Part shown: in pieces, positions 1 through 64,000 of the stretch
Numbering within the stretch: position 1 is the stretch's first letter
Layout of the letters: each line of letters starts with the position of its first letter
Source: Candidatus Eiseniibacteriota bacterium
GTDB taxonomy: Bacteria; Eisenbacteria; RBG-16-71-46; CAVPCR01
Assembly (NCBI GenBank): GCA_963823555.1
Contig: CAWGMA010000003.1
Location: forward strand, 352,001-416,000
Length of the DNA: 64,000 nucleotides
Reading direction: 5' to 3'
The notes under the pieces: generated by a model
Databases searched by the model: none
The model's input: the letters and a program-made list of their open reading frames with translations, nothing else
Told to the model about the DNA's origin: nothing
Made by a program: the position numbers and the translations under genes

Positions 1-538
1 CGAGGGGCAGGCAGCGATGGAGATCGAGTACGCGGCGGCCGCGGCGGAGTCCGAAGGCGGCGCGGAGTCCGAAGGCGGCGCGGAAATCAGGACCGCAGGC
101 TTCTCCTGTGCATTGATCGAACGCACCGCTTCGGGTCATGATGCAGAGGGAACGGATCCGGCCCGCCGGGAACCGGTGCTGCCGTTCGCGATCGACTGGG
201 GCCCCCTCTTCGCCGCCATGCTGGCGGCGCTCGAGGACGGCCGTTCGCCGGGGTCGATCGCCTACCGTTTCCATGATGCGCTCGCTGCCGCCATCGTGAT
301 GGTGGCCGAGCGCGCCGGCCGGGAGCAGGTGGTGCTCTCGGGCGGCTGCTTCCAGAATCGCATTCTTCTCGAACGCACCGTGGCGCGTCTCACGGCGGCC
401 GGGTTCCGCCCGTACTGGCACCAGCGCTTTCCGCCGAACGACGGCGGCATCGCGCTCGGCCAGGTGGTGGCGGCACTCGCCGCCCGCAGTCGCGGCGCCG
501 CCCACGCCGGCGCGATCGCGGCGCGTGGGGAAAGCTGA
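1..538 (+). CDS. hypF: HypF carbamoyltransferase, C-terminal part (5' truncated by window)
   Basis: EGQAAM..E, FHDALA, VVLSGGCFQN and PPNDGGIALGQ motifs; directly upstream of hypCDE. Confidence 0.93.
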   Translation, partial: EGQAAMEIEYAAAAAESEGGAESEGGAEIRTAGFSCALIERTASGHDAEGTDPARREPVLPFAIDWGPLFAAMLAALEDGRSPGSIAYRFHDALAAAIVMVAERAGREQVVLSGGCFQNRILLERTVARLTAAGFRPYWHQRFPPNDGGIALGQVVAALAARSRGAAHAGAIAARGES

Positions 539-548
539 GGAGTCGACG

Positions 549-821
549 ATGTGCCTTGCAGTTCCGGGCAAGATCCTTGATGTCCATGGGACGGATCCGC
601 TCTTGCGCAGCGGCCGGGTCGATTTCGCCGGGATCGTGCGCGAGGTGAACCTGTCCTGCGTCCCCGAGGCCAAGGTGGGGGACTACGTGCTCGTCCACGT
701 CGGGGTCGCCATCAGCGTCGTGGACGAGGCGGAGGCGGCGCAGGTCTTCGAGTACCTGCGGCAGATGGGGGATCTCGCCGAGATCGATCCCATCTCCGGG
801 CTCGAGGAAGGCGCGAAATGA
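549..821 (+). CDS. hypC: Hydrogenase maturation chaperone HypC
   Basis: Starts MCLAVPG; has [10 protein letters not shown]. Confidence 0.97.
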
Positions 822-1945
822 GATTCATCGACGAGTACCGGGATGGCGCCGCCGCCGCCCGCTATGCTCGAGCCATCCGCCGCGCGACCACGCGGCCATG
901 GACGATCATGGAAATCTGCGGCGGGCAGACCCATGCCATCGTCAAGTTCGGCGTCGACGAGCTCCTGCCGCCCGAGCTGACGCTCGTGCACGGGCCCGGC
1001 TGTCCGGTGTGCGTCACACCGGTCGAGCTGATCGAGAAGGCGCTCGAGATCGCCGCCCGCCCGGAGGTCGTCTTCTGCTCCTTCGGGGACATGCTACGGG
1101 TCCCGGGCATCTCCCGCGATCTGTTCTCGGTGAAGGCGGCCGGAGGCGACGTGCGCATCGTCTACTCGCCGCTCGATGCGGTGCGCATCGCCCGCGAGAA
1201 CCCGGACCGCGAGGTGGTCTTCTTCGCCGTGGGATTCGAGACCACAGCACCCGCCAACGCCATGGCGGTCGTCCAGGCCGCGGGGGCGGGGATCGCCAAC
1301 TTCTCGATCCTGGTCTCGCATGTTCTCGTGCCGCCGGCCATGGAGGCCATCCTCTCGGCTCCGGCGAACACCGTGCAGGGCTTTCTTGCTGCCGGCCACG
1401 TGTGTACGGTGATGGGGTTCACGGAGTACGAGCCGCTTGCGAGCAAGTACCGGGTGCCGATCGTCGTCACCGGATTCGAGCCGGTCGATATCCTGCAGGG
1501 CATCCTCATGTGCGTGCGCCAGCTCGAGTCGGGGCGAGCCGAAGTGGAGAACCAGTACGCGCGTGCGGTCCGGCGCCAGGGGAACCGCCCGGCACAGGAG
1601 CTCATTCGCCGCGTGTTCCAGGTCGTGCCGCGGAAATGGCGCGGGGTGGGCGAGATCCGCGAGAGCGGACTCGGCCTGCGCGCGGAGTATGCGTCCTTCG
1701 ACGCCGAGCTGCGCTTCGGGGTGGCGGATCACACCGCCGAGGAATCCCCCGATTGTCGGAGCGGGCTCGTGCTGCAGGGGGTGCTGAAGCCGTTCGAGTG
1801 TCCGGCCTTCGGCACGACCTGCACCCCCGAGCATCCGCTGGGAGCGACCATGGTCTCCTCCGAAGGGGCTTGCGCCGCCTACTATCGCTATCGGCGGTGG
1901 AACGCGGCGCCGGCCGCCGCCGGCGATCGTGTGAGCCAGCGATGA
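818..1945 (+). CDS. hypD: Hydrogenase maturation protein HypD
   Basis: [24 protein letters not shown] and [12 protein letters not shown] motifs. Confidence 0.97.
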
Positions 1946-3009
1946 ACCGCGAAGCCGATCCCGAAGCCGGTCCCGGCTTCCAGTGTCCGATCCCCATCCA
2001 CGAATACCCGCAGATCCTGCTCGCTCACGGCGGAGGCGGAGCGCTGATGCGCGACCTCATCGAGCGCATGTTCTTGCCGCTATTTGCGCATCCGGCGCTC
2101 GATGCCCGCCATGACGGGGCCGTCGTCGAGCTTCCCGGGCGCCGGCTCGCCTTCACCACCGATTCCTACGTGGTGCAGCCGCTCTTCTTTCCTGGCGGCG
2201 ACATCGGTAGTCTCGCCGTCAACGGGACGGTGAACGACCTCGCCATGTGCGGCGCCCGTCCGCTCTACCTGAGCGCTGGTTTCATTCTCGAGGAAGGCCT
2301 GCCCATGGCGACCTTGTGGGAGGTCGCTCGCTCGATGCAATCGGCGGCCGCCGCGGCGGGGGTCGCCTTCGTCACGGGCGACACCAAGGTCGTGGATCGT
2401 GGCAAGGGGGATGGTCTCTTCGTCAACACGGCGGGGGTCGGGGTCGTCGAGCACGAGCGCGTCATCGGGCCAGCCGAGATCCGACCGGGAGATGTCATCC
2501 TCCTGAGCGGGGACATCGGCCGGCACGGGATCGCCATCATGGCCGTGCGCGAAGGGCTCGAGTTCGAGAGCGTCGTCGAGAGCGATTGCGCGCCCCTCGT
2601 CCGGCCGATCGCCGATCTCCTCGCCGCGGGCATCGCGGTCCACTGCCTCCGCGATCTCACCCGCGGTGGGCTCGCGAGCGCGCTCTCAGAGATCGCAACG
2701 ACCGCCGGCCGGCAACTCCGCATCGAGGAGGTTGCGATCCCGGCGCGCGAGGATGTGCGGGGCGCCTGCGAGATCCTCGGGCTCGATCCCCTCTACGTGG
2801 CCAACGAGGGACGCTTCATCGCCATCGTCGCGGCCGCCGACGCCGAACGGGCACTCGACATCCTCGGCGCCCACCCTGTCTGCCGGGATGCCGCGATCAT
2901 CGGCTCCGTGCTCGAGGACGAGCGCGGCCTCGTCACGATGCGGAGCCGTATCGGTGCCACCCGCATCATCGATCTGCTCTCCGGCGAGCAGCTCCCGCGC
3001 ATCTGCTAG
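1942..3009 (+). CDS. hypE: Hydrogenase maturation protein HypE
   Basis: [21 protein letters not shown] and C-terminal LPRIC; ATG at 1942 overlaps the hypD stop. Confidence 0.97.
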
Positions 3010-3051
3010 ATCACGCATGCTTCGCGCCGGGCGCGGCGCACCGAAACCCCG

Positions 3052-4629
3052 TCAGAGTCCGGCGGCGATGTCCGTGCGCCCGGTGATGCGGTAGAGGGGA
3101 CCGGCGGGCTCGACCGCGAACCGGGCCACCAGCTCGGGCTCGAGCTCGGTCACGTAGACCGGCCGCTGCTCGAGGTTGCCCTCGATGAGCCAGGCTCGCA
3201 AGAGCGAGGTACGGAGCCCGAACGGGGGCACCCTGATGCCCGGGTGGTGCTTGCGGATGTAGCGCCGGTACCACGGCCAGTCGATGAGGTTGTCGTAGAG
3301 CACGGCCACATCAGGGCGTGGTGAGAGCACGGTCGCGCCGTACCACAGGGAGAAGGTGCGGCCGTCACCGCGTGAGACGACGAGCGCATCCGGCGCGAGC
3401 ACCGCGATTCCCTCGCGCGCGTACTCGTACGCGGTATCGTCGCGCTCGCTCACGGCCGCGCGCCCGGAGACCACCACGAGGCTCAACAGCGCGGCGGCGA
3501 CGACGGCGGCGGCGGCGGCCCCTGGTGCGCCGGACAGAGCGCCCGCGGGAAGCCGGACGCGGGCGAGGATCGAGACGAAGGCCACCGCGCCCACGCCGGC
3601 AGCCAGGGCCAGCGCGAGCACGGCCGGCAGGTAGTACGCCGCGGGATCGGGAATGGCATAGGCGGCGGCGGCGGCGCTCGTGCCGACGAAGAGGAGGATG
3701 AGCGCCACCGCTTCGCGCCACGCGCGTCGCACGAGGAGGATGAATCCACCGGTGGCAAAGGCCGCGCCGCCCAGCCCGAGCTGGGCGAATGGCCCGGCCA
3801 CCAGGGCGTCGCGGAACCGCTCGCCGAAGAGTTCGAGACCGGAGCGCAGGAAGTGGCCGCGGAAGGGCGCGCCGCTCATCGTCCACCACAGTCCCGACCA
3901 GGTCTCCGGATCGCCCCAGTCGAAGGGCGGATTGAATCGCGAGCGGAGGAGCAGCGCGAGGTAGAGCGAGAGCGGAATCAGGAAGAGGAGGATACTGAAG
4001 ACGGCGTTCGCCAGGCGCGGCCGCTCGCCGCGCCGGATCCAGCGGAGCCCGATGTAGGCGAGGGTGATGCCCAGGAATGGCAAGGTCTGGAGATGGTGCG
4101 CCATCCCCAGACCGAGAAGGTACGCGGCGAGGAGGCCAGCCCGCTGCCCGCCGGTGAAGAGAAGCGCGAGCGCCGAGGCCACGATCGCCAGGTGGAGCGT
4201 GTACACCTCGCCGATCAAGGCCTGATTCCAGAGCGTGAGCGAGGCGGCGAGGAACGCTCCGGCGAGCGCTCCGGCCGCGTTGCTCGCGAGCCCGTCGCGC
4301 CCGAACACGCGTGCCGCGAGCGCGCGTCCAGCCACGGCGGCGGCCGCCACCGCCGCCACCGCCGCGAGCAGGGTGATCACATTGAGCGCGCTCACCGGGA
4401 GCGGGACCAGGAAGCCGGCCGTCCGCACCAGGAGCATGAGGAGCGGGTATCCGGTCGGGTGCGGCACGCCGAGCGTGCGCCCTGCCGCCTCGAGCTCCGG
4501 CCCATCCTCGCCGAAGTGAGCCCAGGTGGCGAGCGGGGACCACGCCGGCAAGTAGAGCGCGAGCGCGAAGATCGCGGCGAGGAGGACCGCCCAGTGGCGG
4601 CGGAGCGCGCTCGGCCTCGCTGTGTTCAG
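3052..4629 (-). CDS. DUF2723-like polytopic membrane protein (GT-C fold, TMEM260-like glycosyltransferase)
   Basis: EDGPEL..., LGVPHPTGYPL and EVYTLH motifs, many TM segments; open frame extends to a CTG at 4629 (start uncertain). Confidence 0.75.
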   Translation of the reverse strand: MNTARPSALRRHWAVLLAAIFALALYLPAWSPLATWAHFGEDGPELEAAGRTLGVPHPTGYPLLMLLVRTAGFLVPLPVSALNVITLLAAVAAVAAAAVAGRALAARVFGRDGLASNAAGALAGAFLAASLTLWNQALIGEVYTLHLAIVASALALLFTGGQRAGLLAAYLLGLGMAHHLQTLPFLGITLAYIGLRWIRRGERPRLANAVFSILLFLIPLSLYLALLLRSRFNPPFDWGDPETWSGLWWTMSGAPFRGHFLRSGLELFGERFRDALVAGPFAQLGLGGAAFATGGFILLVRRAWREAVALILLFVGTSAAAAAYAIPDPAAYYLPAVLALALAAGVGAVAFVSILARVRLPAGALSGAPGAAAAAVVAAALLSLVVVSGRAAVSERDDTAYEYAREGIAVLAPDALVVSRGDGRTFSLWYGATVLSPRPDVAVLYDNLIDWPWYRRYIRKHHPGIRVPPFGLRTSLLRAWLIEGNLEQRPVYVTELEPELVARFAVEPAGPLYRITGRTDIAAGL

Positions 4630-4632
4630 GGA

Positions 4633-5901
4633 CTACATCTCCCGCCAGGTTGTCACCGAGTAGGGCGAGATCGCGGTCAGGCGCTGGAGCGCGATCGACG
4701 AGTAGAGGATGTCGGCGTTGCCGCCCACGGTCTGCTGGTCGATGCCGCCCTGGGAGAGGACGGCGCCCCAGATATGGATCCCCGCGCCGCCTCCGGTGAA
4801 GGTGATGTCGCCGAGGACGAGCACCATGCCGTACCAGGTGAAGGAGCCCGAGCAGTCGAAGTCGCCGTCGACGATGAGCAACCCGCCGCCGTTGACCCCA
4901 CCCGAGGTGTGCATGTCTCCGGTGCAGTGAACGACGGTGTACTCGGTCCGCGTTCCCCAGGCGGTGTTGGCATACGTGCCCTGCGGGACCACGTGCTCGG
5001 CGAAGGCGACATACTCGTCACGGAGAGCCTGGAGGTCCATGTTGACCGGCGAGGATTGCACCGAGGGCTCGGAGCCGTCGCCCTCGATGTTGTTCTGCTG
5101 CTGCGGGCTGAGGCCGCCGGTGATGTTCAGGGGGTCGCCGGTCGTCAAGATCCCCGGAACCTCCGGGTTCGCCGTCAGGAGCCCGGTGTCCGGGTCCCAG
5201 TCCCCGCCGCTGATCAGGAACTGCGTGCCGTTGAACTGGTAGTCGTCATCCTCGGAGTAGATCGCGGCGTCGATGACCTGGAACGGCATCTTGATCGCCT
5301 CGACCTCGATCGTGCGGTTGGCCGCCCCCTGCGTGCCGCACGAGGTCACGACCAGGACCGGGAATCCGCGCATCACGTTCTCGATCGGGGGCGTCTGCAT
5401 GTTGCGGTCGTGGTCCCCGAAGAGGACCACCTGATTGGTCTGGGTCAGCTTGTAGTGCACCTTGGCCCAGGGGTAGCTGACGACATTGTTGGCCTGGCGG
5501 GTGAGGACCTCGGGGTACGACTCCCCGCTCTCGTCCACCTGGCCGTCGCCGTCGTTGTCGAGGTTATCGGTCTCGGTCTCGGCGATGTCGGGATCGTTCG
5601 CCGACTCGCCCGAGCCGAGGACGACGTAGCGCCCCCAGCCCGGGGTCGAACCCCAGCCCGAAACCTGGCCGATGAAGTTGGTGGAATCGCGGTGATCGCT
5701 CATCCGGGCCAGGGTCTCGGCATAGCCCGCCTCGGCATGGTAGAGCGCCTGGTTCCAGCGCATGTCGTGACCCGCGATCTGGGTCTCGGTCTTGGTCTGG
5801 GCCATGAAGAGGCCGCTGATCAGCGTCAAGCTCAATAGAACGAGCAGGCTGATCAGGAGCGCGCTGCCGCGCTCGCGCTGTCGATTCTCGGAAGGCACCA
5901 T
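4633..5901 (-). CDS. PilX-like minor pilin / pilus assembly protein
   Basis: ERGSALLISLLVLLSLTLI N-terminus, QALYHAEAG, DNDGDGQVDE Ca-binding-like motif. Confidence 0.8.
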   Translation of the reverse strand: MVPSENRQRERGSALLISLLVLLSLTLISGLFMAQTKTETQIAGHDMRWNQALYHAEAGYAETLARMSDHRDSTNFIGQVSGWGSTPGWGRYVVLGSGESANDPDIAETETDNLDNDGDGQVDESGESYPEVLTRQANNVVSYPWAKVHYKLTQTNQVVLFGDHDRNMQTPPIENVMRGFPVLVVTSCGTQGAANRTIEVEAIKMPFQVIDAAIYSEDDDYQFNGTQFLISGGDWDPDTGLLTANPEVPGILTTGDPLNITGGLSPQQQNNIEGDGSEPSVQSSPVNMDLQALRDEYVAFAEHVVPQGTYANTAWGTRTEYTVVHCTGDMHTSGGVNGGGLLIVDGDFDCSGSFTWYGMVLVLGDITFTGGGAGIHIWGAVLSQGGIDQQTVGGNADILYSSIALQRLTAISPYSVTTWREM

Positions 5902-5938
5902 CTCTTGACGCTCCTTGACTGAACCCCCGGGAAGACCA

Positions 5939-8092
<2,154 letters not shown>

Positions 8093-8152
8093 TTCGCGTC
8101 CTCCCCGGGATCGGAGGCCCGCCTTGTCGGCCGGCCCGCGTCCCGTCGAAGC

Positions 8153-8575
8153 TCAGCGACCACGGTTGCGGTAGGTGGTCAGCTCGACAGTCTGCGTGCC
8201 CTTGTGCGTGGCCCAGGACGAAGCCAGGTCGATACGCTTCGAGCCGGGGACCGGGGCGTTTTCCGTGACCGTCCAGGTCACCGTGTAATCATCGATCGAC
8301 TCCGAGTAGTTACCGGCCTGCAGGGAGTCGTAAGGGACGGCCATGAGATCGTCGAGACGCTCCTGGCCGGCCTGGACCGCCTGGCTGCGAACCCGCGCCT
8401 GGGTCACGCCGGCCAGAGCGAGCGGGACGACCTGGGCGATGGCCAGGAGGCCGATCCCCATCACCGTGAGCGCAATCATGACCTCGACCAGGCTGAAACC
8501 CCGGTCGCGGCGGTGAGCGCGCCGGAGGCGCGATCTCAGCGGCCAGCGCAATGCAAGCATCAGACCCTCCATCAC
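8153..8575 (-). CDS. PilV-like minor pilin
   Basis: RGFSLVEVMIALTVMGIGLLAI prepilin motif. Confidence 0.85.
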   Translation of the reverse strand: MMEGLMLALRWPLRSRLRRAHRRDRGFSLVEVMIALTVMGIGLLAIAQVVPLALAGVTQARVRSQAVQAGQERLDDLMAVPYDSLQAGNYSESIDDYTVTWTVTENAPVPGSKRIDLASSWATHKGTQTVELTTYRNRGR

Positions 8576-9063
8576 TCGACTCGAACCTGGCCGGTTGGAG
8601 CCAGCAGGATCAAGCTCTGCGACTCGCCATCGAGGCCGCTCACGACCAGGCGACCTGTTTCCGAGGCGCTCCCGTTACGAATGAAGATCACCTGATCGCC
8701 CGAGAATCCGAGCGAATCCGGATTGCTGAGCGCCACGTGCTCGGGCATCGTGAACGGCCCCAGGGTGGGCTCGCCGTTGTCGGCCACCCCATTCTCGTTC
8801 TCGTCGCTCACGATGAGGTGCGTGTCGGTGTTCTCATCCCAGCTCACGATTTGCGGTACGCCCTCGGTCACGGCCTTTTGCCGGGCGAGCCGCATGTGAG
8901 CGGCGAGACTGATCGTGGCGCCCTTGACCGAGTTCGCCCGCAGGTGACGGGTGAAGGCGGGAATGGCGGTCGCCATGGCGATGGCCATCAGGGTCAGCGC
9001 CACCATCATCTCCACCAGCGAGAATCCTCGCTCTCTGCGCTCAACCCTCATCTTCGCGCACAT
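8572..9063 (-). CDS. FimT/GspH-like minor pilin
   Basis: RGFSLVEMMVAL prepilin motif; ARQKAVTE; start approximate. Confidence 0.85.
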   Translation of the reverse strand: MCAKMRVERRERGFSLVEMMVALTLMAIAMATAIPAFTRHLRANSVKGATISLAAHMRLARQKAVTEGVPQIVSWDENTDTHLIVSDENENGVADNGEPTLGPFTMPEHVALSNPDSLGFSGDQVIFIRNGSASETGRLVVSGLDGESQSLILLAPTGQVRVE

Positions 9064-9370
9064 GCCCACCTCGAATCGCTCAAGTGCTCCGGTCGATGAC
9101 GGCTCACTGTGAGACGCCGGCGGTAGAGCACCGGCTGCCTGTTCGATCTGCTGCAGACTGCGCGGCGCAATCCGCAAAGAGCCAGCATCGGCGGGGTTCT
9201 GTCTCGGGGCCGGTCACTGCGCTGAGGCGGGTAGACGTGGTCTCACTTGGACTTGTCCCCGTTCTCGGCCAGACCGGCCGGAATATCCGGGACATGGCAG
9301 CAGCAAGAGAGAGGCCAAGGCGAGGATGCGGTGGCGGAGGGGCAGATGCCCCCGGGAGTGAAGTGTGGGC

Positions 9371-10345
9371 TCAGGTCTGGGTCGTGGAGGTCCGGGTCCG
9401 CTGGTCGTCGCGATTTTTCGCGATTTGACGGAGGATATCACGCTCCTCGGAGCTCAGGTCCGTGGGGACCGTGATCAGGACCTCGGCCAGGTGGTCGCCG
9501 CGACGCCCCTCGTGGTCCTCGATTCCGGCGCCGGCCATACGCAGCACTCGCCCCGAGGGCGTACCCGCGGGGATCGCCAGGCGGGTCCTTCCCTTGAGGG
9601 TCTCGACCTCGATCGTGCCGCCGAGCGCGGCGATCCAGAACGGCACGGAGACCCGGCTCCTCACATTCAGACCTTCCCGCTCGAGCTCGGGATGGGCGGT
9701 GATGCGGAGGGTGATATAGAGGTTGCCCGGCGGACCGCCGCCGGGGGCGTCGTTTCCCCGTCCCCGGAAGCGCAGCACCTGGCCGTCGGCGGCTCCGGGC
9801 TTGAGGCGCACCGAGATCGTCTCGGTCTCGGGCTGCCGATCTCCACCCGACACGGTCGCCAGGCGCTCATACTTGAGCGTCTTGGTCGTCCCGCGAGCCG
9901 CCTCCAGGAAGCTCAGGTCGAGGAGGAAGCGGAGGTCTGCCCCGCGCCGGCCACGCCGGCCGAAGGGCTCCTCGGAGAATTCCTCGGGGCCGAAGCGGCT
10001 CCGGCGGAAGCCCCGCCGATCACCGAAGGGCGATGCTCCGCCGCCGAACAGGTCGGCGAAGATGTCCCCGAAGCTGGCATAGATGTCCTCGGTCGAGCTG
10101 AAGCCTCGGAACCCCATGTCCTCGACGCCCGAACGCCCGCGCTGATCGTAGGCCTGCCGCTTCTCGGGGTCGCTGAGAACCTCGTAGGCGTTCGAGGCCT
10201 CCTTGAAGCGGTCCTCGGCTTCCTGGTTTCCCGGGTTCTTGTCCGGATGGTACTTGAGGGCCAGGCGCCGGTACGCCTTCTTGATGTCCTCGATCGAGGC
10301 ATCGCGGGCGACCCCGAGGGTCTCGTAGTAATCGCGTTCAGCCAT
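9371..10345 (-). CDS. DnaJ-class co-chaperone without zinc finger (CbpA-like)
   Basis: J domain DYYETLGV...[10 protein letters not shown]-rich region, C-terminal domain; no CxxCxGxG repeats. Confidence 0.9.
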
Positions 10346-10600
10346 GGTCCTTGGAGAATCTCTCGTCGACTCCCGCGCCGCCTGGCGGCAACTCCTCCAG
10401 CCGGAACCTCCGGGCTCGAGGGGGGAGTCTAGCTCGAAACTGCCTCGATTGGATCCATCCCGAATCCGCGCCGATTCGCCGGCTACCGTTCCCTGCCCTC
10501 ACCCTCCCCGGCGGTCGGGTCCGCCCCTGCCGGCCATCCAGTTTGCCATCGGAGCGCACGATAACGGGATGGGGCCGGATCTCCGGCTGCCGGCAAGACC

Positions 10601-12595
10601 ATGAACGATCCCTACGCCATCTTTCTCATCGAGTTCCTGAACTCGGCCGAGGAGCTCATGGCCCGTGTCCGGGCCGAGCTCGACCAGTTGCGCGCGAGCA
10701 CGGATGAAGCTCCCGACCTGACCGCGCTCATGCGCGGCTTTCACTCCCTCAAGGGCAACAGCTCTTTCGTGCCGGACTGCCCCATCACTCCGCTGGCTCA
10801 TGTCGCCGAGGACGTGGTGAGCGCGGCCCGCGAGGGTGCCGTCGACCCGGAGCAGCTCATCGAGCCGCTGACCGCAGCCATCGATTGTATCGAGATGCGG
10901 CTCGAGGAGTACCGCCGCGGGGAGCCGGTCGTGCCACCGACAAGCCGTGAGCAGGAGATCCTGAGCTCCCTCAGGACGGTCAGCGAGAACGCCGGCGGTC
11001 GTCGTCCGTCTTCGCGTTACTTCTTCGCGGGCGAGGATGTCACCGAGGATCTCGAGTTCCTCGGCCGCGAGCTACAGAACAGCGCCGATGCCCCGCGCCT
11101 CGGAGCCATCCGGGATCGGCTCGCTCGTCTCGCCGCGGCGAGCGGGGCCAGCGGGATCGATGATCTCGGTGGCGACGCGGAGCCCGACGCGCGATCGCTT
11201 CTCCGCTGGCTCGCCGACCGAGCCGTGCGTGTCCCCTTGGCCAAGGGAGCCAGCTTGCTTCGCGGCATGTCCAGCTCAGGTGGCGGGGGGCCGCGCGGCA
11301 GTCTGGTCCCGCGGCACTTCACCATCGATGCGCAGGTCGTGGACGAGTTCCTCGATCACGCGGTCGAGTTGCGTGTCTTCGGCGAGCGAATGGCGCGACT
11401 GGATCGCCGTCTCCGCGAGATGGTGGAAACACCGGGCGTGTCCCGCGGTGATCGACCCGATGTGGAGCTGGAGCGGGTTGCATGCGAGTTGCGGGCCGTG
11501 ACCAGCGCCTTTGCTCCACTCGCCGCGAGGCTCCAGGCCCGGCTGCTCGCCATCCGCCGGTTGCCCGTCAAGCGTCTGCTCGAGCGTCATGCCGCGATGA
11601 TCCGGGACCTCGCGCCCAAGCTCGGCAAGGAGGTCGAAGTCGTCATCGAAGGGGGATTGACCCCGGTCGACAAGAGCATCATGGAACAGCTCGAAGCTCC
11701 ACTCACGCACATGGTACGCAATGCCGTGGATCACGGCCTCGAGTCCCCTGGGGGGCGGTCGGCGCAGGGCAAATCGTCTCGGGGTCGGATCGTGCTCCGG
11801 GCGTCGACGGAGGGGCAGTGGTTCATCCTCGAGGTGGCGGACGATGGACCGGGGATCGATGTGGAGGCGCTCCGGCGCTCGGCCGTCGAACGGGGCTTTC
11901 TCAGCGCCGAATCAGCCAGGCACATGAGCGACGAGCAGGTGATGCATCTCGTCTTCCTCCCCGGCCTGAGTTGCCGCCGGGAGGTGAACGAGCTTTCCGG
12001 CCGCGGCATCGGCATGGACCAGGTGTTCGCGACGGTTCGCCAGCTCCGCGGCAGCGTCCGGATCCACAGCGAGCCCGGGCAGGGATCGCGATTCGTCATT
12101 CAAGTCCCGGATACCGGATTCGCCGTCGTGCGCTGCGTCCCAGTCCGGGTCGGAGACATGAGCTTCTTCATTCCGCACGATGCCACACGGCGCTGGACCG
12201 ATTCCGGCATCGATCCCGAGCGGGATGGTCCACTCATCACCCTGGCCGAGATCGCTCACCATCTGGGCATCGCCGAGGAGCGTCTGATCCGGACTCGGAA
12301 GGGGGACCCGGAGGAGACCGGTCGGGCCGGCAAGAGGAGCCGGAGCGGGCGCGGGCTCATCGTCGTTCTCGAGGGCCGGGGCCGCCGCTTCGGCCTCGAG
12401 GTGGATGAGGTCGGGAGCGAGGCCGACGTGGTCGCGCGGCCCATCGATCGCGAGCTCGTTCGGGCTCCGTTGTGGTGCCTGGCTGCTCTGGGAGAGGAGG
12501 GGGAAACCCGACTCGTGCTCGATGTCGACGGGCTGGCCGCGATCCTGCCGGCTCTCAGGAATCGTCCTTTCCCGGCCGTGTCGGATGCGGCCTAG
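10601..12595 (+). CDS. cheA: Chemotaxis histidine kinase CheA
   Basis: HPt FHSLKG; HMVRNAVDHG, DDGPGID, GRGIGMD boxes; C-terminal CheW-like domain. Confidence 0.92.
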   Translation: MNDPYAIFLIEFLNSAEELMARVRAELDQLRASTDEAPDLTALMRGFHSLKGNSSFVPDCPITPLAHVAEDVVSAAREGAVDPEQLIEPLTAAIDCIEMRLEEYRRGEPVVPPTSREQEILSSLRTVSENAGGRRPSSRYFFAGEDVTEDLEFLGRELQNSADAPRLGAIRDRLARLAAASGASGIDDLGGDAEPDARSLLRWLADRAVRVPLAKGASLLRGMSSSGGGGPRGSLVPRHFTIDAQVVDEFLDHAVELRVFGERMARLDRRLREMVETPGVSRGDRPDVELERVACELRAVTSAFAPLAARLQARLLAIRRLPVKRLLERHAAMIRDLAPKLGKEVEVVIEGGLTPVDKSIMEQLEAPLTHMVRNAVDHGLESPGGRSAQGKSSRGRIVLRASTEGQWFILEVADDGPGIDVEALRRSAVERGFLSAESARHMSDEQVMHLVFLPGLSCRREVNELSGRGIGMDQVFATVRQLRGSVRIHSEPGQGSRFVIQVPDTGFAVVRCVPVRVGDMSFFIPHDATRRWTDSGIDPERDGPLITLAEIAHHLGIAEERLIRTRKGDPEETGRAGKRSRSGRGLIVVLEGRGRRFGLEVDEVGSEADVVARPIDRELVRAPLWCLAALGEEGETRLVLDVDGLAAILPALRNRPFPAVSDAA

Positions 12596-13054
12596 ATGAT
12601 CATGGAGAGCGTCCTGGTCTTCGAGGTGGGGGAGGATCTGGCAGCGGTCCCGGTCGGCGTGGTGGAGGAGATCCGCGATCGCGCGTCGCTGACGCCCGTC
12701 CCTGGTGCCCCCGACGACGTGCTGGGCCTGCTCCAGCACGGGGGCCGCATGATACCGGTCATCGACGTCGCGAAACGGATGGGGCGGAGCTCATCCGATC
12801 CTGTCTCGGCAGACCATCCAGGCTGCGTCATCGTGATCCACAGCGAGCAGCACGCGGTGCGATGGTGGTGCGGGTTGGCCGTGGCACGTGTTCTTGGCGT
12901 TCGCCATCCGGACGATGATCCTGGTGGGGACGCGCCGCTCCTCGACCTGCACGCTTTCCTGACCAGCGCTGGAGCCGGGGTGGCCGGGACTCGGCTGGAC
13001 GGAGCACCACGGGATGGCGCTGGCGGCATTCCAGAATCCATAGCGAGGACCTGA
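12596..13054 (+). CDS. cheW: CheW adaptor
   Basis: [10 protein letters not shown]...[24 protein letters not shown]. Confidence 0.85.
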
Positions 13055-14760
13055 TGCGATCCGGTTTGAGATTTCGCATGATGAGCGGCCACGTTCTCTT
13101 GCTCGTCATGATCCTGGCCACGTGCCTCTATGGCCTCTGGGTGAACCACTCCCTGGCACGCGAGAGCAAGCGGGTGGGACGCGGCGCGGTCACCGTGGCC
13201 AAGCTCATCGATCGCACCGCCATGCGCCTCGAGGATCTCCGGCATCTCGTGATCGAGACGGCCGCGAGCGAGCACCCGGGGCCGCCCTCGGATGTCGCCG
13301 GCGCCGACGGGGCGGCAGCGAATCCGAGCGACGGTCCGAGGACTGCCCTCCGTAGCGAAGCGGCCCTGATCGCGGTGGAGATCTCCCAGCTCATGACCCG
13401 CGGCCGCAACCTGATCGACGACCTGCTCAGTGAGGGGACGGCGAGCGATTATCTGCAGGCGAGCGCTGCCGAACTCGATGCGCTGGCCCGCAGCCACGAT
13501 CGCGTCCAGTCCGCGGTCAATTCCCTGCGCTCGAGCCCGGCGAACGTGGAACCGGGAGCGGTGGTGAGTCTCATCGATGATGAGCGCCAGCGCATGGATG
13601 CGCTCTCCGACCAGATCGTCCATCTCTGGCAGGGCCAGGTCGAGGTGCGCGAGCGCAAGGTGGTGGAGGATTTCTCCCTGGTCGCCATCGTCACCATCCT
13701 GGCCGGCGTGCTCGCCTGCCTGGCCGGCTATCGCAGTGCCGGGAGCTATGAAGCGCGGTTCCACCGTCACGCGCAGGATCTGGAGACGACCGTGGATCGG
13801 TTGACCACGAGTGCCACGTATCTGAGCCACTCCAGCACCGAGCTGGCCGTGCGGAACGAGATGCAGGCCTCGCAGCTGGAGACGGCAGCCGTCTCCCTGG
13901 CTGCGGTCACCGACCGCACCATGCACGCGGAGGCAGCGGGCGAGGCCTCCAGCCGGGTCCTGGAGGCACGCCAGCAAGCTGAACGCGTCTCGGCCGACAT
14001 CGATGAGATGGGTGTCGCCATGGAGGAGATCGCCGAGGCCAGCGATGCCATCCTCGAGATGATGCATCTGATCGATGACATTGCCCGTGAGACCAACATC
14101 CTCGCCCTCAACGCCGCCGTCGAGGCGGCCCGGGCCGGGGAATCGGGCCGCGGCTTTGCTGTGGTCGCCGAGCGGGTCCGCGCCCTGGCGGAGCGTTCAT
14201 CCGAAGCCGGCCAGCTCACCGAGCGCCGCATTCAGGAAACCCGGACGCGCGTCCAGCGCGGACGAGCCGTGGTGGCGCGGACGAGCCTCGCCGTGTCGGA
14301 GATCGAGGGTTCGGTGGACAGCATCCAGCAGCAGCTCGAGAGCATCGTGAATCTGTCGCAGGAACAGGAGCAGGTGATCGCCAAGGTGTCGCGGGCGCTC
14401 AACGAGCTGGATGGCGACATGCGGGCCATGGATGCCGCCGAGAGCTCGGCAGCGACGGCGGTGGCGCTCCGCCGTGATGCGGAGAATCTGCTCCGCGTCC
14501 GCGGCGAGCTGGCGGCCATGACCGCACGGAGACGAGAGGCGAGCGGGAGTCCTATCTTCGGGGCCGAGGCTCCGATGATCACCGGAACGACGAGCGTCTC
14601 GGCGACCACGCCGAAGGGCGGGCGCCGGGCGAAGCCCCCCCTGCCGGAGAGCGCCGCCGAGGCCGAGGCGCTGGCGGCGCGGCTCAGCGCGCTGGCCATC
14701 ACCGGGCTCGATCGCGCGCCAGGGGCCGCAGGCGAAGCAGCAGGCGACAAGGCCGCCTAG
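13054..14760 (+). CDS. Methyl-accepting chemotaxis protein
   Basis: Two TM segments; [30 protein letters not shown] hairpin-tip signature. Confidence 0.93.
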
Positions 14761-14988
14761 ATTCCACATTCTCAACTCATTGTACCGTTGATTCTTAGCT
14801 TCTCGCGTGCTATGCTCTCCGAGTTAGTCGAGAAGCGAGAGGATTGGCGACGATTCGTCCCTGAGGCGCCCCGCACACCCCCGGGGGCGCCCCCTCTTGG
14901 GAAGCTCACCGGCTTGCTGATCCTCAAGTCCCCCAGACCTTCCGATCCATCGCGCAGGTGTCGACTTGAACCTCTTCTCGGACGATCC

Positions 14989-16776
14989 ATGATCCGTGCG
15001 ACCACTGCGTCACTCATTGTCATGGCGGTCGTCACCGCGACCGTCGTCGGCGCCGTCGCTCCCGCCATGGCCTTCTTCGCCGCCGATTTCGAGCAACGCT
15101 GGTTCGCTCTGCCCGACGGCCTGATCACGGATCACACCGTCATCCGCGACCCAAGCGGTGCCTTCCATCTCTTCTACACGGTGGGCATTGCCGGCCAGGG
15201 CTGGCCGCATCCCGGGAACATGATCGACTTCGGCCACGCGACGTCGACCGACCTCATCCACTGGACGGATGCGCCGCGTGTCCTGCACACGGCGGAGAGC
15301 GGGTGGAAGAGCCGGAACCTGTGGGCGCCTCATGTCATCGCCTCGCCCACGGGGGGCTACTTCCTCTATTACACGGGGGTGGATTCTTCGCTCACGCAAG
15401 CGGTCGGAGCAGCCTTCTCGCTGGATCTCTACAACTGGATCGACTACTCGGTCGATGCTCCCGCCTATCATCCCGATCCAGCCTGGTCAGCCTGGCGGCC
15501 GGGCATCTGGTCCGATGGTCGCGATCCCTTCGGCTTCCGTCTCGGCAACGGCACGGCGCTCCTCGCCACGGCGCTCGCCAGCGACCTCTACACCGGCGTC
15601 GGCGTTCGCGGGGCGATCGCGCTCGCCTATTCGAGCGATGGCGTCAACTTCGTCGATGTCGGGGCCCCGCTCTTCATCAACAACACGAATCGCACGCTCG
15701 AATCGACGAGCCTCTTCCGCCGTCCGGATCGCTACTTCCTCTTCTTCCACGAGTCGGGAGTTCCAGGCGTCCACTACATGCACTCTCCAGCGCTCATGAG
15801 CGGCTGGGACAAGACCCAGGCGCAGGTGCTCGATCCGCTCGCCTTCGGGCCGACCGAGGTGGTGTCGGCCGGTGACGCCACCTTCATGGGGCGCTGCTAC
15901 GACGCGGATCACTCCGGCACGGTCATCTACGGCGCCAAGTTCGACAGCCTCAGATGGACGAGCGACCGGGTCACGTTCTCCAGCACGAACACCCTGTGGA
16001 GCGGTTGGAGCGCCGAGGGTGACGCCTTCGAGTACCAGCCCGTGTTCGGTGACCGTCCATTCGCTCGCGGCGGCCAGCCCTCCGGCGAGGAGGGCTGGTT
16101 CTGGATTCATACCGCCGAGACCTATACCGGGCCCATCCACAACAACGACCCGGGTGCGCCGCCCGAGTTCGAGCGGACCGGCGTCCTGCGTTCCGCACCC
16201 TTCACCGTGACCGGGGGGCACCTCGCGTTCAAGATCGCGGGTGGCAACGATCCCGACCACCTCTACCTTGCGCTCGTCGACGCCGGGAGCGGGGAGGTCC
16301 TCCGGCGCGCCAGCGGCAACGATTCGAATGAGCTCGTCGAGCGCGCCTTCGATCTCGCCGGGCTCGAGGGTGAGCTCTGCCGGATCGAGATCGTCGACGA
16401 CAGCGCGGCCGGACCGCATGGGTACATCGCCGTCGATTCCATTCGCGAGGGCGAGGGCGAGCCGCCGGTCGGGATCGCCGATGAGGCCGCTCCGGTCATG
16501 GCACCGCTCCTCGGCGCCGTCTATCCGAGCCCGACCACCGGCCCCGCCGCCGTGCCCTTCGCGCTCGCCCGGGAGGGCGAGGTGCGGATCCTCATCTACG
16601 ACGTGAGCGGGCGGCTCCGGAGGCGGCTCGTCGACGGGCGCCTGACGGCGGGGCGCCACCGCGCGCACTGGGACGGCACGGATGCCACCGGACAGCGAGT
16701 TGCGGCTGGGGTCTATTTCCTGCGGATGGAGACGAGCGCGGGAGCTGCGACGCGCCGCATCACCGTGGTTCCCTAG
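14989..16776 (+). CDS. Secreted five-bladed beta-propeller glycoside hydrolase-like (GH32/GH43 clan) protein with C-terminal FlgD-Ig domain
   Basis: Signal peptide; GHATSTDLIHW, LWAPHV, GRDP; C-terminal IYDVSGR..WDGTD..GVYF. Confidence 0.7.
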   Translation: MIRATTASLIVMAVVTATVVGAVAPAMAFFAADFEQRWFALPDGLITDHTVIRDPSGAFHLFYTVGIAGQGWPHPGNMIDFGHATSTDLIHWTDAPRVLHTAESGWKSRNLWAPHVIASPTGGYFLYYTGVDSSLTQAVGAAFSLDLYNWIDYSVDAPAYHPDPAWSAWRPGIWSDGRDPFGFRLGNGTALLATALASDLYTGVGVRGAIALAYSSDGVNFVDVGAPLFINNTNRTLESTSLFRRPDRYFLFFHESGVPGVHYMHSPALMSGWDKTQAQVLDPLAFGPTEVVSAGDATFMGRCYDADHSGTVIYGAKFDSLRWTSDRVTFSSTNTLWSGWSAEGDAFEYQPVFGDRPFARGGQPSGEEGWFWIHTAETYTGPIHNNDPGAPPEFERTGVLRSAPFTVTGGHLAFKIAGGNDPDHLYLALVDAGSGEVLRRASGNDSNELVERAFDLAGLEGELCRIEIVDDSAAGPHGYIAVDSIREGEGEPPVGIADEAAPVMAPLLGAVYPSPTTGPAAVPFALAREGEVRILIYDVSGRLRRRLVDGRLTAGRHRAHWDGTDATGQRVAAGVYFLRMETSAGAATRRITVVP

Positions 16777-17852
16777 CCCCGGCTACGGGCCGCGGTCCGC
16801 GGCGGCGGAAAGACCGGACGCTTCTCCGGTTCCCACGGTCGCCAGCCGACGAACGTCGACTCCCAGGCCATCATCGCCAGCCTCCTGACATCCTCCTCGC
16901 TCAGGTCGAGGAGATCGATGGCGAGAAGATACTCGTCGACGAGCGTCGTGTCCGACACCGTCGTGTTGTCCGTGCACAGGGCACAGCGGATGCCCGCATC
17001 GAGGAACTTGCCCAGGGGATGCTCGGAGAGAGACTGGACCGCTCCGGTCTGGACGTTCGAGCTCAGGCAGACCTCGATCGTGATCTCGTCGCGGGCAATG
17101 CGGCGTGTGAGCTCGTGATCGCGCACCGCCGACACGGCGTGGCCGAGGCGGCGCGGGGCGAGGTGCTCGATCGCCTCCCAGATCCGGTCCGGCCCCTCGT
17201 CCTCCCCGACGTGCACGGTGCCGTGGAGTCCCATCCGGCCCGCCAGACGATAGGCCTCCGCGAACAAGACCGGCGGGAACGGGCGCTCGGCACCGGCGAT
17301 GTCGAATCCGACCACTCCGACATCGTCGTGATAGTCCTCGCGTTCACCGGCCACCTCGCGCAAGAGGATGTTCGCCATGTTGCCGCCATGATTGCGCATC
17401 GCGATCACCACGATCCCGACCCGGAAGTCCGGGTGCTCGGCCCGGAAGCGGATGAGGCCCTTGCGCACCGAGTGCAGCACCTGGCGGGTGGTGAGACCGG
17501 CCCGGCGGTGGATGATCGGGTTCAGCCGGAGCTCGAACAGCCGCACGCCGTCGCGATAGGCGTCCTCAGCGATCTCGTGCGCGATCTGCCGCAGGTTGTC
17601 GTAGAACTGGGTGTACTGGAGCGGAATGTGGAACTTGTCGAGATAGTCGAGGAGCGTGCGATCCCGCTCCGGGTCCCAGGCCAGGAAACGCTTGAAGCCC
17701 TCGAACGCCATCCCGGGGATGGCGCGGTAGTACTTCTCGGAGAGTCGCCACAAGGTGATGGGACGGATCGATCCGTCGAAGTGCCGGTGGAGCTCGGCGA
17801 GCGGCAGGGTTCCGAGGAACGCGATCTGGTCCTCACGACTCCAGTTCTTCAT
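16773..17852 (-). CDS. add: Adenosine deaminase family protein
   Basis: ELHRHFDGS, GFDIAGAE, TVHVGE, RLGHAV, EVCLSSN, LCTDN. Confidence 0.88.
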   Translation of the reverse strand: MKNWSREDQIAFLGTLPLAELHRHFDGSIRPITLWRLSEKYYRAIPGMAFEGFKRFLAWDPERDRTLLDYLDKFHIPLQYTQFYDNLRQIAHEIAEDAYRDGVRLFELRLNPIIHRRAGLTTRQVLHSVRKGLIRFRAEHPDFRVGIVVIAMRNHGGNMANILLREVAGEREDYHDDVGVVGFDIAGAERPFPPVLFAEAYRLAGRMGLHGTVHVGEDEGPDRIWEAIEHLAPRRLGHAVSAVRDHELTRRIARDEITIEVCLSSNVQTGAVQSLSEHPLGKFLDAGIRCALCTDNTTVSDTTLVDEYLLAIDLLDLSEEDVRRLAMMAWESTFVGWRPWEPEKRPVFPPPRTAARSRG

Positions 17853-17961
17853 GAAGCGATATTGGAGACGGGCTCGCACGAAGTCAACGGCCGAGGTCGA
17901 AGCCGGACAGGACGGGGTCCACGCTCGCGACTGAGCTCGGTCGCGCCGAGCCGAGCCGGAG

Positions 17962-20553
17962 TCAACGCAGGAGCACGGCCTCGCGGGTGAGGGCGCGGCC
18001 CTGGGACTCGAGTCGCACGAGATAGATGCCGGAGGGCATGCTGCGCGCGGCATCACTGCGGCCGTCCCAGCGGAACTCGTGCTCGCCGGACATGAGGACG
18101 CCGTCCAGCAGGGAGCGGACGTGACGACCGTGGACGTCGAACACGTCGAGGCGAGCGCGACCCGCTGCCGGGAGCTGGAAGCGAATGCGCGTGGATGGAT
18201 TGAAGGGGTTTGGAACCGGCGGGTCGAGCGCGAGGGTGGTCGCCGGGGGCGTGGGCCCGTTCTCAACCGACGCTGCTCCCGGCAGGAGCGTGAAGTCGAT
18301 ATTGAGGACGCGCTGGCCCGCGAAGACGTGGATCGGATCGGCCGCCGCCGGGTTCCTCCGCTCGCGGTACACCTCGCCGAAGAAGCCCTCGATCCCCGGG
18401 GTGAGCGCTCCGTACTGCCCGGTGGGGAGCGGTACCGTCTCGAACACGCCGTTCTCGTTGGTCACCGTGGGTCGCCACAGCTCGCCGCCGAGCGGAAAGG
18501 GATGGACCGGCACGGCGGCCAGAGGCATTCCGTTCGACTCGTCGACGACGCGGCCGCGCATGGCGCCGCCCGTCGCCAGCGAGAAGTCGATACCGGAAAC
18601 CTGGTCGGCGCCGTTGACGACGATGCGGTCGGCCCGCGTCAGGTTCTCCGGCAGGTGGCTCGGCAGAACAGGATAGTACTGCCCCATGTACAGGGTCCCG
18701 GAGGGCAGTGCTTCGATGACATAGGCGCCGGCGCCGAGAGCGGTGAGCGCATACGCTCCATCGACCTCCGTGGCCGCGCTCGCCGCCACCGCTCCCGTCG
18801 CGGGAACGATCGCCTGCACGGTGATTCCGGCGAGTGCGCCCCCTGGGCCGCTGAGGCGACCTGAGATCCGGCTCTCGGTCAGCGTGCAGCCCTGGCCCAG
18901 GGCTCCGATCGCGCCGCAAGTCGGGAGCGCGAGGCAGGGCGAGTCGGCGCGGAGGGAGAGATCGCCGGAATCGGGATCGCAGTACAGGGGGTCGAGGGAG
19001 ATGTTCTCTCCGGCGTTGCGCCCGCAGATCGCATCACCGCCCGCATTGGCCCAGATGTCGCTGCAAGACACGGTCACCTCGGCTCCCGCCTGGCAGACGA
19101 AGGCCGGTCCGAGACGGGTGGCGGTGATGAGGCAGCGGTCGACCACCGTGTCGGAAGGGCCTCCGGCGAGGACCCGGGAGCGGATGCCGAAGCCGCCGTT
19201 GCCGTGAATGGTGGAGAGTGTCACCTCGTGCATGCCGGCGACCTCGACTCCACCCCCGTCGCTCGTGAGGATGCTGTTGTTCGCGATCACGCACTGGGTG
19301 ATCCGCGCTCCCAGTGGGGCATCGATCTCGATTCCGGTGCCGCCGCAGTCCGTGATGCGGCAGGCGATGATCTCGGCGGCCGACTCGAGCTTGAGTCCGG
19401 GACCGCTCCCGTGGATCGCGAAACCCTCGATGCGGGGGTGACCCGAGGCGACGCGCAGCACGGGCGCATTGCTCTCGATCTGCACGAGCTCGGTCGCCTG
19501 GGCGCCATCCACGGCGAGGAGGACGGCATCGGAGCCGGAAAGCGTGAACGGTCCCTCGTAGCTTCCGGCCGTGACCTGGATCGTGTCGACCGCGCAGCGC
19601 GCGGCCAGCGCCAGCGCGGCGGGTAGCGTCATGTCATCCGGAACACGCACGGTCGCCGGAAGGTCGACCACGGCCATCGTCGTATCGGTGGCGGAACTCT
19701 GGGGGTCGCTCACGGTGAGAACCACCGGATAGGCACCCGCCGCGGCGTAAGCATGGATCGGCGTGGCCCCGGTGGCCGTCGCCCCGTCGCCGAAATCCCA
19801 GTGATAGGCCAGCGTATCGCCGTCGGGATCGGAGGATCCGCGGCCATCGAAGGCGATGCCCGTGCCGGTCCTCCCGCAGTAGGGGCCGCCCGCTGCGGCG
19901 CTGGGCGGTGAGTTGACCTCGAGCTCGAGACGAACGCCGTAGCACTGTCCGTATCCGAAGTCGTCGAGGTCGAACCAGTCGCCGTGATCGCCGGTCAAGT
20001 TGGCGAGGGCCCGGCCGGGCTGACTCGGGCCCGGGACCCGACCGATGTACCAGGTGGGAGGAATCGCGGCCGATTCGTAGACCGCTCCGAGCCAGACCGT
20101 TTCGCCGAGCCCGAGCCCGAGCGGCGGGTCGACTTGATACTCGCTGTACACGCTGTCGCCCGCGATCGGGGCATGGAGGAGCTTCAATCGCTCATTGCCG
20201 CAGGTATCGTCCGGCGAGCCATTGGCGTCGCGCCAGAGGTAGACGTTCAAGGTGGCGACCGTCGGTTCGATGAAGAACATGCGGATGCGCGTGATGTCCC
20301 CCGCCGCCTGCGAGTTGACGAAGGGGAAGGCGAAGCCGACCAGATTGCCAGGTTGGCCGGGACCGCCGGGCCGGCAGTCGCCGCCGTCCCAATCGAGCTG
20401 TACCGAGAGCTTGGCGGTGGGGATATCCGGGGCACACAGGAGCTCGACCGTCGATGCGGCGACGGCCGGGGCCAGGCCGAAGAGCGCGACAAGGACCGCG
20501 CCGACGGCCAGGGAGGTTCGCGAGCGGGAGCGGTCCGAGCAGGGCAGGGGCAC
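17962..20553 (-). CDS. Large secreted multidomain protein (PKD, right-handed beta-helix, carboxypeptidase-regulatory-like repeats, FlgD-Ig)
   Basis: AGGAG RBS before GTG at 20553; signal peptide; FDGRGSSDPDG..YHWDFGDG; PNPFNP...WDGR..SGIYLVRL. Confidence 0.8.
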   Translation of the reverse strand: MPLPCSDRSRSRTSLAVGAVLVALFGLAPAVAASTVELLCAPDIPTAKLSVQLDWDGGDCRPGGPGQPGNLVGFAFPFVNSQAAGDITRIRMFFIEPTVATLNVYLWRDANGSPDDTCGNERLKLLHAPIAGDSVYSEYQVDPPLGLGLGETVWLGAVYESAAIPPTWYIGRVPGPSQPGRALANLTGDHGDWFDLDDFGYGQCYGVRLELEVNSPPSAAAGGPYCGRTGTGIAFDGRGSSDPDGDTLAYHWDFGDGATATGATPIHAYAAAGAYPVVLTVSDPQSSATDTTMAVVDLPATVRVPDDMTLPAALALAARCAVDTIQVTAGSYEGPFTLSGSDAVLLAVDGAQATELVQIESNAPVLRVASGHPRIEGFAIHGSGPGLKLESAAEIIACRITDCGGTGIEIDAPLGARITQCVIANNSILTSDGGGVEVAGMHEVTLSTIHGNGGFGIRSRVLAGGPSDTVVDRCLITATRLGPAFVCQAGAEVTVSCSDIWANAGGDAICGRNAGENISLDPLYCDPDSGDLSLRADSPCLALPTCGAIGALGQGCTLTESRISGRLSGPGGALAGITVQAIVPATGAVAASAATEVDGAYALTALGAGAYVIEALPSGTLYMGQYYPVLPSHLPENLTRADRIVVNGADQVSGIDFSLATGGAMRGRVVDESNGMPLAAVPVHPFPLGGELWRPTVTNENGVFETVPLPTGQYGALTPGIEGFFGEVYRERRNPAAADPIHVFAGQRVLNIDFTLLPGAASVENGPTPPATTLALDPPVPNPFNPSTRIRFQLPAAGRARLDVFDVHGRHVRSLLDGVLMSGEHEFRWDGRSDAARSMPSGIYLVRLESQGRALTREAVLLR

Positions 20554-20971
20554 CGTAACTCCTGGAAGACTGGGACGATGATTCGGGGATGGCCCGGGGG
20601 TTCGGTGCGGCCCGGAAAACGACGCTGATTCTACCACGGCCCGGCCGTGCCACTGCCGCTCCAGCCGGGAGAGGGTCCGGGCGCGGCAGGTCCTCCTGGG
20701 GGGGCACCGGTGGCCGTGTGGGTCCACCGCCGCCCGCGGGCGTGCGCACCAGGGGACAGCCGCTCGGGACGGCGCCTCCGCCGAAATGTCCCGCTCCGGC
20801 TCCATGTCATGAAATGATAGCTAGTTGTGGCTGAGCGCGAGCCCTGGTGCCGACTGGAACGGGCGTTGCAATGACCGGCAGCGACCGGTCGTGACGAGAG
20901 CCATCGCCGGTTGCCCATCGCCCAGATTCCGTTGCTGCGGGGACTTCAACCGCCCCAGGGAGGATTCTTCG

Positions 20972-21883
20972 ATGCGTTCCATGCGGGTTCCTTTCATCCT
21001 CGGCCTCATGACGCTCGCGCTGGCCGGGTGCGGCCAGGACGACACCACCAGTCCCGATGCCACCACTGACGACTCGTTCGATCAAGGTGCCCTGAGTCAG
21101 CTCATGACCGAGGAGAGCGACTACTTCGACGGCGGCGAGGTGCTCTCGGCTGATCGAGTCATGATCGAGAACACCCAGGGGAAGCGGACGCCGGAGGGCG
21201 CTCCGATCGAGTCCTTCTATTTCGTTCGCGAGATCAACGGCCGCGATGTGCGCCGCGAGATCACGATCGACCATCCGCACGGCGAGCCGGCGGTGGCCCG
21301 TGTTTCGACTCGGGTGGCGCTCCGCGGGATGTTCCATCTGTTCTATGAAGACCCCGATAACATCTACCTTCCGGGAGTGATCGACAAGCCGCTCAGGGCC
21401 ATGGCTCGCCATCGCGCCGTCTTCATGCAGCGTGAGCAAGCGATGCATCAGCATCGTGGCTGGCGGCTCACGGGCATCTCGGCGACCGAGATCCTCTCCG
21501 AACCCACGACCAAGGACATCGTGAGCCTCGAGGTCATCTCGAACTCGGTGAACCTGACCATCACCGACCCGCTCGAGCTCGTGCGCATGAGCGGGCTCAT
21601 GACCTTCCAGCCGGGGGAAGAGGTGACACTCCGCGTCACGACGACCGATCCCACCGATTTCGTCTTCCTGCACACGGGGTCGCTCAAGGACGAATTCCGC
21701 CCCCTCGGGAATGGCGTCTTCGAGGGCACGTGGCGGGTTCGCGAGCGGGTCGGTCGGCGGCACTTCGGAGTGGATGTGATCGATCGCGATACCCTCTTCG
21801 ATGATGCGGCCCCCTATGACTCGGCGATCTGGGTCCTGCACTACCGCGTGCGGGGCGAGTCCCCGGAGCCCTTCGAGGGATAG
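20972..21883 (+). CDS. Hypothetical lipoprotein
   Basis: GGGAGG RBS; signal peptide with LAGC lipobox. Confidence 0.75.
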   Translation: MRSMRVPFILGLMTLALAGCGQDDTTSPDATTDDSFDQGALSQLMTEESDYFDGGEVLSADRVMIENTQGKRTPEGAPIESFYFVREINGRDVRREITIDHPHGEPAVARVSTRVALRGMFHLFYEDPDNIYLPGVIDKPLRAMARHRAVFMQREQAMHQHRGWRLTGISATEILSEPTTKDIVSLEVISNSVNLTITDPLELVRMSGLMTFQPGEEVTLRVTTTDPTDFVFLHTGSLKDEFRPLGNGVFEGTWRVRERVGRRHFGVDVIDRDTLFDDAAPYDSAIWVLHYRVRGESPEPFEG

Positions 21884-22214
21884 CCGGTCGCCGGAGCGCG
21901 CGGGAGCCCCGCCAGTCGAGCCGGTGGCGGGCGCTACGGCCCGGGCCCATGGGCGGTGACCCGGTCCGACCAGCGCCCCAACCTGAAGGCCTGGAGCCTG
22001 ACAAGGCTCCGGGCCTTCGGCCTTTCCCGGGCCGCCGAGGGCGCTTGGGCGAAACGCGGCGCACTCGATCCACGTCCATTCAAGTGATCTTCCCGGCGCG
22101 GGGCGGAACGCGAAGATCCGGCTCCCCGCCGGCGATGCGGCCCAGTGGCCCTAAAGCGGCCACGGGCATGGATCGAGGCCACGATCACGCCCTCCGGCGT
22201 TCCAGAGGTACCCC

Positions 22215-23423
22215 ATGCTTGGACATGAAACCGAGGATCTCAAGGCCCCGAGGCGACGGACAGACCCCGGGCTGGTCTGTCTCCTGGTCTCGGGTTTCTT
22301 TCTCTTCTTCCTGGCCGCAGCGGTCGCCCAGGCCGACGAGGAACGGACGAGCGAGGTCAAGCGCACGTTCGACCTGAAGGGCAAGATCGAGGTGCGCAAT
22401 CTGGCCGGCAAGGTCACGGTCGGGCGTGCCCCGGGCGCCTCGAGCCTCATCACCGCGACCGTTCATGCCGTCGGGGCCAGCGAGGCCGAAGCAAAGGAGC
22501 TGCTCGCCGCCCTCGACGTGCAGTTCGACGAAGCGGATGGTGGGGTCGAGGTTCGCGCTCGTTACCCGCTCGATCGCCATACGGAGTACGCCTACCTGGG
22601 CGGGACGGGATCCGGCAAGTCCACGACACGCACCACCTACGAAGGCAAGCGGGTCACGGTCACCACATCCAAGGCCAGCGACGCCGCCGCGCTCTGGGTC
22701 GATTTCGATGTCCTCCTGGCTCCGGGATCGGGGTTCAAGCTCGAGGAGGTGGTGGGTGAGGTCGCGGTCTCGGATGTCGAGGGGTCCGTGTCGGTCGAGG
22801 TCGGGATGGGCGATCTCTTCCTATCGAGCGTCAAGGGGAGCCTGGAAGCGGAGACCGGTTCGGGTGATGTCAGCGTGAAGAACCACCGCGGCGATATCCA
22901 GATCGGAACGGGATCGGGCGACCTGACCATCGACGGCACCGAAGGCGAGGTGGTCGCCGAGACCGGTTCCGGAGACGTCGTGGTCGCTCAGGCTTCGGGG
23001 AAGGTCAAGGCCAGCACGGGATCGGGTGATGTCGAGGTCCGCGACTCGAAAGCGGCGCTTCACATCGAGACCGGGAGCGGCGACGCCCTCCTGAAGAACG
23101 TGAGTGGGGGCGATGTCCGTGTCGGCACCGGATCCGGTTCCATCAAGGTCGAGAGCCCGGCGCTGTTCAAGTCTCCCACCCTGGCCCGCGCTCGTCTGGA
23201 GACCGGTTCCGGTGATATCTACGTCACCATCGATGATCAAGCCTCGATGCGGCTCGACTTCGAGAGCGGGAGCGGAACGCTCAAGGCCTCGAACGCCCTC
23301 AATGGGAAGGTGGAGCGCACGGGAGCGCACGGCCACTACCGCTGCAGGATCGGGGCGGGAGAGAGCGAGGTGGAAGCCGGCACCGGGTCCGGCGATCTCA
23401 TGCTCCGACTGGCCAGCGAGTAG
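22215..23423 (+). CDS. DUF4097-like (putative adhesin) beta-repeat protein
   Basis: Signal/TM segment followed by many TGSGD repeats. Confidence 0.8.
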   Translation: MLGHETEDLKAPRRRTDPGLVCLLVSGFFLFFLAAAVAQADEERTSEVKRTFDLKGKIEVRNLAGKVTVGRAPGASSLITATVHAVGASEAEAKELLAALDVQFDEADGGVEVRARYPLDRHTEYAYLGGTGSGKSTTRTTYEGKRVTVTTSKASDAAALWVDFDVLLAPGSGFKLEEVVGEVAVSDVEGSVSVEVGMGDLFLSSVKGSLEAETGSGDVSVKNHRGDIQIGTGSGDLTIDGTEGEVVAETGSGDVVVAQASGKVKASTGSGDVEVRDSKAALHIETGSGDALLKNVSGGDVRVGTGSGSIKVESPALFKSPTLARARLETGSGDIYVTIDDQASMRLDFESGSGTLKASNALNGKVERTGAHGHYRCRIGAGESEVEAGTGSGDLMLRLASE

Positions 23424-23564
23424 CTGCGAGCAACCTGGAGTCGCTGGGCGCCCAGCGACCAGCGCGGTCGCCTCGGAGCCGCATGGCGCCCCGGAGTAAT
23501 GCGGCCGTTCGGGGAATCGTCTAGACTTGTGCTCGGCGCTAGACTTCCGGAGTCCCGAGCATTC

Positions 23565-24410
23565 ATGACCACGCTGTCCCCATTTACCATCCTCTCTCGC
23601 GACGAGACGGATGAGGTTCTCGACTACCTCCTCCGCGATCCGATCGAGACGGTGTTCCTGCGCGGCCTGATCCTGCGTGTGGGGCTGGCCATCGGCCGCC
23701 GTTTCGGCTGCTTCGTGGCCCATCGCCAACCGGACGGTGAGTTGGGCGGCGTGATGCTGATGAGCACGCTGGTCGTGCCCTACGCCACCGACCCGGCGGC
23801 CCCGATCGCGTTCGGCGACGCCCTTCGTTCCTCGCCCTACGTGATGCGCAACATCGTCGGGGCGAGCGCCACGGTCGAGGAGCTCTGGTCGGCGATGCGC
23901 CCGTGGCGTCCCCGGCCCCGTCTCCTGCGCCGTTCGCAGCCGGTCTATGTCGTCGATCGCTCGTCGCTCTTCTACCTCCCGGCCCCCAGGCTCAGACGCG
24001 CCTCGCTCGGCGACCTCGACCTCCTGGTGCGGGCGGGGGCGACCATGATGATCGAGGAAGTGGAGGAGGATCCGCTCCGCCGCCGCCCCGAGCAGTACCG
24101 GGGCCACGTCCGGGATCGCATCCTGCGCGGGGATGAGTTCCTGTGGGCGGACGAGGAGGGGCTCTGTTTCAAGTGCAATGTCAGTTCGCGTACTCCGGAG
24201 GCGGCTCAGATCGAAGGGGTCTTCACTCCTCCTGAAAGACGGGGGCTGGGATTCGCGACGCGCGGACTGAGCGAGGTCTGCAATCGCCTCCTCGGCGAGA
24301 TCCCGCAGCTCACGCTCTACGTCAACGACTTCAACACGCCGGCCATCGGCCTTTACGAGAAGCTCGGCTTTCGCCGCAGCGGCGAGTTCCAGTCGATCTT
24401 CTTCGACTGA
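23565..24410 (+). CDS. GNAT acetyltransferase (DUF4081-associated type)
   Basis: QIEGVFTPPERRGLGFA; LYVNDFNTPAIGLYEKLGF. Confidence 0.85.
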   Translation: MTTLSPFTILSRDETDEVLDYLLRDPIETVFLRGLILRVGLAIGRRFGCFVAHRQPDGELGGVMLMSTLVVPYATDPAAPIAFGDALRSSPYVMRNIVGASATVEELWSAMRPWRPRPRLLRRSQPVYVVDRSSLFYLPAPRLRRASLGDLDLLVRAGATMMIEEVEEDPLRRRPEQYRGHVRDRILRGDEFLWADEEGLCFKCNVSSRTPEAAQIEGVFTPPERRGLGFATRGLSEVCNRLLGEIPQLTLYVNDFNTPAIGLYEKLGFRRSGEFQSIFFD

Positions 24411-24799
24411 TCCAGCGGTCGCGGGTCTGCACTGAAGGGTGGGGGAGACGGAGAAGGGATCTGACGCTCCCCGCGTTCTTCCCTCGCCAGATCCCTCCTC
24501 CGCCTTCCCCCGTCCGCGGCCATGGCCGGGTATTGCAAAGGTCATGCCTCATGGTGGGGCTCGTGATCACCAGCACGCGCTGGCTCCCTTCTCACGGGAG
24601 ATAGGCACCGGTCGCCGCGGGAGCTGCCTTTCTCGGAGCCGCCGCCTGGCCGACATCTGGTGATGCCGTCGACGTTCTTGACCACCCAGTGCGCGGCGCG
24701 CCGGCCGCGCGGCCCTGGCCGGGCGGCCGGGCACATGAGAAGATGGGCCGCGGGCAGCAGCTCGGATCAGTTGGTTTGCGCGGCGAGAGGTCTCGGAAC

Positions 24800-25798
24800 A
24801 TGGTTTCTTCTCCAGTTCGGATCGGGCTCATCGGCGCCGGCCTGCACGGCATCCGATATGCAAAGCACATCGCCAGGGACGTGGCCGAGTCCCGGCTGGT
24901 CGCTCTCACCCGGCGCGATCAGGCCGCGGGAGCCGCGCAAGCGGCCGAGCTCGGTTGCGCCTACGAGCCGGATGTCCGGGCTCTCGTCAGCCGCGATGAC
25001 GTCGATGCTGTCGTCGTGGTCACGCCCCCCGTGGCGCATCTGGAGGCGGTCTTGACCGCGCTGGCGGCCCGGAAGGCCGTGCTCGTGGAGAAGCCGATGG
25101 TGGCCACGGTTGCGGAGGCGGAGGAGCTACGCCTGGCGGCCAGGCAGGCCGGTTGCCAGGTCATGGTGGCGCACACCCTCCGCTACAACACGATGCTGCG
25201 CACGTTGCGAGAGGAACTGCGGGCGCTGGGCGAGATCGTGCAGGTCCGCATGTCGCAGCGCCTCGAGCCGAGCTCGCTCGCCTGGCAGCAAGCGCATCAG
25301 GCGAGCGGCACGGGGTCCATCCTGCTCACCGGCGTGCATCTCTTTGATGCGGTCCGCTGGCTCTTCTCGGATGAGGTGGTGGAGGTGTTCTGTCGTTCGC
25401 GACGGGTGGTCAATCCGGCGCAGGAGGATTTCTTCGCGGCCAGCGTCGTCCTGGCTCGAACACGGATCCATGCCGAGCTCGAGGTCTCGAAGTACACGCA
25501 GAGCCGGAGCTGTCGCATCGAGGTCGTCGGACACAACGGCCAGTTCCTGGGTGACTACTGGAATCATCGTCTCTTCCACGTGAGCGGACGGAGCGAACGC
25601 GCCTGGGCCCTGCCGCCGGAGGTGTTCACCGTCAAGGAGGCGGTGCGTGACTTCTGCCGCCGCCTGATCTCCGGCCGGGAGATGCCGATCACGGTCCTCG
25701 ATGGGCTGCGTACGCTCGAGGTCGCTGAGGCCTGTTATGCCTCGGCCCGGACCGACAGCGTGATCACGCTCGCTCCGGCGCCGGTGGCGAGCGGCTAG
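24800..25798 (+). CDS. Gfo/Idh/MocA oxidoreductase
   Basis: RIGLIGAG, VLVEKPM, GVHLFD motifs. Confidence 0.9.
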   Translation: MVSSPVRIGLIGAGLHGIRYAKHIARDVAESRLVALTRRDQAAGAAQAAELGCAYEPDVRALVSRDDVDAVVVVTPPVAHLEAVLTALAARKAVLVEKPMVATVAEAEELRLAARQAGCQVMVAHTLRYNTMLRTLREELRALGEIVQVRMSQRLEPSSLAWQQAHQASGTGSILLTGVHLFDAVRWLFSDEVVEVFCRSRRVVNPAQEDFFAASVVLARTRIHAELEVSKYTQSRSCRIEVVGHNGQFLGDYWNHRLFHVSGRSERAWALPPEVFTVKEAVRDFCRRLISGREMPITVLDGLRTLEVAEACYASARTDSVITLAPAPVASG

Positions 25799-26135
25799 GG
25801 CCGGCCGGGGCGCCGCCGGCACGCGCTCCCTCCGCCCGGTGCCCCATCCCGCGACACCGATCGCTTCCTGCCGGTGCGCCCGGTCCGCCCCGTCGGTTCC
25901 GGCGGGGCTCGCCCGCCCGCCCGGCTCCCAACCACCCGATCCGTTCCTCAAGTCCGTTCGCGCCCCGGTCGATCCAGTACGTGGCAGAGGGGGTCTCCCG
26001 GTTCGTCCTGCCGGCCGATTCAGCTTGCCCGACACCAGTGCCCTGACCTCCGGAACCCCCTCGCCCTTCCTACCGGTCCCGTTCGCTCGCCGGACGCGGG
26101 TAACCGGGCCGGTGCTCCGCACACGGAGGTAGGGC

Positions 26136-26510
26136 ATGCGCTTCGGAGAATTCCTGCTCAGTCGGGGCCGGATATCCAAGAAGGACATGGACGAGGCCTG
26201 CCGCGCGCAGATCGTGAACAACCATCTGATCGGCGTGCTGGCCATGGATCACGGCATGTTGCGGCCGGACGAGCTCGAGCACATCCTCGACCACCAGGCT
26301 CGCGCCATTGACAAGCCGCGCTTCGGAGAGGTCGCGATCGGGCTCGGCTATCTCGGCCGCGAGGATCTCGAGGAGCTACTCACGATTCAGGCCGAGAACC
26401 GGCTCCGCATCGGAGATGTGCTCGTGCTGCAGTCGCGGCTCACCGAGCAGGAGCTGCTCGCCGAGCTGCGCGCCTACCGCGAGATCATGAGGCAGAACAA
26501 GGTCGCCTAG
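26136..26510 (+). CDS. Stand-alone MshEN-like repeat protein (possible c-di-GMP binder)
   Basis: Four (R/L)(F/I)Gxx(L/A)xxxGx(I/L)...L..Q-like repeats; GGAGG RBS. Confidence 0.65.
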   Translation: MRFGEFLLSRGRISKKDMDEACRAQIVNNHLIGVLAMDHGMLRPDELEHILDHQARAIDKPRFGEVAIGLGYLGREDLEELLTIQAENRLRIGDVLVLQSRLTEQELLAELRAYREIMRQNKVA

Positions 26511-26562
26511 GATCAGCGTCGTCTCCCGGTCCATGAGGTGAGGCGCAACATCGTCCCGGTTC

Positions 26563-27657
26563 CTATCCCGGGACGAAGCGGATCGGAATGTGCCCGGCCG
26601 CGCTCTCGACGACGTGGACCGCGATCCGGCCGGCCAGCACCGATGCGGTCTCACGAAAGGCCGCGCTCGCCGGCGAGTCGGGATGGGAGACGATCATCGG
26701 CGTTCCCGCGTCGCCTCCGGCCCGGATGCGGGGATCGATCGGAATCGATCCCAGGAAGGGAATGTCGAGCTGCCGGGCGGCCCGCTCGCCGCCGTCGCGC
26801 GCGAAGATGTCGTGCACCGCATTGCAGCTCGGGCAGACGAAGCTCGACATGTTCTCGATGAGACCCAGGGTCGTGATGTTCACCTTGTCGAACATTCGCT
26901 TGGCGCGCACCACATCGGCCAGAGCCACCTCCTGCGGCGTGGTGACGACGACCGCTCCCGTCACCGGCACGCGCTGGGCGAGCGTGAGCTGCACGTCGCC
27001 GGTTCCCGGCGGCAGATCGACGACCAGGTAGTCGAGCTCGCCCCAGGCCACGTCGCGCAGGAGCTGGATCACGGCGCCGTTCAGCATCGGGCCGCGCCAG
27101 ATCATCGCCTGCTCGGGATCCACGAGGTAGCCGATCGACATCACCTCGATGCCGTGGCCGGTGAGCGGGCGCACGCGCTGATCCGCGTCGAGCATGGGCG
27201 GATCCTTGATCCCCATCATGATCGGGATCGACGGGCCATAGATGTCGGCGTCGAGGAGACCCACCCGCGCTCCCGCCTGCGCCAGGGCCACCGCCAGGTT
27301 CACGGCCACCGTGGACTTGCCGACTCCTCCCTTGCCCGAGGCCACGAGCACCGTGTTCTTGACCGTCGGGATCAGGTTCTCTGCTCCCGGCGCTCCGGTC
27401 AGCCCCCGCACCTCGGCTCCGAAGCGCACTTCCACCGCCGTGACGCCGGGGAGATTCTTCACGGCTCGCTCGCAATCGGCCTGGATCTCCGCTTTCAGCG
27501 GGCAGGCGGGCGTCGTGAGCTCGACGAGGAAGGACACCCGACCGTCATCGACCCGGACGTCCTTGATCATGCCGAGCTCGACCAGCGAGCGCTTGAGCTC
27601 GGGGTCGGGGACTGGCTTGAGGGCGGCAAGCACCGCCTCCGTGGTGAGGTTGTTCAT
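26563..27657 (-). CDS. mrp: Mrp/ApbC/NBP35 Fe-S cluster carrier ATPase
   Basis: LTTPACP, SGKGGVGKST, DADIYGPS, DLPPGTGD, CPSC. Confidence 0.95.
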   Translation of the reverse strand: MNNLTTEAVLAALKPVPDPELKRSLVELGMIKDVRVDDGRVSFLVELTTPACPLKAEIQADCERAVKNLPGVTAVEVRFGAEVRGLTGAPGAENLIPTVKNTVLVASGKGGVGKSTVAVNLAVALAQAGARVGLLDADIYGPSIPIMMGIKDPPMLDADQRVRPLTGHGIEVMSIGYLVDPEQAMIWRGPMLNGAVIQLLRDVAWGELDYLVVDLPPGTGDVQLTLAQRVPVTGAVVVTTPQEVALADVVRAKRMFDKVNITTLGLIENMSSFVCPSCNAVHDIFARDGGERAARQLDIPFLGSIPIDPRIRAGGDAGTPMIVSHPDSPASAAFRETASVLAGRIAVHVVESAAGHIPIRFVPG

Positions 27658-27921
27658 GCTCAGATCTCGCGGATTGGAGTTGAGGGAGGGCTCTTCGCGC
27701 AGGCAGCCTGGTGCGCGCGGGAAATCCATGATGGCGCTCTGGGATGCTAGCTCGGATGCCGGTCCTTGCCAATGCCTGACGACTCCTCCCGGAGAAGGAC
27801 GATCAGCCCAAGGCGGAAGCCGAGCCAGCAGTTGCGCCGGTCGGGACTCGTCACTAAGATCCAGTTCCTTCCCCCGGTGACTCGCCGGAATTCACGGTCG
27901 AGAAAGAGACTGGTCGCCCCG

Positions 27922-29829
27922 ATGAACAAGGTCGTTCTCCTCATCCTCGCCATCGCGGTGGCGGCCTTCCTGGCCGCCCGCCATGCCCCGCTCGATCCCC
28001 TGCCCGCGACCTCGCCGCGGCTGAGCCCGCTCGACGGCGGGCTCGCTGTTCCCGGCGGCCTGGTGGGCGCGGGGGCGAGCGCCGCCATCACGAGGGCGGA
28101 TCTCCAGGCCTGCGTCCGGGTGCTGGCCAGTGATGAGATGGAGGGAAGGCGGACCGGAGAGCCCGGTGCCGAGCGCGCGGCCCATTACCTGGAGACCGAG
28201 TTCCGCCGCTTCGGGCTCCGCCCCGGCGGCGATGGCGGAAGCTACCGGCAGCGCTTCGTCGCCCAGCTCGGAGCCCGGCCCGGTGAGAAGAACCGGTTGA
28301 CCCTCCTCGCGGCCGGCCGATCCATCGATCTCGCGCTCGATCGCGAGTGGCGCCCGTTCGCCTTCGCCACACCAACTCGTGGCCAACTACGTGCACCCGT
28401 TGTTTTTTGCGGCTACGGCATCACGAGCCGTGATCCCGCCTACGATGACTACGCCGGTCAGGACGTCGCGGGCAAGGTGGTCCTTCTCTTCCGCTTCGAG
28501 CCAGGGGTCGATGACTCGTTGAGTGCGTTCGATGGCACCCGGCTCACGATCCACGCCGATCTGCGCAACAAGGCCAAGAATGCGCTTGATCACGGCGCCA
28601 TCGGCGTCCTTGCCATCACCCCGCCGGGGCACAAGGACGACCTTTTGCCCTTCGATGGAAGTGACGAGGCCGGAAGCGGCCATCTTCCAGCGGCCCAGAT
28701 CCGTTCGGACGTGCTGGCCCGCGTGCTGGCCGGCGTCGATCTGGCGGCCGCGGCGGCGCGCATCGACGCCAGCGTCGAGCCCGCGTCCTTCGCGCTCGAT
28801 CTCGAGGTGGCCATGACCATCGGTGTCGAGCCCGTGACGGGCGAAGCATGGAACGTCGTCGGCATCCTGGGCGGCAGCGATCCAGACAGCCAGGCGACCG
28901 CGATCGTGCTCGGAGCCCACTACGATCACCTCGGGCGCGGCGGGCGGGGCTCGATGGCGCCCGGCGCGACCGAGATCCACAACGGGGCGGATGACAACGC
29001 TTCGGGAGTTGCGGCCCTCCTCGAGATCGCCGGCGCCATGGCCGGCGAGGAAGCCCCGGCACGATCGATCGTGTTCGTGGCCTTCACCGGGGAGGAGATG
29101 GGTCTCCTCGGTTCCAGCCGCTACGTCGAGGATCCGCCGTGGCCCATCGCTGCGACGCGCGCCATGATCAATCTCGACATGATCGGACGCGGCCCCGAGC
29201 GTCAGATCCAGGTGTCCGGCGTTGGCACCTCGCCGCGCTTCCGCGAGCTCGTCGCGAGCGCCGCGGCGGCGGAAGGGTTGACCCCTGTCTTCAACGAGGG
29301 TGGATACGGGCCGAGCGACCATACGCCCTTCTATGCGCAGAATCTCCCGGTGCTCTTCTTCTTCACGGCCCCGCACGAGGACTATCACCGCCCGAGCGAT
29401 GACTGGGAGAGGCTCGACTACTCGTTCCTCGAGTCGGCGACCCGGCTCGCGGCGAAGGTGGCGGGAGACCTGGCCGGCGGGGCGCCGATCGAGTTCGCGC
29501 GTGCTGACGGGGGGCTGCCCCGCGGCGGGGAGCGCGGGGGCGAGGGCTACGGGGGACGCGGCTACGGGCCCTATCTGGGCACGGTTCCCGACTTCACGCC
29601 CGTCGAACGCGGGATCCGGCTCTCCGGTGTGCGCGAGGGATCCCCGGCCGAGGCGGCAGGGATCCAAGGGGGGGATATCATCGTCGGCTGGGAGGGGCGG
29701 CCCATCCTCAACATGAAGGACTATTCCCAGGCCCTCAAGAGCCATCGCCCGGGAGATCGGGTCGAGATCTCTATCTTGCGCGATGACAAAGAGATATCGG
29801 TTTCAGCGACCCTCGCCGAGCGGCACTAG
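27922..29829 (+). CDS. M28 family peptidase with PA and PDZ domains
   Basis: GAHYDHLG, GADDNASG, GEEMGLLGS, NLDMIG, SDH, YHRPSD; C-terminal YLGTVPD PDZ. Confidence 0.92.
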   Translation: MNKVVLLILAIAVAAFLAARHAPLDPLPATSPRLSPLDGGLAVPGGLVGAGASAAITRADLQACVRVLASDEMEGRRTGEPGAERAAHYLETEFRRFGLRPGGDGGSYRQRFVAQLGARPGEKNRLTLLAAGRSIDLALDREWRPFAFATPTRGQLRAPVVFCGYGITSRDPAYDDYAGQDVAGKVVLLFRFEPGVDDSLSAFDGTRLTIHADLRNKAKNALDHGAIGVLAITPPGHKDDLLPFDGSDEAGSGHLPAAQIRSDVLARVLAGVDLAAAAARIDASVEPASFALDLEVAMTIGVEPVTGEAWNVVGILGGSDPDSQATAIVLGAHYDHLGRGGRGSMAPGATEIHNGADDNASGVAALLEIAGAMAGEEAPARSIVFVAFTGEEMGLLGSSRYVEDPPWPIAATRAMINLDMIGRGPERQIQVSGVGTSPRFRELVASAAAAEGLTPVFNEGGYGPSDHTPFYAQNLPVLFFFTAPHEDYHRPSDDWERLDYSFLESATRLAAKVAGDLAGGAPIEFARADGGLPRGGERGGEGYGGRGYGPYLGTVPDFTPVERGIRLSGVREGSPAEAAGIQGGDIIVGWEGRPILNMKDYSQALKSHRPGDRVEISILRDDKEISVSATLAERH

Positions 29830-30194
29830 CGGGTGCGGGCCGTCCTGCCTTCAGGGTCCTGACCGGGGAGGAGCCCCGGCGGGTCATCGTTGACCCCAGG
29901 GCGGGGACCGGTCATACTCTCGGGCTTTGCGCCCTGGTCGCGGGCGGTCCAAGGCACATTTCGACAAACGCTTAGAGCTCCAGCGTGAGGCCAGGGGGGG
30001 AGCCCGGCGGGTCAGGCAGGACGGTGTGAAATCGGGTATCCCGGGGAACCGCGAGGCCCGCTGCGGGGATCATAAGCAGATTCGGCCCCGCGATCATCGT
30101 AAGAGGCGTTCGATCCAGGCGTCCGAGCCCTCCGTAGGAAGAGAAGCCCTCCCTCTCCAGGCGCCCCGCGGGTCCGGCAATCGAATAGGACAAG

Positions 30195-32045
30195 ATGGCG
30201 CGCTTTCGCGACACGGCTTTCTACCAAGTCTACCTGTGGCTGACCTCGGTCAAGCTGACCGTGGTCCTGCTTGCGATCATCCTCATCGCCCTCATCGCGG
30301 GCACGGTCTTCGAAGCCAACCGCGGTACGGCGGCCGCCCAGTTCCTCTTCTACAACTCCCGCTGGTTCGACGCGCTGCTCATCTTCTTCGCGATCAATCT
30401 GACGTGCTGCACCATTCGCCGCTTCAAGCGCCGGTTATCGCAGATCGGTTTCATCACCACGCATATCGGCGTGATGGTGATTCTCATCGGCGGTCTCATG
30501 AGCCGCAACATGAAGATCGAGGGGCAGCTCATCATTCCCGAGGGCGAATCGAGGAGCTCCATCCTCCTCAGTGACAATGTGCTGACCGTGAGCACGTTGA
30601 TGAACGGCGAGCGCGTGACGCGCGAGTACGATACGCATTACGACAAGCTCGGCGGGCGCACCGAGGTCCAAGATGTGTTCCGCGTGCCGGAAGGCGATAT
30701 CGAGCTCGTGGTCGACCGCTTCTATCCCGACTTCCGCGCCGAGGACAAGCTCGAGGACACCAACCCCGAGCGCAATCCGGCGCTCGAGTTCGTGGTGCAC
30801 GGCTTCGGGGGCGAGCAGACGACGGCCATCTTCGCCGATTCGAAGCTGAGCCGGCAGCCCGGTGTGGCGCCCGTCACCATGAGCTTCGTCGAGGCTCCGG
30901 ACGCCGCCGCCATGGAGCGAGAGCTGGGGCCGCGGGGTCCGGAGACGAGCTCGGGGCTGGGTCAAGTCCAGGTGGAGCTCACGACCGGAACCAAGCTCCA
31001 GATCCCGGTCGACGGGGGTCTCGGGCGGCCGCACTCGCCGCCGGGTTCAAGCATCCAGGTGACCATCGAGGCCTTCTACCCGCATTTCCTCTTCACCGGC
31101 CAGGAGTACTCGAGCCGTTCGCCGGCGATGGCGAACCCCGCGGTCGTGGTCGATGTCACCGGTCCGGGTGGCATCCATGAGCGCCATCTCCTCTTCAGTG
31201 ACAACCCGGATGTCAACGTCAACCACCGCGATGGCGGCGAACTGACCAAGGCCGTGACCTATCGCCGTGAGAGCGGCGTCCCGGAGATCGCCGGCGAGGT
31301 CAAGTTCATCCGTGGACCGGATGGCGCGATCCACTTCGTTGCCCGCGGCGCCGGGGGCAAGGACGGCGCCGTGAGACAGGGCACGATCGCCATCGACAGC
31401 GAGGCCGGCTACCCGGAGACGGGGAGTACCTTCAAGCTGGCGCGCGTGCTCGACCACGCGCGCTTCGAGCAGCGCGTGTGGAATGCGGGGCGCGAGGCCC
31501 GCAACCCGGCGTTGCATGCGACGCTCCGGAGCGGCGAGGAGGAGCGCTCGCTGTGGGTGGGTGTCGGCGCTGCGCGCGAGATCATGCTCGGCGACATCCC
31601 CGTCGTCCTCGATTACGGCGCCAAGCAGCATGCCCTCGGGTTCAACGTCAAGCTCGAGGACTTCCGCGAGATCAACTATCCCGGGATCAGCATGGCGCAG
31701 TCCTTCGAGTCCGATGTCATCGTCACCGCGCCGGACAAGACGTTCTCCCGTATGATCTCGATGAACAACCCGCTCAAGGTCCATGGCTACAAACTATTCC
31801 AGTCGAGCTTCCAGCGTGGGGCGCGCGAGACCTCCATCTTCTCGGTGGCGCGGGACCCCGGTGTTCCCGTCGTGTATGCCGGAAGCCTCATTCTCGTGGT
31901 GGGTTTGATTCTGATCTTCTTCGTGAAGCCCTATCTGATCCGTACGGGATCGGAGCGGGGTGTCGTGCCGCCCGGTGAAGGCGCAGCAGGGGTGGCGGAT
32001 GGGACGCACCTGCACACGGTCGCCAGTCCTGGCCCTGGGAGGTAG
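30195..32045 (+). CDS. resB: Cytochrome c biogenesis protein ResB/CcsB (system II)
   Basis: N-terminal TMs, THIG, ISMNNPLKVHGYKLFQSSF, RDPG + TM. Confidence 0.85.
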   Translation: MARFRDTAFYQVYLWLTSVKLTVVLLAIILIALIAGTVFEANRGTAAAQFLFYNSRWFDALLIFFAINLTCCTIRRFKRRLSQIGFITTHIGVMVILIGGLMSRNMKIEGQLIIPEGESRSSILLSDNVLTVSTLMNGERVTREYDTHYDKLGGRTEVQDVFRVPEGDIELVVDRFYPDFRAEDKLEDTNPERNPALEFVVHGFGGEQTTAIFADSKLSRQPGVAPVTMSFVEAPDAAAMERELGPRGPETSSGLGQVQVELTTGTKLQIPVDGGLGRPHSPPGSSIQVTIEAFYPHFLFTGQEYSSRSPAMANPAVVVDVTGPGGIHERHLLFSDNPDVNVNHRDGGELTKAVTYRRESGVPEIAGEVKFIRGPDGAIHFVARGAGGKDGAVRQGTIAIDSEAGYPETGSTFKLARVLDHARFEQRVWNAGREARNPALHATLRSGEEERSLWVGVGAAREIMLGDIPVVLDYGAKQHALGFNVKLEDFREINYPGISMAQSFESDVIVTAPDKTFSRMISMNNPLKVHGYKLFQSSFQRGARETSIFSVARDPGVPVVYAGSLILVVGLILIFFVKPYLIRTGSERGVVPPGEGAAGVADGTHLHTVASPGPGR

Positions 32046-32053
32046 TCAAGCCA

Positions 32054-33724
32054 ATGTCAGCTAGCACACGCACAGGTCTCCTCGGTCTGCTTCTTGCCGT
32101 CGTGGTCGCAGCCGGTGTTCTCACCGCCCCCCCACCGGCCCGCGCCGACCGCGTAGATTACTCCGAGGCCGAATGGATCGTCGCGCAGAGTGGTGGGCGG
32201 CTGAAGCCGCTCGACAGCTACGCCCGAGAGACCTCCCGTGAGATCACCGGCAAGCTGAGCTTCGACGGCATGAGCTCGATGGACCTTCTCTTCACGCTCG
32301 CCTTCGATGGCGAGTCGCTCCTCGACAAGGAAATGCTCAAGATCGGGTTCCAACCGTTCAAGGAGCGGGTCGGGCTCGATCTCAACCGGAAGCGCTTCTC
32401 GTATCGGGAACTGGTCGAGAATCAGGAGCTGATGACGCTCGTCGATCAGGTGCGCGAGAAGCAGCACGGGGGCGGCGATCTCGATCGCCTCGAGCGCGAG
32501 GTGTCGGCGGTCTACGGCCGCCTGGTCGAGATGAGCATGATCATGAACGGTGAGCTACCGCACCTGGTGCCGACCACGGGCCAGGGCCCGGGCGAGTGGC
32601 TGTCGGTGCCCGCGGTGGCTTCCGCTCCGGCGATCGGCGGCAAGATCACCGGCCCCTGGGAGGCGATGCAGAGCGCCTTCCGCGCCGGGGACAGCTCCGG
32701 ATTCCGCCAGGCGAGCGCCGAGCTACGGGCTGCGCTGCGGGAGATCGGCGGCCAGAGCTATCCGCAAGAGAGCCGACTGGGTCTCGAGCTCCAGTACAAC
32801 CACATCCGGCCGCATCTCGTGGCCCAGCTACCCTATCTCCTGGCCGCGGTCGGCTTCCTGTTCGGGTTCGCGGTGAAGAAGCGCTGGCTCTACGTGAGCT
32901 CGACCCTTCTTCTCCTCCTCGGCTTCGCCATCCAGACCTATGGTCTCGTGCTGCGCACGATCCTCACCGGCCGCGCTCCGGTCGGCAACATGTACGAGGC
33001 GCTGATCTTCATCGGCTGGGGAGTCGTCGGCCTGGCCATGTTCCTCGAGCTCATGAGCCGCACCCGGATCAACGGCGCGATGGCCGGCATCGCCGGCTTC
33101 GTGGTGCTCGTCCTGGCCAACTTCTTGCCGCTCGACTCGGCGATCAGTCCCCTGGTCGCCGTGCTCAACGCGACCTGGCTGCAATACCACGTCACCACCA
33201 TCCTCTTCGGGGATTCGGCGCTGACCCTGGCCGCGGCGGTGGCACACTTCATCATGTTCGCGCAGATCTTCGCGCCTCAGAAGCGAGATGTCCGGCGTCA
33301 TGCCATGAACATCATGTACCGGGCGATCCAGGTCGGGGTGCTCTGCCTCGCGGCCGGGATCATCTTCGGTGCCATCTGGGCCAACGCGTCGTGGGGCCGC
33401 TACTGGGGCTGGGATCCGAAGGAGACCTGGGCGCTGATCACGCTCATCGGCTTCCTGGTGGTTCTGCACGGGAGGCAGGCCGGATGGCTCCGTGAGCGCG
33501 GCCAGGTCCTGCTCACGGTCCTCGGCCTCCAGCTCCTGGTGTTCACGGTCTACGGCGTCAACTACTTCCTCGTCGGATTGCATAGCTACGCCGGCGGCAG
33601 CGCCTCATTGCAGATGCCGCCGCTTCTGGCCGGCTATCTCGTGATCGAGGCCATCATCGTGGTCGCCTATGTGCGGGCGTGCCGCAAGAGCAGCGAGCTG
33701 GTGCGGGCACCCATGGCCTCCTAG
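32054..33724 (+). CDS. ccsA: Cytochrome c biogenesis protein CcsA/ResC
   Basis: [18 protein letters not shown] (WWD) motif; GLHSYA. Confidence 0.93.
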
Positions 33725-33762
33725 CCGAGATGGAGCCGAGAGCCAGCAAGGAGAGAGTCGAC

Positions 33763-34353
33763 ATGGCAGGCGCATCGACCAGCACTCGGGGGACGATCCC
33801 GATCGCAACCTACGGCCAACCGGCGCCGCCAAAGGGCGAGGTCGCGGCCGGCATGCCCGGGCAATGGCTCACGACTCGCATCGATGACTTCATCAACTGG
33901 GCGCGGGGCAACTCCCTCTGGCCCATGACCTACGGCACGGCCTGCTGCGGGATCGAGGTCATGTCGGTCGTATCCTCGCACTACGATCTGGCCCGCTTCG
34001 GGTTCGAGGTCATCCGCTTCTCGCCGCGCCAGGCTGATCTCCTCATCGTCGCCGGGACGGTGGTCGACAAGCTGGCCCCGGTGATGAAGACCGTCTATCA
34101 GCAGATGCCCGATCCCAAGTGGGTGATCGCGATGGGCGCTTGCGCCACGTCAGGAGGCTTCTACCGCGCCTATCACGTGCTCCAGGGTGTGGACGAGATC
34201 ATCCCGGTCGATGTCTACGTGCCGGGATGCCCGCCGACGCCGGAGGGGCTCCTGTACGGCATTCTCGAGCTCAAGAAGAAGATCGAGCGCGGAGAGACCC
34301 GGCCGCAGATCCAGGCCCGCGAGCGCGCGGCCAAGGCCGAGCGCCAGGGGTAG
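33763..34353 (+). CDS. nuoB: NADH-quinone oxidoreductase subunit B
   Basis: [29 protein letters not shown]. Confidence 0.95.
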
Positions 34354-34380
34354 GTTCGTCCGTCGCCTCGGCGACCGGGC

Positions 34381-34974
34381 GTGGGGGAAGGAGGGGAAGG
34401 CGTGAACGAGATGATCGAGAACCCGGCGGGCGACGGAGCGCCGGGCGGCCCGGTGGCGAGCGAGCGCGTGACCGCGCGCCTGCTCCGGCAGGAGCTCGGT
34501 CACGGGGTGCTCGAGGCGAGCGAGACCCATGGCGATCTCGCCATCCGCCTCGATCCCGCGGCGCTGCTCGCGGCGGCCCGCCTCCTCAAGGAACACCCCG
34601 ATCTCGACTACAACTACCTCATGGATATCGCCGCGGTGGACTACATGGGTGAGGACCCGCGCTTCGAGGTGGTCTACAACCTCTACTCGCTCCGCCACGG
34701 CCACCGCGTCCGGCTCCGCGTGCGGGTGGCGGAGGACGAGCCGATCCTCGATTCGCTCTATCCCCTGTGGCCGGCGGCCGACTGGTTCGAGCGCGAGGCC
34801 TGGGATCTCATGGGGATCGTGTTCCGCGGCCATCCGCGCCTGGTGCGCATCCTGACTCACGCGGAGTTCATCGGGCACGCATTGCGCAAGGACTATCACC
34901 CGGCGGAGCGGCACAGATTGTCGCGACCGTACGATCTGTTCAGCGAGGAGAAGGCGGGGGCGCCGCCCGACTAG
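34381..34974 (+). CDS. nuoC: NADH-quinone oxidoreductase subunit C
   Basis: RFEVVYNLYS, WFEREAWDLMGI.F.GHP, GHALRKDY; start uncertain. Confidence 0.93.
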   Translation: MGEGGEGVNEMIENPAGDGAPGGPVASERVTARLLRQELGHGVLEASETHGDLAIRLDPAALLAAARLLKEHPDLDYNYLMDIAAVDYMGEDPRFEVVYNLYSLRHGHRVRLRVRVAEDEPILDSLYPLWPAADWFEREAWDLMGIVFRGHPRLVRILTHAEFIGHALRKDYHPAERHRLSRPYDLFSEEKAGAPPD

Positions 34975-35042
34975 GCGCCACCCGGGCGACGGGGTCAGGC
35001 GCGCCGCATGAACCGCGGGGCGTCAGCGAGCGAAAGAAAGCC

Positions 35043-36248
35043 ATGACGACGACCACCAACCCGATCACGACCGAGTCCCCTTCCGAGCGGATGACCGTCA
35101 ACATCGGGCCGCAGCATCCGGCGACCCACGGCACGTTCCGTATCGAGTGCATCCTCGAAGGAGAGCGCATTCGCGAGTCGCGCACCGAGATCGGCTATCT
35201 CCATCGGTGCTTCGAGAAGATGTCGGAGACGCACGATTACTGGGGCGTCATCCCCTATACTGATCGCCTCAACTACTGCTCCTCGATGATCAACGGGGTC
35301 GGTTATGCGATGACCGTGGAGAAGCTCCTCGGCATCACCATCCCGGAGCGCGCCCAGGCCATCCGGGTCATCCTGAGCGAGCTGACGCGGATCATGGATC
35401 ACATGGTCTGCGTTGGCACCAACCTCGTCGATCTCGGCGCGATCACCAACTTCTGGTACTCGTTCCGCGCCCGCGAGGTGATCTACGATTTGCTCGAGGC
35501 CTGCTGTGGTTCGCGCCTCACCGTGAGCTATGTCCGGCTGGGCGGCCTCGCCTTCGATCTGCCCGCGGGCTGGGTCGAACGCTGCCGCAAGATGATCCGC
35601 AAGGACATCCCACAGGCGCTGAGCGAGCTCGAGAAGCTCAACACCAAGAACCCGATCTTCCGCCTGCGCGGCGCCGGGGTCGGGATCATGCCGCGCGAAC
35701 GGGCCATCGCCTGGGGCTGGACCGGACCCTGCGCGCGGGCCTCGGGGGTGGACTACGACGTCAGGCGCGACATTCCGTATTACGGCTACGACCAGTACGA
35801 GTGGCAGGTGCCGGTGGAGCCGGCGGGCGACGTCTATGCGCGCTATCTCGTGCGCATGGAGGAGATGCGGCAGAGCATCCGCATCATCGAACAGGCGCTC
35901 GACCATCTCCCCGGCGGCCCGGTGATCGTGACCAACCGCGAGGTGGCGCTGCCGCCCAAGCAGGAGGTCTACACGAACATCGAGGCCCTGATGGCGCACT
36001 TCAAGCTCATCATGCACGGCGTCCAGCCGCCGCCGGGCGAGGTCTACGGTTGTGTCGAGGGCGGCAACGGAGAGCTTGGCTTCTATATCGTCTCGGACGG
36101 AACGCGACGGCCCTACCGGGTCAAGGTGCGCCCGCCCTGTTTCGCCATCTTCCAGGCCTTCGATGAGATGCTGCGCGGCACGGTCATCGCCGATGTGGTC
36201 GCCATCCTCGGCAGCCTGAACATCATTGCCGGGGAGCTCGACCGGTAG
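35043..36248 (+). CDS. nuoD: NADH-quinone oxidoreductase subunit D
   Basis: NIGPQHPATHG, GYLHRCFEK, DRLNY, C-terminal GELDR. Confidence 0.95.
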   Translation: MTTTTNPITTESPSERMTVNIGPQHPATHGTFRIECILEGERIRESRTEIGYLHRCFEKMSETHDYWGVIPYTDRLNYCSSMINGVGYAMTVEKLLGITIPERAQAIRVILSELTRIMDHMVCVGTNLVDLGAITNFWYSFRAREVIYDLLEACCGSRLTVSYVRLGGLAFDLPAGWVERCRKMIRKDIPQALSELEKLNTKNPIFRLRGAGVGIMPRERAIAWGWTGPCARASGVDYDVRRDIPYYGYDQYEWQVPVEPAGDVYARYLVRMEEMRQSIRIIEQALDHLPGGPVIVTNREVALPPKQEVYTNIEALMAHFKLIMHGVQPPPGEVYGCVEGGNGELGFYIVSDGTRRPYRVKVRPPCFAIFQAFDEMLRGTVIADVVAILGSLNIIAGELDR

Positions 36249-36259
36249 CGGAGGGTAGG

Positions 36260-37594
36260 ATGAACGAGCGGCGCCCCAAGATCTTGACTCTCGGTCTCGA
36301 GCGCGAGGATTCGCATACGCTCGCGGCCTATCGCGCCCAGGGCGGTTACGAGACCCTCAAGAAGGTGCTCGCCACCATGACCCCCGACCAGGTGACCGCC
36401 GAGGTCAAGGAGTCGGGGATTCGCGGCCGCGGTGGTGCCGGGTTCCCGGCCGGCGTCAAGTGGGGCTTCATCGACAAGAAGTCGGGGAAGCCCATCTATC
36501 TCGTCGTCAATGCCGATGAATCGGAGCCCGGCACCTTCAAGGATCGCCTCATCCTCGAGCGGTTGCCGCATCGCATGATCGAGGGGATCGTGATCGCGAG
36601 CTTCGCCCTCGGCGTGCGCCACGCCTTCATCTATATCCGCGGCGAGTACGCGTCCCCGGCGCGGCGGGTGGCCGACGCCATCGCCGAGGCGGAGGCCGCC
36701 GGGTTCCTCGGCCAGAACATCCTGGGCTCGGGCATGGAGCTCAAGCTGACGCTGGCACGCGGCGCCGGCGCCTACATCTGTGGCGAGGAGACCGCGCTCC
36801 TCGAGTCGCTCGAGGGGAAGAAGGGCTACCCGCGCTTGAAGCCGCCGTTCCCGGCGGCGGTGGGCCTCTACGGCTGTCCGACCGTGATCAACAATGTGGA
36901 GACCATCGCCACCGTGCCCTGGATCGTGGCCCATGGCGGGGCCGCCTACAAGGCGATCGGCACCGAGAAGTCGACCGGCACGCGGCTCATGAGCGTGTCG
37001 GGGCGGGTCCAGCGTCCCGGCGTCTACGAGGTCCCGCTCGGTCTCCCGCTCCGCGAGTTCCTCGAGGACGATCTGGGCGGCATGCAGGACGGATTCGAGC
37101 TCAAGGGTGTGATCCCCGGCGGCTCCTCGACCAATATCCTGACGCCGGACGAGGTGGATCGGGCCAATCTCGATTTCGAATCGATCGCGCAGTTCGGTAC
37201 CTTCCTCGGTTCCGGCGGCATGATCGTCCTCGATCACACGATCTCGATCGTCGAGGCCGCCTATTCGGTAGCGCACTTCTTCGCTCACGAATCGTGCGGG
37301 CAGTGCTCGCCCTGCCGCGAAGGCACCGGCTGGATCGCGGGGATCATTCGCCGCATCCTGGCCGGACAGGGGCGCCTCGAAGATCTCGATCTCATCTGCG
37401 CGGTGGCGAAGGGAATGCTCGGCAACACGATCTGCCCGCTGGCCGATGCCGATGCCGCGCCGATGATCGCCTACGTCACCAAGTACAAGAGCGAATGGGA
37501 AGCATTCATCCAGAGCGGCAAGCGGCTCCTGGAGCCCGAGTCGCACGAACCGGCGCCGGATGCCGGGGAGCGGATCCCGATCGCTGTCGGCTAG
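36260..37594 (+). CDS. nuoF: NADH-quinone oxidoreductase subunit F
   Basis: RGRGGAGFP, NADESEPG, GAGAYICGEETAL, ESCGQCSPCREG. Confidence 0.96.
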   Translation: MNERRPKILTLGLEREDSHTLAAYRAQGGYETLKKVLATMTPDQVTAEVKESGIRGRGGAGFPAGVKWGFIDKKSGKPIYLVVNADESEPGTFKDRLILERLPHRMIEGIVIASFALGVRHAFIYIRGEYASPARRVADAIAEAEAAGFLGQNILGSGMELKLTLARGAGAYICGEETALLESLEGKKGYPRLKPPFPAAVGLYGCPTVINNVETIATVPWIVAHGGAAYKAIGTEKSTGTRLMSVSGRVQRPGVYEVPLGLPLREFLEDDLGGMQDGFELKGVIPGGSSTNILTPDEVDRANLDFESIAQFGTFLGSGGMIVLDHTISIVEAAYSVAHFFAHESCGQCSPCREGTGWIAGIIRRILAGQGRLEDLDLICAVAKGMLGNTICPLADADAAPMIAYVTKYKSEWEAFIQSGKRLLEPESHEPAPDAGERIPIAVG

Positions 37595-37625
37595 CCGGCG
37601 GCGGACGCGGCAAGGAGAAGCCAAG

Positions 37626-39290
37626 TTGGCGGACGAGCAAGACAAGCGGGTCACGATCACGGTCAACGGCCGGGAGCTCAATGTTCCCGCCGGCTATCCG
37701 GTGCTTCAGGCGGCGCTCGATAACAAGATCCATATCCCGCACTTCTGTTACCACCCCGATCTCGGCATCGACGGCAACTGCCGGATGTGCCTGGGTGAGC
37801 TCGAGGGAGCGCCCAAGCTGGTGGCAACGTGCACGCTCCGGGCCACCGAGGGAATGAAGGTGAGGACCGACACGCCGCGCGTCCACGAGGCGGTGCGCGG
37901 TGTGCTCGAGTTCATCCTCATCAACCATCCCATCGATTGCCCGATCTGCGATCAGGCGGGCGAGTGCGGCCTGCAGAACTTCTACATGGATTACGGTCTC
38001 TACGAGTCGCGGGTGCGTCTCGAGGACAAGGTGCGGAAGCACAAGGTCGTCGACCTCGGGCCCATGATCGTTCTCGATAGCGAGCGCTGCGTTCTATGCT
38101 CGCGTTGCACGCGCTTCTCCGACAGGGTGGACGGCGAGCGCGAGATCCGCTTCAAGCAGCGCGGCAACCACACCGAGATCACGACCTTCGACGACGAACC
38201 GCTCCGGAGCCGCTATGCGGGGAACCTCGCCGACCTCTGTCCGGTGGGGGCGCTGACCTCCAAGGACTTCCGGTTCAAGATGCGGGTGTGGTTCCTCAAG
38301 TCGGCGAACTCGGTGTGCGACCTCTGCTCGACCGGGTGCTCGATCCGCATCGACCAGAACCACGACCGCATCTACCGCTACGTGCCACGGCGAAACTCAG
38401 CGGTGAACGCGAGCTGGATGTGTGACGAGGGGCGGCTGTCCTACAAGCGGGTCGGGGCTCCGGCGCGCCTCGAGTCGCCTCTCCTGCGCGATGATAACCG
38501 GCTCGTCGCCATTCCCTGGGAGAAGGCGCTCGATATCGCGTCGCGCCGGATCAGGGAGGCGCGGGAGCATCCGTCCGAGATCCTGGCCATCGCCACGCCG
38601 GCGGTGACCACCGAAGAGCTCTACACCTTCGGCCGCTTCGCCCGCGCGGTGCTATCGACGCCGAACATCGACTACCGGGTGAGCTCGACCAACGAGCGCC
38701 CGGGCGAGATGGAAGACGACGTGCTCCGGCGGAAGGACCGTTTTCCGAACAGCCGCGGCGCCGAGTTCCTGGCGCTCCTCCCCCAGGCGGGTGGAGTGAG
38801 CCTCGCCGAGGCGGCGGGGCGCACGTTCCGCCTCGTCTATGTCCTCGGCGCCGATCGGATCGCCGAGGGCGATCGCCTGGGAACGATCCGCCAGATCCTC
38901 GAGCGCGCCGGGACCGTGATCGCGCACTCGGCGCACGAGGCGGATCTCCTCGAATTCGCCGATCTCGTCTTCCCGGTCACGATGGCGGCCGAGAAGCGCG
39001 GCACTCTCGTCAATCACCAGGGGCGCGTGCAGCGCGTCGAGCCCGCGGTGTCGCCTCCGGGCGAGGCCGAGGCCGACGGCACCGTGCTCGAGTTCATCGC
39101 CGAGAAGCTCGAGGAGCCCCTCGGCAAGTTCGATCCGGCCGCCGTGTTCGCCGCGATGGCGGCCCAGGTTCCGGCCTTCCACGGCCTCCGTTTCGACCGT
39201 CTGGGGGCGACTGGAGCGCAGGCCGCGGGGATCGCGCCCGAGCTGCCGCGGGTTTCCGCGGTCTCCGTGGCGTTGATGCCGGTGGGTTAG
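37626..39290 (+). CDS. nuoG: NADH-quinone oxidoreductase subunit G (short form)
   Basis: [42 protein letters not shown] before TTG. Confidence 0.92.
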
Positions 39291-39318
39291 CGCAAGCGAA
39301 GCACGGGAGAGGTTCACC

Positions 39319-39900
39319 ATGTCGCAGACCATGATGCCCGAGATCAAGCCAGCGCCCCCGACCGGACGCGAGCGCTCGCCCGGTATCGCCTCGACGCCGA
39401 CCAAGAGCACGATCGGCGCGATTCTCTCCGGCATGGCGCTCACCTTGAGCAAGTTCCTCGCGAGCGTGACCGGTCGTGACCGGCCGACGGTCCTCTACCC
39501 GCACCAGCACCGCGACTACTCGGGACGCTTCCGCGGGACGCACATTCTCACCAAGCGCGAGGACGGCCGCCCGCGCTGCGTGGCCTGCTTCCTTTGCGCG
39601 ACGATCTGTCCGGCCGAATGCATCACCATCGAGGCCGCCGAGACCGAGGACAAGTCGATCGAGAAATACCCGGTTCGCTTCGATATCGATAACCTGCGCT
39701 GCGTCTTCTGCGGGTTCTGCGTCGATGCCTGCCCCGAGGAGGCGATCATCATGAGCCGGGAGTTCGAGCAGGCGATCTTCGATCGCAAGGACTCGATCTG
39801 GGACATCGACTACCTGATGAACCGCAAGACCTTCACCGAGTCCGACTTGGGCTACCGGCCCCGCGAGGACCGCGATGGGCGATCCGGGACGCGGGGCTAG
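39319..39900 (+). CDS. nuoI: NADH-quinone oxidoreductase subunit I
   Basis: [12 protein letters not shown] and [12 protein letters not shown] 2x[4Fe-4S] motifs. Confidence 0.93.
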
Positions 39901-40058
39901 GGCCGGGGCTCGCCGCGCCGGAGTCTTGACAGGAGGAACGGGAGAGGATGCCGGAGCTGACGGAATGTCCGGACCCGGGGGCGTGGCCAACGCTGCCGGA
40001 AGCCCTCAATCTGTTGTCACCATGAGGGTTGCAAATGCTCCTTGATGGGTCCGGTGCA

Positions 40059-40067
40059 TGCTATAGT
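40059..40067 (+). promoter_or_regulatory. Candidate extended -10 promoter (TGcTATAGT)
   Basis: Matches TGnTATAAT with one mismatch, ~35 bp upstream of a small ORF with strong RBS. Confidence 0.45.
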
Positions 40068-40102
40068 TCGCTTAGTGGACAAAGGGGGGAGGCGAAGCAC
40101 GA

Positions 40103-40321
40103 ATGCCAGCATACCGTTCCATCCGTGACCGGATGCTCTGCGAGTGCGATGTCGATGGTTTCCGGGCGGCGACTCCCGAGTTCGCGGCCTATTGCCCCAT
40201 CGAAAGGCGCAAGGTGCTCGCGGCGGATCATGCGGGGTGCGGCAACTTCGGCGGCTACCTCTACTCGGAGACTGGAGAGGCGGCCGGAGTCCGCTGCCTC
40301 CATCCTCTCCATCGCAGCTAG
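40103..40321 (+). CDS. Small Cys/His-containing hypothetical protein (72 aa)
   Basis: GGGGGAGG RBS and candidate promoter; intergenic position; 5 Cys. Confidence 0.55.
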   Translation: MPAYRSIRDRMLCECDVDGFRAATPEFAAYCPIERRKVLAADHAGCGNFGGYLYSETGEAAGVRCLHPLHRS

Positions 40322-40466
40322 CCCATCTCGCCCCTGACTCGAGTTTTTTCGGCGCCGGGTTGCAGGGCCTGGACGCGAGCGGCCCGCGTCCGGTTCTCCT
40401 CGGCGCCGATTCCTCTTGGACTCCCCGCTCTGCTCATCGCGAAAGCTCGACCGATTGGCGCCCGCG

Positions 40467-41408
40467 TCAGCCCACTCGCCCCGGGTTGAGACCCGGCCAG
40501 GTCGGGAGCAGGAACCCGCGCCGCGGCACATCGGTGCGCACGAGGCGCAGCGCTCCCGGGAGCACCTCCGCCGTGATGTGATCGGTGAGCCCGGCCACAT
40601 CGCCGTCCACCTCGCTGCGGAGCGCGCGGCTCAGCCTGGCCTCGACCCGAGCCCCGGAGAAGTAGCTGATGCCGGGATGCAATTCCATGGTGCCCTGCAG
40701 CACGTGCCCGGAGAGGGTCAGGAAGTCGCGCAGGTCGCCGAGGGTGAGCACCGCAACATCGACTCGCGCATCATCCGGGCGCGAATCGGGGAACAGATCG
40801 AACTCGCCGAAGAGCTTGCCGATGTTCGCCAGGAGGAGGCAGTGGCCCGCGATCCGCTGCGCAGGGCGATCGTCCACGGCCACTTCGAAGGTGGTGGTCT
40901 CGGTGGACCCAAGCTGCACGAGAGCGCCGTAGATGTAGGCGAGGAGACCGAAACGCCGCTTGAGCTGCGCATCCGCGGTGGCCATGACTTCCGAGTCGTA
41001 GCCGACACCGAAGGTCAGAAGCGAGATCCGACCATTCACCCGCAAGGCGTCGAAGGGACGCGGTTGCTCGAGGGCAGCGAAGCGAACCGCCTCCGTGGTG
41101 CGCAGGGGAACGCCTGCCACGCGAGCGATCACGTTGGCCGTGCCCCCGGGAAGGACGGCGAGCGGGATGCCGGTATTCAAGAGCGCGGAGCTGACCGCAT
41201 TCACCGAGCCGTCGCCGCCGTACACCCATACTCGATCCGGAGGGTTCCGGAGCACGCGCTCTACAGCCCAGTCGGCGTGCCGGCCTGGCCCGAGCATGAG
41301 GAGCTCGTAATCCACCTCGAGGTCGCGGCAGGCCGAGTGAATGGCGGCCAGACGCGAAGTCAGGTCGCGCGTGCCGGCAACCGGGTTGAAGATGAGAGTG
41401 ACGCGCAC
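40467..41408 (-). CDS. Diacylglycerol/lipid kinase family protein (YegS/BmrU-like)
   Basis: IFNPVAG, GGDGS, LPGGTANV, EVDGD. Confidence 0.92.
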   Translation of the reverse strand: MRVTLIFNPVAGTRDLTSRLAAIHSACRDLEVDYELLMLGPGRHADWAVERVLRNPPDRVWVYGGDGSVNAVSSALLNTGIPLAVLPGGTANVIARVAGVPLRTTEAVRFAALEQPRPFDALRVNGRISLLTFGVGYDSEVMATADAQLKRRFGLLAYIYGALVQLGSTETTTFEVAVDDRPAQRIAGHCLLLANIGKLFGEFDLFPDSRPDDARVDVAVLTLGDLRDFLTLSGHVLQGTMELHPGISYFSGARVEARLSRALRSEVDGDVAGLTDHITAEVLPGALRLVRTDVPRRGFLLPTWPGLNPGRVG

Positions 41409-41523
41409 CGGCGGGGATCCTCTCCTGGCAGAGGGCTAGTCGCGGCCGCGGCACCCGCGGCCGGCGAGAAGTATGCCACATCGCCTTGACCGCGCGGCAG
41501 CGAGGGCGGCATGATGGCGCATC

Positions 41524-41769
41524 ATGCCCTTTCTGATCCGACTCGTGGACGGGCTCATCGAAGTGCTCGTCGTCCTGATCCTCATCGACGTCGTGGCGTC
41601 GTGGATCCCACCCCTCGACCGTCACGCCTTGATCCGCGAGCTCAGGCGGCTCACCGACCCCGTTCTCGCCCCGTTCCGGGCCATCGTGCCGCCGGAGCGG
41701 CTCGGGATCGACGTGTCGCCGATCCTGGCCATCGTCGCGCTCGAGATCCTGAGCCGGTTGATCGGCTAG
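41524..41769 (+). CDS. yggT: YggT family membrane protein
   Basis: SWIP...LTDPVLAPFRAIVP...GIDVSPI. Confidence 0.88.
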   Translation: MPFLIRLVDGLIEVLVVLILIDVVASWIPPLDRHALIRELRRLTDPVLAPFRAIVPPERLGIDVSPILAIVALEILSRLIG

Positions 41770-41814
41770 CTCCGCGCCACCCCCTGGGTCGGATCCCCCG
41801 CTCCGGCCCCGACC

Positions 41815-41843
41815 TTGACTTTGCCCCCGGATGTGCCTACAAT
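41815..41843 (+). promoter_or_regulatory. Sigma70-type promoter TTGACT-17bp-TACAAT
   Basis: Near-consensus hexamers with exact 17-bp spacing, upstream of the radical SAM gene. Confidence 0.65.
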
Positions 41844-42084
41844 ATCGGGCACTTGGGCGGATCTTGCCGCGCTGGTCCCGGCGCGCAGGTCGCCCCTTCC
41901 CACCTCACGGAGGGTTGTAGCTAAGCCCTTTAGCTAATGACTGCTCCGCCCACCGGGGCGAGCCGATAAGCAACCTGACGCATGGCCTCGGACCCCGCGG
42001 TCCAATCCGTGTCCGGGGTCCCTTCTCCATCATCCAGACCGGGGTGATCCGTGATCCCCGGAGCACCGGCGCCGGAGTCCTCTG

Positions 42085-43098
42085 TTGCGCACCCTTCGCC
42101 TCCTCAACTCGGCTGCCTTCAAGCGGCGCGCGCCCTACTGGATGCAGCGGCTGGCCCGGCGCAAGATCGTGGCCAGCTCCACCTTCGAGAGCATCTATCG
42201 CGCCCTGGTGGATCGTGAGATCGCCGAGCTCGAGCGCGGCGAACTGCCCGCGCCCAAGGTCGTCTACGCCGAATCCACCAACGCCTGCAACGCGACCTGC
42301 GTCATGTGCCCGCGCGACGAGATGCAGCGCTCGATCGGCATCATGCCGATGGATCTCTTCCGGAAGGTCGTCGATGAGTGCGCGGACTGGGGCGTCGAGG
42401 AAGTCCGGCTGCACAATTTCGGCGAGCCCCTCATCGACGTCAAGATCTACGACAAGATCGAGTACGCGAAACGCAAGGGCATCAGGACCACCACGATCTA
42501 CTCCAACGGCGCGCTCCTCAACAACGATCGCGCGCGGCGCCTGATCTCCGCCGGTCTCGACAAGCTCTACATCAGCTTCGACGGCGCCACCAAGAAGACG
42601 TTCGAGACCATCCGCCTGCCCTTGAGCTTCGATCAGGTATCGGAGAACGTGCGGAGCTTCCACGCACTGCGCGGCGAGATGCGTTCGCTCACGCCCCACA
42701 TCTACCTGACCTTCACCCACATCGATCAGCCGCGCGACGAGGTGGAGAAGTTCCGCCAGGACTGGACGCCGTACTCGGACAAGGTCTTCATCATCGACGC
42801 CCACGACTGGGCCGGGCAGGCCGAGGTGGCGCTCCACGAGAAGCAGGGCGGGCCGCGCTGGCCGTGCGTCTATCTATGGAAATCGATGACCGTCCTCTAT
42901 TCCGGACAGGTCACGCTCTGCTGTATGGACATCAAGGGTGCCGAGGCCGTCGGCAACGCGCGCGAGCAGTCGCTGCGCGAGATCGCGAACAGCCTGGTCA
43001 TGCGGGAGATCCGCGCCTCGCATCGCGCGCACCGCTACGATCAGGTCAAGCTGTGCAGCGGGTGTTCGCTCAACCGCATGTGGTCCTTGTACGATTGA
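42085..43098 (+). CDS. Radical SAM protein with C-terminal SPASM/twitch domain
   Basis: CNATCVMC, FGEPL; WPC...LCC.D...C..C. Confidence 0.92.
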   Translation: MRTLRLLNSAAFKRRAPYWMQRLARRKIVASSTFESIYRALVDREIAELERGELPAPKVVYAESTNACNATCVMCPRDEMQRSIGIMPMDLFRKVVDECADWGVEEVRLHNFGEPLIDVKIYDKIEYAKRKGIRTTTIYSNGALLNNDRARRLISAGLDKLYISFDGATKKTFETIRLPLSFDQVSENVRSFHALRGEMRSLTPHIYLTFTHIDQPRDEVEKFRQDWTPYSDKVFIIDAHDWAGQAEVALHEKQGGPRWPCVYLWKSMTVLYSGQVTLCCMDIKGAEAVGNAREQSLREIANSLVMREIRASHRAHRYDQVKLCSGCSLNRMWSLYD

Positions 43099-43180
43099 AC
43101 CGGTGTCCCGGCTGGGGACCGACCGTCTGTGATCCTGAGCCGGGTTTTCTCATCGAACCGCCACGATGAGATGCACGAAG

Positions 43181-43204
43181 GGCCCGCCCCGTTCGGGGCG
43201 GGCC
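43181..43204. terminator. GC-rich hairpin between convergent genes (probable terminator)
   Basis: GGCCCGCCCCG-TT-CGGGGCGGGCC perfect stem; weak T tails. Confidence 0.6.
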
Positions 43205-43229
43205 TCTTCATTTCGCGGGCGGGGCGCCG

Positions 43230-45254
43230 CTACACCAGCGCCTCGGCGACGATCTCGGCCAGGTCCTTGACCTCGACCTCGGCGCCCTGGTCCTTGACCC
43301 CGTCCGAGACCATGGTCATGCAGAAGGGACAGGCGGCGCCGATGGTCCGGGCCCCGGTGGCCAGGAGTTCCTCGGTGCGCTCGATGTTCACCTTCTGGCC
43401 ATGCTCCTCCATCCACATGCGCCCGCCGCCCGCCCCGCAGCAGAAGGACTTCTCGCGAATGCGCGTTCCTTCCCGCGGCGCCCGCCCGGTGGCGGCGGCG
43501 ATCGCTGCCCGCGGCTCGTCGTAGACCTGGTTGTAGCGGCCGAGATAGCAGGAGTCGTGGAAGACGACGTCGGCGCCGGAGGTCTTGAGCTTGAGCCGGC
43601 CGGCGGCGATCAGGCGGCTTATGAACTCGGAGTGGTGCACCACCTCGTAGTGGCCGCCGAAGGCCGGGTACTCGTTCTTGAGCGTGTTGAAGCAGTGCGG
43701 GCAGGTGGTGATGATCTTCTTCACCTTGTAACCGTTCAGGATCTCGGTGAGCTCGGTCATCATCGCCTGGGCCAGGTACTCGTTGCCGATGCGGCGGGCG
43801 CACTCCCCGTTGCAGCGCTCCTCGGTGCCGAGGACGGCGAAGTCGATCCCCGCGGCATCGAGGATGCGCACCATCGCCCGCGTCACCTTCTTGTTGCGCT
43901 CGTCGTAGGCGCCGGCGCAGCCGACGTAGAAGAGGTACTCGGCGTCGGCGTGATCGGCCATGGTGCGCACGGTCGAGCCCCTCGGCCCAGTCGAGCCGCT
44001 GCTCGACCGGGAGGCCCCAGGGATTCGACTGGGTCTCGAAACCGCGGAGCGCCGTCTCGGCCTCCTTGGGGAAGCTCGTCTCCATGAGCACGAGATGCCG
44101 CCGCTCCTCGATGATCTTGGGCACGTGCTCGATGAGGAGCGGGCAGGCCTCGACACAGGCACCGCAGGTGGTGCAGGCCCAGAGCTCCTCCTCGCTCGTG
44201 TAGGTGCGAATGATGCCCGGATCCTCGGCGCGGGGGACGCCGCCCGCCTTCCCGCCGTTGCCGCCGCCGTTGCCGCCGCCGGTCGCGCGCAGCGCCTGGC
44301 CGCGCGCCATGGCGTAATCCCTGACGTCGGTGATGATCTTCCGCGGGTCGAGGGGCTTCCCGGTTGCGTGGGCCGGGCACAGGCTCGTGCACCTGCCGCA
44401 CTCGGTGCAGGAGTAGCCGTCGAGGACATCGCGCCAGCTGAAGGTGGCGAGCTGATTGGCGCCGAAGGTCTCGATCGACTCGTCCTCGAGATCAGGCTTC
44501 GAGAGGCGGCCCACCGGCTCGAGCTTCCGGAAGTAGACATTGAACGTCGAAGCCATGATGTGGAGATGCTTCGACGACGGCAGATAGATGAGGAAGCCGA
44601 GCACGATGAGGACGTGCAACCACCAGGAGACATGGTGGAAGGCCGCGAGCGCCGACGCCGACATGCCGGCGAAGAGTGGCGCTGCGGCCGTGGAGAACGG
44701 TTGCCAGGCGATCCCCGGGCCCTCGGGCTCGCCGCGCGCGATCGCCGCGCCGCGCGTCGTGAGGATCGTGATCATGAGGGCGAGAATCAGAAGGAGGATG
44801 ATCAGGCCGTCGGTGCGCGCGTGCCGATCGAGGCCCTGCATGCGCGGCGGCAGGAAGAAGAGCCGGCGCGCGAGCGCATAGAAGATGGCGACCGTCACGA
44901 ACACGGCGAACAGGTCCTGTCCCAGGTAGAGGAGCCCGTAGAGCGGCATCCCCAGCCAGGAGAAATCCCAGTTCCGGTTGAGGCCGATGGCGAACGCCTC
45001 GAGGGTGCCCACGGTGAGGACCAGGAAACCCCAGAAGATGAGGAAGTGCATGAGGCCGGGGACCGGATCCTTGAACAGCTTCTTCTGGCCGAGGACGAAG
45101 GTGAAGACGCCCGAGAGGCGGCGCCCGTCTGATCGGTGCGGTGGGCCGGCGCCTGGGCGAGGAACATGGTCGCGATCAAGCGGCGGACCTGGAGGCCGAA
45201 GATGCCGAAGGCGGCGATGAGGAGGACGGCCATCGCAACGCTCTGCGCGGTCAT
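43230..45254 (-). pseudogene. FadF/HdrD-like membrane-bound Fe-S oxidoreductase with two frameshifts (pseudogene or sequencing indels)
   Basis: TM domain, CTECGRCTSLCP, CTTCGACVEACP and CCG domains are split over three frames; shifts near 45124 and 43971. Confidence 0.8.
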
Positions 45255-45507
45255 GGGTTTCCCTTCTTGTACACCCGGCAACGGAGCTGGGCGGATGGGT
45301 CGCGCGCGGCGAGTTGGGGACGGCGAGCGCCCGAAGCTAGCCCAAAGCTGCTGAGGTTGTCAATGTGGCGGCGGTCCCTTAAGATCACCGGCCGGAATCC
45401 CTGCTGTTCCGCTCGCATCTCAACGGATGGAGCCCCGGCCGGCATCGCCGCCGGCGATCACGATCTCTCACGGTTCAGTCCGCCCACGCGGCACAACGAG
45501 GAGCACG

Positions 45508-46470
45508 ATGGAGCCTCGCAACGTCATCATCATCGGATCCGGCCCGGCCGGTCTCACCGCCGCTCTGTACACCTCACGCGCCAACCTGGCGCCCCTCGTC
45601 TTGGAGGGAGCGGCCGCGGGCGGCCAGCTCATGACGACGACCGAGGTGGAGAACTTCCCGGGCTTCCCGGAAGGGGTGATGGGGCCGGTGCTCATGGATG
45701 ACATGCGCAAGCAGGCCGAACGGTTCGGGGCCGAGCTCCGGCGCCAGGATGCCGAGGTCGTGGACTTCTCCCGCCGGCCGTTCAAGGTGACCTCCGACGG
45801 CAAGGAGTATCTGGCGCGGACCGTGATCATCGCGACCGGCGCCTCGCCGCGTCACCTCGGTCTTCCCAATGAGGGCAAGCTCACCGGCCGCGGCGTCTCG
45901 ACCTGTGCGACCTGCGACGGAGCCTTCTTCCGCGACGAGGACATCGCGGTCGTCGGCGGCGGCGACTCGGCCATCGAGGAGGCCACCTTCCTCACGCGCT
46001 TCGGGAAGTCCGTGGTGCTGATCCATCGCCGCAACGAGCTTCGCGCCTCGAAGATCATGCAGGAACGGGCGCAGAAGACGCCCAAGCTATCCTTCCTCTG
46101 GGATTCGGTCGTCACCGAGCTCATCGAGGACGGCGGCAAGTTCGGCGGCATCAAGGTCAAGAACGTGAAGACGGGCGAGGAGAAGAAGCTCGCGATCGGC
46201 GGGCTCTTTGTGGCCATCGGCCACACCCCCACCACCCAGCTCTTCGCCGGCAAGCTCGAGCTCGACGATCAGGGTTACATCCTCACCCGCAAGGGCACCG
46301 CGACCAACGTCGACGGCGTGTTCGCCGCCGGTGACTGTGTCGATCACGTCTACCGGCAAGCGATCACCGCCGCCGGCATGGGGTGTCAGGCGGCGATCGA
46401 CGCCGAGCGTTGGCTCGCTGCTCACGAACACGAAGAGAGCGCGGTCGAGACCTCGACCGGCGGTCGCTAG
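45508..46470 (+). CDS. trxB: Thioredoxin reductase
   Basis: IIGSGPAG, CATCDG, GGGDSA, FAAGD, RQAITAAG. Confidence 0.97.
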   Translation: MEPRNVIIIGSGPAGLTAALYTSRANLAPLVLEGAAAGGQLMTTTEVENFPGFPEGVMGPVLMDDMRKQAERFGAELRRQDAEVVDFSRRPFKVTSDGKEYLARTVIIATGASPRHLGLPNEGKLTGRGVSTCATCDGAFFRDEDIAVVGGGDSAIEEATFLTRFGKSVVLIHRRNELRASKIMQERAQKTPKLSFLWDSVVTELIEDGGKFGGIKVKNVKTGEEKKLAIGGLFVAIGHTPTTQLFAGKLELDDQGYILTRKGTATNVDGVFAAGDCVDHVYRQAITAAGMGCQAAIDAERWLAAHEHEESAVETSTGGR

Positions 46471-46525
46471 CGGCGCGCGACCAGAGCGGCCCGTGCTCCT
46501 GGCGATTATCAGAGACGAACCCTAG

Positions 46526-47275
46526 ATGTCCGACGTCGACGTGCGCTCCGCCACGATCCTGATCGTCGGCGACGAGATCCTGAGCGGCGAGGTCACGGAC
46601 GAGAACGCCGCTTACATCGCCCGCCGCCTGACCGTCCTTGGCCTCCACGTGGTCTCGATTCACGTCGTGCCCGATTCCCTGACCGGGATCGTGACCGCCC
46701 TCGACCGGGCGCGGCAGGAGGCGGATCTCGTCTTCGTCACCGGTGGCATCGGTCCCACCCACGATGATCTCACGCGGCAGGCGGTAGCGATGGCGCTCCG
46801 CGTCGAGTGTGTCCGCCATGCCGATGCCGAAGAACGGCTGCGCGCGGGATACGGGTCGGTCATCACCGAATCCGAACTGGGCATGGCCGATCTACCCGCC
46901 GGCGCGCATCTCCTCCTCGGCGAGCGCTATGGCGCCTTCGGCTTCGGGGTCGGGCCCTTTGTCGTGTTACCGGGAATCCCGGCGCTCTTGCGCGACATCA
47001 TGGATCACATGACCGCGGAATGGCCGCTCGCCGACTACTTCTGCGAGGAGATCGTCACCAACCTGCGCGAGGGGAACGTGGCCGATGGGCTGCGGGCGAT
47101 CCAGGGCGAGTTCGCTTCAGTGGCGATCGGCTCCTACCCGGTGAAGACGGCCAAGGGCTATCAGGTGCGGATCGTCATGCGCGCGCGCGATCGGGATCTC
47201 CTCGCGCGCGTCAGGGACCGCGTGAGCGCGCTGGTGGCGGCGAGCGAGAGCGGATCGCCGGCACCGGGGGCGTGA
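46526..47275 (+). CDS. CinA-like molybdopterin-binding domain protein
   Basis: VGDEILSG..DENA, TGGIGPTHDDLT, LPGIP, IGSYP. Confidence 0.9.
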   Translation: MSDVDVRSATILIVGDEILSGEVTDENAAYIARRLTVLGLHVVSIHVVPDSLTGIVTALDRARQEADLVFVTGGIGPTHDDLTRQAVAMALRVECVRHADAEERLRAGYGSVITESELGMADLPAGAHLLLGERYGAFGFGVGPFVVLPGIPALLRDIMDHMTAEWPLADYFCEEIVTNLREGNVADGLRAIQGEFASVAIGSYPVKTAKGYQVRIVMRARDRDLLARVRDRVSALVAASESGSPAPGA

Positions 47276-47291
47276 ACCCACGGCGCCCGGC

Positions 47292-48128
47292 GTGGCCCCG
47301 GCGTTCGATCTCACGAGGCTGCGCGCCGAGCGCCTGCGGCTGTGGCACCTCGCCGGCAATCCGATAACGGACGTCGATCAAGCGCTCGATTTCCTGCGCC
47401 ACACCGGGTTCGCGCTCTCGCACCGGGCCCGGACCTTTCTCCTTCCCTCCTTTGTCGAGGCCCTGGCCGGGGGCAAGGAAGGTGTTCCCGCCTATGGCGA
47501 CGCCGCGGGCCATCCGCTCTATGCGCGCTACGTCACGATCCGGCATCACCCTCGCGTCAAGAAGCTCGCCCTGGAGCTTCCGATCCTCAGGCGCCGGCAC
47601 GCCCTCGTCCTGCGCGAGCATGTGGTCGATTTCGCAGCACTCCTCGCCGAGCTCCGGAGGCCTGATCGCCGGAGCGAGGAGTCGCGCGCCGCGGCGCGGC
47701 GCGTCGTCGCCCTCATCGCCGATCGCGGTCCGACCTCCAAGCGCACGCTTCGTCTGGCACTCCTGGGCGGGCCGGCGGCCATGCGCGGCGCGAGTCTCGA
47801 TCGCGTGCTCCTCGATCTCGAGAGCCGGCTCGTGCTCGTGACCGTCGACTACACCGAAGCGGACGGCGCCTTCTTCGATCTCTTCGCGCGGGCTCATCGC
47901 GCGCTGGCGGTGCACGCCGCCAAGCAGAGCCGGGAGGAGAGCATCGAGCGACTCCTCGCGCGCTACGTGCGCTCGTCGCGCGCGGTCGAGCCGGCGCGAG
48001 TGCGCGAGGTGCTGCGCGGGTTCGCGGATCCGCCGGAGATCCGAGCCGCCCGGGACCGCCTTCTTGCCGCCGGCCGGATCGCCAGGGCGCGCGTGGGCGG
48101 CGGCGAGTGGCTCTGGGCGCCCGAGTAG
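47292..48128 (+). CDS. Hypothetical protein, possibly AlkZ-like winged-helix family
   Basis: Coherent ORF in operon with trxB/cinA; wHTH-like segment GPTSKRTLR; family call tentative. Confidence 0.5.
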   Translation: MAPAFDLTRLRAERLRLWHLAGNPITDVDQALDFLRHTGFALSHRARTFLLPSFVEALAGGKEGVPAYGDAAGHPLYARYVTIRHHPRVKKLALELPILRRRHALVLREHVVDFAALLAELRRPDRRSEESRAAARRVVALIADRGPTSKRTLRLALLGGPAAMRGASLDRVLLDLESRLVLVTVDYTEADGAFFDLFARAHRALAVHAAKQSREESIERLLARYVRSSRAVEPARVREVLRGFADPPEIRAARDRLLAAGRIARARVGGGEWLWAPE

Positions 48129-48270
48129 ATCTACAACGAGGATTGTAGATCTGGATGTCTTTACAGCCGCCGCGCGTAGCTCCACGATTGGTGACAGATG
48201 AGCGAGGCTTCAGGCGCCCGTGAGCGGGCGGGGCGTGTCGGCCAGTCCCGAACTCGAAGGAGGTGCTTCG

Positions 48271-48558
48271 ATGACGCAGCCTCTGCGGACCCGGCTTCTG
48301 GTCGTCGTGGTGGTTGTGGCCGGCGCTCTCCTCGCCGCGACACCGGCGGCGGCACGAGCGATCATGCCCTCCGGCGTCGGACCCGAAGTGTCGAGCCCGG
48401 GCGCGCTCGACAACCTGCCCGGGATGACCGTGACCGACGGCAACCACACCGTCGGCCCGATTCGTCCCCGCCCGTCGACGTCGGCCTGGGATCCCGATCC
48501 CGATGGGGTCGAACCGGCAACCTGGGGTCAGATCAAGGTGCAGTTCGCCGCGCGCTAG
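48271..48558 (+). CDS. Small secreted protein ending in TWGxIK motif
   Basis: AAGGAGGT RBS; signal peptide; C-terminus VEPATWGQIKVQFAAR. Confidence 0.75.
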   Translation: MTQPLRTRLLVVVVVVAGALLAATPAAARAIMPSGVGPEVSSPGALDNLPGMTVTDGNHTVGPIRPRPSTSAWDPDPDGVEPATWGQIKVQFAAR

Positions 48559-49436
48559 TCGACTTCCAGGAGCAACAGCGACGCGTCATCGATGAGCGGT
48601 CGGCCGGCGCTGAAGCGCCGCGCCGCGTCCAGGATCGAGGCCACGCTCGCGGCCAGCGGGCGCCGCGCCGTCTCCTCGACGGCGGCAAGGAGCCGCTCGG
48701 TGCCGAAGGTCTCCTCTTCCTCGTTCATGGCGTCGGTGATCCCGTCGGTGTAGAGGAGGAGACGCGTCCCGGGGTCGAGATCGAGCCGATGCTCGTCGTG
48801 ATCGATGTCGCGCCTGACGCCGATCGGGAAGCCGTTCGCCGCGATCTCGGCCGGCGTTTCATCCGGGCGCAGGATGATCGGCGGGCAGTGACCGGCGGAG
48901 GCGAAGCGGAGCTCCCTCGCCCGCACATCGAGGATCCCGTAGAGGAGCGTGAAGTAGAGATGAAGCTCGGGATCCATCGGGAAGAGGGTGTTGAGCTCGC
49001 GGAGCACCGCGGCCGGCGCCAGGGCATCACCCGGGCCGCCTGAACCGTCGCGTGCCGCGACGATCGACGCGGGGCTTCCCGGCGGACTCAGGAACTTGTG
49101 CACGCTGAAACCGAGCATGGCGGCGGGAAGCCCGTGCCCGCTGACATCGAGGATGTAGAAGGCGAGCCGGCCGTCATCGAGCGGGAAGAGGTTGAGGCTG
49201 TCTCCGGCGAGCTCGGTGCTGGGCTCGACGTGCCATGCCAGGCGCACGCCCTTCAAGAGGGGGGATTGATTGGGGAGGAGCGAGCGCTGGATGCGCGCCG
49301 CTGCCTCGAGCTCCGATCGCATGCGATGGTTGGCGGCGCGGAGACGGGTTCTCTCCTCGCGCCACGCAGTGGCGGTCGCCAGCGGGACGCACTGCTGCGA
49401 GTTGAGCGCTACCGCGCCCGCCCTCAGCGAGTTCAT
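48555..49436 (-). CDS. PP2C/SpoIIE-type (RsbU-like) phosphatase
   Basis: AARIQRSLLP, AGD, DVSGHG, SAGH, LYTDGITD, DDASL. Confidence 0.93.
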   Translation of the reverse strand: MNSLRAGAVALNSQQCVPLATATAWREERTRLRAANHRMRSELEAAARIQRSLLPNQSPLLKGVRLAWHVEPSTELAGDSLNLFPLDDGRLAFYILDVSGHGLPAAMLGFSVHKFLSPPGSPASIVAARDGSGGPGDALAPAAVLRELNTLFPMDPELHLYFTLLYGILDVRARELRFASAGHCPPIILRPDETPAEIAANGFPIGVRRDIDHDEHRLDLDPGTRLLLYTDGITDAMNEEEETFGTERLLAAVEETARRPLAASVASILDAARRFSAGRPLIDDASLLLLEVD

Positions 49437-49459
49437 GGCTCCTCCCCGGGTTCGCGGGT

Positions 49460-49909
49460 TCAGTTCGAGTCGCCTGCCTTCTCCTCGCCGGGCCCGAAGA
49501 CCTCCTTGGCCCGGCGTTGCAGGCGCTCGCGGGCTTCATCGACCTCGCGCAGCGCGTCGCGCAGGCGATCGAGCTCGTCGGCGCGCACCTTGAGTCCCTC
49601 GCGGATGAAGAGCGCGGCCGCCTCGGAGCGGCTCTTGACCGCTCCGGTGGCGACCCACTCATCGAGCGCCTGACTCGTCTTCTCGTCGATGCGCACCATC
49701 ACCACCTGATCGCGCGCGGTCCGGCCCATCTCGCGCACCGAGTCAACGAGGCCGGGCGCGACACAGACCATCTTGACCTTGCCCTCGGGTGAGCAACAGG
49801 CCTCGACATCCCCGGTCAGGTCGATCGTGATGCCCTTCTCGCGGAGCTTCGCCTGGACCGTCTCCAGGATGCTCGCGATGTCGATCGGGCCCTTGGTCTT
49901 CTCGTTCAT
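49460..49909 (-). CDS. Hypothetical protein with ribbon-helix-helix-like motif and coiled coil
   Basis: VVMVRIDEKTSQALDEWV..GAVKSRSEAAALFIREGL resembles RHH/CopG. Confidence 0.65.
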   Translation of the reverse strand: MNEKTKGPIDIASILETVQAKLREKGITIDLTGDVEACCSPEGKVKMVCVAPGLVDSVREMGRTARDQVVMVRIDEKTSQALDEWVATGAVKSRSEAAALFIREGLKVRADELDRLRDALREVDEARERLQRRAKEVFGPGEEKAGDSN

Positions 49910-49920
49910 GGTTCTCTCTT

Positions 49921-50109
49921 CTACCTCTTGTCGACGCAGATGCAGATGCAGGTCGGAGTCCTGCCGGCGGCGACCCGGGGCTCGGCTTCCCCGGTCTCGG
50001 GGCCGCAGCAGCCGACCGTCCCCTGTGACTTCTCCGTCTTCTCGTCGCCCGCCTGGCGGAGAGCGGCGGCGACGGCCTCGGTCACCTTGCGGATCAGTTC
50101 CTCGTTCAT
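49921..50109 (-). CDS. Small Cys-rich protein (62 aa)
   Basis: AAAGGAGGT RBS; GCCG and TCICICV motifs. Confidence 0.65.
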   Translation of the reverse strand: MNEELIRKVTEAVAAALRQAGDEKTEKSQGTVGCCGPETGEAEPRVAAGRTPTCICICVDKR

Positions 50110-50227
50110 GGCTACCTCCTTTACGCTGGGATGCATTACATATTACGTGTAATTCAGCTAGAAGTTGAGAGATTTCTTCCGCGCCCGCAAAAATCTCTAA
50201 CTCATTTACTGGCTATTTGTTGCGAGA

Positions 50228-50683
50228 TCACACGGCGGGATTCAAGCGCTTCCGGAGATAGAGGATCCCCGGGACCTGCTCGTAGCCAGAGGCCTGGAAG
50301 AGGCCGATGGAGGGCGCGTTCTCCACTTCGATGAGGGCGGTGACGAGGAGGGCGCCGCGGGCGAGGAGCGTCTCCTCGACTGCAGCGAGCAGGCAGGCGG
50401 CAAGCCCCTGCCGCCGGTAGCGGGGATCGACGGCCAGGCGGTTGACCCAGCCCTTCTGCCGGCCGTCGATCGACCCGAGGACGGTGCCGACGAGGACGCC
50501 CTCGACCTCGGCCCCGAGGAAGAGGCCGGCGGCCGCCGCGATCTGGGCGGCCAGGGCCTCCGGGCGGTCGCGCCCGGCGGGCTTGTGCTCGAGCCCGGCG
50601 GCGCGCCAGAGGGCGAGGATCGCCTCGACATCCGCCGCGACGAGCGGGCGCAGGATCACGTCGGGGGTGTCGCGCGTGTTCAA
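50228..50683 (-). CDS. GNAT acetyltransferase
   Basis: RLAVDPRYRRQGLA, NAPSIGLF; TTG start overlapping upstream stop. Confidence 0.88.
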   Translation of the reverse strand: MNTRDTPDVILRPLVAADVEAILALWRAAGLEHKPAGRDRPEALAAQIAAAAGLFLGAEVEGVLVGTVLGSIDGRQKGWVNRLAVDPRYRRQGLAACLLAAVEETLLARGALLVTALIEVENAPSIGLFQASGYEQVPGILYLRKRLNPAV

Positions 50684-51756
50684 TCGATCCAGTCCGCGAT
50701 GAAGATGTTGGTCTCGTGCGTTTCCTGGCTCATGCGGTTCGATCCCCACACCAGCCGCTTCCCGTCGGGGCTCCACATCGGGAACCCGTCGAAGGCCGGA
50801 GCCGTGGTGACGCGCTCGAGTCCGGTGCCGTCCACGTTGATCATGTAGAGGTCGAACTCGCGCGAGTTGGGGTCGTCCATGTTGGAGGAGAAGATCACCT
50901 TCTTTCCCGACGGGTCCATGAACGGACAGAAGTTGGCCTTGCCGTTGTGCGTGAGCTGGGTCTTGCCGCTGCCGTCGGCGTTCATGATGAAGATCTCGAG
51001 CGTGGTCGGGCGGATGAGGCCGTCCTTCAAGAGCGCCTTGAAGTCCGCGATCTTCTCCGGATCGGTGGGGTGATGGGCCCGGTAGATGATCTTCTTCCCA
51101 TCCGCGGAGAAGAAGGCGCCGCCGTCGTAGCCGATCTCGTCGGTCAGGCGGCGGACGTTCTTCCCGTCGGGGGACATGGTGTAGAGATCGATGTCGCCGT
51201 CGCGCGCCGAGGTGAAGACGATCGTGCCGTCGGGGCCCACCGTGGCCTCGGCGTCATAGCCGGGCGTGTCGGTCAGGCGCTCGATGTCCGAGCCGTCCGG
51301 GGTGCAGGTGAACAGATCGTAGCTGTGATAGATGGGCCAGACGTAGCCGCGCGAGTAATCGGGCGTGGGCGGACACTCGGCACCGCCGAGGTGGGTCGAG
51401 GCATAGATGATGCGCTTGCCGTCGGGCATGAAGTAGGCGCAGGTCGTCCGCCCGCGGCCGGTCGAGACCAGGCGGACCTCGGTGCCGTCGGGCTTCATGG
51501 TGAAGATCTGATCGCATGGGAAGCTGTCGCGCGTCGCCTGGAAGACGAGCCACTTGCCGTCGAAGGAGAAGTAGGCCTCGGCATTCTCACCGCCGAAGGT
51601 GAGCTGGCGGATGTTGGCGAGATGGCGCTCGCCGGGGAATGGGCCGAGGGCGTTCCCGCTGGGTTCGCCGGCGCGGGCCGCGGGGCCCGCGCCGGGGACG
51701 GCGGCGGCGAAGGCGAGGGCGGCGAAGCCGAGGACGAGCGCCGAGCGGCGATTCAT
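50680..51756 (-). CDS. TolB-like PD40-repeat periplasmic protein
   Basis: Signal peptide; repeated GENAEAYFS.DG, GYDGGAFFS.DG, FDGFPMWSPDG. Confidence 0.88.
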   Translation of the reverse strand: MNRRSALVLGFAALAFAAAVPGAGPAARAGEPSGNALGPFPGERHLANIRQLTFGGENAEAYFSFDGKWLVFQATRDSFPCDQIFTMKPDGTEVRLVSTGRGRTTCAYFMPDGKRIIYASTHLGGAECPPTPDYSRGYVWPIYHSYDLFTCTPDGSDIERLTDTPGYDAEATVGPDGTIVFTSARDGDIDLYTMSPDGKNVRRLTDEIGYDGGAFFSADGKKIIYRAHHPTDPEKIADFKALLKDGLIRPTTLEIFIMNADGSGKTQLTHNGKANFCPFMDPSGKKVIFSSNMDDPNSREFDLYMINVDGTGLERVTTAPAFDGFPMWSPDGKRLVWGSNRMSQETHETNIFIADWID

Positions 51757-51801
51757 GACATCAGCGGCCAGACGCGACAATCTGCGAGAACGGGGCATGC
51801 A

Positions 51802-52728
51802 TCACTCCTTGCTCGAAGCGGTGTGCTGCGGCGGATGAAGGCCATCCACCGCAGCCCGCACCGCGGCGATGTGGGCGGGGGTGGTCCCGCAGCAGCCGCC
51901 CACGATCCGGGCTCCGGCCTGGACCCAGCCCGCGGCATGGCGGGCGAAGTCGGCGGGGCCGAGGTCCCGTGAAAACTCCCAGCCGCCGGGGTGCGGGTAG
52001 CCGATGTTGGCATAAGCGCCGAACGGCGTCGAGCCGGCGAGGGCGGCGAGCGCGGGGAGAACGCGCTCGGTGGTCGAAACGGGTGTGCAGTTGACAAGGA
52101 CGGCGGCGGCCCCGGTGGCGATGAGCGCGGGGACGAGAGTCGAGAGCGGCTCGCCGTCGAAGAGGTTGCCATCCGCCCCGGCGATGAAGCTCGCGAGCAC
52201 CGGGAGCCCGGTCTCCCACGCTGCGGCGACGGCAACCGTGGCCTCGCGCCGGGTGTTCATGGTCTCGATGAGGATGGCGTCCACGCCGGCGCCGGCCAGG
52301 TTCCGGGCGTGCTCCTGGTGCTCGGCGGCGAGAGCCTCCGGCTCCGGCACGAGATCGGGGCGGTAGCAGTCCTCGAGCGGCGCCATCGAGCCGAGGACCC
52401 AGACCGGACGGGACGCATCCGCCGCGGCCTCGCGGGCGAGGCGCACCGCGAGCTGGGTGAGCTCGGCCGCCCGCTCCGCGGCACCGGCGGCCGCGAGCGC
52501 GCGCCGCGTGGTCCGAAAAGTGGCGGTGGTGAGGAGGTCGGCTCCTGCCGCCACATATTCGCGGTGGATCGCGAGCACGGCCGCGGGAACGGCGACGAGC
52601 GCGGCCGCGGTCCACGCCGGGAGCGGGGTCGCCACCTGCCGGCGCTCGAGCTCGGTGCCCATCGCGCCGTCGAGAACGAGAGGCGGGCCGTGACGGAGCC
52701 TGTCGAGGAGTGAAGCGGACATCGGCAC
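51802..52728 (-). CDS. Homocysteine S-methyltransferase family protein
   Basis: LDGAMGTEL, NC, VGGCCGTTPAHI. Confidence 0.92.
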   Translation of the reverse strand: MPMSASLLDRLRHGPPLVLDGAMGTELERRQVATPLPAWTAAALVAVPAAVLAIHREYVAAGADLLTTATFRTTRRALAAAGAAERAAELTQLAVRLAREAAADASRPVWVLGSMAPLEDCYRPDLVPEPEALAAEHQEHARNLAGAGVDAILIETMNTRREATVAVAAAWETGLPVLASFIAGADGNLFDGEPLSTLVPALIATGAAAVLVNCTPVSTTERVLPALAALAGSTPFGAYANIGYPHPGGWEFSRDLGPADFARHAAGWVQAGARIVGGCCGTTPAHIAAVRAAVDGLHPPQHTASSKE

Positions 52729-52776
52729 GGGCCTCGTGGTGCGGAGATCGCTCCTGCTGGATTGCGCTCCGCGCCG

Positions 52777-54594
<1,818 letters not shown>

Positions 54595-54721
54595 GACAAC
54601 CGTGGTACCATGCGCGCCGCTTCCAAGGCAAGCCCCAGGAGGGTGATGGGGTCGGGGCCGGTCGCCGCCCGGCCGATCGCCGGTCAGCGCCACCCGGGAC
54701 TGCCCGCAGACACAACAGCGC

Positions 54722-55168
54722 GTGAAGCGCTTTCCGGAGCCACGATCCTTGCCACCGGTCCACCTGCCCGCAGCCGCCAGAGAGGGTATCCGCCTCTTCA
54801 ACGATGGTTACTACTTCGAGGCGCATGACCTGCTCGAGGAGGTGTGGATCGAGCGCGCCGGGCGCGAGAAGACGTTCTATCAAGGGCTGATCCAGATCGC
54901 GTCCGGCTTCTACAAGGTCGCGATGCAGAACCAGGGCGGCGCTCGGAGCCTCGTCAAGAAAGGGCTCGAGAAGCTGCGCGCGGTGCGCGATCTCGCAACC
55001 CCGCTCGATCTCGAGCGCCTGATCACGGAGGCCGAGGCCGCGCTCGCACGTATCGATGAGCTGGGACAGGCGAGGATCGCGGAGTTCGATCTCGCCACTC
55101 TGCCGCGGATTCACCACCGGGAGCCGGCGGCGCCCGATGATGCGGCGCCTCGCGACAACCAGACGTGA
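54722..55168 (+). CDS. DUF309 family protein
   Basis: GIRLFN.GYYFEAHDLLEEVW...YQGLIQ. Confidence 0.88.
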   Translation: MKRFPEPRSLPPVHLPAAAREGIRLFNDGYYFEAHDLLEEVWIERAGREKTFYQGLIQIASGFYKVAMQNQGGARSLVKKGLEKLRAVRDLATPLDLERLITEAEAALARIDELGQARIAEFDLATLPRIHHREPAAPDDAAPRDNQT

Positions 55169-56583
55169 AACCCAGGGAACTGACGCGGGCGCTCCGCTTC
55201 TCGGTCCTCGACGGCTGCGCCTACTCCTTCATGGCCGGCGGGGCCGAGTCGTATCTGACGGCGTTCGCCGTCCACCTCGGCGTTCCGCCCTATCAGGTCG
55301 GGCTCCTGAGCTCCGTGCCGCAGCTTGTTGGAGCAGCTGCGCAATTATTGACGCCGTTCGGCGTGCGCCTGGTGCGCGGGCTCAAGCGCTGGGTGGTGGG
55401 CCTCGCCACCCTGCAGGCGCTCCTCCTGGCCTCGGTGGCGCTCGTGCCTCTCGTCTCCGGACCCGCATTCCCGCCGCTCCTCGTCCTCCTCACCGGCTAC
55501 TGGACCGTGGTGCTCGCCATCGGCCCGGCGTGGACGCACTGGATGGCGCTCCTCGTGCCCGCCGATCGACGCTCGACCTACTTCGCGCGGCGGAACCTCT
55601 GGGTGAACGTCTGCATGGTGGTCGCGCTCGCCGGCGGGGGCGTGGCCCTCGAGCGCGCCGCCCGCGCCGGTGCGGCCACCGCCGGCTTCGCCGGGCTCGT
55701 GATCTTCGGCGCCGCCATGCGCCTGGTCTCGGTGGTCTTCCTCTCGCTCCAGGCCGGACCGGCGGTCAAGGAACTCAAGCGCGCCGAGACCTTCGTCACC
55801 TTTCTCAAGAATCTGCGCCATAGGAGAGAAGTTCGCCTCCTGCCTTTCCTGTGGGCGATGAACTTCGGGGTCATGATCGCGGCTCCCTACTTCGTTCCCT
55901 ACATGCTCAAGGATCTCGGGCTCTCCTACTGGACCTTCATGGTGATCAACGCCACGGCGTTTCTCTCGAAGTCGCTGGCGATGGGGCTCTGGGGGCGGCT
56001 GGCGCGCCGCCTCGGCCCGCGCCGGGGCTTCGCGCTCGCCGCGCTCCTCATCTCGCCGGCCCCGGCGCTGTGGGCCCTCTCGAGCGAGCTACATCATCTC
56101 CTGGTCTTGCAGGTGTTCTCCGGGTTCGCCTGGGCCGGGTTCGAGCTCTGCCAGCTTCTCCTCTTCTATGAGTTCGTCGACGAGGACCGGCTCTCGGACG
56201 CCTTCAGCTATCACAGCCTGGTCAACGGTTTCGCCATGCTGGCCGGAACCGCGCTCGGGGGAATCTTCATCGCCCATCCGTTCCTGTTCCATAGCGGGTA
56301 TCACGAGGTCTTCGTGCTGTCGACGGCGGTGCGGATCTTCCCGATCATCACCATCTTCCCGACCTTGCGCGGGCTCGCCATCCGCCACGTGCGGCCGCCC
56401 GTGACGCGGGTGATGGGGCTCCGGCCCGGGCTCGGGAGCCTGACCGCGCCGTTCTGGTTCCTGACGACCGCCGGGGGGCGAGCGATCGAGCGGCGGCGGG
56501 CGCGCATCGCAGCCCGGCGGCGGGCCACGGAGGTCGATCCGGGTCGAGCTCCTGGCGAAACGGACGGTGACACAAAAGGTTGA
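55165..56583 (+). CDS. MFS transporter
   Basis: ~12 TM segments; WGRLARRLGPR loop motif. Confidence 0.85.
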   Translation: MKPRELTRALRFSVLDGCAYSFMAGGAESYLTAFAVHLGVPPYQVGLLSSVPQLVGAAAQLLTPFGVRLVRGLKRWVVGLATLQALLLASVALVPLVSGPAFPPLLVLLTGYWTVVLAIGPAWTHWMALLVPADRRSTYFARRNLWVNVCMVVALAGGGVALERAARAGAATAGFAGLVIFGAAMRLVSVVFLSLQAGPAVKELKRAETFVTFLKNLRHRREVRLLPFLWAMNFGVMIAAPYFVPYMLKDLGLSYWTFMVINATAFLSKSLAMGLWGRLARRLGPRRGFALAALLISPAPALWALSSELHHLLVLQVFSGFAWAGFELCQLLLFYEFVDEDRLSDAFSYHSLVNGFAMLAGTALGGIFIAHPFLFHSGYHEVFVLSTAVRIFPIITIFPTLRGLAIRHVRPPVTRVMGLRPGLGSLTAPFWFLTTAGGRAIERRRARIAARRRATEVDPGRAPGETDGDTKG

Positions 56584-56701
56584 GTCGTTGACGCAGGCGC
56601 AGCGCGGGCATACGATTTTCCTGTGTGGGGCCAGCATGGCCCTGGCGGCCGCGCCCGGCGGCGCGGCTGCCAACATCCCCGTGACGGAAGGGGAGTGCCC
56701 C

Positions 56702-57322
56702 ATGGCCGCGGATTCTGGGATCGCACCCAGCGCGGACTCGAACGGGGCCGCCGGGGTCACCGGCGGTGGGGCGTTGCTGCGCCCCGATGACATCCTTCGC
56801 CCCGCCGGCCCCGACGAGCGCTGGACCCTCCTCTACACGCGCTCCCGTTGCGAGAAGATCCTCGGTCGGGCCTGCGCCCGGCTCGGCATTCGCCATTATC
56901 TTCCGCTCCAGCCGCACTCGACCTTCACCGGACGGCGCCGTGTCTACGCGCTGCCGCTCTTTCCGAGCTATCTCTTCGCCTGCCTCGATGAACACGCGCG
57001 TCTCGACGTGCTGCAGACGAACGTCGTCGTGCATGTCTTCCGCGTCGACCGGCCGGATGTGATGCTCGATGAGCTGCGGCAGATCCGTCAGGCGCTCGCG
57101 GCAGGAGCAGAGCTGACGGTGGGTCCGGAGCTCGGGCGCGGCGATCTCGTGCGTGTCGTGCGCGGCCCGCTCGCCGGTCTCGAGGGATACGTGCTCATGC
57201 GGCGGCGGCGGGCCGGGTGCCCGCGCCTCGTGCTCAATGTCTCGATCCTCGGGCAATCGGCCGCGACCGAGATCGATCCGTTCGATGTGATTCGCGTCGC
57301 CGAGGGCGCGCGGGCCGCCTGA
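56702..57322 (+). CDS. NusG paralogue (UpxY/RfaH-like antiterminator)
   Basis: NGN domain WTLLYTRSRCEK...PLFPSYLF; KOW GDLVRVVRGPLAGLEG; start uncertain. Confidence 0.88.
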   Translation: MAADSGIAPSADSNGAAGVTGGGALLRPDDILRPAGPDERWTLLYTRSRCEKILGRACARLGIRHYLPLQPHSTFTGRRRVYALPLFPSYLFACLDEHARLDVLQTNVVVHVFRVDRPDVMLDELRQIRQALAAGAELTVGPELGRGDLVRVVRGPLAGLEGYVLMRRRRAGCPRLVLNVSILGQSAATEIDPFDVIRVAEGARAA

Positions 57323-58850
57323 GGAAGTGGAAATCGCCTGATGGAGAAGCCGCGGGCGTGAAGCGCCGCCCGCCCCGACCGTGAGTCCGTCCGGTCCTCC
57401 ATCCGGCCCGGTCCCCGGTAGCGGGCAGGTTCGGCCTGCCGGTGAAGGGGACGGAGTCCGCCCGGGGAGCGAGCGCTGGTCGATCGGTGGAGGCGGGCGC
57501 CGCGAGGGCCACCTCGGCGGATGGACGCAGGCGAACGACGCCGGCCGAGGTTTCGCCGAGACGAACGCGCACCGGGTCCGCGAGGGGATCGATGAACACG
57601 CGCCACAACCAGGCGCCGCGACGGCTCGGGTGGTTCAGGCGACGCTCGGCTTCGGCGACGGGGATCCCGAGGAGGCTGAGGTAGGGGCCGAGCGCCTCGC
57701 GATCCGGGATCTCGAGGATCTCCTCGACCGTGATCATGAGTTCCGCGGTGAGCGGTGGCGCGCCCTGGGGAGCGGTTGCGGTGGGCATGAGCAGGAAGTG
57801 ACGGGCGACGGGCATCGGTCGGGGAGCCGTGGCGATGAGGCCGCCCTTCCTGAGGAGCAGCCCCTCGCCGCGCGCACGGAGGGCCGCAATCGCCTCGGGA
57901 ATCTCGCGTAAGGCGTAGGTGACAAGGAGTCTCGGGCCGACGGGCTGGCCGGAAGGAGCGAGCGTGGGCGGGCTCGATGCGGGAGGCAGCATCGTGAGCG
58001 GGCTCGTCGCGAGCTCCGCTTGCGGCTTCGCGAGGTGCGTGTAGCGCGTGGTGGTGTTGACGCTCGTGTGACCGAGCAGCGCCTGGATGACACGGAGATT
58101 GGTGCCGGCCTCGAGGAGGTGGGTGGCGAAGCTGTGACGGAGGGTGTGTGGCGTGGCCCGGCCTTCGAGCCTGGCCTTGACGACCGCCGTCGTGAACGCG
58201 CGCTGCGCCGCCCGCTCGGTCAGGTGGCCGCGACGATGCGGGCGATCCGCGCGTCGCGCTCCCAGGAACAGCCACTCGGAGCCCGGGCGCCCGGCGGAGA
58301 TCCTGTCGAGGAGGGGAAAGAGGCAGGCCGGGAGCAGCGAGAAGCGATCCTTCCTGCCCTTCCCCTGGCGGACTCGGATCTGGCCGCGATCGGTGCTGAG
58401 ATCCGCGATGCGAAGACGAACCGCCTCACCGATCCGAAGTCCCGAAGCGTACATGATGCCGAAGAAGAGGCGGTAACGTGGATCCTCGAATGCGGCGAGC
58501 AGTCGGAGCACTTCATCCCTGGAGAGCACGTGCGGGGCGACACGCTTCTCGCGCATCGGAGGCAGGCTCCCTCCCAGTTCGCGGTTGAGCACCGAGCGAT
58601 AGGCGAAGCGAACCGCGTTCCGGGCGAGCCGCATCTTGCTGGAGCCGTCCTCGCTGGTGTTGGCCACGGCCAGCAGGTAGTCGCGGATGTCGTCCTCCGT
58701 CACATCCTCGGGCGCCTTGCCAAGCGAGCCGAGAAAACGGCGCAGTGAGCCGAGATAGGTCTTGATGGTCTTCCTGCTGAAGCGACGGAGGAGCATCTCG
58801 TCGCGGACCGCATCGAGGAAGGGTTGGAGTTCGGTCCTGGGCGCTCGCAC
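57234..58850 (-). CDS. Integron-associated tyrosine recombinase (IntI-like, lacking IntI insertion) with C-terminal DUF1802-like extension
   Basis: N-terminal SAM-like R.FS.KTIKTY; YASGLR, KGRKDR, HTLRHSFATHLL, LGH..TTTRYTH; divergent from the cassette array. Confidence 0.88.
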   Translation of the reverse strand: MRAPRTELQPFLDAVRDEMLLRRFSRKTIKTYLGSLRRFLGSLGKAPEDVTEDDIRDYLLAVANTSEDGSSKMRLARNAVRFAYRSVLNRELGGSLPPMREKRVAPHVLSRDEVLRLLAAFEDPRYRLFFGIMYASGLRIGEAVRLRIADLSTDRGQIRVRQGKGRKDRFSLLPACLFPLLDRISAGRPGSEWLFLGARRADRPHRRGHLTERAAQRAFTTAVVKARLEGRATPHTLRHSFATHLLEAGTNLRVIQALLGHTSVNTTTRYTHLAKPQAELATSPLTMLPPASSPPTLAPSGQPVGPRLLVTYALREIPEAIAALRARGEGLLLRKGGLIATAPRPMPVARHFLLMPTATAPQGAPPLTAELMITVEEILEIPDREALGPYLSLLGIPVAEAERRLNHPSRRGAWLWRVFIDPLADPVRVRLGETSAGVVRLRPSAEVALAAPASTDRPALAPRADSVPFTGRPNLPATGDRAGWRTGRTHGRGGRRFTPAASPSGDFHFLRRPARPRRRESHRTDRSRSRPIARGSRH

Positions 58851-59010
58851 GTTGGAGGCGGCGGAGCAAGCGGCGTGCCGGAAGGTGGCCCTTCCCTCCA
58901 GGCGGGGGCTGGCTTGCGAGTGGCGGGGATGGGAGTATCCTTGATAGGGGCGATTGGTTCACGGCCGGTCTCCCAGGCAACGCTGTTGCCGGTTCTGCAA
59001 CCTCCGTTCG

Positions 59011-59024
59011 CGAACCATGGTTCG
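59011..59024. promoter_or_regulatory. Palindrome CGAACCATGGTTCG, candidate LexA (GAAC-N4-GTTC) operator upstream of the integrase
   Basis: Perfect 14-bp palindrome 160 bp upstream of the integrase GTG. Confidence 0.5.
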
Positions 59025-59175
59025 TAGAGCCCGTTTCGGCAGCCCCTGGCAAAAGCGAACCGGCCGAAGCTTAGTGATTGGTTCGGAAGCGGTTGAGAGG
59101 AGTGGGCCGGACCTGCAGCAGTGCCCCAACAGTCGGCCTGAATGCCCTTCCTCAACCGACCTTCGCCAATGGGCA

Positions 59176-59182
59176 GTTAAGC
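59176..59182 (+). other. attI-like core site G/TTAAGC (first cassette junction)
   Basis: Cassette A starts here as in the other copies, but the upstream sequence is not the attC right arm. Confidence 0.75.
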
Positions 59183-59660
59183 GCAGCTACGGGTCTTCGT
59201 TGAGCGCCGTGCCATTGGGGCTTGGGAGAGGTTCCGGGCGCAGCGACGGGAGCTTCGTTGTGGCAAGAGAAGGGTCCATGAGTCCCGTTGCGAGGCTTGA
59301 TCGGGAGCGCTGCGAACGATCGCTCGCCGTCTGAAGCTCGTGCCGCCCGGGCTTGAGGCACGCGTTTTGGGCGGAGAGTGCGCTGGTGTAGCCAGCTCCC
59401 GCCGCTCGTGCTTCGGCGAGGAAGAAGTGGGGAGAGGTGTAACGGTAGGGGCGGAGTTCAGGAGAGCCGAGATTTCTGGGAGTTGTCGGGAGAGGGCGTC
59501 GTCGCTGCGCCTAACGCGCGGCTAGGCGGCTCCGCTCGCTGCGCTCGCTTCGCGCAACCCGGCGCTTTCCGTCACGGCGCTTGCCGTGACGGGCGCGCTG
59601 GAGTCGACCTTGCTGCGGCAAGCGCCGCGCCGGGCGCCGGGTTCGCCAGCCGCGGTATCG
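59177..59660 (+). mobile_element. Cassette 1: gene-less cassette A (full) plus attC
   Basis: 333 bp from core G to GCCTAAC; near-identical to copies at 60995, 61488 and 63842. Confidence 0.85.
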
Positions 59661-59666
59661 TTAAGC
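59509..59666 (+). repeat. attC-like site 1 (158 bp)
   Basis: GCCTAAC...CGCCAGCCGCGGTATC-GTTAAGC imperfect palindrome. Confidence 0.85.
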
Positions 59667-60064
59667 GCAGCTACGGGAGTCCCGTTGCGAGGCTTGATCG
59701 GGAGCGCTGCGAACGACCGCTCGCCGTCTGAAGCTCGTGCCGCCCGGGCTTGAGGCACGCGTTTTGGGCGGAGAGTGCGCTGGTGTAGCCAGCTCCCGCC
59801 GCTCGTGCTTCGGCGAGGAAGAAGTGGGGAGAGGTGTAACGGTAGGGGCGGAGTTCAGGAGAGCCGAGATTTCTGGGAGTTGTCGGGAGAGGGCGTCGTC
59901 GCTGCGCCTAACGCGCGGCTAGGCGGCTCCGCTCACTCGCTGCGCTCGCATCGCTTCGCCCAACCCGGTCGTCCGTCACGGCGCTTGCGGCCGGGGCGGG
60001 GTTGAGGTTCACCTTGCTGCGGCAAGCGCCGCGCCGGGCGCCGGGTTCGCCAGCCGCGGTATCG
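59661..60064 (+). mobile_element. Cassette 2: cassette A with 87-bp internal deletion plus attC
   Basis: ctacggg joined directly to agtcccg. Confidence 0.85.
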
Positions 60065-60070
60065 TTTTGC
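59906..60070 (+). repeat. attC-like site 2 (165 bp)
   Basis: GCCTAAC...GGTATC-GTTTTGC. Confidence 0.85.
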
Positions 60071-60154
60071 GGCAAGCGAGAGCAGACCATTCGCGAACAC
60101 TAAGAAGCACTACCAGCCAGCAGCGCAGCCTGCTGGGACCAGGGAGCACAGTCT

Positions 60155-60819
60155 GTGAGTAACTTGCCCGCACGTCGCGTGGCATCCTTGCCAGCCGCGA
60201 TCCTGCTCGTTGCGGTTGCCGGCTCTGCCCCAGCGCAGGACATTGTCATTGAGGCCGAGTTCTACCCGACCTGGGCCTGCTTCCCGACCAATGGCGCAGA
60301 GTCTCACCGTCCGATTCTCTGGCATCCTCGCTTACATCCACCGACCCCTTGCCGAAGTGCTCGCAGCATTCCCTGATGAGTGGGAGCGGGAAACCACGCA
60401 TCCGTGTTGGTCTGGATGTTCGACCGCCCGGTTTGCGGCTTCGCTTCGCCAACAGCACCTCCATATATCCCCCTTACATTCCAGGATACGTCGAGCGTCT
60501 GACGTTCGAGCCGCAACCTCCGGTCACAGTCGATTCCGTTCATGTGAATTGGTACCCCTTGCCAGGACAGGAGTCCCCTCCTTTCACGTTCTTTCCACCT
60601 TCATGCATGTTCGTCCTCGACGCTGATTCACAAGTCCTAGTCAATGCCGACGCCGTCATCAACTTGGTCGGAGTATACGCCTCTCTTGGCGGATACCATT
60701 GCTGTTTGGGGCTCGGAGGTGGGAATCTCCTGACGTTGCTCTCCATGACGAAGGCGTCACCATGCCTAATCGCAGTCGAGGAAGCCACGTGGGGGGCAAT
60801 CAAGGCCACATGGAAATGA
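60155..60819 (+). pseudogene. Cassette 3 (B): secreted protein ending in TWGAIK motif, apparently frameshifted
   Basis: Signal peptide in the 60155 frame; C-terminus VEEATWGAIKATWK in the 60349-60819 frame; lower GC. Confidence 0.6.
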
Positions 60820-60840
60820 TGATGTTGCCATTCGCTTGCC

Positions 60841-61000
60841 GCATAACACGCGGCCTGGCGGCTCCGCTCGCTGCGCTCGCTCCGCTGCAACCCGGCGCCT
60901 TCCGTCACGGCGCTTGCCGTGACGGGCAGCGCTGGAGGTTCCTCTTGCTGCGGCAAGCGCCGTGCCGGCGCCGGGTTCGCCAGCCGCGGTATCGTTAAGC
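60841..61000 (+). repeat. attC-like site 3 (160 bp)
   Basis: GCATAAC...GGTATC-GTTAAGC. Confidence 0.85.
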
Positions 61001-61487
61001 GCAGCTACGGGTCTTCGTTGAGCGCCGTGCCATTGGGGCTTGGGAGAGGTTCCGGGCGCAGCGACGGGAGCTTCGTTGTGGCAAGAGAAGGGTCCATGAG
61101 TCCCGTTGCGAGGCTTGATCGGGAGCGCTGCGAACGATCGCTCGCCGTCTGAAGCTCGTGCCGCCCGGGCTTGAGGCACGCGTTTTGGGCGGAGAGTGCG
61201 CTGGTGTAGCCAGCTCCCGCCGCTCGTGCTTCGGCGAGGAAGAAGTGGGGAGAGGTGTAACGGTAGGGGCGGAGTACAGGAGAGCCGAGATTTCTGGGAG
61301 TTGTCGGGAGAGGGCGTCGTCGCTGCGCCTAACGCGCGGCTAGGCGGCTCCGCTCACTCGCTGCGCTCGCATCGCTTCGCCCAACCCGGTCGTCCGTCAC
61401 GGCGCTTGCGGCCGGAGGCGGGGTTGAGGTTCGACCTTTCTGCGGCAAGCGCCGCGCCGGGCGCCGGGTTCGCCAGCCGCGGTATCG
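60995..61487 (+). mobile_element. Cassette 4: gene-less cassette A (full) plus attC
   Basis: Near-identical to cassette 1 body. Confidence 0.85.
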
Positions 61488-61493
61488 TTAAGC
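61327..61493 (+). repeat. attC-like site 4 (167 bp)
   Basis: GCCTAAC...GGTATC-GTTAAGC. Confidence 0.85.
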
Positions 61494-61980
61494 GCAGCTA
61501 CGGGTCTTCGTTGAGCGCCGTGCCATTGGGGCTTGGGAGAGGTTCCGGGCGCAGCGACGGGAGCTTCGTTGTGGCAAGAGAAGGGTCCATGAGTCCCGTT
61601 GCGAGGCTTGATCGGGAGCGCTGCGAACGACCGCTCGCCGTCTGAAGCTCGTGCCGCCCGGGCTTGAGGCACGCGTTTTGGGCGGAGAGTGCGCTGGTGT
61701 AGCCAGCTCCCGCCGCTCGTGCTTCGGCGAGGAAGAAGTGGGGAGAGGTGTAACGGTAGGGGCGGAGTTCAGGAGAGCCGAGATTTCTGGGAGTTGTCGG
61801 GAGAGGGCGTCGTCGCTGCGCCTAACGCGCGGCTAGGCGGCTCCGCTCACTCGCTGCGCTCGCATCGCTTCGCCCAACCCGGTCGTCCGTCACGGCGCTT
61901 GCGGCCGGAGGCGGGGTTGAGGTTCGACCTTTCTGCGGCAAGCGCCGCGCCGGGCGCCGGGTTCGCCAGCCGCGGTATCG
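61488..61980 (+). mobile_element. Cassette 5: gene-less cassette A (full) plus attC
   Basis: Tandem copy of cassette 4. Confidence 0.85.
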
Positions 61981-61986
61981 TTATGT
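61820..61986 (+). repeat. attC-like site 5 (167 bp)
   Basis: GCCTAAC...GGTATC-GTTATGT. Confidence 0.85.
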
Positions 61987-62024
61987 GCCCTGCACACCTG
62001 ACCATTGGGAGAAAGGGACTCGAC

Positions 62025-62732
62025 ATGAGGCCTCGCGCTAGCGCGCTCATCATCTCTATTCCTCTGCTTGTCTCGTTGGCGCTCTTCGTTCCCTCCTGCG
62101 GGGACGATGATGGCCCCGCGGCTCCCGATCTCGCCAGCGCTTACCTCATTCAAGCAACCCTCGTGCTCAGCACGGAAACTGCCACCGTCGCCGTCTCCCG
62201 CCTCGATGCCAGCGACCCTTCGGCTGCCACTGCTGTAGTCCTGCTCGATGGTCACGGCATGCAGCACTCGGCAAACAACACACCAGACCAGGCAACCTTC
62301 CTGTCGCAGGTTCCCACGAATCCCGGCCACGCCTACGCCTTTTCCGTCACCGTCGACGGCGTCAGCGCCTCAGGCACCCTCGCTACTCCTGATCAGCCAT
62401 GCACGGTTGCCATCACGCAACCGCCGCCTGGGAATCTGACGTTCTCGTCGGGCACCGATCTCGCTCTTCAATGGGAATACGTCGGCTCCGAACCAGGGGA
62501 GTTTGGCGTCTTTGGATCGAGTGTCGCCTTTCCCCCTCGCGTCTTCTCAGATACTCTACAGGCGAGTGCACGGTCGGCCGTTGTCGAGACATCGCAGTGG
62601 TCGCTCGCATCCCAGGTGTTCCTGCGAGTCACGGCCCGGACACGAGCGGAGATCTCCGGAGACCTTGCTGCCCCAACAAGCTCATCATTTGTTGACTTCG
62701 CTACATCGGAGGTCATTCTCACCCGTAGGTAG
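62025..62732 (+). CDS. Cassette 6 (C): hypothetical lipoprotein (235 aa)
   Basis: AAAGGGA RBS; MRPRASALIISIPLLVSLALFVPS-C lipobox-like; stop ~20 bp before attC. Confidence 0.8.
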   Translation: MRPRASALIISIPLLVSLALFVPSCGDDDGPAAPDLASAYLIQATLVLSTETATVAVSRLDASDPSAATAVVLLDGHGMQHSANNTPDQATFLSQVPTNPGHAYAFSVTVDGVSASGTLATPDQPCTVAITQPPPGNLTFSSGTDLALQWEYVGSEPGEFGVFGSSVAFPPRVFSDTLQASARSAVVETSQWSLASQVFLRVTARTRAEISGDLAAPTSSSFVDFATSEVILTRR

Positions 62733-62754
62733 CAGGTCCCCGCGAGTGCAGGGC

Positions 62755-62915
62755 ACATAACACGCGGCCTGGCGGCTCCGCTCGCTGCGCTCGCGTCGCC
62801 CAACCCGGCGCTTTCCGTCACGGCGCTTGCCGTGACGGGGCCGCGCTGGAGGTCCACTTTGCTGCGGCAAGCGCCGTGCCGGGCGCCGGGTTCGCCAGCC
62901 GCGGTATCGTTTTGC
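62755..62915 (+). repeat. attC-like site 6 (161 bp)
   Basis: ACATAAC...GGTATC-GTTTTGC. Confidence 0.85.
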
Positions 62916-62984
62916 GACGGGCGCGTACGGACCTCCATCTTAGCGCATGCGGCTAACACTCCTGTCGCAAGGAGGTGAGATACC

Positions 62985-63659
62985 TTGATCTTTGGCAGTA
63001 ATCTTGGTCTTGCCGGCGTGGCGTTGCTGGCGCTTAGCCTCACCATGCGAGTTGCCGAGGCAGTTGACAACGAGCCACCCACCTGCGATCACGGCGGACC
63101 CTACGAGTGCATTCCCCAGCACGCTGTGGAGTTTGATGGCCGTGGATCCTACGACCCCGACGGTGTCATCGTGAGCTACGTCTGGTCGTTTGGTGATGGG
63201 CACACCGCCACCGGCGCGCTGGTCACGCACAGATACGAGGTCGTCGGCTCCTTCACCGTCGCGCTTCTCGTCACGGATAATGATGACAACTTCAGCGTCT
63301 GCGAGACCATTGCCCGCATCGTCGAACCGTGCCCTGGCAATTGCCCCCCGATCTGCGACGCTGGTGGCCCTTACCACGGCATAGCTGGTGTCCCGATTCA
63401 ATTCGATGGGTCGGGCTCGCTCCCCGTCATCGCTTGCATCCCGCTGGTCCAATTCGCATGGACATTTGGAGACGGGGCGACCGCCGTCGGCCCGCAACCG
63501 CTGCGCACTTACACGACGCCCGGCGACTTCAATATCACGCTCACGATCGTGGACTCTGACGGAGCCACCTCATCCTGTTCCTCCGTCGCAGTGGTTGCGG
63601 AACCCTCTGGAGTCGACCCCACCACATGGGGACGCATCAAGAACACAGTCCTGGAATGA
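62985..63659 (+). CDS. Cassette 7 (D): secreted tandem-PKD-domain protein ending in TWGRIK motif
   Basis: AAGGAGGT RBS, TTG start, signal peptide; two FDG.GS...W.FGDG PKD repeats; VDPTTWGRIKNTVLE. Confidence 0.85.
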   Translation: MIFGSNLGLAGVALLALSLTMRVAEAVDNEPPTCDHGGPYECIPQHAVEFDGRGSYDPDGVIVSYVWSFGDGHTATGALVTHRYEVVGSFTVALLVTDNDDNFSVCETIARIVEPCPGNCPPICDAGGPYHGIAGVPIQFDGSGSLPVIACIPLVQFAWTFGDGATAVGPQPLRTYTTPGDFNITLTIVDSDGATSSCSSVAVVAEPSGVDPTTWGRIKNTVLE

Positions 63660-63689
63660 CCTTCACGGCAGGACTCTCCCGTGTCCGTC

Positions 63690-63847
63690 GCAAAACACGC
63701 GGCCGGCGGCTCCGCTCGCTGCGCTCGCTTCGCCTAACCCGGCGCTTTCCGTCACGGCGCTTGCAGTGACGGGCCGCGCTGGAGTCCATCTTGCTGCGGC
63801 AAGCGCCGTGCCCGGCGCCGGGTTCGCCAGCCGCGGTATCGTTAAGC
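63690..63847 (+). repeat. attC-like site 7 (158 bp)
   Basis: GCAAAAC...GGTATC-GTTAAGC. Confidence 0.85.
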
Positions 63848-64000
63848 GCAGCTACGGGTCTTCGTTGAGCGCCGTGCCATTGGGGCTTGGGAGAGGTTCC
63901 GGGCGCAGCGACGGGAGCTTCGTTGTGGCAAGAGAAGGGTCCATGAGTCCCGTTGCGAGGCTTGATCGGGAGCGCTGCGAACGACCGCTCGCCGTCTGAA
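63842..64000 (+). mobile_element. Cassette 8: gene-less cassette A (truncated by window end)
   Basis: Matches the first ~160 bp of cassette A. Confidence 0.85.

Follow-up and report, generated by a model that had tools for sequence, protein, structure and literature searches.

Closest described systems

The unpaired spacer of classical attC sites is 5/5. The parts of these sites, including the unpaired spacer and the extrahelical bases, have been named (10.1101/2024.04.09.588808), and another study, in its available part, takes an additional domain to define integron integrases and regards their chemistry as dependent on it (10.1101/2022.02.06.479319). In the available sections of Cury et al. 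(2016, PMC4889954), recombinases without this domain are dismissed as not being IntI, attC clusters without an integron integrase are called CALIN, and no complete integron is found in Gram-positive genomes. The DUF1874 motif, a multistem structure in consecutive intergenic regions, was proposed as a possible unusual attC in the accessible portion of Weinberg et al. (2017, PMC5737381).

The window, a stretch of 64,000 nucleotides from the 4.6-Mb genome G000, contains a locus that resembles sedentary chromosomal integrons in its divergent recombinase gene, its attI ending G|TT, its homogeneous palindromic sites with AAC...GTT ends, its co-oriented cassettes, including toxin-antitoxin and gene-less ones, and a cassette scar fused to attI. 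In contrast with those integrons, the enzyme is without the IntI insertion and has a DUF1802-like tail, and the sites show an asymmetric spacer, a conserved 4-base bulge, an extra base that varies where classical sites have fixed extrahelical bases, left-arm side hairpins and an own-end complementarity of 13-16 bases. An ordinary integron was rejected on the TIGR02249 score, the missing insertion and the site geometry. While no IntI adjoins the array, as in a CALIN, an intact catalytic recombinase and an attI do, both conserved in two genomes, so a pure CALIN was also rejected, though this recombinase is not an IntI. The sites share a multistem structure in consecutive intergenic regions with the DUF1874 motif, but no integrase is seen at that motif in the part of its description cited above, and the window has no Rfam match at E up to 1.

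The system works like an integron yet fails two defining features, the IntI insertion and the classical spacer geometry. We consider it likely that a chromosomal array of 22 sites stands here beside an insertion-free tyrosine recombinase that excises and re-inserts cassettes at G|TT via predicted single-strand hairpins. The locus probably represents a second integron type that has been overlooked, in this case within the same genome as a classical one; our literature search found no description of such a system.

Recombinase and its adjacent attI

The original prediction placed a minus-strand tyrosine recombinase gene beside a junction at 59176. Both are present: the ORF spans 57234-58850 (minus strand, 538 aa; core residues 1-287 at 57990-58850), and the crossover G|TT, with its G at 59176, lies in an attI-like site at 59160-59182 (plus strand). 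The catalytic set is complete (R139, K164, H235, R238, H261 and Y270), and the protein matches PF00589 with an E of 5e-41. It scores higher with the integron integrase family TIGR02249 (208.9 bits, under the cut-off of 265) than with any Xer family, all likewise under their cut-offs (TIGR02224, 144.5 against 335; TIGR02225, 138 against 330; NF040815, 171.8 against 220). The best match of solved structure was 2a3v (VchIntIA; E 2e-42), and 5hxy matched with an E of 5e-33. When aligned with 2a3v, the recombinase left a 36-residue gap at the insertion, with 22 residues versus 58 in 2a3v. A profile built from three IntI insertions gave 0.0 bits for the recombinase versus 77.4 for a held-out IntI, and in the predicted model residues 196-209 form a beta hairpin while an extra helix is lacking. 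Based on the family score, the alignment, the profile and the model, the IntI-specific additional domain around patch III is absent, in line with the claim that the enzyme departs from classical integrons; the TIGR02249 score, structure alignment and insertion profile serve here as proxies for the intI_Cterm HMM and attC model of IntegronFinder. The insertion-free catalytic domain is shared with XerC/XerD and archaeal XerA (5hxy); unlike the sites of those enzymes, the array sites are long palindromes and not dif, and the genome encodes its own XerC and XerD elsewhere. In the phylogenetic tree, the window enzyme was a long branch without supported nesting inside the Bacillota array branch.

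The DUF1802-like C-terminal domain (57495-57926, minus strand; about residues 309-452) is 55% identical in the orthologue of G001, a genome of the same genus, and is restricted to this genus. No free-standing homologue was found among proteins of 79-252 aa, and among proteins of 295-942 aa only two fused proteins had this tail.

Around 15 bases of the attI-like site are conserved in G001, where a matching attI marks the exact point at which the recombinase contig breaks off. The final six bases of the window's attI recur at G000:C3:424050, where cassette 16 consists of two cassettes fused through its own tail and these six bases. The pattern occurs three times in G000, two of them being attI and the cassette 16 junction. 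The same kind of scar is reported for class 1 integrons in the available part of PMC4670013, and this footprint ties the adjacent attI to past events. A search for a promoter Pc by sigma-70 consensus in 58800-60200 found none, and none was expected by chance either.

Both genomes also encode a classical IntI elsewhere (462.9 bits in G000 and 467.1 bits in G001), which might serve the array in trans and leave the neighbouring recombinase as a bystander or relic. In line with this are the conclusion in part of Cury et al. that a recombinase near attC is no IntI if it lacks intI_Cterm (PMC4889954) and a terminal-stem motif of the array sites that occurs outside the array, within G000, only in two classical attC sites (model scores 28.5 and 20.1 bits). 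We nevertheless regard service in trans as quite improbable, considering that the neighbouring gene is whole, keeps its catalytic residues and is conserved, together with its attI, in both genomes, and that the fused junction bears the end of the adjacent attI whereas the classical attI of G000 ends differently. Furthermore, the classical attC site of G000 has a 5/5 spacer with an extrahelical base in contrast with the +3/+4 offset of the array, and no IntI over the cut-off was detected in 10 of 10 genomes tested that bear arrays of the same geometry, whose completeness is not given.

Sites and cassettes

In agreement with the original prediction, seven related sites with AAC...GTT ends and eight cassettes, the last cut by the window edge, follow attI. 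The gene-cassette array runs on through 15 further sites up to G000:C3:432860, giving 22 sites, each at the end of one gene cassette, over 21.7 kb, and a profile built from the seven window sites matched 22 times in the 4.6-Mb genome, every time in the array. The sites are imperfect palindromes of 158-175 bp, roughly 160 bases, and are 81% alike by column. They have the AAC/GTT R box with a predicted hairpin folding, but not the symmetric spacer and fixed extrahelical bases of classical attC, which bears out the claim that the sites deviate. The right spacer is longer than the left in all 21 complete sites, by four bases in 18 and by three in the other 3, and both the position and the identity of the extra base vary. 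Site 6 folded with a z of -4.91, none of 200 shuffles being as good. The 14 outer pairs of the sites were paired in 95.7% of cells, compared with 26-50% when slid. Covariation within the array was weak, with both sides changing in 2 of the 14 pairs, and folding of the bottom strand was slightly favoured (18 of 21 sites; -54.2 versus -51.0 kcal/mol for the top strand).

All eight window cassettes lie on the plus strand. Cassettes 1, 2, 4, 5 and 8 are copies, 99-100% identical, of one gene-less cassette that has no promoter consensus and no conserved frame. Cassette 1 (59177-59660) has a body of 339 bases and site 1 (59509-59666), cassette 2 (59661-60064) is a copy with an 87-base deletion and site 2 (59906-60070), and cassettes 4 (60995-61487; site 4, 61327-61493) and 5 (61488-61980; site 5, 61820-61986) stand in tandem, while only the start of cassette 8 (63842-64000) is inside the window. 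The genes of the window cassettes are confined to the other three. Cassette 3 (60065-60994; site 3, 60841-61000) encodes a likely secreted protein with a signal-peptide-like start and a TWGxIK tail, broken into two frames. Cassette 6 (61981-62909; site 6, 62755-62915) has a lipoprotein-like ORF of 235 aa at 62025-62732 with no Pfam match over the cut-off, and its own-end complementarity is 16 of 16 bases. Cassette 7 (62910-63841; site 7, 63690-63847) encodes a protein with two PKD domains and a TWGxIK tail at 62985-63659. The statement that all cassette ORFs are on the plus strand was therefore too strong, as the five copies have no credible ORF and cassette 18, beyond the window, carries a gene pair on the minus strand. 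The cargo, thought to be deviant as well, is less odd than suggested: eight cassettes are of toxin-antitoxin type, and these and the gene-less cassettes occur in ordinary chromosomal integrons.

The start of each cassette complements the left flank of its own site in 10.6 of 13 bases, versus 6.7 for the start of the next cassette (21 cassettes). When four duplicate cassettes were dropped, the own-end value was 10.6, compared with 6.6 +/- 0.4 in the null, and was reached in 0 of 100000 permutations (18 cassettes); cassettes 15, 16 and 17 had a low own-end match. In G001, about 29 sites belong to this site family, with 10.5 for own and 6.6 for next ends (23 cassettes, 6 skipped). Between the two genomes, cassette 13 is 96% identical to cassette 22 of G001 over the whole 754-base body with different neighbours on both sides, and the distal pair of cassettes 21-22 keeps its order. 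Judging from this complementarity and re-ordering, the cassettes appear to move as units.

Shuffling of repeats by homologous recombination, or repeated cassettes created by mis-assembly, would find some room in the likeness of the sites, in site 1, which looks chimeric, and in several cassette genes broken into two frames, as with error-prone long reads. However, exchange takes place at G|TT rather than within the body that the sites share, the gene-less copies show single-base differences and one deletion, and G001 has its own array with its own multi-copy gene-less cassette. Moreover, the junction of attI and cassette 1 is spanned by contigs of other runs (with 30 letters to one side of it), and in X1 the depth is 12.2 for the gene-less cassette versus 2.8-3.5 for recombinase pieces. 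We thus give this explanation hardly any credence. The gene-less families of the two genomes had no significant blastn match and were aligned only loosely by MAFFT, so homology is not claimed. The original prediction had also pointed to circle junctions in reads; in the short contigs of other runs, neither an excised circle nor an attI carrying another cassette was seen. The single backward joint falls inside sites that resemble each other, and a head-to-tail contig is accounted for by the tandem pair of cassettes 4-5; both were therefore rejected as signs of excision.

Relatives and proposed mechanism

The prediction had further proposed a covariance model search and a test of co-occurrence with the recombinase clade. 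The model R1 matched only the own genome among 121 genomes of a phylum sample, so the site sequence is restricted to the genus; it is geometry, not sequence, that is common to relatives. Sites of the same geometry were found beside relatives in Bacillota and a spirochaete at 15 of 80 genome loci. The other 65 had fewer than two sites; many of their contigs end early, and several full-length flanks have none. Across the 80 loci, same-strand sites downstream numbered 82, compared with 3 sites on the opposite strand and a single one with mirror geometry. In 80 metagenome loci the counts were close to background (7 downstream and same-strand, 6 opposite). A degenerate pattern for the relatives' sites matched in just one of five genomes, 28 times, and Rfam searches on loci of eight relatives gave nothing but tRNA, no family matching their sites. 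In the relatives' cassettes, own-end exceeded next-end complementarity in 38 of 49 and the reverse never occurred. With cassettes behaving as modules and relatives linked to such arrays, the proposal of a distinct cassette-shuffling family is supported.

The same recombinase might instead act Xer-style on double-stranded sites, the palindromes being binding sites or RNA-level elements and not folded DNA substrates. The small difference between strand energies and the weak covariation would suit this, as would the absence of the insertion, which the available part of 10.1101/2022.02.06.479319 describes as required for recombination in integrons. Yet stem sequences differ wholly among the window's genus, Paenibacillaceae, a Vallitaleaceae genome and a spirochaete, whereas the pairing and the +3/+4 offset are kept. 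In addition, the relatives' sites span 66 to 186 bases between their AAC/GTT ends, which is hard to reconcile with a fixed double-strand spacing, and G|TT is the only shared crossover homology. Xer-style action therefore seems unlikely to us.

If recombination proceeds through folded single strands, a cassette would leave as a circle, with a long R stem re-formed from the two ends of that cassette. In the bottom strand, folding would yield this R stem, the 4-base bulge, an L stem of 5+6 bp, side hairpins and a terminal stem, and the bulge may take the orienting role held in classical integrons by the extrahelical bases and the IntI insertion. One strand would be exchanged, and replication would resolve the junction and leave a copy behind, which the five copies of one gene-less cassette fit. 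New cassettes would enter at attI, so that old cassettes would lie far from it.

Activity of the enzyme would mean that cassettes can be shuffled without the additional domain of IntI and that a class with members in Bacillota has escaped integron surveys; the transition from Xer to IntI would then become testable with natural enzymes. As G000 combines the two kinds of enzyme with the two kinds of site, a two-by-two cross is possible, which makes the locus well suited to such tests. More tentatively, insertion-free recombinases acting on bulge-oriented folded single-stranded sites could form a second widespread integron class, with this genus as a bridge that has two orthogonal integrons per chromosome, a shared terminal stem, a NusG-paralogue antiterminator beside each, and the DUF1802-like tail standing in for the IntI domain. 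Hairpin recombination would then have preceded the IntI insertion. The antiterminator gene of the window (NusG/UpxY/RfaH-like; 56567-57322, plus strand) is on the cassette strand and is possibly an accessory of the cassette system; a 56% paralogue adjoins the classical intI of G000.

Array layout and geometry of the long sites

The source genome, G000, comprises 4.6 Mb in four contigs, and the window corresponds to G000:C3:352001-416000. A tyrosine recombinase ORF of 538 codons lies on the minus strand at 57234-58850 (PF00589, E 5e-41; PF13495), and the G|TT junction of the attI-like site at 59160-59182 (G at 59176) is located 326 bases from its start. When a profile built from the seven window sites was searched against the whole genome, 22 matches were obtained, all in one array reaching C3:432860. 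Among them, 21 are complete (158-175 bases including the boxes), and the left arm of site 18 is interrupted by an IS21 element in cassette 18 (C3:425740-428310) with an apparently shortened istB; 206 bases of this cassette region recur at C3:639081-639286. In a covariance-type search, none of the other 120 genomes sampled from the phylum contained the site sequence.

Each site begins with an AAC/GTT stem plus one pair, followed by four unpaired bases on the right arm; inward of this bulge, a 5-bp and a 6-bp stem, separated by a variable extra base, lead to side hairpins on the left arm and to a terminal stem. The fold of site 6 gave a z of -4.91, and 0 of 200 shuffles were as good. The right spacer was longer than the left by 4 in 18 of 21 sites and by 3 in the other three. 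This excess agrees with the original prediction that the sites deviate from classical attC, and they are not classical attC. We consider it probable that cassettes are excised and inserted at G|TT by the neighbouring enzyme acting on folded single strands; the bulge would give the orientation, and replication would resolve the product and leave copies behind. Here we infer the in-cell folding, the strand choice and the catalysis. The 14 outer pairs were 95.7% paired over 20 sites (26-50% with the alignment slid), but just two of them had changed on both sides. Action of the same enzyme on double-stranded sites appears unlikely.

Cassettes as modules

To compare cassette ends, each site's left flank was reverse-complemented and matched to cassette starts over 13 positions beyond GTT. 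In 21 cassettes of G000, the flank matched its own cassette at 10.6 of 13 positions; the corresponding values were 6.7 with the next cassette and 6.1 with the others. With four duplicates dropped and cassette 18 added (18 cassettes), the mean was 10.6 and the permutation null 6.6 ± 0.4 (0 of 100000 permutations). Low scores belonged to cassette 15 (7), the fused cassette 16 (4) and cassette 17, whose score of 4 reflects a one-base offset. Such complementarity is expected if each cassette was once a circle cut at G|TT, and the cassettes are modular. In G001, the sole other genome of the genus, an orthologous recombinase (66% identity) sits at the end of a contig whose sequence stops at a matching attI, and a separate contig starts with roughly 29 same-family sites; the two contigs presumably belong together. 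The own-end match there was 10.5 versus 6.6 for the next end (23 cassettes, 6 skipped). Cassette 13 (Fic/Doc) is 96% identical to G001 cassette 22 over its entire 754-base body with different neighbours, cassettes 12 and 19 are also common to G001 at other places, and the order of the distal pair 21-22 is conserved.

The attI has itself been used within the array: cassette 16 consists of two cassettes fused via the first's own tail and the last six bases of the window attI. This pattern occurs three times in G000, two of which are the attI and the cassette 16 junction, and the end of the classical attI in the same genome differs from it. The same scar is described for class 1 integrons, where part of attI1 stands in place of attC (PMC4670013). 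The junction of attI and cassette 1 is covered by contigs of public runs (30 letters on one side), which also show the gene-less cassette at higher depth; no excision was visible in these data, which are contigs only. Cassettes 1, 2, 4, 5 and 8 are 99-100% copies of that gene-less cassette, and G001 holds its own multi-copy gene-less family. Homologous recombination or mis-assembly is a very improbable source of the array. Remote from the G001 array, at L096:4042-5771 (G001:C1, about 1378000-1379800), lie toxin-antitoxin cassettes that have one complete site and one partial one; one of these cassettes shares 79% identity with the first half of cassette 16. They point to insertion at a secondary site.

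An insertion-less recombinase beside a classical integron

The window enzyme scored 208.9 against TIGR02249, the integron integrase family (cut-off 265), and all its Xer family scores were below cut-off. It has 22 residues where VchIntIA (2a3v) has a 58-residue segment, and a profile of the insertions of three IntI proteins gave it 0.0 bits versus 77.4 for a held-out IntI. Residues R139, K164, H235, R238, H261 and Y270 are all present. Its predicted structure (35-row alignment; core mostly pLDDT 83-98) forms a beta hairpin at residues 196-209 and lacks an extra helix, and a short basic insert near the hairpin is otherwise seen just in the two closest relatives. The additional domain is presented as defining and necessary for IntI in one preprint (10.1101/2022.02.06.479319). 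The enzyme is not an IntI, and the expectation of an atypical recombinase is supported. C-terminal residues 309-452, 55% identical in the G001 orthologue, show weak similarity to DUF1802 (E 0.0017 and 6e-7); the orthologue reaches 28.8 bits summed (cut-off 25). In a search for fused homologues, this tail was joined to a recombinase in these two proteins only, and P0001, 70% identical to the window enzyme, is without it. Many relatives of 360-420 aa (P0009, P0052, P0077 and others) have an extra N-terminal domain of ~80 residues and no C-terminal tail.

G000 also encodes a classical IntI (462.9 bits, C3:15024-16235) within an integron with short attC sites (C3:8500-16235, L099), where intI is co-oriented with its cassettes. 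One of these sites was resolved by script as 5/5 with an extrahelical base, in contrast with the +3/+4 right spacer of the window's sites. The terminal-stem motif of the latter was found in two classical sites (28.5 and 20.1 bits) and nowhere else in G000 outside the array, so the long sites seem, in their inner half, to be related to the classical attC of the host. We regard service of the array in trans by the classical IntI as quite unlikely, and favor the adjacent enzyme. A NusG/UpxY-like antiterminator gene lies on the cassette strand beside both the insertion-less recombinase (window 56567-57322) and the classical intI (C3:16293-17075). These are the sole matches to the window's antiterminator protein in G000, such a gene adjoins both recombinase types in G001 as well (L097, L110), and it may help transcription read through arrays.

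Cury et al. reported that 50 recombinases lacking intI_Cterm lay close to attC sites and judged these not to be IntI; they found no complete integrons in Gram-positive genomes (PMC4889954). Weinberg et al. suggested that a multistem motif might be an unusual attC, a case that differs from the present system in having no integrase (PMC5737381). Including further work (PMC8618304, PMC8876359, 10.1101/2024.04.09.588808), no published description of this recombinase-array family was found, which is not proof as most subscription journals lay outside the literature searched. The window system appears to work like a sedentary integron but stands outside the IntI family, since it lacks two defining features, the IntI insertion and the classical attC geometry.

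Relatives and cargo

At least 354 relatives were confirmed and the best 80 loci were kept, of which 15 had at least two +3/+4 sites downstream on the same strand as the recombinase. Over the 80 loci, 82 such sites lay downstream on that strand and 3 on the opposite one; the upstream counts were 5 and 13, mirror geometry occurred once, and two shuffles of each locus yielded 23. The remaining 65 loci had fewer than two sites, partly at early contig ends and partly with full flanks. Considering the full-flank loci without arrays, arrays are run by only some members of this recombinase family. The array-bearing relatives belong to Paenibacillaceae, other Bacillota and one spirochaete; their sites are 66-186 bases long and have unrelated stem sequences. 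In seven of these array-bearing loci, own-end exceeded next-end for 38 cassettes out of 49, and the reverse did not occur. No TIGR02249 match exceeded the cut-off in ten array-bearing genomes tested, among which kin are not independent and for which completeness is not stated. Site counts in eighty metagenome loci hardly rose above background, although L119 has a small downstream array and L121 a small divergent one, as in the window. A FastTree tree was built from 93 sequences, with L020 dropped; in it, the four IntI formed one clade and the window enzyme, P0001 and P0002 a long branch (support 1.0 each); the deep branching order was without resolution, so no evolutionary direction is claimed. 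The Saccharibacillus genome G062 has clusters of same-type sites away from its recombinase, at C1:3486525-3510035 (20 exact pattern matches) and C1:382872-385864 (3).

Gene-less cassettes can have promoter activity (PMC6557892). A search for a sigma-70 consensus gave no match in the gene-less cassette of this array or elsewhere in 58800-60200, where chance alone would not be expected to give one either. Eight cassettes have toxin-antitoxin-type pairs or members: 12 (DUF6883/DUF4926), 13 (Fic), 15 (DUF4258), 16 (HigB/HTH), 18 (MazE/PIN), 19 (DUF4160/DUF2442), 20 (DUF433/DUF5615) and 22 (DUF4258/DUF2283), where we take the DUF pairs to be toxin-antitoxin. The other cassettes likely code for exported proteins (PKD, beta-helix, FlgD-Ig, NHL), and breaks into two frames in such genes, at window 60155-60819 and in cassettes 11 and 17 beyond the window, are either decay or assembly error. 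A TWGxIK tail ends 4 of the 22 cassettes, and 104 reading frames across G000 end in (T/S)WGx(I/V/L)K, which we assume is probably a sorting signal of this lineage. Because the tail is common across the genome, the cargo looks host-derived. After the last site, four further co-oriented genes of exported type follow without sites (L002:6882-10285; G000:C3:432882-436285), three of them with the TWG tail; perhaps these are old cassettes that have lost their sites.

Follow-up and report, generated by a model that had tools for sequence, protein, structure and literature searches.

An insertion-less integrase with a DUF1802-derived C-terminal domain at the head of an integron-like cassette array

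Locus and reading frame of the fused integrase

The window analysed here is a stretch of 64,000 nucleotides from a Candidatus Eiseniibacteriota bacterium (genome G000, contig C3). Towards its end, the gene of a tyrosine recombinase which carries an additional C-terminal domain is convergent with the gene for a NusG paralogue and divergent from a long cassette array. The features are listed in Table 1.

Table 1. Features at the fused integrase gene and in the adjacent array (window positions)
Feature	Position	Strand	Remarks
UpxY/RfaH-like NusG paralogue	56702..57322	+	convergent with integrase, co-oriented with cassettes; start putative
Fused ORF	57234..58850	-	538 aa from GTG 58850; start putative
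Alternative start of fused ORF	58796	-	ATG; 520 aa, as called in the collection
Read-through extension	57234..57464	-	lineage-specific, 75 codons past codon 463
Conserved non-coding element	57417..57456	+	3' of NusG paralogue; GGTAG box, hairpin, CCGGTGA box
DUF1802-derived domain	57498..57938	-	residues 305-451 (147 residues); Pfam and profile-profile match
Pro/Ser-rich linker	57939..57995	-	between recombinase SPL end and tail domain
Tyrosine recombinase	57996..58820	-	Phage_int_SAM_4 and Phage_integrase; ends in IntI-type SPL motif
Putative attI	59160..59183	+	GTT 59176-59178, where first cassette begins
attC-like sites 1-4	59509-59666, 59906-60070, 60841-61000, 61327-61493	+	
attC-like sites 5-7	61820-61986, 62755-62915, 63690-63847	+	

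The Phage_int_SAM_4 and Phage_integrase domains match residues 11–275, and sequence alignment places all six catalytic residues (R139, K167, H235, R238, H261, Y270). The best NCBIfam match is the integron integrase TIGR02249 (208.9 bits, where the cut-off is 265), the best PDB sequence match VchIntIA (2a3v, E 1.3e-42). The original prediction of a DUF1802-like domain fused in frame to the integrase C-terminus agrees with the frame, the linker and the motifs found there. A missed stop codon or indel at the junction, against which it had cautioned, was not present: public contigs from run X1, possibly the source sample (57617–58079, two substitutions), and X2 (57819–57969, zero differences) both cross the junction without a gap.

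The true stop codon of the gene has indeed been lost, as had been suspected. Codon 463 (57462–57464) is CGG in the window, and TGA at the equivalent position in G001, a genome of the same genus, and in locus L019; in both, this stop codon lies 12 bases ahead of the conserved element. A contig from another study (X4) covers 57401–57551 with zero differences, codon 463 included, and the read-through is thus natural. The last 68 codons do not have the GC pattern of coding sequence (second position 0.78, third position 0.65). Overlap with the NusG gene exists, but it comprises only the last ~30 codons (gene stop at 57322) and not ~85 as proposed; the remainder of the extension covers the intergenic region and the conserved element. 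We read the 75 additional codons as read-through sequence that is tolerated and has no role.

Distribution, homology and predicted fold of the tail domain

A search of proteins of 295–942 residues (7999 candidates scored) for further fusions of this kind returned two matches, the window protein and P0004. The latter (464 residues) is encoded in G001 with shared gene order; its tail is 52% identical to that of the window, and its linker has about 50 residues compared with about 20. In a metagenome fragment, P0012 (269 residues), the tail follows the end of the integrase without a change of frame; its cluster also contains P0006 and P0011, which were called shorter. P0007, P0008 and P0019 are further tails, known from fragments that show no gene context. 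Among all 1.84 billion representatives, a scan detected three strong matches, each of them from this small tail family, and one weak match. Within the phylum, 2 of 206 genomes have a clear match. Loci L019 and L020, identical over 5167 bases and counted once, have integrase and tail in different frames. The shift falls in a stretch of consecutive C at the SPL motif, and the first motifs of the tail are not preceded by a start codon; located in a homopolymer run, this frameshift may be an assembly error. The literature searched, which excludes most subscription journals, contained no integrase fused to DUF1802 or ASCH; the supplements of PMC4889954 may list similar recombinases. The integrase-tail fusion is real, conserved and rare, and belongs to a non-classical integron-like system.

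The sole Pfam match on the window tail is DUF1802 (PF08819), a family linked to Mrr-type restriction nucleases. The score of 18.4 bits (E 0.002) is under the gathering score of 25 bits, which the orthologous tail from G001 exceeds (29.7 bits, E 6.7e-7). The predicted relationship was borne out by HHalign comparison of six tails with 105 DUF1802 proteins (134 columns aligned, 97.1%, E 6.3e-11). The near-invariant columns number 37, by a threshold of 90% or more conservation among 86 rows, all relatives of one member; the tail keeps 16 of them and has changed 21. The Trp, His, Tyr, Cys and Trp of the KEW, PTxxH, RFxY and GCxSW patterns are lost from the window tail; every tail extending over the RKGG, F-L-P and Arg positions retains them. 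The charge is almost neutral (18 basic versus 15 acidic residues). The tail domain is under selection, with a dN/dS of about 0.37 at a dS of about 1 in three of three pairs and 0.15–0.31 for the integrase part (rough NG86 values, biased by high GC), and the out-of-frame tail of L019 has a selection signal like that of the others. We conclude that the tail is derived from DUF1802 but is not a typical member.

The structure model of the tail is a predicted beta-barrel of the ASCH/PUA fold, a superfamily of nucleic-acid-binding domains, and is consistent with the type of domain originally proposed. As its alignment consisted of 86 DUF1802 rows and 7 tails, the model reflects the fold of the DUF1802 family, which is hereby assigned a predicted ASCH/PUA fold; the best structural matches have 6–11% sequence identity. 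ASCH enzymes carry an octapeptide, GxKxx[E/T/S]xR, with catalytic Lys and Glu/Thr (PMC5615036; 10.64898/2026.02.27.708502). At residues 327–334, the probable counterpart by spacing and secondary structure, the Arg alone is kept and the catalytic Lys and Glu/Thr are absent.

Cassette array, NusG paralogue and a classical integron on the same contig

The array runs past the window. All 22 copies of a 158–175 base repeat in G000 are located at C3:411503–432859, seven of them in the window. R-box matching was analysed by a script which parsed 19 of the 21 sites given to it. For the 18 sites with a predecessor, the match of R'' to the previous R' was better in 11, equal in five and worse in two; a fit of R'' to the preceding R' is the pattern that circular cassettes require. 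The putative attI lies next to the array, whose cassettes are delimited by attC sites with R boxes that complement each other. L019 has five sites upstream of its integrase. In G001, the integrase closes contig C1 and contig C4 starts with about 30 sites; no overlap between C1 and C4 was found, and a join in which the integrase heads the ~30-site array is probable. The fused integrase retains its place at the array head at 68–72% identity.

The arms of the sites pair in a shifted register, with a 1x5 internal loop beside the crossover core, a paired stem and one extra base. The right arm is 3–4 nt longer, and variant sites are changed on both arms. The extrahelical base lies on the R''-L'' arm as in canonical attC (one unpaired base, position 8–9 after AAC). 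Canonical attC differ in their L-box register and in an unpaired central spacer, described in PMC2727003 as two ~5-nt non-complementary spacers, whereas the window sites are paired over the rest of the hairpin. A shifted-register filter, tuned on the window-type sites themselves, gave 18 detections in G000, 22 in G001 (the end of one being doubtful) and four out of five in L019; four classical-integron loci, 72 kb with 24 canonical sites, gave zero. A loosened canonical filter gave 18 rows in the GC-rich shifted arrays, mostly with wrong ends and three on true ends.

An apparently non-coding cassette of ~330 bases occurs at least four times (59176–59508, 60994–61326, 61487–61819 and from 63841 onwards), one of these copies being the first cassette; 59660–59905 is a shortened copy. 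This repetition is a sign of recent duplication and shuffling. The cassettes at 60349–60819, 61940–62732 and 62985–63659 encode secreted-looking proteins, one with PKD domains, which end in a common 'ATWG.IK' type motif also found in chromosomal genes (48220–48558) and in L019. The first cassette of L019 (5120–5700) contains a two-gene toxin-antitoxin-like pair, as read by eye. Two attC copies of the array family, about 165 kb from the fused integrase of G001 (L042, G001:C1:1378045–1379026), are possibly cassettes inserted at a secondary site.

The conserved element downstream of the NusG paralogue, which presumably resembles an ops site, gave no match in Rfam. Paralogue and element adjoin six integrases (window 56702–57456; G000:C3:16167–16865; L041, L055, L056, L014) and additionally that of L019. 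Four of the six are classical IntI with a co-oriented paralogue (G000, G001, G010, G047), two are fused integrases with a convergent one (G000, G001); the array, wherever it is on the same contig, runs on the strand of the paralogue. This arrangement suggests that the paralogue antiterminates through cassette arrays, and points to a control of such arrays by NusG paralogues. For three of nine paralogue genes from the phylum search, no integrase lies within the sequence read; two of these genes are in G001 and have the element, the third, in G003, does not. The paralogue gene beside the fused integrase of G001 is split over two frames (L014:7961–8600, G001:C1:1541975–1542489), which may be a frameshift or an assembly error. 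No link between a NusG paralogue and integrons was found in the literature searched, from which most subscription journals are absent.

A second, classical integron lies on the contig of the window (L022, G000:C3:8567–16000). Its complete IntI (463 bits) is co-oriented with at least five canonical attC, among whose cassettes are a toxin-antitoxin-like one and an IS-like transposase, and a hairpin with a run of T is found between the NusG paralogue and intI. G001 encodes a complete IntI as well; its classical integron contains a tandem run of near-identical ~316-base cassettes (L041:4575–6230).

The missing I2 insertion and the possible role of the tail

The predicted absence of the IntI insertion was confirmed. 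Compared with VchIntIA (2a3v) and the genome's own IntI, the alignment has a gap of about 36 residues spanning I2, and the KDR-to-HxLRH spacing is 63–65 residues in the fused integrases versus 97–104 in seven measured IntI rows. A 24-row tree groups the three fused integrases together (100/100) and apart from the eight IntI rows (100/99); the fused clade joins other insertion-less SAM_4 integrases at an unresolved fork. I2 may be missing through loss or through primary absence. Seven other insertion-less integrase loci of the phylum (14–20 kb each) have no comparable cassette array. According to PMC4889954, a genome survey, recombinases near attC without the IntI domain are not IntI, and its four intermediate cases have fewer than three attC sites each. 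The present system is integron-like, yet its integrase falls outside IntI as filed.

We tentatively favour, with a probability of roughly 45%, an insertion-less integrase of an integron-like system whose tail would have no catalytic function but would grip unpaired DNA in the attC hairpins of its own array. The fused enzyme, rather than the classical IntI elsewhere on the contig, would recombine the shifted-register sites, as its position and the separation of site types suggest. Given the predicted fold, the tethered domain may bind at the bulge, at the extra base or in the long terminal loops, and such binding could raise affinity or strand choice. Counting against a grip are the loss of pocket residues (Trp, His, Tyr, Cys) together with the near-neutral charge, the out-of-frame tail of L019/L020 beside an intact-looking array, the complete IntI on the same contig and the verdict of the survey. 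A tail that targets recombination or stands in for I2, as originally proposed, would likewise be hypothetical.

The lost pocket and catalytic residues, the charge, the L019/L020 frame and the variable linker length would equally fit an integrase that works the array alone, with a tail that either serves structure or protein contacts (synapse stability, host factor) or is a passenger which the enzyme can do without. We consider this possible, though doubtful: the dN/dS speaks against a pure passenger, RKGG, F-L-P and Arg are retained at their positions, and the L019 shift may be an assembly error in a tail that is similarly selected. It is quite unlikely that the classical IntI recombines the array in trans, with the fused protein acting as helper or regulator, or at attI or other double-stranded sites. 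Both genomes encode a complete IntI, and the array sites retain R boxes and the extra base; I2, which docks extrahelical bases of attC, has been described as underlying attC processing (PMC7790495), and 29 of 50 such recombinases near attC have an IntI elsewhere in the replicon (PMC4889954). However, the classical IntI has its own canonical-site array, the two site types are unmixed in the stretches examined, and the fused integrase holds the array head despite its divergence. Similarly improbable is the gating role originally proposed, with the tail sensing either RNA, for example a transcript of the element next to the gene, or a modified base, for example in incoming DNA: ASCH, EVE and YTH relatives bind RNA or modified bases and the integrase gene is convergent with the NusG paralogue and the element, but the conserved Trp and Tyr of DUF1802 are replaced, and paralogue and element also adjoin classical IntI genes without a tail.

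An extension of the grip proposal, which we regard as unlikely, is that an I2-less lineage captured an ASCH-fold domain docking unpaired bases of co-evolved attC, so that one genome would run two integron systems orthogonal to each other, with antitermination by NusG paralogues in both. If true, single-strand attC recombination would have been reached by a route other than I2, an insertion regarded as the defining innovation of integron integrases; detection tools discard I2-less recombinases. Because one genome contains a classical and an insertion-less system with different site shapes, enzymes and sites can be cross-tested directly, with and without the extra domain.

DUF1802, which a single paper in the literature searched mentions (PMC6155114), resembles the tail by full-length profile homology, and the window tail keeps the ALxE, RKGG and FxLxP motifs. 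DUF1802 domains have about 195 residues compared with about 145 in the tail, which lost a middle segment and the C-terminal helix, and at least 120 listed members (106–340 residues searched) are of single-domain size, whereas the tail is fused to an integrase. Within the ASCH/PUA superfamily (compared: ZmASCH 5guq, AF2351 2kku, YqfB 9kyf, TRIP4 ASCH, EVE, YTH), ASCH enzymes are catalytic, whereas no nuclease or amidohydrolase activity would be expected of the tail from its residues. Insertion-less SAM_4 recombinases (NF040815 XerA-like; y4qK-like plasmid integrases) also have no I2 and are 32–40% identical, but the segment ahead of the HxLRH motif is 4–12 residues longer in the fused clade. 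Sedentary chromosomal integrons (IntI; VchIntIA, TIGR02249) have in common with the window the SAM_4 N-domain, the catalytic residues and SPL end of the integrase, its divergent orientation, attI and a long cassette array with the circular-cassette R-box signature. They differ in having I2 and canonical attC; the window system has the shifted attC register and a C-terminal tail of predicted ASCH fold.

Follow-up and report, generated by a model that had tools for sequence, protein, structure and literature searches.

The cassettes of an array in the window (the whole stretch of 64,000 nucleotides analysed here) have ends that are complementary to each other over a median of 16 bp (19 distinct cassettes, whole array). 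It is somewhat probable that these ends are the two halves of a split R arm, which would re-form in the circular cassette and there likely be bound as a duplex by the adjacent recombinase, an enzyme without the insertion specific to integron integrases (IntI). Pairing past the 7-bp core is by itself ordinary, being known already: complementarity of a cassette's own ends beyond the 7-nt R boxes is given as 9–11 nt for ordinary integrons (Bouvier, 2009; PMC2727003, in the part available), and the difference here is the extra length. The available parts of PMC8876359 and PMC3053210 carry no mention of such an extension. At the loci compared, the extra length is accompanied by absence of the IntI insertion from the recombinase and by a hairpin geometry that is not canonical.

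The whole array comprises 22 sites (contig C3, 411176–432854), with approximately 17 kb lying past the window, and its tandem cassettes are delimited, as in integrons, by palindromic AAC...GTT sites in which crossover falls at G|TT. The features within the window are as follows.

56567–57322, + strand: NusG/UpxY-like gene, co-oriented with the array (Pfam NusG, E = 2.7e-7; UpxY model, 67 bits against a cut-off of 100)
57234–58850, − strand: IntI-like tyrosine recombinase, 538 aa, without the IntI-specific insertion (Pfam PF13495 and PF00589)
59155–59178, + strand: probable attI, crossover G|TT at 59176; left arm with GCG at positions 6–8, like the cassette arms
59176–59515, + strand: cassette A, copy 1, apparently non-coding (longest ORF 44 aa); arms 59176–59191 and 59500–59515, 14/16
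59513–59662, + strand: attC-like hairpin 1, AAC to GTT, 150 bp
59660–59912, + strand: cassette A, copy 2, with internal deletion; arms 59660–59675 and 59897–59912, 14/16
59910–60066, + strand: attC-like hairpin 2
60064–60847, + strand: cassette B; arms 60064–60079 and 60832–60847, 15/16
60845–60996, + strand: attC-like hairpin 3
60994–61333, + strand: cassette A, copy 3; arms 14/16
61331–61489, + strand: attC-like hairpin 4
61487–61826, + strand: cassette A, copy 4; arms 14/16
61824–61982, + strand: attC-like hairpin 5
61980–62761, + strand: cassette C; arms 61980–61995 and 62746–62761, 16/16
62759–62911, + strand: attC-like hairpin 6; bottom strand 62740–62930 folds at z = −3.7
62909–63696, + strand: cassette D; arms 62909–62925 and 63680–63696, 15/17
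62985–63659: PKD-domain ORF of cassette D (Pfam)
63694–63843, + strand: attC-like hairpin 7
63841–64000, + strand: start of cassette A, copy 5; the array runs on past the window

Cassette A is present in the window in four complete copies (at 59176, 59660, 60994, and 61487), so that A, B, C, and D make up only four distinct cassettes. The four pairs of ends quoted by the sequence-only reading were all found again: A at 11/12 (extending to 14/16), B at 14/15 (15/16), C at 16/16, and D at 15/17. Its statement that every cassette is bracketed in this way holds for all seven complete units in the window; over the whole array, 13 of the 19 distinct cassettes reach 15–17 bp and five reach 11–14, but one has only 5 bp.

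Chance pairing on this scale is rare. At least seven of positions 8–16 match in 16 of the 19 distinct cassettes, against 22 of 6758 GTT..AAC pairs outside the array. When the ends of 18 distinct cassettes were permuted 100,000 times, matches at positions 8–16 averaged 73.5 and never exceeded 105, compared with 129 of 162 for the cassettes' own ends. Sequence conservation at positions 9–16 is at most 0.58 bits, yet the pairing rate there is 0.78–0.94, and GCG at arm positions 6–8 is found in 35, 37, and 41 of 42 arms, as well as in the left arm of each of the two attI sites. The pairing ends in a sharp edge at position 16/17. Each pair of arms starts right at the G|TT crossover and closes with AAC, and so would represent both halves of the R arm in a circular cassette; an earlier suggestion that the ends derive from one matched site of such a circle is supported in these terms.

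The same boundaries bear on whether the arms instead act at the RNA level, pairing within the transcript to form a processing stem around each gene, a reading that we find barely credible. It would suit the position of the arms outside the ORFs on both sides in cassettes B, C, and D and the NusG/UpxY-like gene co-oriented with the array, but an RNA stem gives no account of arms that start exactly at the DNA crossover, and arms are also present in the non-coding cassette A and in an array cassette carrying a reversed PIN-domain gene. Wobble-type mismatches likewise mostly suit the bottom strand, with 13 cases against four for the top strand in the source genome and a second genome of the same genus (G027), and 31 against two in arrays of a Bacteroidota type. 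Canonical cassettes also lean to the bottom strand (34 vs 19), and the bias could have a mutational origin. A search of Rfam gave a single match, at chance level; Pfam searches gave no match for the ORFs of cassettes B (60349–60819) and C (62025–62732), nor for two ORFs of G027 searched for a counterpart of the NusG-like gene.

The stem length distribution is not shared by classical integrons, a comparison in which the earlier claim of pairing far past the 7-bp core stands as regards length (16 vs 9) and falls as regards novelty, the extension itself having been published (PMC2727003, available part). The median is 9 in canonical chromosomal integrons (140 cassettes, 45 loci) and 9 in class 1 integrons (11 cassettes, five of which reach 12). 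Stems of at least 15 bp occur in 13 of 19 cassettes here and 10 of 23 in G027, compared with 1 of 140 canonical chromosomal and 0 of 11 class 1 cassettes. GC content was considered as a cause of the longer stems and rejected, since stems at canonical loci above 60% GC measure at most 14 (60 cassettes) and those of the source genome's own canonical array are 12, 8, and 11. With bottom-strand G-T pairs treated as neutral, per-locus medians are 14–16 at seven insertion-less loci and 8–12.5 at 13 canonical loci, with no overlap; with Watson–Crick pairs only, two loci of the Bacteroidota type drop to a median of 9.

The recombinase beside the array resembles integron integrases (IntI1; VchIntIA, PDB 2a3v; TIGR02249) in Pfam architecture and catalytic residues, all of which are present (R139, K164, H235, R238, H261, Y270), and 2a3v is its best solved relative both by sequence and by fold. 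It differs from them in being without the IntI-specific insertion and in having a C-terminal extension, which is weakly DUF1802-like at a score below gathering. Its score against TIGR02249 is 208.9 bits (cut-off 265), covering model positions 1–174 and 216–314; alignment to three IntIs leaves a 31-residue gap, and the motif distance is 65 aa against 100–101 in 12 IntIs. In the tree it falls outside the IntI clade (support 100/100), and this tree does not decide whether it shares an origin with the recombinases of the Bacteroidota-type arrays. A tyrosine recombinase with intact catalytic residues adjoins the array but is without the additional domain that forms part of the integron definition in the available parts of PMC9668308 and PMC2727003.

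The hairpin sites depart from the classical form as well. The inner-stem partner lies 8–9 nt from GTT in classical attC and 12 nt in the array, where 17 of 21 sites fit best at a register of 12, and about 1 nt stands unpaired against 5 nt, unlike in classical attC. The canonical R-spacer-L geometry, with a 5–6 nt spacer in each arm, is not seen, the register being 3–4 nt off. Site length is 150–167 bp, compared with the 57–142 nt quoted for attC in the available part of PMC2727003. Classical sites carry an extrahelical G in L'' and a second extrahelical T; here most sites have a one-base bulge of variable identity at positions 7–9 and some have none. A search of viral contigs for the hairpin-end pattern returned no matches.

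These differences weigh on the view, which we regard as highly unlikely, that a canonical IntI acts in trans on what is an ordinary integron array, the adjoining recombinase being incidental and the stems the upper tail of the 9–11 nt range. A canonical IntI (463 bits) is indeed encoded on the same contig (C3:15024–15962), and the AAC and GTT cores and toxin–antitoxin-type cargo of the array are what such a view would expect; however, that integrase has its own array of canonical geometry, with stems of 8–12 bp and no blastn match to the long-stem array. The 8–9 register test by which canonical sites were called is failed by 20 of 21 array sites, and G027 likewise combines this recombinase, a comparable attI end, and an array made up of these hairpins. 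What is shared with classical integrons (PMC2727003, available part) is the AAC...GTT hairpin site, the G|TT crossover, own-end pairing beyond the R boxes, a divergent recombinase beside an attI-like site, and toxin–antitoxin-type cargo, the own-end stem differing at a median of 9 there and 16 here.

The probable attI lies beside the recombinase gene, its 4-nt spacer register having been picked by eye. The first cassette begins there without a hairpin upstream, a similar end adjoins the G027 recombinase, and cassette A starts at the same G whether it follows attI or a hairpin. Within the array, the attI 8-mer is found one more time, at a spot where a hairpin is missing, which ties the array to the adjacent attI. 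In this cassette, which lies beyond the window, the last attI bases stand in place of the hairpin, as in the delta-attI-type cassettes known from class 1 and 2 integrons (PMC12901181), although here only approximately six attI bases remain and the platform belongs to neither class. A consensus scan near attI for a cassette promoter (Pc) found no sigma-70-like site.

Fold prediction bears on what the extra length may do. The probability that the core is paired rises from 0.73 in the array form to 0.97 in the circle; the core is paired (probability above 0.5) in 21/21 circular but 12/21 array forms, and the circle is predicted to be more stable by a median of 6.4 kcal/mol, against 4.6 for canonical cassettes. 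Such values would be expected if the length had been selected as a ratchet, the circular site being far stabler than the hybrid site in the array and insertion so favoured over excision. We consider this improbable, given that the gain in pairing probability equals that of 62 canonical cassettes (0.75 to 0.98) and saturates at 12 bp, and that excision depends on the neighbour's arm, so that a longer stem of its own does not reduce a cassette's excision. The ratchet had been proposed by the sequence-only reading and is thus visible in the predictions without being particular to this array; the accompanying idea that the long stem forms only in the circle fails for the tandem copies of A. In a search for excision or circles in public sequencing runs, 19 of 20 listed runs contained some of the searched words and none contained half of them, and four runs compared with 20 kb of the array gave short contigs and eight weak joints having 21–33 letters on the short side.

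In silico, 12 pairs suffice in 16 of 16 cassettes for a core-pairing probability above 0.9, and pairs 13–16 are therefore not explained by folding. That these pairs are dispensable for the predicted fold is also what would be seen if the 16-bp match were a by-product of cassette making or repair, either because one arm serves as template for the other while the circle is single-stranded and folded, or because new genes are placed between arms that already exist, the outer pairs then needing no function in recombination. This is possible, although we think it unlikely. It would fit the sharp edge at 16/17, the similar arms carried by unrelated bodies, with differences occurring on both sides together, and the two-sided changes at positions 4, 6, and 9 in homologous cassettes of G027. 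However, two-sided changes of this kind would also be expected from selection at insertion, and no enzyme for the copying was identified. Copying is moreover not automatic, since chimeras whose ends do not match persist (two in G027, from alignment of the bodies, and one likely in the source genome).

According to the split-arm reading, the outer (R) arm of the cassette's own hairpin site would be split at insertion and re-formed in the circular cassette, whose bottom strand may, as in integrons, fold and recombine with the attI beside the array, a behaviour to which the wobble bias and the fold predictions give indirect support. Each insertion would favour arms that pair well, and the extra 4 bp over classical cassettes may reflect an R-side need of this class of recombinase and not folding energy. 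Counting against a binding arm, the available part of PMC2727003 describes tyrosine-recombinase arms as 9–13 bp, a usual footprint that 15 bp beyond the crossover G exceeds. Also against it are the short inner arm of the predicted hairpin, approximately 11 bp, and one-sided arm decay in two pairs of homologous cassettes between the source genome and G027.

The exact family of the array was found in only two of the 206 genomes of the phylum searched: hairpin DNA gave full-length matches only in the source genome and G027 (stem median 14, 23 cassettes), the remaining 27 matches being fragments of 21–45 bp. More distant relatives of the recombinase (32–41% identity) were examined at 80 metagenome loci, which were mostly too short, with a handful having arrays; only L195 and L239 entered the counts. 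L059, L207, and L217 were excluded as a different element in which long repeats bracket the recombinase gene itself, and L059 has a second, transposase-like ORF beside that gene. The Bacteroidota-type arrays (L195, L239, L313–L332) likewise combine a recombinase without the insertion, a 1/5 hairpin offset, and own-end stems of approximately 15 bp. They differ in being co-oriented with the recombinase, which is divergent here, and at stem position 11, which is almost always a bottom-strand G-T there (match rate 0.03) but pairs normally here (0.94). Our literature search found no paper on insertion-less recombinase arrays of this type.

We lean, with modest confidence, toward a second class of integron, with an insertion-less recombinase, folded single-stranded sites, a cassette-specific outer arm of 15–16 bp, and a 4-nt loop in the cleaved strand that replaces the contact of extrahelical base and I2 domain. 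Class-specific stem length matters because it separates two systems in one genome, the canonical IntI with 8–12 bp and the insertion-less recombinase with approximately 16 bp. Tools requiring the IntI domain (PMC9668308, available part) would miss this gene as an integron integrase. How attC hairpins and the I2 domain could each have arisen without the other has been described as a chicken-and-egg problem (PMC4792948, available part). If the reading is correct, an array of the second class would be a living model for hairpin sites existing without an I2 domain, and an insertion-less enzyme with its own hairpin geometry would make this problem of origin testable.

The inverted ends that a sequence-only reading had reported for cassettes A to D are present, pairing over 11/12 (A), 14/15 (B), 16/16 (C) and 15/17 (D) bases, and the pairing of A extends to 14/16 and that of B to 15/16. 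Seven complete cassettes lie in the window, four of them copies of A, and genome-wide the array on this contig (C3) comprises 22 related hairpin sites across ~22 kb. Merging of the five A copies and splitting of one long unit into two cassettes joined without a hairpin gave 19 distinct units. Counting from the G|TT crossover, 129 of 162 bases at positions 8–16 were matched in the 18 distinct cassettes existing before this split, compared with a mean of 73.5 and a maximum of 105 when ends were shuffled (100,000 trials). At least seven of these nine positions were matched in 16/19 cassettes vs 22 of 6758 GTT..AAC pairs outside the array, and in the 18 units whose core is matched the match rate dropped from 0.83 at position 16 to 0.22 at position 17. 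The claim that every cassette is bracketed in this way holds for the seven complete units of the window but not for the whole array, where one cassette pairs over 5 bases only; it may be a chimera, since its first 21 bases are common to the next cassette. As the arms run from the G of GTT to AAC, directly outside the core triplets, they are read here as the R-arm halves that meet on cassette circularisation.

Extension beyond the 7-bp core is less special than had been supposed, as most classical cassettes self-pair past their 7-nt R boxes, over 9–11 consecutive nt (Bouvier et al., 2009, PMC2727003, accessible text); R′ need not match R″ inside an array (PMC5371416, accessible text). Length was scored in the same way for all sets, from a fixed anchor and with one bulged base tolerated. 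Canonical sites were called by interior geometry and a loose core consensus (0 calls in shuffled loci). Of the 165 calls (74 + 91), five were duplicates on the opposite strand and four belonged to class 1; without these, and with identical ends merged, 140 cassettes remained. These cassettes (45 loci), some of which span a missed site, had a median stem of 9 (≥13 in 8/140, ≥15 in 1/140), still 9 in the matched-core subset (n = 110). Eleven distinct class 1 cassettes, hand-picked from 15 plasmid loci with duplicates and four kinds of merged, hybrid or false-boundary calls dropped, also had a median of 9 (range 8–12). In class 1 loci L067–L073 and L157 the stems group at 8–9 or 12 bp, and the three with an 8-nt register are all 8. 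The median was 16 in this array (≥15 in 13/19) and 14 in that of the same-genus sister genome G027 (≥15 in 10/23, after a 7-kb span and a duplicate were taken out of 25 calls). No stem exceeded 14 among 60 cassettes of canonical loci with a GC content over 60%, and the genome's own canonical array has stems of 12, 8 and 11. The length distribution of this array was not found in classical integrons (medians 16 vs 9), on a canonical set that includes no recognised Vibrio or Xanthomonas array.

The array begins at an attI-like end at 59176, with a divergent tyrosine recombinase upstream whose catalytic residues are intact. This protein scores 208.9 bits against the integron integrase (IntI) profile TIGR02249 (cut-off 265), skipping model positions 175–215, shows a 31-residue gap when aligned to three IntIs and does not group in the tree with the IntIs, whose clade has full support; among solved structures VchIntIA (2a3v) nonetheless remains its best relative. 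The inner-stem partner fits best at 12 nt from GTT in 17/21 hairpins, and 20/21 fail the 8–9 nt register used for calling canonical sites. Judged from sequence, the hairpins are non-canonical, and the locus would work like an integron yet falls outside the integrons on IntI domain and site geometry. One further copy of the attI 8-mer occurs in the array, at a hairpin-less junction resembling the delta-attI cassettes in the accessible text of PMC12901181. Further features of the contig were as follows.

Window 57237–57935, minus strand: C-terminal extension of the recombinase, conserved in the G027 protein, absent from the 70% identical protein P0001, and weakly similar to DUF1802 (E 0.005; 2.6e-5 in protein P0002; the atlas value of 0.84 is a lead only)
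Window 59176–64000, on to C3 416180: cassette A, 340 bp, apparently non-coding, five copies in the first eight positions, one internally deleted; no match in the G027 array
Window 60155–60819: cassette B, two overlapping ORFs of 73 and 156 aa in different frames, which may be a single frameshifted gene
C3 near 424050 (locus L001 ~16040–16060): ~6 bases matching the attI end replace the hairpin after the HigB cassette, a delta-attI-type junction
C3 ~426600–428280: hairpin broken by an insertion sequence, putatively IS21-like
C3:15024–15962 (loci L003, L056): a further integron of canonical type (463 bits), which has a co-oriented array of its own

Domains encoded by cassettes farther along the array than the window include HigB, Fic/Doc, PIN, DUF2442, DUF433 and DUF5615. 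A similar TWGxIK motif ends several cargo proteins (cassettes B, D) and, by eye, the products of genes beyond the final hairpin; those genes may once have been cassettes. The canonical IntI and the window's recombinase each lie beside a NusG-family gene oriented like the respective array, and antitermination via the hairpins is our guess. The nearest relatives of that IntI (83% and 77%) are titled Candidatus Eisenbacteria. In G027, one contig closes with a recombinase of 67% identity followed by a similar attI, and another opens with an array of these hairpins; the two are presumably adjacent.

Recombinases without the IntI-specific segment were also found, using a relative from a metagenome locus as query, in 56/301 genomes belonging to the same phylum as a Chlorobiaceae genome, from which we label them Bacteroidota-type. 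Cassette calling in twenty of the regions concerned and in two metagenome loci yielded 36 units, 35 of them distinct, from 10 loci. Their hairpins have the same 1/5 offset as this array, and their stems a near-fixed mismatch at position 11, a bottom-strand G-T pair. With such pairs neutral, per-locus medians were 14–16 in seven insertion-less loci vs 8–12.5 in 13 canonical ones, related genomes being non-independent, which makes p-values look too strong; with Watson-Crick pairs only, the median of two of the seven falls to 9. On the tree, they may or may not share an origin with the window's recombinase. At L059, L207 and L217 the recombinase-gene unit itself (2.4–2.5 kb) is bracketed by similar 14–21 bp inverted ends, between hairpin-like sites.

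It had been proposed that the longer stem favours insertion over excision. The circle is indeed predicted to be more stable, gaining 6.4 kcal/mol over the array vs 4.6 in canonical cassettes, but the gain in pairing is close to canonical: predicted P(core paired) rises from 0.73 (array) to 0.97 (circle), vs 0.75 to 0.98 in 62 canonical cassettes. On in silico shortening it stayed above 0.9 in 16/16 cassettes at 12 pairs, 12/16 at 9, 10/16 at 7 and 0/16 at 4. Because the gain is canonical-like and saturates by 12 pairs, the modelled ratchet would be general to integrons, and predicted folding does not account for the last four pairs.

Positions 9–16 are nearly free in sequence while their pairing is conserved. 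GCG at positions 6–8 of the arms recurs in the attI left arm (register by eye), which suggests a binding element common to both. We favour, as more likely than not, the extended arm being a binding arm for the insertion-less recombinase class, although usual arms are 9–13 bp (PMC2727003, accessible text) and in some homologous cassettes only one side has decayed. A less likely origin, in which one arm is copied onto its partner when cassettes are created or repaired, fits the two-sided changes equally well. The lean of wobble-type mismatches to the bottom strand (13 vs 4 on the top) speaks weakly against the arms being an RNA stem.

Literature on stem extension, cassette origin, insertion-less integrases and Bacteroidota arrays, searched by title and abstract start and covering few subscription papers, gave no description of longer stems or of this array class; accessible parts of PMC5027507, PMC9668308, PMC4792948, PMC7439510, PMC3053210 and PMC8876359 were also drawn on. 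The end pairing is real and in part already known, and its new part is the stem length together with the partner enzyme.
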